Below are positions 1 through 64,000 of a DNA stretch of 64,000 nt, piece by piece (positions within the stretch are counted from its first letter, which is position 1; each line of letters opens with the position of its first letter). The stretch is from Fimbriosthenelais zetlandica (lineage: Eukaryota). The notes under the pieces are model-generated. The model made no database searches and had not been told where the DNA came from. It saw only the letters and a list, made by a program, of their open reading frames with translations. Where the stretch lies: positions 61,194,001 through 61,258,000 of the forward strand of contig OZ365109.1 in the NCBI GenBank assembly GCA_977030845.1. Reading direction: 5' to 3'. The translations under genes were made by a program, and so were the position numbers.

Positions 1-11986: not shown

Positions 11987-13809
11987 CTATAATTTACTAT
12001 CATTAATAAGGGTCAAGCAATAAAGTTTTTATATTGGGGTGGGATTTCTATTAGGATTTGCAAGGATATGGGCTCATTTTGTTGATAAATTTTTAAAAGT
12101 GGTCTTACGTCATTCCATTAGTACCGTGACATCTTACTGTATAGTACACTGTCGGTGAATTGAAGCGCCATCACGTCCATGTGTCATGTTTTGAACAAAG
12201 TTTGACAAGAAAAAGTTTCACAGAGTTTGTGGTTCAGTATATGGTGGATAAATTAATGTTGTGTCATATTTTGGGGACTTTCTCTATCCGTATAGTGGAG
12301 ATAATCTGAAAACTTCTGTGATTCAATCCTTTATCATTGACGTATGAGCTTACGTGGCTGTCTACACCAAGGAGATAGAAGTTTCCGAACTAAACAAAGG
12401 TGCCCTCAGCAATGTGAGCATCACTCGTGCTCGTGGCTACGCTACGCTTTGCCACTCTTGATCCTAACATTGTGAGGGTACTTGTGCAGTCTGCATCAGT
12501 GTATTCCATGGGCATATTATTGGCACATATTTATCACTGTCACCTGTAGCGCTGGGATTCTCCTTGGTGCAGAAAACCTCGATAAATTGGGATCCGGATT
12601 ATATTAAATGTGGATCACAACTAGAAAAGATCCAGGCATGGAATTGAAATCCAACAAAATTTTCAGGAAATTATCTTTACATCTCGTTTTAGAAGATATT
12701 TCATTGAAAACTAAAAATTTTAGCCTAATGGAATAATCAGTCATTTCCATGGATCTCTTCTGGTTGTAAGTTATTCCTTGCTTTAAACATGTGAACTGGA
12801 CGTGAAACCCGGTCTGGGTCTATATGTTTTTGCCTTTATTTACAGAACTCGAGGAAGGTAAAAACCAATTAATCGTGATAATATTGAACATGCATAAAAT
12901 TTATCTCTATTACATGTATACACTGCTAAAAGAATGCTGACTTTCTACAGCCGTTTTGTTAATGTTAACATGGAAGTTTACTGTTGCTGTGTTAAGATGT
13001 GTATCAAACATATTAATGAATCTATCGTGCTCATTGGTGTAAACATAAGCCAATAGCATCGGCTTGACAAGCAAAACTTCTAGTTATCTGTGACTATCTA
13101 TTATATTTTTATTCAATGCACTAACATTACAAGAGTGATTTTCAGATGCTTTGTGAATTTAAATTTTTATAAATGACCGTGATATACAGTTCTTCACGCT
13201 AAAAAGAAGACTTAAATCTAAAGGAATAATTCTGTACATTAAATTTGTGAATATCTTTAACATTCTTTGTTGATAATCTAATGGTAATTAATTGTCTGAC
13301 AGTGACATTTCTGTGCAGTAACATTTAACGAGTCCATATTAAAGAGTTATTCACTTTGCAATTACATCTTCTGTTTAGAATGAAGAAGTGTTTAGCTGGA
13401 TGTATTTTTCCAACGATTTCCATAGTCTTTGAATACTCAGGGATTATCAGACTGGATGTCATTGTAAGAAGGTGATATTTACCAGCAAGTATTCCTTTCG
13501 GATAACCTACCAAAATACGATTCCTGAACGTTAAAGTCTTGCACATTCTGACATCAATGGTAATATTATAGATCTGTTGTAGACTAGTAATTGTGAACAA
13601 CAATTTGCCTAGAGAAAACCTAATTCACTGAGAAATTCTGACTGGAAATGTATTTATGGAAACCTAGCATTGGCTAAAATTTATCCATTTTCCTGAAATA
13701 TAAGGCGGAGTGACATGATTTCTCACATGCCGCTCGTATTTTCAAGTATTCTCAATAATCAAATTAATTTCATGGTTTTCTTACTTGTAAATTAACTTGT
13801 ACCGTTACA

Positions 13810-14004
13810 ATGTTTAAGAATGCTATAAAGATAGCCATCATAATCTATCCTCTAGGCTATACCATCGTGTGGGCCTCCGGTCAGTGGACCGGAAGTGCCG
13901 ATAGTTTAACTTTGATTTTTTTGTTAATTGTATTTGTGACCATAAGGATCTGGTGGTCAATACGAAGGATACTATTGATAATCAGTGATGAAAATATTTT
14001 GTAA
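13810..14004 (+). CDS. Possible 64-aa microprotein with two hydrophobic helices
   Basis: acaATG start; AIKIAIIIYPLGYTIVWA and LTLIFLLIVFVTIRIWWSI separated by a short G/S loop; TATAAG at ~13699; AATAAA at ~14022. No homology recognised. Confidence 0.35.
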   Translation: MFKNAIKIAIIIYPLGYTIVWASGQWTGSADSLTLIFLLIVFVTIRIWWSIRRILLIISDENIL

Positions 14005-14262
14005 TCGCTCAGTCAATGCAAATAAAAGCTGTCTTATAACCTAGATGCTATTTCATTTATGTATACACTCATTCTGAAGATGTAGGCTAAGTGGCTAAGT
14101 AGGCTACACTCCAACCCCCATGTATACCCCCAGCACCCGCCCCAACTCCCTCCCAAAAGTCCAGGCCGATTCTATGCCAACCAGTCTAAATCCCTTGGAT
14201 ACATCAAAAGTGCACCGCCCATAATGCATCGGATTTGCTTCCGATCAGTGTTGACAAAAATA

Positions 14263-14330
14263 TACAGACTGGGAATCGAACCCCGGTCCCTCGCGCTCAA
14301 CGCCAGTGTCTTACCTCTAGGCTATCTGGA
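14263..14330 (-). pseudogene. tRNA-derived (SINE-like) module / pseudo-tRNA
   Basis: Minus strand reads TAGCCTAGAGGTAAGAC (A box) ... GGGGTTCGATTCCC (B box). Acceptor, anticodon and T stems only partly pair. Confidence 0.65.
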
Positions 14331-14392
14331 TCGGTAATCAGTAGCGTCCACACCCTCGCATTTAGCCTCAACCGCCCAGGACAAGGCTAAAT

Positions 14393-15210
14393 CACAATGT
14401 TTAAAATCATTTTGCCCCCCGGACCCCTCCCTGGCCCCCAACGTCCATCCCGACCCATATGTCTACCCCCAGCACTCCCACCAACACCCTTCAAAAACAC
14501 CAGCCCGATTTAAAACGGCTAACCTCTCAAAATCCAGCGGAATAACCCACTGTGTAGGTACTTCCCATAGGCTCCAATGTTAAAAATTAATTTAGCCCCC
14601 CGGACCCCTTCCCAGCCCCCAACCTCCACCCTGACCCCCATGTTCACCCCCGGTATCCACACCAACTCCCTCCAAAAAAATCAGCCCGATTCGATGCTTT
14701 TAACCTGTCTAAATCCTTCGAAATCAGCAAAAGTGTCCCCTCCATAGGCCCAATGTTAAAAATCACTCACGATTACAGGAATGTGTGCTACTGAGCCGGT
14801 TTCCCAGTCTGCTACAATCGACCCTTTCTCTACTTAATATTTGTTATTTTCACTCAAAACCACGGTTATGTTTGTATTATGACCTCTACTGACAAATATG
14901 AAAAGAGCAGAGACGTCAAATGAGGATAACACCGATTTCTGGGAAGTTGACAAATCGGCCGCGCGTATACAGGCCTATAATTTGGCCTTTTAAAAACCTT
15001 AACAGCGCCCTCTCACTAAAAGTCAAAAAGGTTGAATAACTTTGTAAATAATGGGTCTAAAATTACAATTCAAACGGATTATTCTTAGTTGGAAGCACCT
15101 CCATGTATCTATGAGGTTTTTGAGCATCTAAAATTAATTTAAAATTTCGATTTTTCAGAATGGATCAATTTGAGGTATATAGCATTGATCTCTATGGAAG
15201 GACAAGTTAG
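14393..15210 (-). repeat. Left arm of a giant inverted repeat (AT-rich core plus ~180-bp GC-rich subrepeats)
   Basis: Reverse complement aligns by eye along its length to 15805-16620. Subrepeat anchor ccataggc(t)ccaatgttaaaaat at 14566 and 14742; a further partial unit lies at 14110-14225. Confidence 0.9.
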
Positions 15211-15804
15211 TGCGACTGAAGCGACCCGAGGTGCAGCGGCAAAAAGGTGAACTACACTACTATGATCCAGCACTGTATCCAGCACAAACCTCGCCTCCTC
15301 GCCTCACCGGGACAGAACTCCTTCTATGATCTAGCCAACGATGAGCGCACTCTACACCTGAAGAGATAAGGGGGTGGCGAGGGGGGGGGGGAGAATAAAT
15401 AAGATAAAAGTTCATGCTATTTGTACTATTTTCTTTGGGAGAGCCGGGAGGAGCCCCAAATTAACCTGTAAAATGCGTAGAATTTTACCATGTTCTCAAT
15501 GACAAACAAGTACCTTAATTTTTTAACCCCAGAACCTTATCCTAACTCCCAACCCCTCCCACCCGCACAGAAAAGATATTGCCCGTAGGCCTACATTCTT
15601 AAACGTTAATTTTACTTAGTCCCCGCCTTGCTCTGCCCCCATCCTTAAGCCCACCGCCCATCTCAGCCACTCCCCATTATGATACACCTAATCCCACCTC
15701 ACTCTTACGGAGCGAAGAGTTGGGTCCATTGGTAAACCTATCGTTGACAATACCAAGCTAGTTCCACATTTGGCCGCTGCATATCTTGGGTCCCTACTGT
15801 CGTC

Positions 15805-16620
15805 CTGACTTGCTCCTTCCATAGAGATCAATGCTATAGACCTCAAATTGACTCCATTCTGAAAAATCGAAATTTTAAATTAATTGTAGATGCTCAAAAA
15901 CCTCATAGATACCTGGAGGTGCTTCCAACTAAGAATAATCCGTTTGAATTGTAATTTTAGACCCATTATTTACAGAGTTATTCAACTTTTTCGACGTTTA
16001 GTGAGAGGGCGCTGTTAAGGTTTTTAAAAGGCCAAATTATAGGCCTGTATATGCAAGGCCGATTTGTCAACTTCGCAGAAATCGGGGTTTTCCTCGTCTT
16101 TCCTCTCGGCTTTTTTTTTGAGTTTATCAATAGAGGTCATAAGTTATATATAACCGTGGACTTGAGTGAAAATAATATGTATTAGGTAGAGATAAAGCCG
16201 ATTGGAGAGGACTGGGAAACCGGCTCTGTAGCACACATCCATGTAATCGTGAGTGATTTTTAACATTGAGCCTATGAACGGGACACTTTTGCTGTATCCA
16301 ATGGATTTAGACAGGTTAGAAGCATAGGATCTGGCTGGATTTTTGGGAGATGGTTGGTTGAGGTACTGGGGGTATACATGGGGGTCGGGGAGGAGGTTGG
16401 GGGCCGGGGAGGGGTCCGGGGGCTCATTAATTTTTAACATTGGAGCCTATGGGCAGTACCTACACAGTGGGCTATACCAAGCGATTTTAACAGGTTAGAC
16501 GTTCCAAATCGGGCTGGGGTTTTTGAAGTGAGTTGGTATAGCTGTGCTAGGGGTAGGCATGCGGGGCGGGGTGGAAGTTGGGGGCCGGGGAGGGGTCCGG
16601 GGGTCAAAAATAATTATTAA
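15805..16620 (+). repeat. Right arm of the giant inverted repeat
   Basis: ctgacttgctccttccatagagatcaatgctatagacctcaaattga... mirrors 15210 leftwards. Identity is highest near the inner ends and falls outward. Confidence 0.9.
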
Positions 16621-16664
16621 CGCAGGGTGTATTGAAGTGACCTGAGAGCTTCCTTGTATATGTT

Positions 16665-16733
16665 AGCCAGGTGGTCTAGAGGTAAGAGACTCGCCTGGAA
16701 AGCGAGGGACCGGTTTTCGATTCCCATCTTGTA
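16665..16733 (+). pseudogene. tRNA-derived (SINE-like) module / pseudo-tRNA
   Basis: TGGTCTAGAGGTAAG (A box); perfect stem CTCGC-CTGGAAA-GCGAG; GGTTTTCGATTCCC (degenerate B box); T stem broken. Confidence 0.65.
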
Positions 16734-17276
16734 AGTCACTACTTTTCGCTGCTCCCAGGATCACTTTAGGCCTACACATTTTATACGGCTTAGCAGTATT
16801 GATTTGGACTCGTTTTTTTTTGTTTTCCCCACCCCCAGTTAGCGAGAAGACATTAGATTGGATTCGAATAATTAATGACACGTTTAGGCTATAGAATCTT
16901 TTATTTTGTTTACAATAACTCAAAAAGACCACCAAACGTTGTATAAAAGCCTGGTGATTAATAATTTGAAATTAATAAATCCGCATAAAGATCATTCCCC
17001 TTAGCCTAAATTGTGCCTGGAAAAAAATAAAATCCACGCTGATTAATAATTTTAATAATAATAGATTAGCCTGACTTCTACCAAAATCATGCAATCAACC
17101 TCATAATAATTTAGGTAGACATCATTATAAATTACTGGAGGAGTTACATAATGAATGGAAATACATGTAATTATAATTGTGAATACTAAGAACGCATCAT
17201 ATTGGTGCTGGGTAGCTGCTTCTTCTGTTCAGGGTTCACTATAAGCATGCTGTCCACGGTTACTGTCCAAGCTATT

Positions 17277-17492
17277 TCCGGTTTTCCATCCAACGCCATT
17301 TTTAGTCAAACTTATTAAAAGTTTAACCTTTTATAGGCATATATGAATCCCAAATAAATATACTGGAACAAAAGATGTAATATTGTGAAGATTAAATATT
17401 GATGGGTAATAGGTCTAGTGAGAGAATTAGAGTAGAGGCAAACGCTACCACCGGGGAAAACAGAAACTAACGGCCAAGATGGCCGCCGGAAA
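17277..17492. promoter_or_regulatory. Possible promoter with divergent YY1-like motifs
   Basis: CGCCATTTTT (17294-303) and AAGATGGCCGCC (17476-87) face opposite ways, with ETS-like TTCCGG/CCGGAA nearby. Motif matches only. Confidence 0.25.
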
Positions 17493-17680
17493 CATCAATT
17501 TATCAAGGAAGCCTTAGCACTAATCACTAATATCTGGAAAAATATGGATCATAAAACACAAGAATAGGCTACACTCTACCGTTGATGGAAATATTATTCC
17601 TGAAAAAAATTGAATGGTTGATGGCTACTAGGCCCATCGACCCAGGCTAGGATAAATAATAATATAGGCATAGACATAAT

Positions 17681-19157
17681 CCCCCTGTAGTATAACAAGA
17701 GCGAGAGGAGGCTGCGAATTTTCGCAGAAGATATGATCGCAGCACAAGTCCTGCGAAAAGTTCAGCGAGTGCTATCTAGCTCCCGCTTGCATAACATCCC
17801 TCGCATCGCTGGAGTTAACGAAACGTCCTTCAGCGATCAGACGCTGCGAGCGGTGGGCTGCGAAAATTCGCAGCCTCCTCTCGCTGAGATATGATATCTG
17901 AGATATGATATCTGAGATATGGTAATCTGAGATATGGTAACATCAGCGAGGGGACGCTGCGAAAATCTCTGTGAGAAAACCTTGTGAAAAGGCGGGAACC
18001 AAAGGCACACTCGCTGTTTCCATAGCAGCAGCGAAATTTTTCATAGCAACAGCGAGATTTTCCATAGTAACAGCGAAATTTTCCATAGCAACAGCGACAT
18101 TTTCCATAGCAACAGCGATTTCGAAGTGTCCGCTCGCTGCCCATGAACCAGATCATATTAATCTGGCCATTGCATGTAGGCCTATAACCTTAGACTAACG
18201 GTTAGGGCCTAGGCCTATGTAGGCCTAGGCCTATGCATTAGGGTAGGCCCTAGGCGTAGGCCTATTTGAAAGTGTACCTTAGGCCACACCCCTGTCCTCA
18301 GCTTGTCCCTGGAAGATAGTCTAGGCGTAGAGGATTAGGCCGGGCTATAGGCTAACCCTCCCCTCTTCTCATGCCCACCACACCGATGGGACGGTCATAA
18401 TTATCTGGTTAGGCTAATAGGCCTATTATCATTATTGCCTATTAGGCCTAGGCCTAGACATGAAGCAGATAACTTAGGCTAATTGTTAAACCAAAAGGGA
18501 AATGTCCTATACCGTTTTTATAGGCCTATAGGGCGGGAACCAAGGGATAGGTTACTGGTCCCAGTGCGCTCGCTGTTTCCATGGCTACAGCGAAAATTCG
18601 CTGCAGCTATGGAAACAGCGAGAGAAGGCCGCCTCAGCCATATCTAGAGTTAACATATGGTAACATCAGCGAGGGGACGCTGCGAAAATCTCTGTGAGAA
18701 AACCTTGTGAAAAGGCGGGAAGCAAAGGCACACTCGCTGTTTCCATAGCAGCAGCGAATTTTTTCATAGCAACAGCGAAATTTTCCATAGCAACAGCGAT
18801 TTCGAAGCATCCGCTCGCTGATGTTACCATATCTCAGATATCATATCTGAGATAACCATATCTGAGATAACCATATCTGAGATAACCATATCTGAGATAA
18901 CCATATCTGAGATAACCATATCTCAGATATCATATCTCAGATAACCATATCTCAGATATCATATCTGATGTTCACTCGCTGATGTTCACCTCGCAGATCT
19001 CCTCGCTGGAGTTCAATCGCAGCATTTTTCGCAGGAAGCGTTTTCGTTAGCTGCCAGGCCAGCTAGCGCTCGCTGAACTTTTCGCAGCATTTTTCCTGCG
19101 ATCATATCTTCTGCGAAAATTCGCAGCCACCTCTCGCTCTTGTTATACTACAGGGGG
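17681..19157. mobile_element. Composite non-autonomous TIR element (1477 bp) with ~95-bp TIRs and internal minisatellites
   Basis: CCCCCTGTAGTATAACAAGAGCGAGAGG... / ...CCTCTCGCTCTTGTTATACTACAGGGGG; first 62 bp have one mismatch; AAT flanks both ends (3-bp TSD). Internal 15-bp and 21-bp tandem arrays and a ~200-bp direct duplication (17931-18140 / 18655-18820). Confidence 0.9.
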
Positions 19158-20038
19158 AATAACTGACTGTAATCATTTCGGGCACTAAAATAAAATTTCT
19201 TTTCTAAGCCCACCATTTGCTGTAGCTTGCGTTTGCGTGAGGTATGAAAGCTTTGGTGATTAATAGGTTCGTTTGTGGTTTGTCTTATCATTTAAAAACT
19301 ATAGTGGTGGTCGGTCCAGATAATATGATATAGGGTAGGCCTATGCCAAGCCTATTGGTGCCAGAATTTATCTAATAGTTTAAATTTCCCGACATAGGCC
19401 TAAGCTACATAATATTATACAGGTCTGAAGGCCTATGTAGCCTATACTGATAAGTTTATATTATTTCATACTATGTTACTAACCGAGGCTTCTTAAGGCT
19501 TCATTGTATAGGTATTTACCTAAAGGCTTAGGTTAAAGCAAAACAAACCTAGTGATTGCTTCGTTATGAAAGACCGACTATTGTATAATTAGTTTGCGAG
19601 TTCTTAGAGGCACCGGATTATTCCCTGAAATTCGACTTGCCTGTGTACCGTAGCTTATATTTTGAAAATCAGGGCCTTATACTCTATACCTGTAAGGTAC
19701 TCTAGCCACCATAGAAAAAGCAAGATAATCTTTAAAGAAATTTCTTACAACTGCTACTGAAAAAGAATATTATATTACTGGAGTTCTGTGGCTTTGACGC
19801 ACATGGAGCTTTAACACGTCAATCTACTGGAGTACAAACTTCCTCTTTGCCAATGACTCTGCAAAATGCGCAGTATATAGATCTATATAATTATGACAAC
19901 TTGAGATTGAAGAGATGGAAATCAGCCAAAAGGATATTTATACTTATAGGGAACTAGAGCTGTAACATTACGCGGAAATTTGTGCGATATTATGTACCGG
20001 TACATATGATCTAGAAGAAAACAAAATCCTGTACCAAC

Positions 20039-20094
20039 ATGAGCTGCATAGGTTGTTCATATGACATTGTCTTCTACCGATTATGGTATTTTTG
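20039..20094 (+). CDS. Paralog 1 coding exon 1 (MSCIGC...RLWYFW)
   Basis: accaacATG; in-frame TAG at 20012; donor TG|GTGAGT. Confidence 0.75.
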
Positions 20095-20187
20095 GTGAGT
20101 AAAAGTTATTATTGCTTTTCTATACGCCCTACACATGAAATAATTCGTTCTGTTTAGTCCTATAGGCCTACATGTGCATTTTAAAGC

Positions 20188-20254
<67 letters not shown>

Positions 20255-20960
20255 TGTATACGTACCAGGCTGTACGTGTTAAAGTTCAATATATGTAAAA
20301 AGACCACTATTACACCTTGTGCTGGAGGCTTTCACCTTTAATTATACGAATTGCGGTTATTGCAGGTTCGCTCTTTTCTGGGTGGGATTTGTTTTGTTCG
20401 CCTTTTGTATCGGCTGCTTTAAGAAATACAAGAACCTGAAACATGCACAGGTCATTCAGTCCCCCGGATCTCAACCATGCTCAAATTATAATAGCAACTA
20501 CGGCCAGGTCAGAAGACCTCCACAAAGAGGTGAGATTATACAAATATAAACATTATTATCAATTTTGCAAGCCAACACCAGTGAAATTCTATTATCCTCA
20601 AGCAATTTCCCTTACATTTTAAGTTATATTTTGGGTATATTTATATCATTGTCATAATTATCAGGTCCTGCCAGACTGATAACCTTAAATACACAAATGC
20701 CAAACCAGAGGGCGCCTCAGGTTGTTCCACAGCCTCCTCCATCTTACTCATCTGCTATAGCCGCCACACCGACATCAGCGTTACCTCCAGGCTATAATTC
20801 AGTCATTGATGGGCCCCAACCCTCATCTAACCCACCCCCACCCCCTCCTATGATGGAGTATAATGAAGCACCTCCAGCCTATACCCAACAAGGCAGTTAC
20901 CCCAATACACAGAAAGATGCTTCCATGGGGTACGCCGAACCCAGGTTACCCGGCTACTGA
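20039..20960 (+). CDS. VOPP1/WBP1-like (Shisa-like) single-pass PPxY adaptor, paralog 1; join(20039-20094,20366-20529,20665-20960), 171 aa
   Basis: Spliced: MSCIGCSYDIVFYRLWYFW|FALFWVGFVLFAFCIGCFKKYK...R|GPAR...PPPSY...LPPGY...PPAY...LPGY*. Canonical GT-AG sites, phases 2 and 1, total 516 nt. RLWYFW matches human VOPP1 from memory; a phase-2 intron in the TM region and PY motifs are family traits. The start codon is inferred. Confidence 0.85.
20191..20250 (+). repeat. (AT)30 microsatellite in an intron of paralog 1
   Basis: Directly visible. Confidence 0.95.
20366..20529 (+). CDS. Paralog 1 coding exon 2 (TM helix and juxtamembrane Cys/Lys)
   Basis: TTATTGCAG| acceptor, AG|GTGAGA donor, open frame. 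Confidence 0.85.
20665..20960 (+). CDS. Paralog 1 last exon (Pro-rich, PPxY motifs)
   Basis: TTATCAG| acceptor in phase 1; TGA at 20958-60; AATAAA at ~21024. Confidence 0.9.
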
Positions 20961-21931
20961 TTTAGGTACGTCTCCAATCTATATAGGCCTACACATAAAA
21001 TTATGTTCACATTTTTAATAATGAATAAAATCGCATACGGTACATAAATTGAAAATCGTACTGTTTATCCTTACTGTATTATCTAAAATATGATTATGTG
21101 ATTTTGTAATTTCAGGATGACCACATCAAATGAATTATTCTACACTTATATTAAGTTATAAGCATTAAGACATTTTGTGGGTGGAAAATGCCTTTTAAAT
21201 ACCATTTGACGGCTTATTATCAGAAACTTTCTGACCCAATATATGTAATCAATGTTATATTCTCTCCTCTGCCTAATTATATTCTCATATGTGCCTGGAA
21301 TGGCTCACACTGTAAAGTAATAGGCCTAATACATTTAAGCAGTTCATGTCCAAACAATTATTGATACCTTTCCAAAGTGTATGATGCAGCCAAGCCACCT
21401 ATTTCAACCTCACCTACATCGTCATATAGGCGTAACACCTCCAACGGCTATCTCAGTATTGAGTATACAAACTCTTATTGATGCACCGATCATGGAAATG
21501 TACTCTTAATTTACGAAATGTGATAGCTTTAATACATTTGTGTATATATGCAGTACATGTATACATAGGATTAAACATTTATCTGACTATTATAAAAGGA
21601 AAACAATTGTGGACTACTTTTTATGACATAGGCCTAAGTGAACACAGATGAGGACATATTTCAAATGAGGATAATAATAGACAATAATAGATTACAGGCC
21701 TCGACCTGGGATATTATACATAATAAAGGGATCATAATATAGTCTAGCATAGTAATCTTTGTGGAATATAAACCAGTATAATATACATATAATATAGCAT
21801 AATATATAATATAATGAGTGCTAAGCAATGTCACGCTTCTTTGAGTTAATGTACAAGGTGTACAATGTACAGTTGTAATAAGTACATGTAGCCTACCTAT
21901 ACCTATATACCTAGACGCCTCGTTTGCCAAT

Positions 21932-21981
21932 ATGCCTTGCCAAACTTGTGCCACCGGTTTTTTCCAAACATGGCAATTTTG
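21932..21981 (+). CDS. Paralog 2 coding exon 1 (MPCQTC...TWQFW)
   Basis: gccaatATG; donor TG|GTGAGT; upstream acceptor CCTAG at 21914. Confidence 0.75.
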
Positions 21982-22829
21982 GTGAGTTGGATTATTTTAT
22001 TTATTTATTCATTTATTTATTTACATAACATTTAATTAATATGAAATAAATATTATTTATTAATATATTTATACATTCATTTATTCCAATCATGAGATGT
22101 GATGTAATACGAGTTTCCATTTCCATTTTAAAGATTATTGTATGTTGCTCAAAATTAAAATACGCATAATTTTTATTATAAACTAATAACACAGAATATA
22201 TCATGTTATTGGATATGTTATAACATTTTATTCTGTAATACCTGATAGTGATACCTGACAATGATTGAATTTCTTTATTGTCGGGCATCATGTAATTGCG
22301 CACCCCTTGTTTATGAATTGCAGGATGACAGCTTTCTGTTTAGGGTTAGTCTTGTTGGCCTTCACGCTCTTCTGTTGTAGGGCCTGTATTATGAATAGGT
22401 TTACCAGAAACCTCAGAGCATCTCATGGCCACCCAGGTAAGATTGTTAATACAATGTCATGTACAAGGCAAATCAGCTTGCAACTAAAAAATTGAAATTT
22501 TACCAAATGTTGAAGGTTTGTAGGAAAGGTACTGGAAAGCAGTGCACCAATATCCTAGTTGGCTTTATTTTGTTACAGGTTACGCAAGGCATGGCAGGGA
22601 TGGTTTAGAGCATCCACCCCAGATGGGAGTACAACCTCCACCATACTCGTCTACCATATCCATGACACAGGCGTCAGCAGGATTACCAACTCCCATACCA
22701 TCAGCCCCTGATAATAGTCAACAACAGCAAAATGGTGCACCAGCCTACCCACCTCCAACTTACTCACAAACGATTAACCCAGAACCAACCTACCTCCAGC
22801 CAACACCTGACAAGCTGCATACACCTTAG
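21932..22829 (+). CDS. VOPP1/WBP1-like single-pass PPxY adaptor, paralog 2; join(21932-21981,22324-22436,22579-22829), 137 aa
   Basis: Spliced: MPCQTCATGFFQTWQFW|MTAFCLGLVLLAFTLFCCRAC...HP|GYAR...PPPY...PPPTY...DKLHTP*. Same intron phases (2,1) and the same Trp split as paralog 1; total 414 nt. Confidence 0.85.
22324..22436 (+). CDS. Paralog 2 coding exon 2 (TM helix)
   Basis: AATTGCAG| acceptor, CAG|GTAAGA donor. Confidence 0.85.
22579..22829 (+). CDS. Paralog 2 last exon (Pro/Gln-rich, PPxY)
   Basis: TTTTGTTACAG| acceptor in phase 1; TAG at 22827-29. Confidence 0.9.
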
Positions 22830-23349
22830 AAGCCTTTTCCAGACCATGTCTGCATAAACCATGCCCGGGCTACACTTGACAAGCTGTGTGCACCTTAGAC
22901 CATCCCTGGGCTACACCCGACAAGCTGTATGCACCTTAGACCATCCCTGGGCTACACCTGACAAGCTGTATGCACCTTAAACCATCCCTGGGCTACACCT
23001 GACAAGCTGTATGCACCTTAGACCATCCCTGGGCTACACCTGACAAGCTGTATGCACCTTAAACCATGCCTGGGCTACACCTAACAAGCTGTATGCACCT
23101 TAAACCATGCCTGGGCTACACCTGACAAGCTGTATGCACCTTAAACCATGCCCCGGCTACACCTGACAAGCTGTATGCACCTTAAACCATCCCTGGGCTA
23201 CACCTGACAAGCTGTATGCACCTTAAACCATCTCTGGGCTATACATGAAAAGCTGTGTACACCTTAAACCATCCCTGGGCTACACCTGACAAGCTGTATG
23301 CACCTGAGACCATCCCTGGTCTACACCTGACAAGCTGTATGCACCTTAG
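22803..23349 (+). repeat. 41-bp minisatellite, ~13 units
   Basis: Unit ACCATCCCTGGGCTACACCTGACAAGCTGTATGCACCTTA(G/A); 13 (GA)CAAGCTG-type anchors counted; no spacers. Confidence 0.97.
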
Positions 23350-26300
23350 AAGCGACTTTCAGGACAAAGTTGACAAGCCAGTATCCGTTCCAGTCCAAAC
23401 GTATCTCCAAGTGATAAGCAGAAGTCTATCTGTTTATGATAATTGTATTTATTTCACATTCAGCCAGCAAGACTGAAATTATTAATGGCCACTGCTTTTG
23501 TACAAAGTGTCTACACAACATCTATGGATACTCATGAGACATTGGAATTAACATAAATACTGAAGAAACGATAACAACCTGCCAAATCCTGAGCCCATTG
23601 TGAACTAAAATGTGTGAAATTATCTTGTTTTTCTGGCAACAAAGACCTTGATCTCGCTCATACGGCAACGATTCACATTTATCTCCAATAGGGCATCAAA
23701 TATCTTGATGGTATTCTCCATCAAGGCACCAAGATTACACACAGCACCTATAGTTACGAAAAATAAAACCACCAGCACAACGATACAATGTCCAGAAATG
23801 ATGGGTTACTTCTAAGATACTGCTAATTTTATATATTTCCCATTCAATGTCTTTGTCGACATTGCATCGGTCTTTTCTTGAGGCCTCAGAAGCATACATT
23901 ACAGTAGTACCCGGCGAGAATACCCATCAACTGTCTTGACCATTTTCTGACTCGCATGCCTCGAGGTGTTTATACGACTGGTCATAAATTTTTTTAAATC
24001 TTTGGTTAGAATAACAATTAGGTCATCCATGTGTTTCCAGCATGTTTTTTCTCATGTGATTTAGGCTCAACTTCTAAAAGACATCCATGTTAATTTGTTC
24101 TCTTGTCATGTCCTGAATGTGTCAAGTATGACCTCTTTAGCTCAGCTAATTTCACTCATATATATGTTTAAGATTAAACATTAAATATTAAAAAATATTA
24201 TGAGTGGTCTGAGAACTGTACATCTGTACCAATGACGATGAAACATGGTCAAAACTACCTAATTATTTCTGACCACAGACTATGTGCATCCTTGAAGAGG
24301 TTGCAGCTATGGGACTTTCCCCACATTTTCACATGGAACATGAATTTATCATCATTTCATTTGCACGTAAGTGTGGAAATTAAGAAATATTCCTTTGAAT
24401 GTACGGCACAAGACAAAGTGGCCACATTAAATTTTATATTTAAGTACCTTCACCATTAATATACCAACATGATCTCATAGTCATACACGGAACATGCAAT
24501 AATCTTCAGGGTCTAATCTGATAAGAATGATCCACTGAAAGGAATTTTCATTTGGCTATTTTGTTCTATATGTATCTTATGTAAAATACCAGATTCCATG
24601 TGAAGGAAGGGCAATAAAGTCCTCTCATTAAGAGTGACCTTCCTTCTTTTCAAGAATATCTGATTTCCACCATAAAGCAGAAAAATCTGGATCCAATTCT
24701 CAGGCACAAATAGCAATAAAACATCTCATCCTACAATGTTTTGTTTTTTCACAACCGTAGAAGTATAACCGTTTGTAATACATGGAATGGGCAGAAGTGA
24801 AGGTGAAGCTTTAGGGCTGATGTGAATAGTGGGGTGCCTCTGAAATGGTACCGGACTTGAAGATGCAATAATTAGTATGATTATGGTGGTGCACAACTTA
24901 CATCTCACCATATGTACAAAATCATAAGTCATTTGATCATGAATATAATATTATTATCTGAAATACACACCATTATCTTCCACATACATCATAATACCAA
25001 CAGTAGACAAAGTCTTGTTTTGTTTTTGTTTTTTGTTTCTTACATTTTTTCTTTTTGTACCAAGCAATTCACTTGTACAATTACAAAAACAGCCAGGTGG
25101 ACTTCACATTTTCACTGGACTCTTTCAATAAATTTCATGGATTCAGTGCAGGATGAGAATTACTCTAACTATTCAAATAAACGTAAAGGTGAATAAGTCT
25201 ATAAATTATATAAAATTATTAAAGCAAGACATCCATGTCAAAATGTTAAATAATAGGATGAACCGAGTCATTTTATGGATAGTCACTCACTTTTGCTCTG
25301 GGCAACAGGATTCGACTTTCACACAATTCTAACACATGTAGAATTTATAAAAATAGTTTCTTTTTATGAGTGCAAATAAAAGTTAGAACTACTTTTCAAA
25401 AGTGCAATACCGGATAACATTTCTTAATGTTCTTAATGCAAATAAAATGTTGAAATAGAATGAGGATGTAATCACACCCAACCAGTTGGACCAGTGAAAA
25501 TGTCATCTAGTTTTCCTTCCAAATGACTACCTACAGTACATACATGTAAGTATTTTATATTCAATGCCATAGTTCATCACTATACACCATTTATTAATTG
25601 ATATATAGACATAATAATTATATATCTATTCTGCTCTGTGCATCATTGCAGCAGCATTCAATGTGATCCAATTATTTGTCTAAAATACATTGTGCAAGAA
25701 AGACTACCTACTTTCACTGATTATTTCTCAATATGCAACATTGATTTCATGTAACTATGTGAGAAGTACGTCATGACCTAGCTTTACATTGACCTTCATA
25801 ATAAGTGTTATCACAGAAGAATCTTTTACACTCCAGACACAAGAGGATCAGAACTCAATAAATAAATACCACCATCTCATAATCACTTATTTCCTAGATA
25901 TTTGATCAAAGGCTTCCTTTAAGAACCTACCAGAACGTCCTTGGATCATTCACTTTTATTGCAACTCAGAGTCATCTATGGGATCTGGATAAAAACAATC
26001 AAATGGACACACCAGTATATACAATAAGGTTAACACAATTAGCATAATAATGTACATACATGTCACATATACACATGGCATTGTACTATTTAAGATAAGC
26101 ACAAAGTGTATACACCTTACACCTTTACAAACATATACCCAAATGTATATGAATGTAAATTCAAATTTGTCGAGTCAGATTTTTTCACCAGGTACTGTTG
26201 AATAGGAAATTTCACCCCCATTATTTCACCAGCAAAACAACATACTATGTGATAATAATATCATGGATTGTAATACTCCATATATATACTTTTCATGATA

Positions 26301-27124
26301 ACACACAGTCCATAGGAGAACATTATGAATCTTACTACAACTATGAAGGTTAATCTAGTGAATTGAATATGGCATCCATTCAAACCGGAAATGTTAAGCC
26401 TGGATAATATATGCACATCCTGATACACCATACAGGGCCCAATAAGTTAGTTGAATAAACTTCTCCACATCTATCAGTATCCAAAATGTGGACACCACAG
26501 GCATAATCCAAATTCTCTCAGAAATTATTTTAAAATGATTTAACTTACAAACTGGCCTTTGATTCCAAGTTTAAACATGTGAGAATAGTTATCGACGTGA
26601 GCCAGGTCACAATCTATGTTTTCCTTATACAATGAGAGTATTTGAATGTTCAAAGCCATTACCAATGCCAACTGCAATGGGGGCAACAATTCCGTCATCT
26701 TATGTAGCATGTATGTTCATGTTAAAAACCCAGATTTTTTTCCTCAAAATAAATTATCATAAGAACACAACCAGAGCTGCTTGACGCTTACTTGACATTT
26801 GATGTCCATTCACTCACTTAGTCCACATGGAAACATTTGAGACCAATAACAATTTGGTTGCCATAGCATATAGGGGATTCGAGATGGAAGTATTTGACTG
26901 GCTTCGAGCAGTACAGTCAATCTATAGGAATGATTCATGTCATATATTCACGAAGAGAAGGGTGGTTTGTGGGTCTGCTTTCATCTCTTCACCTCTGCAG
27001 TTGATGAAGGGAATTAGACTTCAGTCTGGTTTTCACTTGAGCAGCAGCTTGAACCTTTGACACTTTGCATAAGGGGTGTGACTGTCTGAAGTCAATCAGC
27101 TGCTCTGATCGAAGATTCTCTTAA

Positions 27125-27259
27125 AGGGGAAACCTATCCATATCCAAAAATAGGTTAAATTTCAATGAACTAGCTTCACAAGGAAAGGATCATGTCTGTC
27201 AGCAAAAAAAAAATCAGAATAGTTCTCCGTGCTATTCGGGTGATGTCCAGATTTCCCCT
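27125..27259. mobile_element. Short TTAA-flanked MITE (Kolobok-like)
   Basis: TTAA|AGGGGAAA ... TTTCCCCT|TTAA. Confidence 0.6.
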
Positions 27260-28337
27260 TTAAGATTAAGTGGGTGGTGAAAATATTACTACCATTACAT
27301 CTTCTAAGGTATGCCAATATGCATTAGAGACAAAAATGTCAAAGTTATATCAGGGAATTATAGCCGATGTAAATACACTTGTGGTACTGAGGCTAACTTG
27401 GACTGAACCATATCCATCGTACATTTTGTTAACACCGTTTTACTGGACTTAAACATCAGGCAGAAAATCCTAGTGCTTAATATATGTTTTTAAAAACAAA
27501 CTCTGCACCAGGCATTTCTCAATAGATATTCCCATTAATAATTTCTAACCTTCTACTTCAATATGGTCAATCTCAAGGGATGAAATGATCAGCCAAACCA
27601 AAACCAAAATCTCCATAGGAACTGTTATAAAACGTGTCTCCAATCTCTGCACTTCCAACTGAATCTATTTCACCATTGATGTAGATATGTAGAAGAAATT
27701 CCGTTAAGCTTATTAAAGATTTGAATTAATTAGATTGGATTGGAAGGTAGAGGTTTGGAAAAAGGCAATGATTAGAGTGCGAATATTCCGTTTTAGAATA
27801 ATTTGAATCTCGCCATTTCTAATATAAATGAAGGGCCTGCTTGGAAAATACTATTTCCTTTAAAAGATGGGGGAGCAGCAACTACCGCGACTCTGAGCAC
27901 TTTGGCCGAAAAAAGAAATGTGCTTCTTTGGTGCAGTTCTCAAAATTGAAAATTTGAATTAATTTCACATTCTGATTTCTTTTTGAATGTCCCATTATTG
28001 TAAAAGTTAGAATCTATAGCAGTGGGAGAATTTATAGCACAGCCTTAGTGCCCATTAGTCACTGCTCCCCACAACACCCAAACACCTCCTAAACTTTAAT
28101 AATCATCAATTGTCTAAAATAAATTAAATATAAAAATACAATGTAATCTGTCCTATAAAAAATACGCTTCAAACCAAGATCATTGCCAATCACCAGCATG
28201 GTGAATGATATAGCAAAAACAGTTAATGTGTAATTTCAATCCAAAAGGAAGTGATGATATTCTCGTTTTAATTCTGGTCCCATTTTAGTAACATCTAGCT
28301 TGACGGGCCCGATGCCTTGATAGAAATTGGTGGCAGT

Positions 28338-28508
28338 TTAGAGTTTGTATTTAAACTTGTCTTTGCGGGCACGGATTTCACCAAGGGCGGTAGCCCGGAC
28401 TTCTTCCATGTCGCCTTGTTTCTCCACGCCCAGGGCTGTAAGAACGGTGTCCTTGTTGGTACGCAGGAAGGGGTTATAAAATTTCTCCTCAGACAGCAGG
28501 GAGGGACA
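28338..28508 (-). CDS. PNKD: PNKD-like last exon
   Basis: CPSLLSEEKFYNPFLRTNKDTVLTALG...EIRARKDKFKYKL*; acceptor TTTCGTAG. Confidence 0.95.
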   Translation of the reverse strand, partial: CPSLLSEEKFYNPFLRTNKDTVLTALGVEKQGDMEEVRATALGEIRARKDKFKYKL

Positions 28509-31500
28509 CTACGAAATAAAGATATATATATTAAACAAAATACTGCCTGCAAAAACAGGCCGTCAGAATTGAGGCACCTGTATATATGTAAGGATACATG
28601 TCAACATATCAATTTTGTCACTCAATTGAATAATTTTATTGCAATAAAGGGATAAAAGGATCCCTTTAAATAATTGTCCTCGGGCTTACCGTGCACAAGC
28701 GTTCTTGCCTCCGTTCTTGTACCCATTTTAGTTTGGTCTGTAAAAATGAGAATGTGATTCATTTGACAACTAGCAACTAATAAGGCCATCAGCATTCATC
28801 AAGGGAAATTATGCATAACTGTTCATAGATTGGAGGACTATTATCAAGATGGGAATAATAATAAAACTGGGTGTCATTACCTGGATCTGTTCATTGTCTG
28901 GTTCTAACGATGCAGCAAATTCTAGGTTGTCTAATGCATATTCATGTCCTAAAAAAGATACAAAGTAGATATTTCATTTATGTCAGCATGAACACTGTCT
29001 ATTCGCCGGTGTAGAAGCCTTTTTTCCCCCGAAAACGACGCGATTTTTTTTATATAGATTCCTATACAAAACAGCGGTTTATATATGGATTTCAACTTCG
29101 GCGGACATGTCCTCTAGAATAGAACAGGGGGTGGGGTGGGAGGGGAGGGGGTGTACAGTGGTAATATAATTATAATCCTTTAATTACCCTATACCCTAAG
29201 CTTTCCACTGCCCCCAGTCCGTCACGCCTGGCTGCAGGCAGCCGTCATGCGTGTTTGGCCCTGTTGATATTATAATCCTTTAATTGGCCTCTCTGCCTCT
29301 ATAATCCCCCCACCTAGCTTTCTTCATGGGGTAGAAAGACTGAATATTATTTTAGTTGGATAGTGAGTCTTCTAACCTGCAAGAAGGCATTGGGTAGGGG
29401 TAGAGATACTGTTACACCTAGGTGTAGTTCTTTATATAGGGTACATGAGCTTTTTAAACGACTATGACTGAATACACAATTATTACAATACAGCACCGTA
29501 TATATACAAATCAGATTCATGAGCATCTAAATTTAACTTCAATTCACATTTAGCCTAAGATCATACTTGGCATATATCATCTGACATCTCAATATTTATA
29601 CAATATTAACAGGAACAGAATAGAGTAGTTATAGCAGAGTGAGGTTCACACCTGGCCACAGAAGTGTGTCATCAGGGAGTTCCATAAGACGGTCCAGTGA
29701 TCGTAGCATAACAGCAGGGGGGCATTCAAACATTCGACCTGAAAGATCGAGAAAACATATAGAATGTAGCCAGCATGTATTCACATGCAAATTAATTCAA
29801 TTTATTCAAATATATTCACCTCTGAAACAGTTTTTTTACCAAAGCTACACTGTAGGCCTACTATATACAGTTGGCAAAATACCAATACATGTAATATATA
29901 GGCCTACATGTATTATATACAATGTACTCTTCTATATTATGAAGGCTACATACATAAACCCATATATATACAAGGCATATGAGATATACTACACCAGGAG
30001 GCAGCACTTCCTGAACAACAAACACCTTGAACCTTGTGAAAAGACGAAATGTCGAAGTTTGACAAGTGTTTCGAATGAATTCAATGGCTTGTCGTCATTA
30101 TCTCTAGATGTAGCCTACACTTTGAGGAATAGCTCCAGTCTACAACAGAGGATCAAGAATTTTGGAAAGGCCAGTGGTCTGGGAGGGGAAAAAAGGGAGG
30201 GGGTCCATCCTCGTGGCACCAAAAATTAACAATTTGAAAAAATATCTCCAAAGGCGACTGGGGTGGTGGTGGGGTTAGCCGGATGCCCCCCACACCCACC
30301 TCTGAGTCAAACGAGGAAGAAGCTCCGGGTAAATAATCTTAGCCAACTGTAATAAACTTACCGCTGCCGGCAAGAAAGACATGGTCACCGGAAAAAAGAC
30401 TTGGGGGAGCACCAAAGGCGGTGGCGGTGAGCAGGAAAACACAATGACCTGTTGTGTGACCAGGCGTGGAGTGTACGGTGAAGAGTAACTGACCAAAAGT
30501 CAGCTTATCCTGGTCAACGACAGGGCTGAAAACAAATAATCAAAATACAATCTTTATGAAACATTAGATATTTGCATAGGATACATCAGTGTTGGTTTTT
30601 GGGTGAGGTGAGTTATTTGAGGAAGTGAGGGAGGGAGGGAGTAACAACTATTTTTTCAGCAGGTTTTTTCTCCAGACAAGAGCAATTAGATGTTGTACAT
30701 AGAAAACACGCTGTTGGCACACACCCGTCTGGTGCGGTGTTCCAGTAATAGTTATAGGTCTTTCCCAATTAATAGAGAAAACGTCAACCATCAGGATAAA
30801 GCGATAATACCCATTTAACTACTCAAAGAAGCAATTAAACATTGGTCACATTGAATGACAGAAAGATTCAACTGAAAGAGAGATTATTGGGTATATACCA
30901 ATATATATGGGTCCCTTCTGCCTCCTTTAAGGGCCTATACCCCAGCAGAGGATAAATAAATTAATCCCTGAATAGCCAAAACAGATGGCGCACACCTTTT
31001 GAAGTTACTCAGTCTCAGTCTATCTGCCAAGGAGATCACTTTGGAGGTACCCTAGGGACCAGCATGTAATCCTGAACCATGTCCACACACAACAAAAGGC
31101 TCGAGGACAGCAGCAAGAAGCTGGGACTTTAACTTAATAATTCATTGTGGGAGCAGTGAGAGCTCCCACACGGCTGCCAACAACCTCAGACTGCCAGTCG
31201 CAGTGCATTCCAATCAGCCGCTTAATTTATCGCTACTCCTCGCTGGCACGACAACATCTTGAACGCCCGATCCATTTGGATGATTAAAACTTAATCTTGC
31301 TGCCAATCCAAGACACTTGTTTTCTGAGAAGAAAAATTCTTTTGGTCACTTGGGTATACTGACTTTATGGTCGCCATTAACAGATGGTTACTTTATTGCC
31401 AATGTGAATGTCTTAGGTATGAGCAGACCTCGGTGCCGTTGCAAATAGCTAGAAAAAGATATAATTCTCTAAACAAATAATGTGATTTCTCTTAACCAAT

Positions 31501-34500
31501 AATGCGATTTTTGATAAGAATTCTGATGTTTGATTGAGGAAATACAATTTTTATGGATAGTGCTCTGACGACAGCTGAAACGTGGTCCTCTTAACTTCCA
31601 TCTTCAGCGATCAAACATCCACCAATGTTTTTAGTTGGAAGATTGAGGAGAAGCTGGTGAGAGCCGTTTAATTAGATACCCATGCTCAAACTGACTAGCA
31701 CTAAATTAATACTTTAAATGCAAATTGGAATCTAAAATTAGACTGTGGCATCTGAGGCAATTCATTGCCAACTTTCCAAGTTGTCAAGTAATCAGCAAAA
31801 GGGACGATATTTATAAAACCATTTAAAATTTAGTTAAGTGTTGATCGAGTTTCAAATATGAATTATACATTTTTTTAAATGTACCTCTTTGGACACTTTC
31901 TGAAATTTTATTTGAGCCGATCCAAGGAATTCCGCAGAAACTCGTAACCCCAAATCCCCAAATTAAAACGAAATGATGGATAGAGAGAATAGTGGGGGTG
32001 GTAGGAAGGGAGGGAAGAGAGGAAGAGGAAGGAAGGGTGATAGGGGAGGGAGGGAGTTAATAAGTGAGAGTGGAGTAAAGGTACATTAGTGTGTGCTACA
32101 ATTTGATTCAGACTTGATTACCTTCTGGGTTTTTAAAGGTGATGATAATTAAAATTATCTATCAATAATTATCTGCCACAATTTTCCGTAATAAATTTGT
32201 GTTCAGCCGCTGGCATGTCTTTTTGTCATTTCATTGAGAAATGTTTGGCAAATTTTAAAACAAACAGTTTCGTCTCATTTATCTCTGATATAAATTAATA
32301 ATCAAGTTATAGGGTAGAGAGAATGATTTGTCTTCTCCGATCACCCTCAACTCATCGACTTACAGCTGCCGGGCAAGCATCACGTGGTCCTGTCACGTGC
32401 TTCCTGGCCCCGTCTCTAATTGGTCAGACAGATGGTTCATAAGGGAGCTTATGGGGGAGCGTAGAGGAGGAAGGATATGGAGGGAATACGGGGGACCAGG
32501 CCAGAGAGGCTGATTCACATCAGTGTCAAAGGGGCTTTATGGATATTTACAGTGGACAGAGGGACCCAGCAAGGAGGTAAGCATGTCTGGTGGCGTGGAA
32601 AGATTGTGAAAAGGAGCACAAAATATAGCCCCTCATCCACCGGGCTTTATCATGGAATAACCCAACCTAAACCGCTCACCAATATGTTGGTTGATATTTC
32701 TGTTTAAACTCGAGTCACAACCGAAATTCGGTTGCCCATTGGAGCCACAAGTACAGTACATCAAGTGGTTGACTGAGCCAAATGTCTGCTTGTCCCATGT
32801 GCTGGGTCAACCGAAGTTTAGTTGGTAACCCATGAGCAACCAGAATGAATTGCCTGCATAGACCAATATTTCGGTTGCCCTGATCTCTTGATTGGGCAGA
32901 TTCTGGGTATATTTTTTTTAGTGTTTAACAAAAAAAATCGCTTACTCTGTACACCCGGGGATGTTGTCCACAGCACTGCCGTATATCCTGGCATCTGGAT
33001 ACCGCCTTTTGAACTCGAGGTTTCCACCACTGTGATCCCTAGAGGCAAAGATAAAAACATCAGCTAGCCCATATATATCGCATCCTGCTATTCCCCTGAT
33101 TCAATCTGTACAAAGCCTCATTAAATATAACATATCCTACTGTGGAGAGAATGCTTTGAGATAGCAGAAATAATTTCCATATTCATTGTTGGCAACTATC
33201 TTGGTTTTTGTGAAGATTCGAGTCCTATTTAACATTTAACAAGCCCTGTTAACATAATAATTATCGAGAATAATAACTGTTCGTTTTTTTCTATTTCGCA
33301 TATATATGTCAAAGCTTCTTACCAGTGTTTGTGGGTGCAAAGAATGGCGATGGGTATGGCCTTTTCTGTATCCAAGACTTGCTAGAAACAACAAATATGT
33401 TAATATGATAAATTACTTAATGCAGTTTAGATTGTTGGCTGTTGGCTCATTCCTTCAGCTTTGAAAGGTTTTCCCATATTTTAATGAGGACCAAGCTATG
33501 TACATATACACAATGTGTCCTCCATGTATCTTAATTAATCTCTATCCCTGAAAAACTTTAATGAGAAGCCTTGGGCCATGGCCCTGTACCTCATAAATTT
33601 ATGAGAGCATATACACGGCTATATATAAAAGTAGAGGGCCATGTTTGAGGGCAGCAAGGCACTTAATGTAATGGGTGGATAGCCTGGGGACCTGAATCGG
33701 GGACATCCATCAACGCAAATGAACAGGGCTAGTGAGGCTCGCAGATTATCTGAACTTTAAGAGTTAATGAAATGAATTTCAATGCCTAAGTTAAAACATA
33801 CAGTACATCGTGTATGCAAAACATTTTTGATTTTACACTGTGAGGTGAATGTCACAAGAAATGGGAAAGATATAGCGTATCTTAGTAAGTATACATGTAT
33901 AAATAATTATGAAAATGACTCAAATTACTGTCAGTGGATGCTTACCTGTACCTTATCCACATCAGCTGGATCCACCAATATGGCTGTACCTTCACGCGTA
34001 TCCATTATCAAGTAACCATAATTATCCAATGACATAGGGATTGGGATGATCTTCAGTCCTACAAATTAAAAGAGAAAAAAAATAATAGCTTTCTCATTTT
34101 TCACGTGCATTTGCTCCCAATGGGCGAAATATAGAAACACTACATTGATTTATTCAGCTATTTCCCCCATATTAATCTGACAGGAGATAGGAGGCTGGAT
34201 AGGAGGAGGACAGTATAAGGGGAACCTTATATCATCGATAGTCGTATTCTCATTTTCCCCCTGAGCACAGGGTCACCAGACGTTCAGTGCATTCTATTGT
34301 CTCCATGGAAACAGAAAAAACTTCGGTGCATGGGTGTGCCTCCCAATCTTTCTTCATCAGACGTTATCAGGTCTTCATCTTAATGGAAATCTATTTCCAA
34401 ACACAGTAGTTTAGATGAGACATCTATATCAGTCAGGCATTATATGTGGGCCAGATGGTCTATTATAAACTGATCGCTGTCTAAACTCTGGGAAAATGAG

Positions 34501-37500
34501 TAAAATATGAGGTGGAAGAATAAAAATACTCCAAAATGATACAGCGAGTCTCTATCAAATATTGACAACTGACATGATGGATTCAGACCTAAGAAGACAG
34601 CCGAAAATAATTTCTAAAATGAATTTTAATGAGTTTTAAAATTCTTATTATTTTTTTTAGAAATGAGGAACGTGATCATAAAATGTGATTACCAATTATG
34701 ATGAGAGCTGTAGTAAGATGTGGATAATGCACTGGGTGCAATGTTCATGAACATATAGTCAATGGTTACGCCCCCCCCCCCAAATAATACGCCACCTATA
34801 TATCATTACCAGGGCTGTTAAAAGGAATCAATTAATAGTGAAAATTCTTCTCAAGCAAAAAATCACATACATTACACAATTATCAAAATCGATGAAATAG
34901 AATAAAACACCTTCAACTATTAGACTTCAGTTTCTCTTCGAAATGATGTCAAACAAATGACGGAATAATTAACCAGATACTCTCCCATTCACACACTGAA
35001 TAAAACCAATTTAATTCCAGATATTCATTGTGGAATTTGTATACAATTTGTTCTAATCAATGATGCGAATTAGGATTTTACACATATAATTACTTGGATT
35101 ATTTTTTTTTGATTCATGGGTAGTCTCAAATGAGACATCTTTGGATATTATTATTAAAGACTATTAAAAGCATTAAAAAGGACATCCAGGTAATTGAGGC
35201 AACCAGGTATCACGTATGCAGAATAGAGCGTTAAGGGTATGTTTCCAGGCTCCTCGATTAACCTCAACCGCACATCTTCACAAAACGGCTAGCGTTCTGT
35301 CCATAGGCAGCAGACTTGATTTCAGCTTACTAAAAATAGGTCATTATTTTGCTCATAAATACAATGAACTTGGGCTTGATGTTCAAATAAAATATCATGA
35401 CACGAGGCTTACGTCTGCGCCCACATTGAGTTTGCCAATACCCCGCACATCAAGAGCCCAAAATTCTCTTCTGTATACTGTAGTTCACAAATGGAACAAT
35501 TTGGCGCCTGATAGTAGATTGATAAACGACTCCAACATTTTCAAACAAAGGCTTAAATCGTATCTATCTGCTAGCGACTTTCCAGATTGAATAATATGCC
35601 ATTGCTGATCACATTACTGTTGTTGCTTTTCCGCGATTTTCAGTGAACGTGCTCACATTTATACATGTATGATTGCTGTTTTTCTCACTATACCTCTAAT
35701 GCCAAAGACATCACAAAACTGATTTAATTGCGCAATGTATATCCAGATTGCATCTCTCTTAAATAATAATAATACTCATAGTACATGTACACTAGATAAT
35801 ATTATGCAAATTCGCAATCATTTATTTGCGGTCATTTTTCAAATCTCCATTCTCTTTTTCTTTTGATACTGATAATGACAATGGACAAACGACAAGTGTG
35901 TGTTTTTAATTTTTAACCTAAGCGGTGAAACGTTTAATTTTTACTTTATTTTTTCTTCATTGATTTAATAATATATAGAATGTAATTTTTTCCTTCTCAA
36001 GGTACGACAGGTTTCTTTAGATAAGAATGTTTAAATGCAGGAAGCGCACAGAATACCGGACCCTTTCCCGACTGCGCTTGTTTACAACTGTATCATTATT
36101 ATACATGTTGTACCTCCTGGGTAAAATTAGATAAATAAAAAAAAAAAAAAAAAAAAAAAAAAAATGTCTCAGAAGTGAGTAACATCATGCTGAAGTAAGA
36201 AGTGAGTTTGCTCAGAAGAATGTATTGCCCTTGGGTACATGGTGGCACCAGGTAGCCTAATGGTTATAATAACGTTAGTACATGTACCAATCCAGCCAGA
36301 CCTGTTGGCTATAGGCCTCCACTTCACCTCAACCTTCATCGTCCCTCTGACATGCCGACTTTGGACATCAACAGACTTTCAAGGAGAAGGCCGACACCAG
36401 ACCGCCAGATCTAATTATCTTTATCGGGTTTCAAAGATCACAGGTATAGCTCCGTCTTTGAAGAGGACTGAAGGCTCCTCAATACATTTAGATTCTTTCT
36501 TTTATTATCAGGATTCCATTTGAATGCATTTGCATTTCACTACTGCTAACGTTGACGCTTGCAATTTTCAGTGTCAGTTCAAGAAAGCAAAGACTACACA
36601 GATATATAAATTAACCCTGATAACTCACTGAAAATGATGTCAAATCTTAATCATCAATTTCAGGCACCACTCGACTATTTTTCAGCCGAGAGAAATCCAA
36701 TAAAAATGCGTTGATTCCAGAATAACAAATCCATTGAGGCAGCCATGTTTTGTCCAAAATGTTGGATTAATTAACCAATTAGAATATAGTATCTATAATT
36801 CCTACTGGATACCACCTATAACCTCTCCTCCAGTCTCTCCAACCGTCGGGGTTGGAGAAGTATAGGCTCGCCACAGTCGTTATCTGGCCCTTGGAAAGCA
36901 ATCCTAAATGGTCATTCTGTCGGTCATAAAGGTGGTGATAGCATGTCAGTAGGGAGTAGCTCCTGTAACTAGAGCCTGTATGCAGCAGCTCATCATGTTG
37001 CTATGGGAACATAAGCATATCGTTTGGAGGTCTAACTGCCCAGTAAGAGAGATTTATCCTGCAGAAACAGTGTACTACCTCAGTCAGATCATTCACAACC
37101 AGGGCCTCTACAACCTGGATCTCGACCATTGTTGTGTACCAACAGCGGGTTTCTTACACGTCCTAATATAGCTGGAAAATATACTAGACGTAATTCAAAT
37201 AATTATATTCACCCTCAGCTTGATCCTGGAGTGTATTTCATCCTGAAAGGGATATGAAACACTAGGTAGGCCAGTAAAGTTATTTTCCTATAGGTAGTTC
37301 TGCCATTTCACTAGAAAATTATAGCCTTCTGGAGTCTCAGTCGAGAGAAATCCAATACAAAATGCGTTAATTCCAGAATAAGAAATTCATTGGGGCAGCC
37401 ATGTTCTGTCGCAAAAGTTGGATTAACCAATTAGAATATAGTACGTATCATTCCTACTAGATACCAGCTTTAACTGTACAGAATAGATCTAGCAATCAGA

Positions 37501-40500
37501 GATTGGTAATCTTTGATTGGTCAGAGTTGATTAGCAGCACAGATAACGTCATTTCCGGGTCCGACAACAAACATGGTGGAAATCAGATACTGATGACCTT
37601 TGCATTAGTTCAAATGCCAGGCTACAAATAAAGCCCCACCTTTAAATGTTTTCTGTATGATTAATAAATGATATGTGTTAAACTATACCTTAGCTTCAGA
37701 AAGAAGTAACTGTTGAGGAACTTAGACTACACAGATATTTTGGAAAGATATATATATATTTTTTAACACTTCAACAAAGATGCACACTGCAAGATCAAGT
37801 CTGAGGCTTCTTTTGCCTTTAAGAATTTACAAAACTTCAAGGTTTGATCAACACTGGAATTTCCTTGAAGGAAATTTCATAGAAGGCAGCCTTTTCATAA
37901 TACAACGTTATGTCTTTTCTTAGGAACTTGATGACACAAAAGATATTAACATTAAATTTATATTTTGCCTGTGGTTTGACTATAGCCGAGCCCATGCTGA
38001 TATGAATAGCTGCGTTGACCCTGAGCAGTGCTGTTAATATAATGGATGTAGAAGGTATAGGAGTGAGCTACCCACACTGTAATTACCGGGTTTGAGGTGA
38101 GAGAGTGCTTCACTGCATTATAGAGCAACTATTGTGTCATTTATCAGTCTTTGTGCAACGGAAAGGAGGCTTAGCCCACTGTTCAGTGCACTAACTGCAA
38201 ACTGAAAGGTTCATATTTGCATTGACATTGATCAGGTCAAGTTTATAAATAGTGACATAGGCCTACAGATCTGTGTAAAATTATTCTTAAAATTAATACA
38301 CTCAATACTAAGGTAATATAGGTTTTCCTCATGGCATTTCCCAAGTGTTATATTTATTCCTTTAGTGAAAGGATAGCAGTGCATATCTTGCGCATCCGAA
38401 CTGCCATTTCAAATAATATGGCACAGGCTAGGCAGAATTAAAGATCTAGAGAAAATATGGAGTGAAGCTGGCATTGGTCTCCTGTTTCACATGTTAGCTG
38501 AGGAGAGATATATATTTACGGTGGTTTGAAAGATCTTTCCGTCAGGTGGGCATGAATTACCATGGTGTAGGCTAATCTCACAACTGATCTGGTAACAAAT
38601 AATTAGGACATGAGAGATTCAGTAGTCAGCGCAAGATCGGGGTCTGCCTCAGACATTTTAGAAACATCAGATTCGCCTATTTAAATAAAACCCCTCATAT
38701 TTCGAGGCATGCATGGGACGGTGTGCACATGTTTGAAATCTTTTAAACACGAGGTAGACACCTAGTTGCATTTTCAACACATAGCCTACAAGATTGAATG
38801 TGAAATTTTGAAAATTATAGTCCCATTAGCTGATGACACTTTCTCTTCCTCTTGCCCAACTATAGGCCTAACTAACTACCCAGGCAATATTTCATATCTA
38901 ACACTTTATGAATAAAGGAGGATAAGTGCTGACAGGGCATTTCCTATCGTCTCTCTCAGGACATGAGGTTATCACGTGACCTTGAGATCAATACTAAAAC
39001 ATAAGGTCGTCCGCCATGTTAACTGATGGCGAGGTGTCTGACGTCATCAAGTGTACTACAATCCACGCAACAGCAGGTTCTCTTGTTAGGTCGACGTCAT
39101 ATCTCTTTTGGGGACGGGTACAGTAAAGTCTGTTAGTAGCCTATTTTACATAGCGTCCTTCCCTACTTTCATTTCTAGGTGACAGTTGATTCGAAAATAC
39201 TATGCAAGACATCCTTCAATTAATCAGGTATACTGCATGTAGGCCTACATAAAACACACTATCTATCATTTATGTTGTTATTTGCTTTTTAGAGTTTTAT
39301 AAATGTGATTTGATTCGATGTGACAAGATGCCTTTCCCTCCACAGCTTTTCAATCATGCCTTCATAGATGTAGGCCCCCAAAGGAAAATCCTTGTACATT
39401 AAGTTATTTAGAGTTCAATGTGAGTTCCTCTTTTATAATGTCACCTATACTGGAGTGAATGGATAAAAGGAGCGCCGATTCGGCTCTTCTATATTATGTC
39501 ACTTACAATGCCCTTAGCCGCTTGGGGAGTTTATATAATTATACACAGACACTATGTCCCTCGAGGCGACTGAAGGCTGTAACATTTGTGGTTTTTGTGA
39601 CAGTGAAATGTTTATACATTATATTGTGACTGACAATCCCCTGCCAATCCAATTGGGGAACACTGTGTTCCTTTGCTATCATTATTTTTCCTTCAGACAT
39701 TTCATGTTTTCAAGACGTGTTTCCCTTCTCACAGAGGACTGAAAAACTTCATATTTTCTCAGCTTATTTTTAGAATTGGCATTTGCGGGAAGGGGAGAAG
39801 AACGTGGGAGAAACGACAATAATGTGAAGAAACCATAACAATTACGGATTTTTAGAAATCAATATAACATATCAAATTCGTAATTCCGCAAACCTCACAA
39901 TCATGTATACTATGCGATGCCACCTCATCTGTGCACAGCCTGGAGACTATAAGCAGAATTTAAATTACAAAAGTAGGCTACATGCATGTGAAAAATTTCC
40001 AGTGTTATTCATTGTCACTGTTTTAGGCAAATATGTTAGACTTCATGGACCAGACATCTGGAAGAAAAACTTAAATCGAATTACTAACGTGTCATGAAAT
40101 GTGACCCACATAATTATTTGACTTGCGTTGCCACCAAGACATTCCTCGCCAAAACGAGATCCATCAATCGTTTTCTGTACCAATTCAACTACCACCCCAA
40201 GCGGCTGAATTTTCCCAAATGTTCCCCTTTTCCCTTCAGGATCCTTCAGGATAAGGAAGGGATTCAAGTGACAATGGGATAACACGAGGCGACATATCCA
40301 CATATCCGCGAGCGGGTGGCGAGCAGTTCTGGTAATCAGTCAGTTTTCTCGGGCCATCTTCTCTCATTGTTTCCCACATAAAGCAGAGGAAAGCCCGCAG
40401 GAGAGGCAACACAATGCTCCTCATTCTGCCACCCCTCCATCTTCAGGCTTTATATGGATGATATAATGATGATCATCCGCTGAAGGCTGAACCCCTTATA

Positions 40501-43500
40501 TCAACAAACAACTAAACCGACCCCCAGGCTCCAATCATCCACCATCAAGTAATATTTTCTTCAAAGGAAGGCTCTTTTATTGCATCTTCGCCGAAAGTTT
40601 AACACAAACCGGTACCAGTATAATTTCCTTTCAGAAGATTGAAATGAAAAATAAAAGAGCCATTCTCTGGCAATTCCGCTGCATTTTTGTTCTACCACTT
40701 AAAACCCCTGTTGTAGTTATTTTACCATCCTTAGAAGCTCACCTCAACCCAAAAAGGAGGACATTCATTGCAAAGAGAGGAGATGGGGAGGATAAACGTT
40801 ATCATTGATTTTTGCAGATCATTAGGCCTAGCTTTGCTGTTGATACATTAAAGGAGGTGATGGGCCAGAAAGGATGTCTTGGGGCTTTAGCCTACAATGG
40901 GGCTTTTCAATCATTTCACTGATTGGATCTTTATAATTATCAATTCATGAATTACACTATCATTATGAATTCCCACCGATAAGGGATACATACCCAGGCA
41001 TTTTGACAGGAACAGTCAGTTTTGGGTCCGTGAAATGCCTTACAAAAACTTGCCTGACTCTGACACCATCTTCTTGAAAAATCGTACCCTTCTCATAGTT
41101 TCTGCTTTGATTGACATAGTGGGCGTGGCTGAGCCCATCAGCCTAAAGAAGGACCGGGCCAATCAGTCCATTCTCCTCAACAATGGTGCCTCATCAGTCA
41201 CATGATCTGTTACCTAGCAACCAAGCAGGGCAGGCCTTCATGTCGTTCCTTGATGGCACTTTCCCTCCTCTGCCTCTGTCATGTCTCCTCGCCTCAACGT
41301 GCCACGTTTGAAAGCTGTTGCTAGGCAATAACGGCTGCTGAACCCTTTGGGAGGGAGTACAATAATGGAAGGCCAAATACAACATTGTATATTAGATTAT
41401 TGCTTGCATATTCTGATTCAGGGTAGAAATAATTATTTTCCCTCCTATGTCTACAGAATTTGGCTGAGTTGAGGGAACAAACTGAATGACTCTTGGCAAA
41501 TTATGAATGTGGTCTGTATCATTGTTAGTAAAAAAAAAATAGGAATGGAACATGAACAGGGAAAAAAATCCACAAATGATAGTCCCAGTTACTTGCAAAG
41601 TTAATAGATGAAAAGCAAAGATCCTTCAAGAAGAACCTACATCTTTTTATCATTCAACTACTAAGAAAGGTCACATCTTTCAATCCTCCCCCGACTGCCC
41701 CACGAGCTAGTAATGCAGTTTTCTTTGCCACAGAATTCTAGTGATCTTACACAATTTGTAGGAGAACAGAGTAAGAGGACATTGGCACAGTGGGAGGAAA
41801 TTAGAAGGTATGGGCTTATGTAGTAGGCGTAATAGGACGTAATTGGGTCGATGACTTTCACAAAGACTGGGAATGAAAGTTATGCAACTCAATACTGTTG
41901 TAAATAGTCATTTTCCACTGTGCACGGGCCTGCAGCTCAATGATGCAAGCTCGAATGCCCAGATGCTCAGTGGATAGAGGGTATAAAGTATCCAGTTCTA
42001 GAGCACTTTGTACTAGGCAAAATATAACAACTGAAGAACGAACACAGCATAGGAAATATGAATGAAATATTCTTTTTTTTGCTATGCTTGGCATTAAACA
42101 TTCCCAATGCCATGCAGACCCCAGAAAACAGACTACAGCAACAGCAAAAGATAAAACACATCATCTTGCCACCGATGGGTTGGGTAGATGAATGCTGGTG
42201 TAATTTGCAGTGGGATTGAGGGGAAGGCTGACCCTTGACGGGCATTGGACGTGCCTCTACCAACCTGATAAGATAGAGGATTTATCCTAGCTGACTTGAT
42301 AAGTGTAACAAAGTCTGGGTAATCGAGAGAATGACTCAAAGGAGATGATAAAAGATGAGAGGGGTGTCACCATGGACAAACAAGCCTCAGTTAGATGACT
42401 ATTGAGTGCCTGTCTGTTAAATGCCAGGTATTAGAGATTGAGTTATATTTTCGTAGGCATGCTTTAGTTCCCTTGCTATGCATTGTTGTGGGGTTGGCAA
42501 ATCCTAATCAAAGCAGCAGAGCTGAGGATCATAGCTCAATTCTCAGAGAAACAGATGTTTGAATAAGGACCTGGCTGAGAACCTGGCTCAAACTGACACA
42601 TGTGCGCAATTTTGTTTTGAATGACAGGCAGATGACAAGGAAGGAACTTTGTGCCCTGCCAAAGAGTGACGTTAATCTGGACAAGAATCCAAAATTGTGT
42701 GAGTCCTTGTAAGATTTGTAGCTGACAGTATGTCACTCATGGAAATTAAGAACAGGGCACACAGTATGTACCCTTGTGGGACACCAGTACTAATGTTCAT
42801 GGAATGTGATAAGGTATCATATTAAGCAAAATGCTTTTTGTGCATGGTGTAATAGATAACTTCAGAAACAATTTATGGAAGTGTTAGTAGATCTGGCAAT
42901 GTTAGTTTTTGCCAGTTGTATGTCATGGCGTTGAGTGTCAAACGCTTTTTTGAAATCTACAAATCGGATCATCTTGTTTTGCCCTTCTCAAACTTGTGAT
43001 TGAGTGGTTAGAGTGGGGATCCTGCAGAGGTTTCCCAATTTGAAATCCAGTTATTTGAAATTGTCATTTGCTGCAAAGTGCCAGTTTAGAGTGATTTTAC
43101 TTAATGATCTATAATATTTATTTATTTGTACTGTACATACATGTGGCATCAAGCCCGTCACTCAAATTGTCGGGCATAGCCGAGGTTTACAAAGTAATTA
43201 ATTAATGATGTATATTATTATTAAATACAATCTCACAATCCTTACATGCCATTGCATGAACACACACATTCATACTATTTAATCAATCAATACGCTAAAC
43301 CTTCATACATATAGGGGCCTAGACATTTGCCAAAATATTAAGTGTTTTATTCAGGTTGTAATAAGGTTTCTGTCAAAATTTCTCAGACCATTTTGTGAAA
43401 CGGACGGATTTCAAAGCCGATCAGTTGCTTGGGAGATAAAGAGAGACTTGTTCACAACCGTCACCTGAATGAGGGATTAGCTGGTAGGTAAAAAGACAGA

Positions 43501-46500
43501 GGCTAGGGGCATGAGGAGAAGCCTAGTGAAGCAGAAGATAGCAAGTGCTTTACCTGAAAGGCTAGAGGAATGGCGTGGCGAGAGGCACTCACAGGTGCTC
43601 AGGCTGCCTCAGCCCAGATCTGAGGCGCTCGCCATTGGATCACGCCAATCCACATGGTCTCCGGTAGATGAAGGTGATCAAGGTACCTCTTAGATCTCAC
43701 TAGATAATATGCTGGGATTTAGTCAATATCATTCAATATACACAGATTTATATTATACTAACCAATTAACGCTCTGGCAGCCATTCAAAAATAATATTAA
43801 TAAGAAATCTAAATAAGACTGGGGGTCCAATGCATATGAATAATAATATGAGAAACGCCACGATTTGGCAGCTGTTTTTAAAGCTGGAGAACATAACTCC
43901 ACGGAGAAAGAGGAGACACCTTTCAAATCCTACCCGTCAGACTGTCTGGATAGTCCTCTACGATCTCAAATAACAATATAGCAGATAAAAATGGGCAAAA
44001 ATCAGTGCAGGCCACTGTCTGTATATTCAAATATAGACACCTGCATAAATCGAATAAGGACAATGGACGTGTCTGGCCTCAATAAGGGACAATATGAGAA
44101 AATATCGTTTCCTTCTGACACACAGGTTTTAGTTTGCATGGAATTTTTTAAAGAAAAATCTCAAAACAAAATGGAAAGGTGGGTGAAGTGTTCACCAATG
44201 TTTTGTCAGTTATTAAAATGTGAGGTTTTCCATATAATGCGTCTTTGCTTAATGAGCGAGTCTTTACTAATAAGAAAAACGAGCTGAATATCTACCATAA
44301 ATAATTGTAGGTTACAGCAGGACTGAAATTTATTCTCATATTGATTGTTCCACGTAAAATATCTGGCACGAATAAAAAAGCCACGCCCAAAGGCAATACT
44401 CCTTTTAGGAGGTAGAACGTTAAAAGCTGGAGCAATTTAGTTTATCAAAGGCAAATCTTTTTTCGCAATAAGCAATTCAGAAGACTGTTCTTTCGCAGTG
44501 AATGTTCTCTTTCCCAGTCCGTTGCACACAGTAAAGTATGGAACTGTTAAAAATACATATATAACAGGCAATTTACCATGGCTCCATGATCCATATTATA
44601 GACACAGGCCTATACCAGTAAAGATGTATTTATATTTATATGTATATGTATGCTTCCAACTGACCAGCTCGTTTGCATAGGTCAGCAACACAGCAGCAAA
44701 GGGAATGGAAACTGATACCAAATGCCAGGAATGATCAGAGAGGCTCATACAATGTGATCCAGGGTCATGTATCACATCAGACATATAGCAGGAACAGTCA
44801 CACACCACTCAGTCCTAACTCTTCACGCACTTATAGCCATACGTTTACTTTATATAACTCATGCTGGTGTTATTGCCCATAATACCTAATGCATTGCCCT
44901 AGAACGATTCGCCCATGCACTACAAAATAACTGGAAATATTTTGACGTCACCTAGAAGTCTTGATGTATGTTCATTAGTAACATATAACTATTATGATGG
45001 CTAACATTTTAAACCCTGACAAACTTCGGAGATGGGGAATGAGTTGAGTGTGAGGGAACATGAGCCCGTGCGGAAAGGCCAAGGGTGTGATCAGTTTACA
45101 GTCCCCCTGGCAGTGCAGGGAAACGTCAGTTTCCATCCCAGAAAATACCAATACACTCATTTTCTTTTGGACATTTAAAGCAATAAATCAAAGAAGAAAG
45201 TTCTAAAGGCGCGATTAATGACATGCATGTGCTAAGTTTGCTGATGGTAATTAACTTGATAGGCCCTATATGAACATTAAAGATCAAGTAATGCATGTAA
45301 GACAGGTAATGTATCAGGTATACTACACAGATTGTATTAGATTGGCTGCGACAGGAAAGCAGATTACCCACCAGCCTATCTGCTTTCTTGCCTGAGCCAA
45401 TATACAAAATATATGACAGGTGGATGCCATTTTCTTATTATCACATACTTATAATATGTCACTGTTGCTTTAGGACGTATGGCAATATTTCATTATGGTA
45501 TTCATATGGTATTCCACAAGAGAGAGATTGGGTGTATAGGTAGGTCTACTTTTACATTTTCTCCAATCGTAAGCTGTCAATTGTAACTCAGTTGTATTTA
45601 TGTACTGGATGTCATGCCTTGTTAGGACTGTCACGTGGTAATTGCGATTTTTTACTTGCGACACGCCAATTTGCAAGTGCATGGTGTGGCAGATGCGGCC
45701 ATAGAAAAGTCAAACACGAGGGCTGACCGCAACAAAAATTGCAATAGTTGCAAGGCAAAAAACCAGTGGAGCTCCACAAGTATTGTAACTCCAATGCGAG
45801 TATCGCGATCATATTTGTTGCGAGTGTGTAAAAATGTACCAGAGATGTCATCATATACTCGACAAATGAGATTGTCTCATCTGAGACTGAAACTAAAAAT
45901 TAAAATGCATCTTATACAGAGAAGCTTCCAGTTGAGCTCAAGCAGTCTTATACTGAAAATTGAGATACAATTTGAGACAAGCATACACACGCCCAGATCT
46001 CTATCCCATATTCCAGTATTTCAATTATCTTTACTATTGGCAGGTTCTGTGGTTGAAGGGATGGATCTAGTGTGGCTTTGTAAATCGCTCATGGCCTCCA
46101 GCCATCTCTTGTTATATATGTACCTCGTCTATCCCCACCGTCAAATGGACCAATCCTTCATTTTGCCTGAGCCGGCTGAATCCCGAAGATGCCTTTGATG
46201 TTGTATCCAGCTAGGCTGTGGCTACTAGATTGCTGTGATGCAGCGTTAGTTGAGGTCAAATGATAGCCGGACTGAGCAGCTCGTGGTTCAAATGATGGCC
46301 CAACTGAGCTGCTTGTTTTCAGGCCAGGGAATAGATTACTGTGTTTCCAGTCAGATCTCAAATGTAGATCTACATATATACACAGGTGGCCCACCCACCC
46401 CAGAAAGTCAGAGAAGTCGTTGAAAATGGTTTGCCTTTTCCAGTCAGGGAAAATAATTCAGGCAATTGGGCAGAAATGAAGGAATTTGATCGGCCATACG

Positions 46501-48792
46501 TGCCATACATTTGGATTCTCGATCTCGTCGATTATGGTTCACTATTACACAGGGCCTCCACTATCACGATAATAAACTATGATGGCATTTAAGATAGCTC
46601 ATGTGATAGGGGAAAACACCCACAACGAAGCCTAAATATTCATATTCAAATTTATTCAATCAATATATTCACATTTGAAAGAGTTTAATAATGAAATCTG
46701 AATTTGAATAATGGATTTTGGCTTAACTGAAGTGTCATGATTTGTCAGAATAGTTCCAGAAAATCATCCCGGAATTTTGAAAAATTGTCCGGGGATATCA
46801 ACGGTTTCCGGGAAATGTGGCCATATAATGACTTCTGGAATGATCTAAACAAAGAAGGAGGGGCATAATTATATATTAATGACTGTGTACATAGAGTACG
46901 TGTACATCGTTTGCCAAGTTCACGCTCAATGGAAGTCAACCATTTTTATGCGCTCTGTTTCCACTGGATTATGGACAGTAATCCTATTATCTTGTTTGTG
47001 AAAGATTACAACTACTGATGCAAGGATGTTATTGGTCCAAATACAGGACACTCTGAACTTGGATAAAGAAATAAATTACCATGCACACTGAATATGAAAA
47101 TGCGAACATTTTTCTTTCTGATGTCTTGGGGACGCTCACGTACTTAGCTTTTGGTTGGTTTAAGATTAACATGGCGGAAAGGTTGTATTTTTATTCTTGG
47201 CCTTAGACAAGACCTGGGGTGGAGAGTAACATGTCGTAGCTTGAGGAGGGGTATAATTGGTTCTTGCGAGTTATGTCCAGATTTTGGTGGCTTCCTGGGG
47301 GAGAAAAGAAGGCTCCTTGATGTATGATTGTTTCTAGCAGCCTTGTATATATGGACACAGCTCATATATAATACATAGTACCTTTAAGGCACTACCCCCC
47401 ACCTCCGCCCTCTCACTGCTACTGAAATGGGCCCAGGGAGAAGCAGGTATTTATGGTGCGGCCTTAATGGCTCGGTGGTGAGCTATTTCTGGTTGAAGGT
47501 GGCAGGTACTTTTAGTGGAGAGGTGTACTGCCGGATCACTTTCTGCCTCAGAAAGTGGATTAAATGCATCCTCTTTTCATTTTTGTCCCAAAGCATCTGT
47601 TTTTACTGCAGCTCCAAAGATGACATGCTCAGAACTCAAAAATGAATGCAGGCTACATGTATTATGTGGCAATGACCTTTTGGTGGGGTTCTTCCGATAC
47701 GACGAGTCAAACAGTTCAAAAGAATAAGCCTTCAAGTTACAACTGATAATGTTGGTTGAGCGAAAAAGCAAAGGAATTCGTCTATTGTCCAGTGAATAAA
47801 CATTCATTGGCTCATGAAATGATTCCATTAACTTTGTAATAAGGTGTAAATTGTCATCAACAAATATTTTCAATCAGTTCAACCACAACGACACAATGCG
47901 TCTTGACTAACAGACTCATTCAGTTGGGTCAATGCAAATCTCCTACTAGAACTTCCTTTTGACAAATTAATCCTAGGAATGAAGAATGAGAATTTCCATT
48001 TGGGGGAAATGGAAGAAACAACACACTATTAAGTAAATTATCAAATGGACGAAGCATAAACAACCCCAACTTGCTTAAATTTGAGATTAAGGTTTTCTAC
48101 AATGATCTGCGTTCCTGTAACAAAATCACTATTGTGGGGCGAATGAAAACTAATAAAAATGTCCCTGGTCATGGACTGAAGGACAAAGCTGGAACAATAT
48201 AAAGAATTAAATATGGCGTCCCACAGTCGCTCTGTCAGGTTAATAGGCCTTTCAATTTTGAATTACTGCGTCCTTTCAACAATCAATTAAACAATCTTTT
48301 TAAACTATAATTGTTTCATGTTTCAACCAGGGCAAATTTGTAAAAAACAAAAAAAAATTAAAAAAAGAGTTCAGGTTCTTGTCAAACCAGGGCAGTGTCC
48401 AAAATTTAAAGGAAAACAAAATGCCAAGGCTAAAGGACAATGGTACACCCAGGCCCAACATAACGAAAGAAAAACCTAAATGTTGAAAGTACCTGGGAAC
48501 CACATCTAAGAGGTTTCAAAGAAAGAGGGAGTGGTTTACAACTTCAATAGGCAATCAATGGGACCAAGGTGGGTATCATTTATTCAGAAGAGGCATCAAA
48601 GCAATGTCATTAAGTGGGAGAAAGATGGAGAAGCAGCCAAGTTTGACCATGTAAATTGTATATAAAACCTTACCATTAAAGTTCTTGTTTTCGCACACCG
48701 AGTGACCCTCGTTCCTGTACTTGCGGCGAGCTTTGCTAAGTTCGCGTCGGTAGTAAAGCTGGCCCACACGAGTCTTGGCATACAGATAGTAT
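28338..48792 (-). CDS. PNKD: PNKD-like hydrolase (glyoxalase II / metallo-beta-lactamase family), nine exons, 5' end unresolved
   Basis: Exons 48792-48674, 34058-33946, 33381-33323, 33038-32946, 30525-30362, 29738-29652, 28948-28881, 28737-28690 and 28508-28338 all have GT-AG boundaries and compatible phases (922 nt). Motifs: THKHWDHSGGN (HxHxDH), TPGHT, FSGD, WPGHEY, EEKFYNPFLRT. The N-terminal YYLYAKTRVGQLYYRRELSKAR resembles the PNKD-specific extension absent from HAGH. Confidence 0.93.
28690..28737 (-). CDS. PNKD: PNKD-like exon
   Basis: TKLKWVQERRQERLCT; TTTTACAG| and |GTAAGC. Confidence 0.92.
28881..28948 (-). CDS. PNKD: PNKD-like exon
   Basis: (G)HEYALDNLEFAASLEPDNEQIQ; TTTTTTAG| and |GTAATG. 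Confidence 0.95.
29652..29738 (-). CDS. PNKD: PNKD-like exon
   Basis: (G)RMFECPPAVMLRSLDRLMELPDDTLLWP(G); CTTTCAG| and |GTGTGA. Confidence 0.93.
30362..30525 (-). CDS. PNKD: PNKD-like exon
   Basis: PVVDQDKLTFGQLLFTVHSTPGHTTGHCVFLL...SLFSGDHVFLAGS(G); TTTTCAG| and |GTAAGT. Confidence 0.95.
32946..33038 (-). CDS. PNKD: PNKD-like exon
   Basis: (W)DHSGGNLEFKRRYPDARIYGSAVDNIPGCT(D); CCTCTAG| and |GTAAGC. Confidence 0.95.
33323..33381 (-). CDS. PNKD: PNKD-like exon
   Basis: QVLDTEKAIPIAILCTHKH(W); TTTCTAG| and |GTAAGA. Confidence 0.95.
33946..34058 (-). CDS. PNKD: PNKD-like exon
   Basis: (G)LKIIPIPMSLDNYGYLIMDTREGTAILVDPADVDKVQ; TTTGTAG| and |GTAAGC. Confidence 0.95.
35214..36164 (+). mobile_element. 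5'-truncated non-LTR retrotransposon (CR1/L2-group LINE): ORF2 C-terminus, 3' UTR and poly(A)
   Basis: ORF 35216-35590 (QNRALRVC...PRLTSTAHLH...HDTR...PRTSRAQNSLLY...WNNL...FKQRLKSYL) has the post-RT C-terminal pattern of LINE ORF2. AATAAA at 36134 runs into 28 A (36137-36164). No TSD identified. Confidence 0.85.
36230..37230 (+). mobile_element. Possible decayed Penelope-like (GIY-YIG) fragments
   Basis: Frameshifted pieces LAIGLHFTS / HRPSDMPTLDINRL / YLYRVSKITGIAPSL and QPGPLQPGSRPLLC loosely resemble the C-terminal region of PLE endonucleases. By-eye similarity only. Confidence 0.25.
36683..37474 (+). repeat. Two diverged ~140-bp direct repeats (36683-36822, 37338-37474); related sequence at 3256-3303 / 37248-37302
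   Basis: cag(c/t)cgagagaaatccaat...gcagccatgtt...ttaaccaattagaatatagt...cctact(g/a)gatacca in both copies. Confidence 0.8.
37500..37580. promoter_or_regulatory. Promoter-like motif cluster in the large PNKD intron
   Basis: ATTGG twice (37502, 37516), ACGTCA followed by TTCCGG (37546-57), YY1-like AACATGGTGG. Motif matches only. Confidence 0.25.
38972..39099. promoter_or_regulatory. Promoter-like motif cluster in the large PNKD intron
   Basis: TCACGTGA (38972), CCGCCATGTT (39011), TGACGTCA (39039) and CGACGTCA (39092) within 130 bp. Motif matches only. Confidence 0.3.
48674..48792 (-). CDS. PNKD: PNKD-like exon (most 5' securely assigned)
   Basis: YYLYAKTRVGQLYYRRELSKARRKYRNEGHSVCENKNFN(G); TTTTTCAG| and |GTAAGG; phase matches the exon at 34058. 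Confidence 0.9.
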
Positions 48793-51700
48793 CTGAAAAA
48801 GTGAGAGAAAATACAATGAGAATATATTAAAGAGGGGTGCATCAACTAAACGAAGGGTGCATCTGGGCAGACGGATTGCCAAAACACAAGTGGCCTCAAA
48901 ATGATGGTGTCACGAGTAACGGAGTCTAGCGTAGCTCCGAGTGACACTAGACTGTTAAGGGCATGAGTGTTTTGGCAATCCGATTTTGTGACACAGCCTA
49001 CAAGTACAAGGTCATGTTATGGCATAAGAGATCAGTTCGATTTCTCTGCCAATTTGTTCAAGCATTTAGTATAGTCCCAAGGAGGGTCTCCCAAGTGGGA
49101 AGACCTTCTACCATATTGAAAGGGCATAACATTTCAGTCAGTACCATGAAATACATATTTCAACTCATGTAGGCCTATGTGGATGTATAGCCCAAGAAAA
49201 TTCCACATTCTGAGGACTTCGAAAAGCATTCCTGGAAGGATCGCACAATATTTTCATTTACTTCAAGGAAAACGCTTTACCGCTTGCAGGTCTTTGGCCA
49301 ACTGCTTTCTCTCTATCAGCCCATAACTAGAAGGGCCTTTAAGGAGGGCAAAAGGCCCGGATGGTGACCGTGATATGACACAGGAAAATCAGGTCAAGCC
49401 AGAGGCTAGCTGACAGACGTTTCCGCGGTAAATCTAATATGCCCTGAGCGTTAACCAGGCGTCCGCCAGAGCTTATTAAGCTGCCGTTGTCAAAGGGGTC
49501 CATATCACGCAGCCAGAAACCTGGCAAGAGTATCACAGAGGATGTGAAATTAACTTAGTCTCCAGCAGAGAAGCCGGCTACGAGATTTGTCCTGATCAGG
49601 TAACATTCTGCAACTATATTGGAAACATTACACCAAACATTGAAAAGCTAGTGGAAGTCTCATTGCCTCTATGAAATGAAATTGATACATATTTGAACTG
49701 AGATTTAAGCATATTATGGTGCCTGGAGATCCCAAAGTCCAAAACAAATTAAGGCCCCAATAGCTAGGTTGAGGGTGCAGGCCTTGAGAAGTAAAAGCTC
49801 AAAGATCAGTGCAGATAATGGCATGATTTGTTGGGCTAGTAGCCGCTACTAAGGAAAGACTGATGACCAAGAGGCCAATATAACTAAAGATAAATTTATG
49901 CCAATAAAGGAGAAATGTTACTAGACTATACCCTCCTCGTACTGAACTAAGTTAGTGGATTGTGAAGGCCACAATATTAATGACAGTTGGCTGGATGTTA
50001 AGATAATTTATCTCACAAGCTACAAGACTTGTAGTCAAAATTGAGTACAATGTACATTAGAATCGGCAAATCACTCACAGATTATGACAATGGCATAAGA
50101 AGTAAGTGCCTGCAAAGACGCTAGGTACATGTATAGCCTCTGTTGCCAAATCCATTGAATATCAGGAACCATCTGAGTACAGTAAAATTGAGAAATCACT
50201 AATATAGAACACATAATCACAACATCGGTATAATCTAGCTGGAAAACCCCTCAACAATGTATACATAGAATGTAAGAACATGCAAAGACGCTATATAGCC
50301 TCTCTTGCCAACATCCAAGTTCAGAAGCCAAAATATTCCCAGACCACGTTCCACAGCCTATTCCCAAGCTACAGACACAATGATGAATGGCAAAGCTGCT
50401 GGCACACTGGGTGCCTATAGATCACTGCTGCCAAAGACAGCATTTTGAATTAATATTTGTTTTAATGAACCGCTGTCATGGGTATTTATTGTTTGTTGGT
50501 CTGGGACTCATCTACGTGATGGATTCTGATGATAGTCCATTAAAAACTCTTCCAAAAACAAGGAGTCTGTATTGTTTTGTGGGATTACATGGACAGTTGC
50601 AGTCGAGGAAACCTATTGCCAAAACCACATAAAAGATTAGAACAATAGCCTCTCCCTATATGACCATAAATGGTATTATGTAGCTATCTCGCTTCCATTA
50701 TACAACTAAATTGAATAGGCTTTTGGAAAATGAAAAATGATTGTACGAGTAGAGTAGCTTCATCTTAAAATCAATATTTAAGGGAGAAGTTTAGGATAAC
50801 TCCGACATGAGGGAATAGAGAGACGGAGCAGGAGCTAGGAAAAGGTTAGCAGAGGATTCTGCACGGGGAGATACAACATACGGAAACAGTTAGAACCGAC
50901 AGTGAAGTCGCAGAAAACAGGAAAAACAGGAAGGAATGAAGTAACAGGAAAGGAAGAAGAAGGACGTAATGGAAGAATACAAGGAGCAGGACTGAATGAC
51001 AGGATCAGCAGCAGAAGGAAAAGAATAAAGGAAACGATATAAAAGTGTAGCAAAGGGGACAAACTGAGTAAGAGAGAGCAATGTAGAGACAAATAAAGCT
51101 CAGAGACGGTCTTAGAGAACACCAAGCCCTGGAGCTGGCACCATCCAATGAAAGAAGTGTTACCAACAAGCAGGGCCCTGGCCACCATTGGCCCTGAGTA
51201 ATGATTACACCAAGTTTGCTTACTCGCCAGCAGCTTGCTAACCAATCGCTCACTTGTGGCAGCTAGAGGTAGAGGGTCTGCGGAGAGAAAGGGGGTTAAG
51301 CCATCCCGGGTAAAGCTGACAATGGATAGCCCTACCAACAAGGCCCTTTATAATGACCTCAGCCTACCTCCTCATGCAATCCTAAGGCCCTTTCTTGACA
51401 TACATAAATCCAATCAAGTTGCCCACAGAAGAAGTCTTCAACATCCAATATTTTATGACATGATAACATTGCCCCATGAATAGAGGATATAGTTCCTTAC
51501 TGAACATTTAGCTATGTTAAGTATTTCCTAAAGGTCATGGATCTTCTATTTAATTTTTCAAAAGAATACAGGAAAAACATCAGCCATCGAATTTGAGTAA
51601 GATTGTAAGGTCAAGCCTAGGATTTTTCATAAAGGCAGCCCTGCAAAAACAAAAATTAATTACATTACGAAATTTACCTGCCATCTGAAAGCAGATTAGT

Positions 51701-54700
51701 TAACTAACCCAACACATAATAATTGATTTCAGTAAAAGCACGAGTTAATCACCGACATAATCTGATCAGCTAATTTGCATAATTGTTTGGGAGCAGGTCC
51801 ATTAGGGGCGGGCGTGACGTAGACGCTCATGAAGTGATTAAATCTTTTTAAACGCCAGACATCGATCTTTCACTCTGCTGGTTCTTTCCAAGGGGCATAA
51901 TTTCCTCGATTTCTAGGAGAACTAATGAGGGGTGGAGAAAAGTAGAAGCGGGTGTTTTTACCGACCCTGAGGCTATCCTTCCAAAGGCCTTAAAGTGACC
52001 CTCAAATTGCCACATGACAATATATCATCCCCATCAAGGTATAATTATACATGTACATGTACTTCATTAATTACTCATACTATACAGAATAACAGACTAT
52101 GAAGAGAATTCACAAATCGTTTGTGGTCAGAAATTTTCTGCTTCTATGGGAAATTTTCAGTCGGTTTGCCCCCCAATTATATATTAACGTTTCCTTCCTT
52201 TCAACAGATATTGCTTATACTAATGTAGGTACAGGTGCTCCGAAACCATAATAGGCCCAGGTACATCACCCAAAGGAGCGAAGCAGTAAAAATGTCTCGA
52301 ATACCTGGAGGAATGAACTGATGACCCTTTGTAAACTACTGAATGATCTTGCACTGTAACCAATAACAAAATAAGCTAATTCTCCTTCTCACTGACAAGT
52401 GAGCAGAGAGACATTGAACAGAATTAGGAGTGCCACCTCACAATTGTGAGTGGTACAGCTCTGCTTTCGACAGTAATTAGTCAATAATCAGACTATTGAT
52501 CATACCACATTATATTGTGGGTGGTAAATAAATTGCAGTTTTTTTTTTACATCGGGTATGTTCCTTGGAACTGAACAAAAGAATCAGCCATCGAATTTGA
52601 GTAAGATGGTCATGGACTTACTTTAGTTACCCTTCAATGATTAGAAAAGGGCACCAGATAGTAACATTTTTTTCAAGACACTAATGGTGCAAGATTAATT
52701 GTATTTATAGCTCACATTCGCTTGTATCCTAAGGGGATCAGCTGCACTGTTCTTTCTTTTCAGAAAGCAGCGCCTTTCCGTGGAGAAAAATGTGTATAAA
52801 AATATATCCAGTCTGTGAGTGTTTATGGTTAGGGGTGGAGTGTGTGGGCATTCAACACCCTATCCTATAACCAGGAAATGGTGATAGGAAATGTGATAGT
52901 GACGAGATGAATTTTCTACGGGTGCCTAGTCTATGAACTCAGCCAAGCTAATACATCCGGCCACGAGATGGCGTGCTGCAGGAGAAGTACTAGGAATCAG
53001 GTTTTGGCTCAGGAACAAATTAATAAGCCTTATTTACATGACAGAGATATCTGGCCTAGATCTATCCAATTACATGTTAATTGCTGATGCCTTAAAGGAA
53101 AGGAAAAAAGAAATGCTAAAGGAGGAAGAGATATCAGGAGAAACAACACTTGGGACTTGGTCATCCGGGTTGTCATAGCAACGGGCCATTTCCATTGGTT
53201 CCGGACGAGATTTTTCTCTCTCATTCTCTCTCTCTCTCTGTATAAATGTAAATGAATGAGGAAGGAATCTAGATGCGAAGAGAAATGGAGATTGCAAGAT
53301 TGCTGAATAAGATGTTCAGCAATTGGCTTCATTTGACTTTTGAAGGAAAATAACCTATGTCATAGTTTGGATTGCTCAGGGAATATTCTGTTTTAAAAAA
53401 TTAATCAATTACTAATTTACTTTTAATGGAAAGGAAAATTGAAAGAAGAGTTCTGAAACTCTGGAGCCTTATTAAATCTATGTTATTGAACTGTTGATAT
53501 CCACGAGGAAGCCTCATATTGTCCAATTCAATTTGATGATTCGAATTATGGCAGCAATCAGTTTTTTAAATTTTGAATATGATAAGGAATATATGTAAGT
53601 GTTTTGACGTAGCCCCTTATAAGCAACGTTGCCTTACTTTGCAGAAGCGCAGCATATTAAGAAAGATCCCTTAGATCAAAGCAGGTGAGAAAAAATTGAT
53701 ATCCTAATCTGAAACCAACTGGGCCTCAAGTCCCCACAGCAGTTCTTTAAATCTCCCCTGCATGATAAACAAGGGAAAAAGTTGGCAAATAAAATATACC
53801 AGCATCTGCCACCGCAACTAAATTACTCCATCTTCCGACTGTTGGCGACAAGCTGCCAAAAAATAACTCTGCGATTGGTTTTTGTGATGCTTAAGAGACT
53901 GGCTGTGGGGTCGACAGAGACTGGAACTAATATCTCATTACTGGATCGCAAGTGGTCGTGTTCGAGAATGACATCTGTCAAAGCAAGAAGCTGAAAATGA
54001 AATGGGCGGGACATTAAATAGGAATGAGTGTTGCCGAATGCAGCCATGGGCTTTTGGGGCATCTGGGTTGGTGTGGCTTTAATAATGATGCATTATAGTG
54101 ATGTATCGTTCATTAATACTATTAGAGATCTACTCATTTATAAGGAGTGCATGATGGTGGGGATAGTCCCTCTATAGGGCTATTCCCGGCATTAAATTAT
54201 ATTTCCTTCATATGATGCAGGTGTCGTCACTTCACTTATTTTCTCAAAGTCAAATTCCATGAAGAGTTTCCATCAAAGAGGCCCACTTACATGGGGGCGG
54301 GGCAAATACATTGTACGTAATAATATAATATCCAAGCATACATTAATATTTGATTCCAGTCCCCGAGTGGCTCATTTTCCGCCCTTTAAGAGACTTTATA
54401 TTAAATGCAGATGGTCACTTTCCATCAGACTGATGACAATTTATCGGCCATTTCAATGATTCCAGCTGGTTTTACCTCCTCCATATTATCTTTCACCCAG
54501 ATAATCATCTCCTCTTTTATAAAAGCAGGCCGGTCTCTCCTCTAATGCATCAAGAGGGCTAGATTATCGAGATTCATTAATTTTCAATGTGACATAATGG
54601 TCATAATACTTGAGGCAGGGCTGTGTCAGGGGCCCTTGTGGGAGGGCTGGTATGAGGGAGGTGTGTGTGTGTGATGGGTGGTGATCAATGGCTGTCTTTT

Positions 54701-54897
54701 CTCTTCGTTACAGGTAGGAGGGACATGTCATACCATGCTTCAATGACTGATCACTTTTCACTCGCCATCTGCCATAACCCTGATTAACAGGGGGAGCTGA
54801 GACTTAATGGAAACAGCCAGGGTGTAAAGAGAAATGTTGGCCTTCTTATTCCACAATACTGGCTTCCCAGCCAATCAAAAACAGAATAAATCAGTAC

Positions 54898-56828
54898 GAA
54901 GCTACAGAAGGAAAACCACTGCAAAAAACTCATAAAAAAATGAAATATTGCATCACTGGTAAATTTCATATATAATATATAGCTATGAAAATTCCGGAAA
55001 TGGAATTCATAATAATGCTAATAGGCAGTCTCTTAGATTTCTTGAAAGGTTAGGGACATCCTTTTTGAATCACTCCATTGACTTGAAACCTTAAAAGTGA
55101 CCAAACACAGATTCTCCAGTTTCTGCTTCGCAGAGCGTACAAAATCTTGTGAAGCGGATATCCTGGTTTCATTTCCCATTGGACAACTTAACCCAGATTC
55201 CACTTTGACTACAGTAATTTTGGGAAGCCTTCGTTCACCCGGAATTAAAGAGGGAATCTAAGAACTGTAGTCACAGGGAAGAAAAACGAGGAGGGTTCAA
55301 AAAGAGTGGAGTTCTCCAATACACTGTGAAATCACTCTCAGCAGCAGATCAAAAATTAAAGTCTTCTGACAATAGACATAAAGTAGTCAGACACTAGAAA
55401 ATCTATTAGGCAATTGTACAACTGCCGAGATTCTCAGCCTTCCTCCATTGCAGTGCTATACCTTTCCAAAATACAAGATATCAATAATAAATGTAGAGAC
55501 GGCTCTCCTTTTAGATCAACTGGGACAACATAATGTTTTAATGTACTTCGCCAAGGAGGTTTTTCAGGATACATAAAACATTTATCATTTAGCAATACAT
55601 CTTGTTGACTTCTGAGGCTTTTTTCTCTTTGTAATCTTCTAATAGGAGGCAAATATATTTGAAAAGAGAGAAAACAGCAAAAGCTAATGTCATGATGTTA
55701 CATGCATGTAAATAAGAGCTGAAGCTTGAAAAGAAACCGAAGCATTTCCGATGTGGCTGTATGGATGGTCTGAGATCAAAGAGAGTGTTTTTAAACAGTC
55801 TCAGCTCCATCAACTTCAAGTACACATACATGCACGCATGTCTACAAGGACTTGGGTGAAAAGATGCCTTCCACTGACAAGAAACCATCATTGTATTTCC
55901 AAACAAAGACCTTCCCGGGTTTTATTCATTCCTCATGATTGCCTATGAATTATTGGTCTAGCGGTGATGGCTATAGCCTTACCAATATCCAGTGCGAGGA
56001 CACGGTAATAAAGGACTGAAATTAGTGAAGGGAATAGGTCTTGTTTCCTTTCTGTACATACCCTTCATTTTGTTGCAGTTCTGGAGTCACCCTTTTTTGT
56101 ACCAAGCTTCCTTTGACGGAGAAAGTATCAGAAATGCACGAAGACGAAATTGCATTCTTCTAATTATATCAGAAATTGATGGTCAACTGCAATACATGCA
56201 TAGTCGTAACCAAGTAAGGTCGTACATAACATATGAGGAAGTACTACCCGGAGACAGTTACAGACTTCTCTCTATCCATTTAGTGACAACCTAAACTCAT
56301 TAGCCATCTCTGAGGAGATGAAATTCCGGGCTGGCTAGTCTACAATAGGACAGTGGCCCTCGAGTCTCTAATACCCTAGAAAGTCTAGGGGCCCATGACC
56401 TTTACTGACTACAGGTCTTCATTTTCGGACTGATTCCTTTACTGCTTTGTTCATTGCCTAGAAGTTACAGCCAATTGTATATTAATGAACTGTGCAGGGG
56501 CAACAGAAGGTATTAGGTTCTGACTTTGATGCTAACTATAAGTTTGGAGCTTGGAGACTATACATGTATCCTATAGCATTTGAAGCTACAGAAGGAAAAC
56601 CACTGAAAAAACTCATAAAAATGAAATATTGTATCGCTGGTAAATTTCATATACAATATATAACTATGAAAATTCCGGAAATGGAATTCATAATAATGCT
56701 AATAGGCATTAGATTTCTTGAAAGGTTAGGGACATCCTTTTTGAATCACTCCATATTGACTTGAAACCTTAAAAGTGACCAAACACAGATTCTCCAGTTT
56801 CTGCTTCGCAGAGCGTACAAAATCTTGT
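54898..56828 (+). repeat. Pair of ~250-bp high-identity direct repeats (54898-55150, 56582-56828)
   Basis: gaagctacagaaggaaaaccactg ... gcagagcgtacaaaatcttgt in both copies with few differences; 1.43-kb spacer; no TG...CA ends. Confidence 0.9.
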
Positions 56829-57360
56829 TTTCTTAGTCATTCATCCCCGCCCTGATGTAAATTGAAGGACAACAAATTAAAACTGTGGAATATATTTTGC
56901 CAACGGCTGACCTATAGGCTGCGATGGAAGGCCTGTTTAACCTTTGGCCTCAGTGCTATGCATTTGGGGAATAATTTGTCTGGATTTCCAGGATTCTGAG
57001 AAAAGAGTCTTTGAGGAGCAGGTGGAAATTGGAGAAGGAGGGTATGAAGAGGTCGGTGATTTAGTCAGGTAAGGCCATAAATATTTGAGAAGCTTAGTCT
57101 AGCACATGCTGAAAAGGGACGGCAATACAAGAGTGTGGAAGTGGAACTAATTGAAATGCAGCATAGACACTGATCAAGCTTGCTGCAATGCAGGACATTC
57201 ACTGTTAATACTCCTGATGGTGTGTTACTATTTAAACCATGGTTGGAAGGGCGAGAAAACGGGAATGTGACGACCAATGTTTGAACAATTGTTTATGCTC
57301 GCCGCTCTCTTTTCGCCATGGGTGGGTAGGTAGCTGGTGGTGACTTCGAGGCACAGGCCA

Positions 57361-57524
57361 GGCCCTAGCTTTCACACATGCAGCAGATGCTCGGTTGTGA
57401 CCATTGGAGAGGTTGGGTTGGTGTTGGGGGGTGGGGGGATGGTAGTTTAGTTTGAAGTAGTTTGGTGTCAGAGTAGCTGGTGTGGTTCGAGGCCTTAGCT
57501 TTCACACACGCAGCAGAGGCTCGG
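57361..57524 (+). repeat. 34-bp direct repeat, 130 bp apart, in a G-rich tract
   Basis: ggcc(c/t)tagctttcacaca(t/c)gcagcaga(t/g)gctcgg at 57361 and 57491; three mismatches. Confidence 0.8.
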
Positions 57525-58599
57525 CCGTGGATAGGTATGGTGGGGTGAGGGTAGATTAGTGGGAAGAGACGCCGCAGTTATAGTAGAGATATTGAAACAG
57601 TGCATAAAACCACTGGAGCGTGAAGGTAAAAGCTAAGACTGGGGGGAGTGGGGGGTGATTGTAGCTGGTGAGGTGAGGTGGTTGCTGGGGGCGGGGGTTG
57701 TTTAGTTGGAAGCTACAAGCCAACCATTCAGGTGAACATGCATTGTATTTCAAAAGAACATCAGTCGGTAGAAAGCTTCACAGGGTCAAAAGCTAGGAAA
57801 CACGCAGTTTCAAACACCCGCTCCTCACCACTGCGGGTCAGGCACAAGCAGTGGTGCAATGTGAAAGCTTCACAAGTCAACTGAAACGACCAAAGCAGTT
57901 TATTAAACGATCTTCGAGTAACGTGATGATGATTATCATGTATTATAAAATAAAATTACCCCGCCCCCTGACGTCTTTTTTTCCCCATTTGGCTTATAGG
58001 AAACCCCAATTGGTGACAGAAATGGCTCCTACATTTTGAGCCCTGAGTATTATGGTCTAAACCGCACTGAACTGTTGAAAAGGAAGGATTCGTAAACAGT
58101 GATAAACTGTATGCAAAATAAAAAATCAAACACGCACCGTTAGATAGAAAACTGATAAGTTTTACCATAGATAAGATTTATTCCTTCTCTGCATGCATAT
58201 CAAAGCATCACTATCCTCGTGATACGGCATCATAATAAGACACCCAGACAGTGTAAAAAGTGCCGACAGAAAGTAATAATCAAGACGGAATTACAATGAT
58301 CTGAGGAACTGTAGCTCCGAAATGAAGAAGCAGAAGGACAATATTGATGTAATTCAGAAAGTAAACTTCTAATATAATCATCGGGAGGCCGAGGAAGAAT
58401 TGAATCACGTTCAATTTTATATATCTACATGTGAAACTGCAGAGAGAGGGAGTGGGATGGAGGGTGCGAGAGATGTAAAAAGTTAAGAAAAAGACTGGTA
58501 AAGGACGGAAAAAGAGATGAGGAGACTGCGAGGCTCTGGGATATATAGGGATTAGAAAGATTTAGAGACTTAAAGGGAGAGACAGAGAGAGGGCTTCTG

Positions 58600-58860
58600 T
58601 GGAGCCCGTGTTTGTGGTTATGCCACTCTGGCATGGCCAGTGGCATTCAAGTCGAGAGGAGAGAAGCAATGGCTACGTATGGGGAGTATACAGAGGGCTC
58701 TCCACACGGCCTGTTCACTGCTGGTTGTATACAAACGCCCTGTCTCAACAATCTGTGGCCAGCAGTCACAGCCATATCCAATTTACTGAATGATCACTTG
58801 GAGGTTCTTCCTTTTCACACACTTAAACAAGAATTTCTTCTGGGCCAGTTCCTCTATAAA
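58600..58860 (-). mobile_element. Possible decayed LINE ORF2 fragment
   Basis: Minus frame KKFLFKCVKRKNLQVIIQ*IGYGCDCW...EQAVWRALCILPIRSH resembles the post-RT YG(C/S)xxW region. Confidence 0.3.
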
Positions 58861-59170
58861 AACTGCCACTATACAGTACAACATAGAATCTCACACAAAT
58901 ATTATAGACATGATAATATGCCATAATCACAGCTCATCAACATTATTCTGATCATTCACGTCATATCTTTATCACCCCTGCTATTTAGTAACAGTTTTGT
59001 CTGATGGAAATATATGAAAGAATGGCTAATAAATTGTATAACACTCAGAGGGTGAGTTCATTCTTCAGTATGTGTAATAAAGGGCCACCTTATATTATAT
59101 TTTCAAAGTAAAGGCACAGGTTCTAGATTTTAGAGTGGGACTTCTGAACTGATCCATCTTTGGATATTAC

Positions 59171-59207
59171 CCAACCTGTAGCAAACTTCATAAAGCTTGA
59201 TGAATAT
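59171..59207 (-). CDS. Candidate upstream PNKD exon (IFIKLYEVCYRLG), one base short of the needed phase
   Basis: CTATTCTCTTCAG| and |GTAATA. CYRLG resembles the LLFRIG that precedes YSLY in a human PNKD isoform (from memory). It ends in phase 1, whereas exon 48792 needs phase 2. Confidence 0.35.
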
Positions 59208-59425
59208 CTGAAGAGAATAGGAGATAGCCATATCATTCTCATGTTACAAGGAGTCTATAGGCTTTTTAACCCTTGGCTCAGTATATGGCAGTATAGTTTC
59301 AGGCTAAGATGCCTTGTAGGGCCTCCTTTCTACATATCACTGCCTTGATCAGCCAGGGATGAGACAAGGCCGAGCCTGTGATCTCAGCTGGGTTAATACA
59401 GTCATTTTCTACCAGCAGTAGCCTA

Positions 59426-60760
59426 CAGAGCTGCATGAAAGCTGGGTGGGCAGGGAGGGGCCGAGGCACTGAAGGTCCCCACCAGCATTATGTATATTAT
59501 ATTACATAAAGGCGAAATCAACTAAACCCTGATGAGCCACAATGTCACTTCTTTTCATGTCCCCGTTTCTGCTATTTGTAAGTTATTATGACTTTTGAAG
59601 TTGAAATTCATTATTTTGCCTTCATTTGTCAGTGTGTACACGCATGAATGGATAACATAATCCCATTGATTTCTTGTCTGAATTGTAAAACAGCAACTCT
59701 CTGGTGTGACACAGAGTCATAAATAGTCCTGACAGGCCTGCGTGACAAGTGGAAAACCGACAGCAGAGAGTTCGTACAATGGTGAAAATAGCAAGTTGAA
59801 CAGCTGTAGCTCAGAAATGAAGACCAATAAACTGGCAAAGCTGCTGTAATCCTGGACATGAAATTTCATACTTCCAGCCTCAAAGCGAGGTCTTTCAAGC
59901 TCTGATTCGTTTTGAACTCTTAAAGAAGGCCTCAGTTGCTCTGGAGGCAGGTCGTATGGGCTGATGTATGGTTTGGCCGGTCACCTGTCAATGGCCATTG
60001 GAAGTCGGTAGTAAGAGGGATTGATTGACAAGGCCAGTGGACACTGGCAGGTGGGGGCGTGACCCTGGAGAATCAGGTGGGTGGGGCCTGACAAAGAGAT
60101 TGACATGCTGGGGTGGAGAGATGTCACAAAGGGGTGAGATGAACAAGTCCTGGGGTCAGACTAGGATTGGCCGGTAAACTTTCATAGCATGCAAGTCGGA
60201 CATTTTCATGATTTAAGATTAATAATCAGCACCAGTGGAGTGAAAATGGAAAGCCCTGGAGCAGCTGGTTTTTACTGTGTACGATGGTGTATTTTTTTCC
60301 CGTTTTTTTCTTCTTTTTGAGGGGGGGGGGGGGGTCATCATCAAAAATAATATTTAGATCATTATGAGGAAATCACACAGTGGGTCAAAGGCCTTTTTAC
60401 TGAACCCCAGATACTGGGTCAGAGCTTTGATGTTTGTCCCCACAGCAATACGAGGCAGTCACGAGAAGCAGACATAAAAGTGTTTGTAAGGGTCATGAAG
60501 GCTCTACTCCTGCTGTGTGTTGGTTCAGGCCATGGTAGGAGGCTCTACAATAGGCAGATAACTGGCTCAAGGAGCTTTTGTGCTGCAGGGGAATTACCTG
60601 AAATAAATGATAACGCCCAATGTCACTCCAACAGCAGCTTAAAGTGATTTATGCTCTGCCACGTGGAGCCACTGTTACCTATTTATAGTCTTATATCTTG
60701 GCCTGTATTTCACTCATCACAATAAATGCGTTTAATGTTGCACCAAACTCGGCTTCTATT
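59426..60760 (-). mobile_element. Decayed hAT-family transposon remnant
   Basis: Frameshifted SLLVFISEL...LYELSAVGFPLVTQAC and QEINGIMLSIH resemble the hAT dimerisation domain; CAGAGCTGC...GGGCAGGGAGGGGCC is a terminus-like tract at 59426. Confidence 0.3.
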
Positions 60761-61260
60761 GGATGAGACTGATCTACTGACTGGGATTAGGCACAATAAA
60801 ATCTTCTAGCATGACTCTACAGATGTCCCATACAAGTTGGAACCATCTGAAAATTGCGCTAATGTCCGACAGAATAGTAATACTTATTGCCCCCGTCCTT
60901 CACCGTTCATATAAAGGGCCTACTCCTAAAGGCCCTCCAAGTGACCCTACCTTTCAAACACCTACTCCTATAGACAGTATAGTCATGACTAGTTTTCCTC
61001 AACCCCTTCATGTAATTGAGGTTATTGTCCATAGTTCCTTATTTATACATTCATACATTTCTCTGTCCGGCTCATGTAATGGTAAAAGGGAGATAGCCGG
61101 GGCCATGGTGGACTGTCTATAAGTGCTGCAGCTAGGGCTTTATTAACGGATAACAAGGCTTGGTTATGGCCGGTTATGGCAGGCTGCTGCATCCAGCGCC
61201 AATTAGAAGTTTACGGCCAGCTTGACTCGCCATAACCCAGTCACCGGGGGCTCGTACTCA

Positions 61261-61266
61261 CCTCCA
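61261..61266 (-). CDS. Candidate first coding exon (ATG GAG) of the PNKD-like gene
   Basis: GCCGTC ATG GAG|GTGAGT on the minus strand: strong start context plus a consensus donor. Linkage to PNKD is inferred. Confidence 0.3.
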
Positions 61267-63169
61267 TGACGGCTTCCCTTAGCCGGGGAGAATTACTGTA
61301 GCCACTTGATAAGGCTAGGCTTGTTCATTTCTCTAAAATATATTTTAGGTTCTCGCCATATTTTTCACAAGAGGTCAACATATTTCGTCCTGAAAACAAT
61401 TTAATTTTATATAATTTTAATTATGTAATTGTCACCTATATAGAGTATGTTGTTGGATTTTGGTCTATAAATGGAATCATAAAGGTATCAAAATATTTGA
61501 AAATTTTAGAAAGAAAAATGGAATGAGGGACTGAAGACAAGTTGAGGGGGAGTAAGTCCAGGGTGTCAGGCATGGGAGACGAGCAGGAAGGAACTGCTCG
61601 TCTCCTCAGACATTGCCTCTTAACAAGCAAAACGATGGCCTGTGCTTGTCAAACACTGGACCTATTCAGGTGCTACAGTGACAAGGCTGATACTGTACTG
61701 CTGAGACCAGAACTAATTCCATGTATATCAGAAACTATGTCTACTGTTTACACAATCAGATCTCATTCTATAGTCTCAGTTTATATATACAAACCGAGAT
61801 GAGAAATATGCAATATGATACATGAACATTAGTCACTCTGCTATACAGAGTATAATCTAAGTATGTCTCTGCTGATAAAAGCAGAACTACGTAGCCCTCA
61901 GGCTATTCTCAATATGCATGCTTTTATGCTCATACGAGTTCTTACATGCTATGATATATAGCTTCATAGAAAGGTAAATATGTAGAAAGTATAGGAGCAA
62001 GGACAATAGCCTTCAGGCCTTGAAGACTGATAGATACATTTCCTGCTGAAAGAAATAAAATATTGATGTGTAGGCCTATACATTATACATAATCATCACA
62101 TTCAGACGACTCATCAATTCCTTTAAGAAACATCAAAAGAATGAGGCGATAAAATAATCAACCGCATCCTGAGCCATGAAAGAATCCGACAGAAGCAAGG
62201 TATTGAAAGCCAGAGGAAGAATGGATGAAACATTTCTACTTTTGCCACATTATCCCATAGCAAATCAATTCTTAAATCCCTACAGCACTTAGAATCATAA
62301 GTGGTTCTTACAGAACTCCCTATACAATATAACATTCTGCTCCGTACTGCTAACATTTATACTGCGGGATATAACATAAAAGGAAACTACTTTGTTCCCT
62401 GACTATTTAAATTTTGTATAGATCATGCATATGGCAGTTGAAAAGGAATAGTCTGAATGAATAATTGCTTCAAATTCAGAATTACAGAACAGAGAGAGGA
62501 GCAGACAATGTGCGAGTAGAGCAGCCTGTTAAGAACAGTAGAGGGTTCTTTTTATAATCACGAAGCTACCCTTTACCTCCCCTGTAGGCATTCAGAAGGG
62601 AGCCTGAGTGTGTCATGCATTGGAATGCCTTGATAAAGCTTCAACCCTGTACACTGATTCACAGCCTTCCCTCAGTAGACGCCACACCCTTCCCTTTGTG
62701 AGGCACAGGCGGGTATGCTTTTTCCTCTTTACAAACGTTTTTTCTCCAGACTTTCCTATCTGCAACATTAATTCTTCCTAGAACGAACCCCACCCCCGAC
62801 CATCTACAATTTATCCCCCACCATTGCACTTACCTTTCCCACCCCCACCCACTACATTTCACCTGCCCACCCACCTCCTACCCACCAAGGCTCAGACCTC
62901 TCCTCTACACAACTCTTCTTGTTTAAAGGGACAAAGAGAACCGTTTCCGGAATGTGTGAGTCGCTCAACTCGCACGCGATGCTGCTACTGTAATGAACTG
63001 GCTGACCAAAGGAGAACTAGAAAGGCAATATCATTAAAGTTTCATAGTAACTGTTTATTAAATCAGGGTCAATCCATTGCAAGCTCTCAGCAGAGAGCAA
63101 GTAGCAGCAAGAGCGTTGGTACATTTAACATACATGTGATCGTATAACAAAAGATGTGGTAAGTACAAA

Positions 63170-64000
63170 AAGGGTGAGCTTCACAGGTGCTCATACGGGA
63201 GACGGGTAAGACCCGGCCCTCCGTAAGCGCAGTCAAGTCCAGGAGCGACCCGGACCCAACGAGCACTTCCGTAAGCGTTTCCCGTGGATACGGGAGGATG
63301 ATACGGGTTTTCCTCCGGGAAACCCGTATCCGGACCCGCAGAGGCCCAGATACGTAAAGACTTGTAGAGTTAAGCCCCTTACGAGGCCGTAGGCCGGACC
63401 GGTCGTGGTCCAACCCATAAACAGGAATGTTCCCGGAACTTCTACCCGAGCGGTTAAGCCCGGACGGAAAGCCCGGGGTGGCTAGTAGTCTCTCCGGAGA
63501 CCACGCGGCTATCACAGAAACCAACTCAATCCGACCTCCCCAATAAGGTCGGGACTCGAAGCCCGTCGTGGCCGAGAACACTTGAAGTCGGTGATGGTGA
63601 GCGGACTCGCTCGGGAGACCGCGGATCAACCCTAGCCAGGAGAAGACCGACTTGTAGCAGTGAAAGGGAGAGACCCATAATGGCTCCACCATGAACAGCT
63701 GAGGTGACTCAGATGTTCAGACTGTCTTGCAGACCAATATCACTACGACAAGTCACACACAGCATTATATACCTCATAATACAATACATGTCAATATAGA
63801 ATAATTATACTCATAACTTAGAGACTTCCACCTTAAGTAACTCAACTAGTAAAACACACATCTAGTGAAATACCAACATAAGGTCAGTAGAACAATAATT
63901 ATTACCAACACCACAGGTGGCGCGGATACACAATCCGGAGCATCCGTATTTCCGCACGGGGGTAACTCACGCATGCGCAGAAGACACATTTAGACCCGTA
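63170..64000 (-). mobile_element. Possible 5' end of an LTR retroelement: LTR (>=63692), PBS (63684-63691) and GC-rich leader
   Basis: Minus strand ...GCTGTTCA|TGGTGGAG is a CA end followed directly by a PBS-like TGG. TATATAA lies ~75 bp upstream. The downstream ~500 bp is CpG-rich with hairpins. No gag/pol recognised and the second LTR is not visible. Confidence 0.4.

What the first reader, a model, noticed from the sequence alone, without database searches (positions are those of the whole stretch)
20039..22829. Tandem pair of minimal VOPP1/WBP1-like adaptors with only an MxCxxC ectodomain
Seen: two diverged paralogs share intron phases, the split Trp codon and an aligned N-M-x-C-x-x-C start (MSCIGC / MPCQTC), both ATGs with A at -3; paralog 1 has an in-frame TAG nine codons upstream. 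Tails carry four and two PY-type motifs, and Cys residues follow the TM helix. Known: Shisa-like/STMC6 proteins have a signal peptide, a six-Cys ectodomain, a phase-2 TM intron and PY motifs that bind WW domains of NEDD4-family ligases. Inference: a signal-less, N-terminally truncated subfamily with a CxxC that might bind metal or form a redox switch. Undetected upstream coding exons remain possible.
Basis: partly seen in the sequence, partly recalled or inferred. Interest (0 to 1): 0.7.

Follow-up and report, generated by a model that had tools for sequence, protein, structure and literature searches.

The report
Headless VOPP1-like membrane adaptor gene pair
Two neighbouring small genes in this invertebrate (probably annelid) genome encode single-pass membrane proteins that look like stripped-down copies of the VOPP1/WBP1 ubiquitin-ligase adaptors, keeping the membrane anchor and docking tail but only two of the usual six or so outer cysteines; no RNA data or relatives in other species could be found.

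Summary
Two three-exon, GT-AG gene models lie at 20039-20960 (171 aa) and 21932-22829 (137 aa). Both have intron phases 2 and 1, a split Trp codon, an M-x-C-x-x-C start with A at -3, cysteines at the cytoplasmic end of the membrane helix, and four and two [L/P]PxY motifs, more than composition predicts.

The two are diverged paralogues (z 6.3). The VOPP1/WBP1 link rests on one pattern. A genome-wide search for W-x-F-W plus the split-Trp donor found two canonical cysteine-rich genes on the same chromosome. One is the VOPP1 orthologue; relatives of its membrane exon carry Pfam VOPP1_C. It shares F-Y-K/R-L-W-Y-F-W and the same intron with paralogue 1. WYFW plus this donor occurs only three times in 447 Mb.

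In the canonical genes this exon carries five to seven cysteines; here it carries two, so the cysteine loss is real whatever lies upstream. CxxC aligns with CCGxxCC and looks like a relic.

Not settled:
- whether the ATGs are the true starts (about 0.6);
- expression, since no sequencing run was listed;
- conservation, since every database search was blank;
- profile-level family membership.

It is a lineage-specific variant of a known adaptor kind, of modest interest.

The parts
20039..20094 (+). P1 exon 1: ATG, the M-S-C-I-G-C start, then F-Y-R-L-W-Y-F and the first two bases of the split Trp codon. Donor is TG|GTGAGT, phase 2.
20366..20529 (+). P1 exon 2: rest of the membrane helix, Cys33 and Cys36 at its cytoplasmic end, a K-K-Y-K-N-L-K-H basic patch and the start of the tail. 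It ends in phase 1.
20665..20960 (+). P1 exon 3: proline-rich tail and the TGA stop. PY motifs are PPSY (20736-20747), PPGY (20784-20795), PPAY (20871-20882) and C-terminal LPGY (20946-20957).
21932..21981 (+). P2 exon 1: ATG, the M-P-C-Q-T-C start, then F-F-Q-T-W-Q-F and the first two bases of the split Trp codon. Donor is TG|GTGAGT, phase 2.
22324..22436 (+). P2 exon 2: membrane helix, then C-C-R-A-C and a basic juxtamembrane stretch. It ends in phase 1.
22579..22829 (+). P2 exon 3: tail with PPPY (22635-22646) and PPTY (22752-22763), then the TAG stop. The last nine codons plus the stop (22803-22829) match the unit of the 41-bp repeat that follows.
20012..20014 (+). In-frame TAG nine codons upstream of the P1 ATG. 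Its AG is also the only plausible, though weak, acceptor for a hypothetical upstream exon, which would begin at 20015 in phase 0.
   Evidence: read directly from the sequence
19884..19890 (+). TATATAA, 155 nt upstream of the P1 ATG. This is weak support for a nearby transcription start, because such heptamers occur about 1.9 times per kb in the window.
21803..21809 (+). TATATAA, 129 nt upstream of the P2 ATG. The same caveat applies as for the P1 TATA box.
21024..21029 (+). AATAAA, 64 nt after the P1 stop, a candidate polyadenylation signal. If used, it leaves about 0.9 kb for the P2 promoter.
22855..23348 (+). 41-bp minisatellite of 12 copies in the presumed P2 3' UTR. It is seeded from the end of the P2 coding sequence.

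Best explanation
P1 and P2 are a lineage-specific tandem pair of highly diverged duplicates of a VOPP1-type gene, from the WBP1/VOPP1 group of Shisa-like 'STMC6' single-pass adaptors.

Shown: they keep the aromatic ecto/TM boundary (W-x-F-W), its phase-2 intron in the Trp codon, one membrane helix, cysteines at the cytoplasmic end of that helix, and a disordered proline-rich tail with two to four [L/P]PxY motifs. The homologous exon has lost all but two of the ectodomain cysteines.

Inferred, about 0.6: translation starts at the conserved ATG inside what was the cysteine-rich exon. In that case there is no signal peptide, and the helix acts as a reverse signal-anchor (type III, N-terminus outside, tail in the cytoplasm). 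Neutral N-flanks and +4 C-flanks favour this orientation. Only 9-14 residues would be exposed outside.

Inferred from family knowledge: the tails dock WW domains of NEDD4-family HECT ligases, which this genome encodes. The proteins would then recruit, activate or titrate those ligases at endomembranes or the plasma membrane, as WBP1L, CYYR1 and VOPP1 do. The juxtamembrane cysteines are probably palmitoylated, as in WBP1L. The CxxC is most simply a relic of CCGxxCC. It may form one intra- or intermolecular disulfide.
For: Gene models and signals:
- The models are intact, with consensus splice sites and an exon/intron GC contrast.
- P1 and P2 are homologous (z 6.3, 0 of 2000 shuffles).
- PY motifs are enriched over composition.

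Link to VOPP1:
- The genome-wide pattern W-x-F-W plus split-Trp donor gave 48 hits against 18 for the reversed control. Among them were two canonical C*C*CC*CC genes, A and B, on the same chromosome.
- The WYFW version of the pattern occurs only in A, B and P1.
- P1 shares F-Y-K/R-L-W-Y-F-W-F with gene A.
- Relatives of gene A's membrane exon (83% and 67% identical) carry the precomputed Pfam family VOPP1_C.
- P1 exons 1-2 against A score z 4.7 and against the WBP1 gene z 5.3, with 0 of 2000 shuffles reaching either.
- The WBP1 gene itself passes the Pfam WBP-1 cut-off.

Evidence for the ATG as start:
- Met sits at the same aligned position in both very diverged paralogues.
- Only one of the eight codons just upstream of the ATG is identical between the two genes (the Asn at -1), against about seven of the seventeen downstream.
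- Both have A at -3.
- P1 has an in-frame stop nine codons upstream.
- The candidate acceptors are TAG or AAG, whereas all ten family acceptors examined are CAG.
- No cysteine-rich exon lies upstream.

Partners and published function:
- NEDD4-family genes (four WW domains plus HECT) are present.
- The family's function is described in PMC6991692, PMC11399591 and PMC5578492.
Against: - No RNA evidence is available; no sequencing run was listed.
- No relative was found outside this locus in the 5.8-billion or 1.84-billion protein collections or in the Atlas. Those searches could only use single exons, and the collections do not hold this locus's own ORFs.
- Profile tests are weak. Pfam WBP-1 does not hit the locus.
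- A local canonical ecto+TM profile gives P1 only 7.9 bits after bias correction, rank 4 of 3120, and P2 less.
- A VOPP1_C-like membrane-exon profile does not pick out either gene.
- Similarity to the family is therefore confined to about 10 residues plus gene structure and architecture.
- In P1 a weak AG lies where the canonical cysteine-exon acceptor would be (exon of 80 nt against 78 nt in gene A), and the eight codons it would add contain another Cys.
- Signal-peptide-like ATG exons can be found upstream, but only at the background rate.
Confidence: 0.55

Rival explanations
1. Both genes have an undetected upstream exon encoding a cleavable signal peptide. They would then be ordinary type I members of the family, but with a cysteine-poor ectodomain of two or three cysteines.
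For: - Canonical paralogues B and the WBP1 gene start their cysteine exon in phase 0. They have plausible signal-peptide exons 0.2-1.5 kb upstream.
- In P1 the AG inside the upstream TAG gives a phase-0 exon of 80 nt, nearly the size of gene A's 78 nt, and the added codons include a Cys.
- In P2 a pyrimidine-rich TAG acceptor lies seven codons upstream of the ATG. A signal-like ATG exon exists at 21252-21316.
Against: - The candidate acceptors are TAG or AAG followed by A, while all ten family acceptors seen are CAG.
- Signal-like ATG exons occur at about the same density upstream of any gene examined, so they are background.
- Met is conserved at the aligned position in both paralogues, and similarity stops there.
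- The P1-P2 spacer of 972 nt must also hold the P1 3' UTR.
Confidence: 0.27
2. The pair are unexpressed or decaying relics of VOPP1-like duplicates, with no present function.
For: - No RNA run was listed and no orthologue was found.
- They have lost the family's defining ectodomain.
- A minisatellite has grown out of the P2 3' end.
- Short uORFs lie in the presumed P1 leader.
Against: - The two copies have diverged to 22% identity in the membrane exon. Yet both keep open frames of 171 and 137 codons in AT-rich DNA, all eight splice signals, the start context, the membrane helix, the basic patch and enriched PY motifs.
- At about 6-7% stop codons per random codon, a 171-codon frame stays open by chance about 1 time in 100,000. 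That figure is my own estimate from base composition.
Confidence: 0.1
3. They are unrelated to VOPP1/WBP1: convergent small PY-motif membrane proteins of the functional type of PMEPA1, LDLRAD4 or Commissureless, which only resemble VOPP1 by chance at the helix boundary.
For: - Pfam and local profile tests fail.
- Aromatic residues at membrane interfaces are common.
- The tails are low-complexity sequence.
Against: - WYFW followed by a phase-2 split-Trp donor occurs three times in 447 Mb. Two are canonical VOPP1-type genes and the third is P1.
- Nine consecutive residues match the VOPP1 orthologue.
- Cys, Gly and Cys align with CCGxxCC.
- The genes lie on the same chromosome as A and B.
Confidence: 0.08

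Closest known systems
VOPP1 (ECOP/GASP) and its orthologue in this genome, gene A at G000:C1:7.595-7.598 Mb on the minus strand
   Same: - Single-pass protein with the boundary motif K/R-L-W-Y-F-W-F.
- Phase-2 intron in the last Trp codon.
- Cysteines in or after the helix, then a basic patch.
- Proline-rich tail with PPxY motifs.
- Gene A's membrane exon is Pfam VOPP1_C through its close relatives.
   Different: - Gene A has C, CC and CC in the homologous exon, and presumably a signal-peptide exon. P1 and P2 have only CxxC directly after Met.
- The membrane exon and tail of P1 and P2 show no profile-detectable similarity to the VOPP1_C type.
WBP1 / WBP1L (OPAL1), Pfam WBP-1 PF11669; the gene in this genome lies at G000:C10:45.8387-45.8394 Mb
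   Same: - A very short ectodomain, one helix and [L/P]PxY motifs that bind NEDD4-family ligases.
- Juxtamembrane cysteines, palmitoylated in WBP1L (PMC6991692).
- The second intron is phase 1 in the WBP1 gene as in P1 and P2.
   Different: - WBP1 has the full C*C*CC*CC motif.
- Its boundary reads E-L-W-W-F-W.
- Its intron is phase 1 and two codons earlier.
- The Pfam model does not hit P1 or P2.
Shisa-like / STMC6 superfamily (Pei and Grishin 2012): Shisa, CYYR1, TMEM92
   Same: The overall design of a short ectodomain, an aromatic-rich helix and a PY tail that recruits HECT ligases (PMC11399591, PMC5578492).
   Different: The defining six-cysteine pattern and the signal peptide are missing. 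The 2012 paper itself is not held in the library, so I could not check its intron statement.
PMEPA1/TMEPAI, LDLRAD4 and Commissureless-type PY adaptors that lack a cleavable signal peptide
   Same: Function-level analogy only, from my own knowledge: a short or unstructured outer part, a signal-less membrane anchor and cytoplasmic PY motifs for NEDD4-type ligases. PMC5578492 notes that Comm and two PRRG proteins lack signal sequences.
   Different: No sequence or gene-structure relationship was tested or is claimed.

Membership tests
Shisa-like / STMC6 superfamily | Six ectodomain cysteines in the pattern C*C*CC*CC | tested here: not met
   P1 and P2 have two cysteines (CxxC). The homologous exon has 5 in gene A, 7 in gene B and 6 in the WBP1 gene.
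Shisa-like / STMC6 superfamily | N-terminal cleavable signal peptide | tested here: inconclusive
   None is present in the models as read. Upstream candidates occur only at the background rate. No RNA data were available to fix the 5' end.
Shisa-like / STMC6 superfamily | Single membrane helix with an aromatic motif at its start, followed by a cytoplasmic tail with [L/P]PxY motifs | tested here: met
   L-W-Y-F-W-F in P1 and T-W-Q-F-W-M in P2. There are four and two PY motifs, enriched over shuffled tails.
VOPP1-type genes (this genome's genes A and B) | Phase-2 intron splitting the Trp codon that ends W-Y-F-W at the ecto/TM boundary | tested here: met
   The position and phase are the same in A, B, P1 and P2. 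The genome-wide pattern gave 48 hits against 18 for the control, and the WYFW form occurs only in A, B and P1.
Pfam VOPP1_C (PF27963) | Match to the family profile | not testable with these tools
   The model is not in the local Pfam copy. A surrogate HMM built from A, B, P0002 and P0003 ranks P2 254th and P1 2466th of the 2,603 sequences it scored, so there is no support from that test.
Pfam WBP-1 (PF11669) | Match to the family profile above 28.1 bits | tested here: inconclusive
   The six-frame genome search hits only the C10 gene, and single exons of P1 and P2 give nothing. Exon-wise scanning also misses canonical genes A and B. The spliced proteins have no reference and were not submitted.
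WW-domain (NEDD4-family) binding adaptors, a functional class | Physical binding of the PY motifs to WW domains | not testable with these tools
   The motifs are present and the ligase genes are present. The complex prediction returned no answer.

The most novel reading that the evidence does not exclude
P1 and P2 are expressed, signal-less type III 'headless' derivatives of VOPP1. Their outer part is only 9-14 residues with a single CxxC. That would show that the conserved six-cysteine ectodomain of the WBP1/VOPP1 group can be dispensed with while the membrane anchor and ligase-docking tail persist. It would offer a natural minimal adaptor, or a dominant regulator of NEDD4-family ligases.
Probability: 0.45. 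Interest if true: 0.45.

Novelty: new variant of a known kind. Interest (0 to 1): 0.3.

Why it matters
The role of the tiny cysteine-knot ectodomain of WBP1, VOPP1 and Shisa-like adaptors is unknown. A natural pair that has dropped it but kept the helix and PY tail would be a ready-made comparison. It could help separate ectodomain-dependent functions, such as cargo recognition or dimerisation, from ligase recruitment.

As it stands, the pair is lineage-specific, has no expression evidence, and works by a mechanism already known for the family. The value is therefore modest.

Tried and rejected
- RNA evidence: two run searches listed nothing (one search failed), so read laying could not be used.
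- Protein collections:
  - P1 exon 3 found nothing.
  - The WBP1 membrane-exon ORF found nothing.
  - The P1+P2 exon-2 profile against 1.84 billion representatives returned one hit. It is an RCC1-repeat protein matched nine times on K-N-L-S-H-A-Q-E-I, which is spurious.
  - The Atlas on P1 exon 2 was blank. On gene B's cysteine exon it returned only knottin-like toxin clusters.
- Pfam on single exons found nothing relevant, even for canonical genes A and B.
- Own-genome searches with the P1 exon-2 protein, the exon-2 profile and the exon-1 profile found no further paralogue. The one extra candidate, at C19:9.875 Mb, is an unrelated cysteine-rich domain.
- Complex prediction, with a tandem WW exon of the C19 NEDD4-family gene plus the P1 tail, returned no answer. 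It counts neither for nor against binding.
- Aligning the two promoter regions showed no conservation beyond CC-T-C-x-TTTGCCAAT-like chance level. The TATA boxes are not significant.
- A paper search for the motif strings gave irrelevant hits. Pei and Grishin 2012 is not held.
- The spliced full-length proteins were never sent to database, Pfam, structure or exact-lookup tools, because they have no reference. They were analysed only in scripts.
- A metal or redox role for CxxC was considered and set aside for lack of any supporting feature.
Full report
**What is there.** The window is eukaryotic DNA of about 39% GC. It comes from a 447-Mb, 79-contig assembly, at G000:C1:61,194,001-61,258,000. 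Another agent's note on this genome calls it an annelid (s1-191767); I did not test that.

I rebuilt both gene models by script.
- P1 has exons 20039-20094, 20366-20529 and 20665-20960, giving 171 aa.
- P2 has exons 21932-21981, 22324-22436 and 22579-22829, giving 137 aa.
- All introns are GT-AG with strong sites. Their lengths are 271 and 135 nt in P1, and 342 and 142 nt in P2.
- Intron phases are 2 and 1 in both genes, and the first intron splits a Trp codon (TG|G).
- Exons are 36-52% GC and introns 23-34%.
- The locus is single-copy. Only AT-rich simple sequence in the spacer upstream of P2 and in its first intron finds matches elsewhere.

**Are the two genes related to each other, and real?**
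- Smith-Waterman scores against segment-wise shuffles give z 6.3 for the full proteins, 6.9 for exons 1-2 and 4.1 for exon 3, with 0, 0 and 1 of 2000 shuffles reaching the observed score.
- Identity in the membrane exon is only 22%, so the duplication is old.
- Despite that divergence, both copies keep open frames, all splice signals, the start context, the helix, a basic juxtamembrane patch and PY motifs.
- [L/P]PxY counts exceed shuffled tails: 4 observed against a mean of 0.48 (p 0.0006), and 2 against 0.21 (p 0.017).
- This argues for purifying selection on both genes. It does not show expression.

**Link to VOPP1/WBP1.**
- Pfam WBP-1, searched in six frames over the whole genome, hits only one gene, on C10 (32.2 bits, above the cut-off). 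That gene has C...C...CC...CC, then Y-Y-Y-E-L-W-W-F-W and a helix.
- I then searched the genome for the DNA pattern W-x-F-W with the last Trp split before GTRAGT. It gave 48 matches against 18 for the reversed control.
- I translated the exon upstream of each match. Besides P1 and P2, two matches were canonical cysteine-rich genes on the same chromosome.
  - Gene A lies at C1:7.598 Mb on the minus strand. It reads C-N-S-Y-E-Y-C-C-G-N-S-C-C, then F-Y-K-L-W-Y-F-W.
  - Gene B lies at C1:26.337 Mb on the plus strand. It has seven cysteines, then M-W-Y-F-W.
- Each is followed by a helix exon that starts in the right phase.
- The WYFW form of the pattern occurs only in A, B and P1 in the whole genome.
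- P1 shares nine consecutive residues with A, namely F-Y-K/R-L-W-Y-F-W-F, and the identical intron.
- In a four-way alignment, C3-I-G...C6 of P1 falls on C-C-G-x-x-C-C of A and B. The invariant columns are two cysteines, Trp and Phe.
- Relatives of gene A's helix exon in other assemblies (P0002 at 83% and P0003 at 67% identity) carry the precomputed Pfam family PF27963, VOPP1_C. Gene A is therefore the VOPP1 orthologue.
- The WBP1 gene differs: its intron is phase 1 and sits two codons earlier, in the second Trp of E-L-W-W-F-W.
- P1 and P2 are therefore derivatives of the VOPP1 branch.

**Limits of that link.**
- Shuffle tests give P1 exons 1-2 z 4.7 against A and 5.3 against the WBP1 gene. 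P2 is weaker, at 3.6-3.9.
- I built an HMM from the ecto+TM parts of A, B and WBP1 and searched it against about 3,100 decoy ORFs from this genome.
  - P1 ranks fourth with 7.9 bits after bias correction.
  - Without the null2 bias correction, P1 is the first non-family sequence at 24.6 bits, and P2 ranks 12th.
- An HMM of the VOPP1_C-type helix exon does not pick out P1 or P2 at all.
- Exon-wise Pfam scans are blank, but they are equally blank for canonical genes A and B, so that result says nothing.
- The case for homology therefore rests on the short motif, the genome-unique motif-plus-intron combination, the aligned Cys-Gly-Cys, the shared architecture and the shared chromosome. I put homology at about 0.85-0.9.

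**The ectodomain and the start codon.** In A, B and WBP1 the exon that ends in the split Trp carries 5, 7 and 6 cysteines. In P1 and P2 the same exon carries two. The loss of the cysteine knot is therefore real, whatever lies upstream. An upstream exon could add a signal peptide, but not the missing homologous cysteines.

For the ATG as the start:
- Met is at the same aligned position in two very diverged paralogues.
- Only one of the eight codons just upstream of the ATG is identical between the two genes (the Asn at -1), against about seven of the seventeen downstream.
- Both genes have the context CCAAY-ATG with A at -3.
- P1 has an in-frame TAG nine codons upstream.
- The only AG sites between that stop and the ATG are TAG|A and AAG|A with poor pyrimidine tracts. 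All ten acceptors seen in this family here are CAG.
- No cysteine-rich ORF or second W-x-F-W exon exists upstream or elsewhere in the window.

Against the ATG as the start:
- The AG inside P1's TAG lies where the canonical acceptor would be. It gives an exon of 80 nt against 78 nt in gene A, in phase 0 as in B and WBP1. The eight added codons contain a Cys.
- P2 has a fairly pyrimidine-rich TAG acceptor seven codons upstream of its ATG.
- Signal-like ATG exons with donors can be found upstream, for example at 21252-21316. They occur at a similar density upstream of A, B and WBP1, so they are background.
- The TATATAA boxes 155 and 129 nt upstream of the ATGs are not significant in this AT-rich DNA.

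I put the ATG starts at about 0.6.

**Topology and mechanism (inferred).**
- If translation starts at the ATG, the 23-26-residue hydrophobic stretch begins at residue 10-15.
- The N-flanks are neutral and the C-flanks carry about +4: K-K-Y-K-N-L-K-H in P1, and four arginines in P2's R-A-C-I-M-N-R-F-T-R-N-L-R.
- By the positive-inside rule this is a reverse signal-anchor, with the N-terminus outside and the PY tail in the cytoplasm.
- The tail is where WW domains of NEDD4-family ligases would bind. The genome has at least three genes with WW repeats followed by HECT.
- For the family this is experimentally known. WBP1L binds several NEDD4-family ligases, regulates CXCR4 and is palmitoylated (PMC6991692). 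CYYR1 recruits WWP1 to late endosomes (PMC11399591).
- I tested one tandem WW exon against the P1 tail with complex prediction. The job returned no answer, which is no evidence either way.

**Conservation and expression.**
- No sequencing run was listed for the locus.
- No relative of P1 or P2 was found in the protein collections or the Atlas. These searches had to use single exons, and the collections did not return even this locus's own ORFs. The blanks are therefore weak evidence.
- No further paralogue exists in this genome at the sensitivity reached.
- 'Subfamily' is therefore unsupported. At present this is one tandem pair in one genome.

**Verdict.** The pair is best read as a lineage-specific, cysteine-depleted and probably signal-less variant of the VOPP1-type PY adaptor. 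It is a new variant of a known kind, and its interest is modest until transcripts and orthologues are seen.

Noticed in passing
window 22803-23350: The 41-bp, 12-copy minisatellite after P2 is seeded from the gene's own end. P2's last nine codons plus the stop are 25/27 identical to the repeat unit, and every unit repeats the TAA or TAG. The array also ends with the same TAGAAGC that follows the real stop.
   Followed up: partly
window 20191-20251: A perfect (AT)30 microsatellite lies inside P1 intron 1.
   Followed up: no
G000:C1:7595000-7598352 (L008, L044), G000:C1:26337152-26337820 (L011) and G000:C10:45838700-45839480 (L001): These are the canonical VOPP1 orthologue, a second VOPP1-like gene and the WBP1 gene of this genome. 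The split-Trp intron is phase 2 after W-Y-F-W in the VOPP1-type genes. In WBP1 it is phase 1 and two codons earlier, so the intron has slid or arisen independently.
   Followed up: partly
G000:C19:11910132-11914628; G000:C1:6729110-6737745; G000:C13:19850927-19856218: Three NEDD4-family ligase genes, each with WW repeats followed by HECT exons. They are the presumed partners of PY adaptors in this genome.
   Followed up: partly
window 17884-19020: A block of 14-, 15- and 21-bp tandem repeats lies directly upstream of the P1 promoter region. With the inverted repeat noted by the scan at 14263-16733, most of the 8 kb upstream of P1 is repetitive.
   Followed up: no
window 11444-11986: An open frame for a single-pass membrane protein with a signal-like N-terminus and a His-rich tail, already noted by the scan. 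It has no Pfam family above threshold and no W-x-F-W or PY features, so it is unrelated to the pair.
   Followed up: partly
L080:1594-4275 (Logan contig ERR14368248_49038 of a related species): In the related species, an 893-aa open frame lies about 0.5 kb downstream of the ORF containing the VOPP1 helix exon. It may be a mobile-element insertion in the following intron.
   Followed up: no
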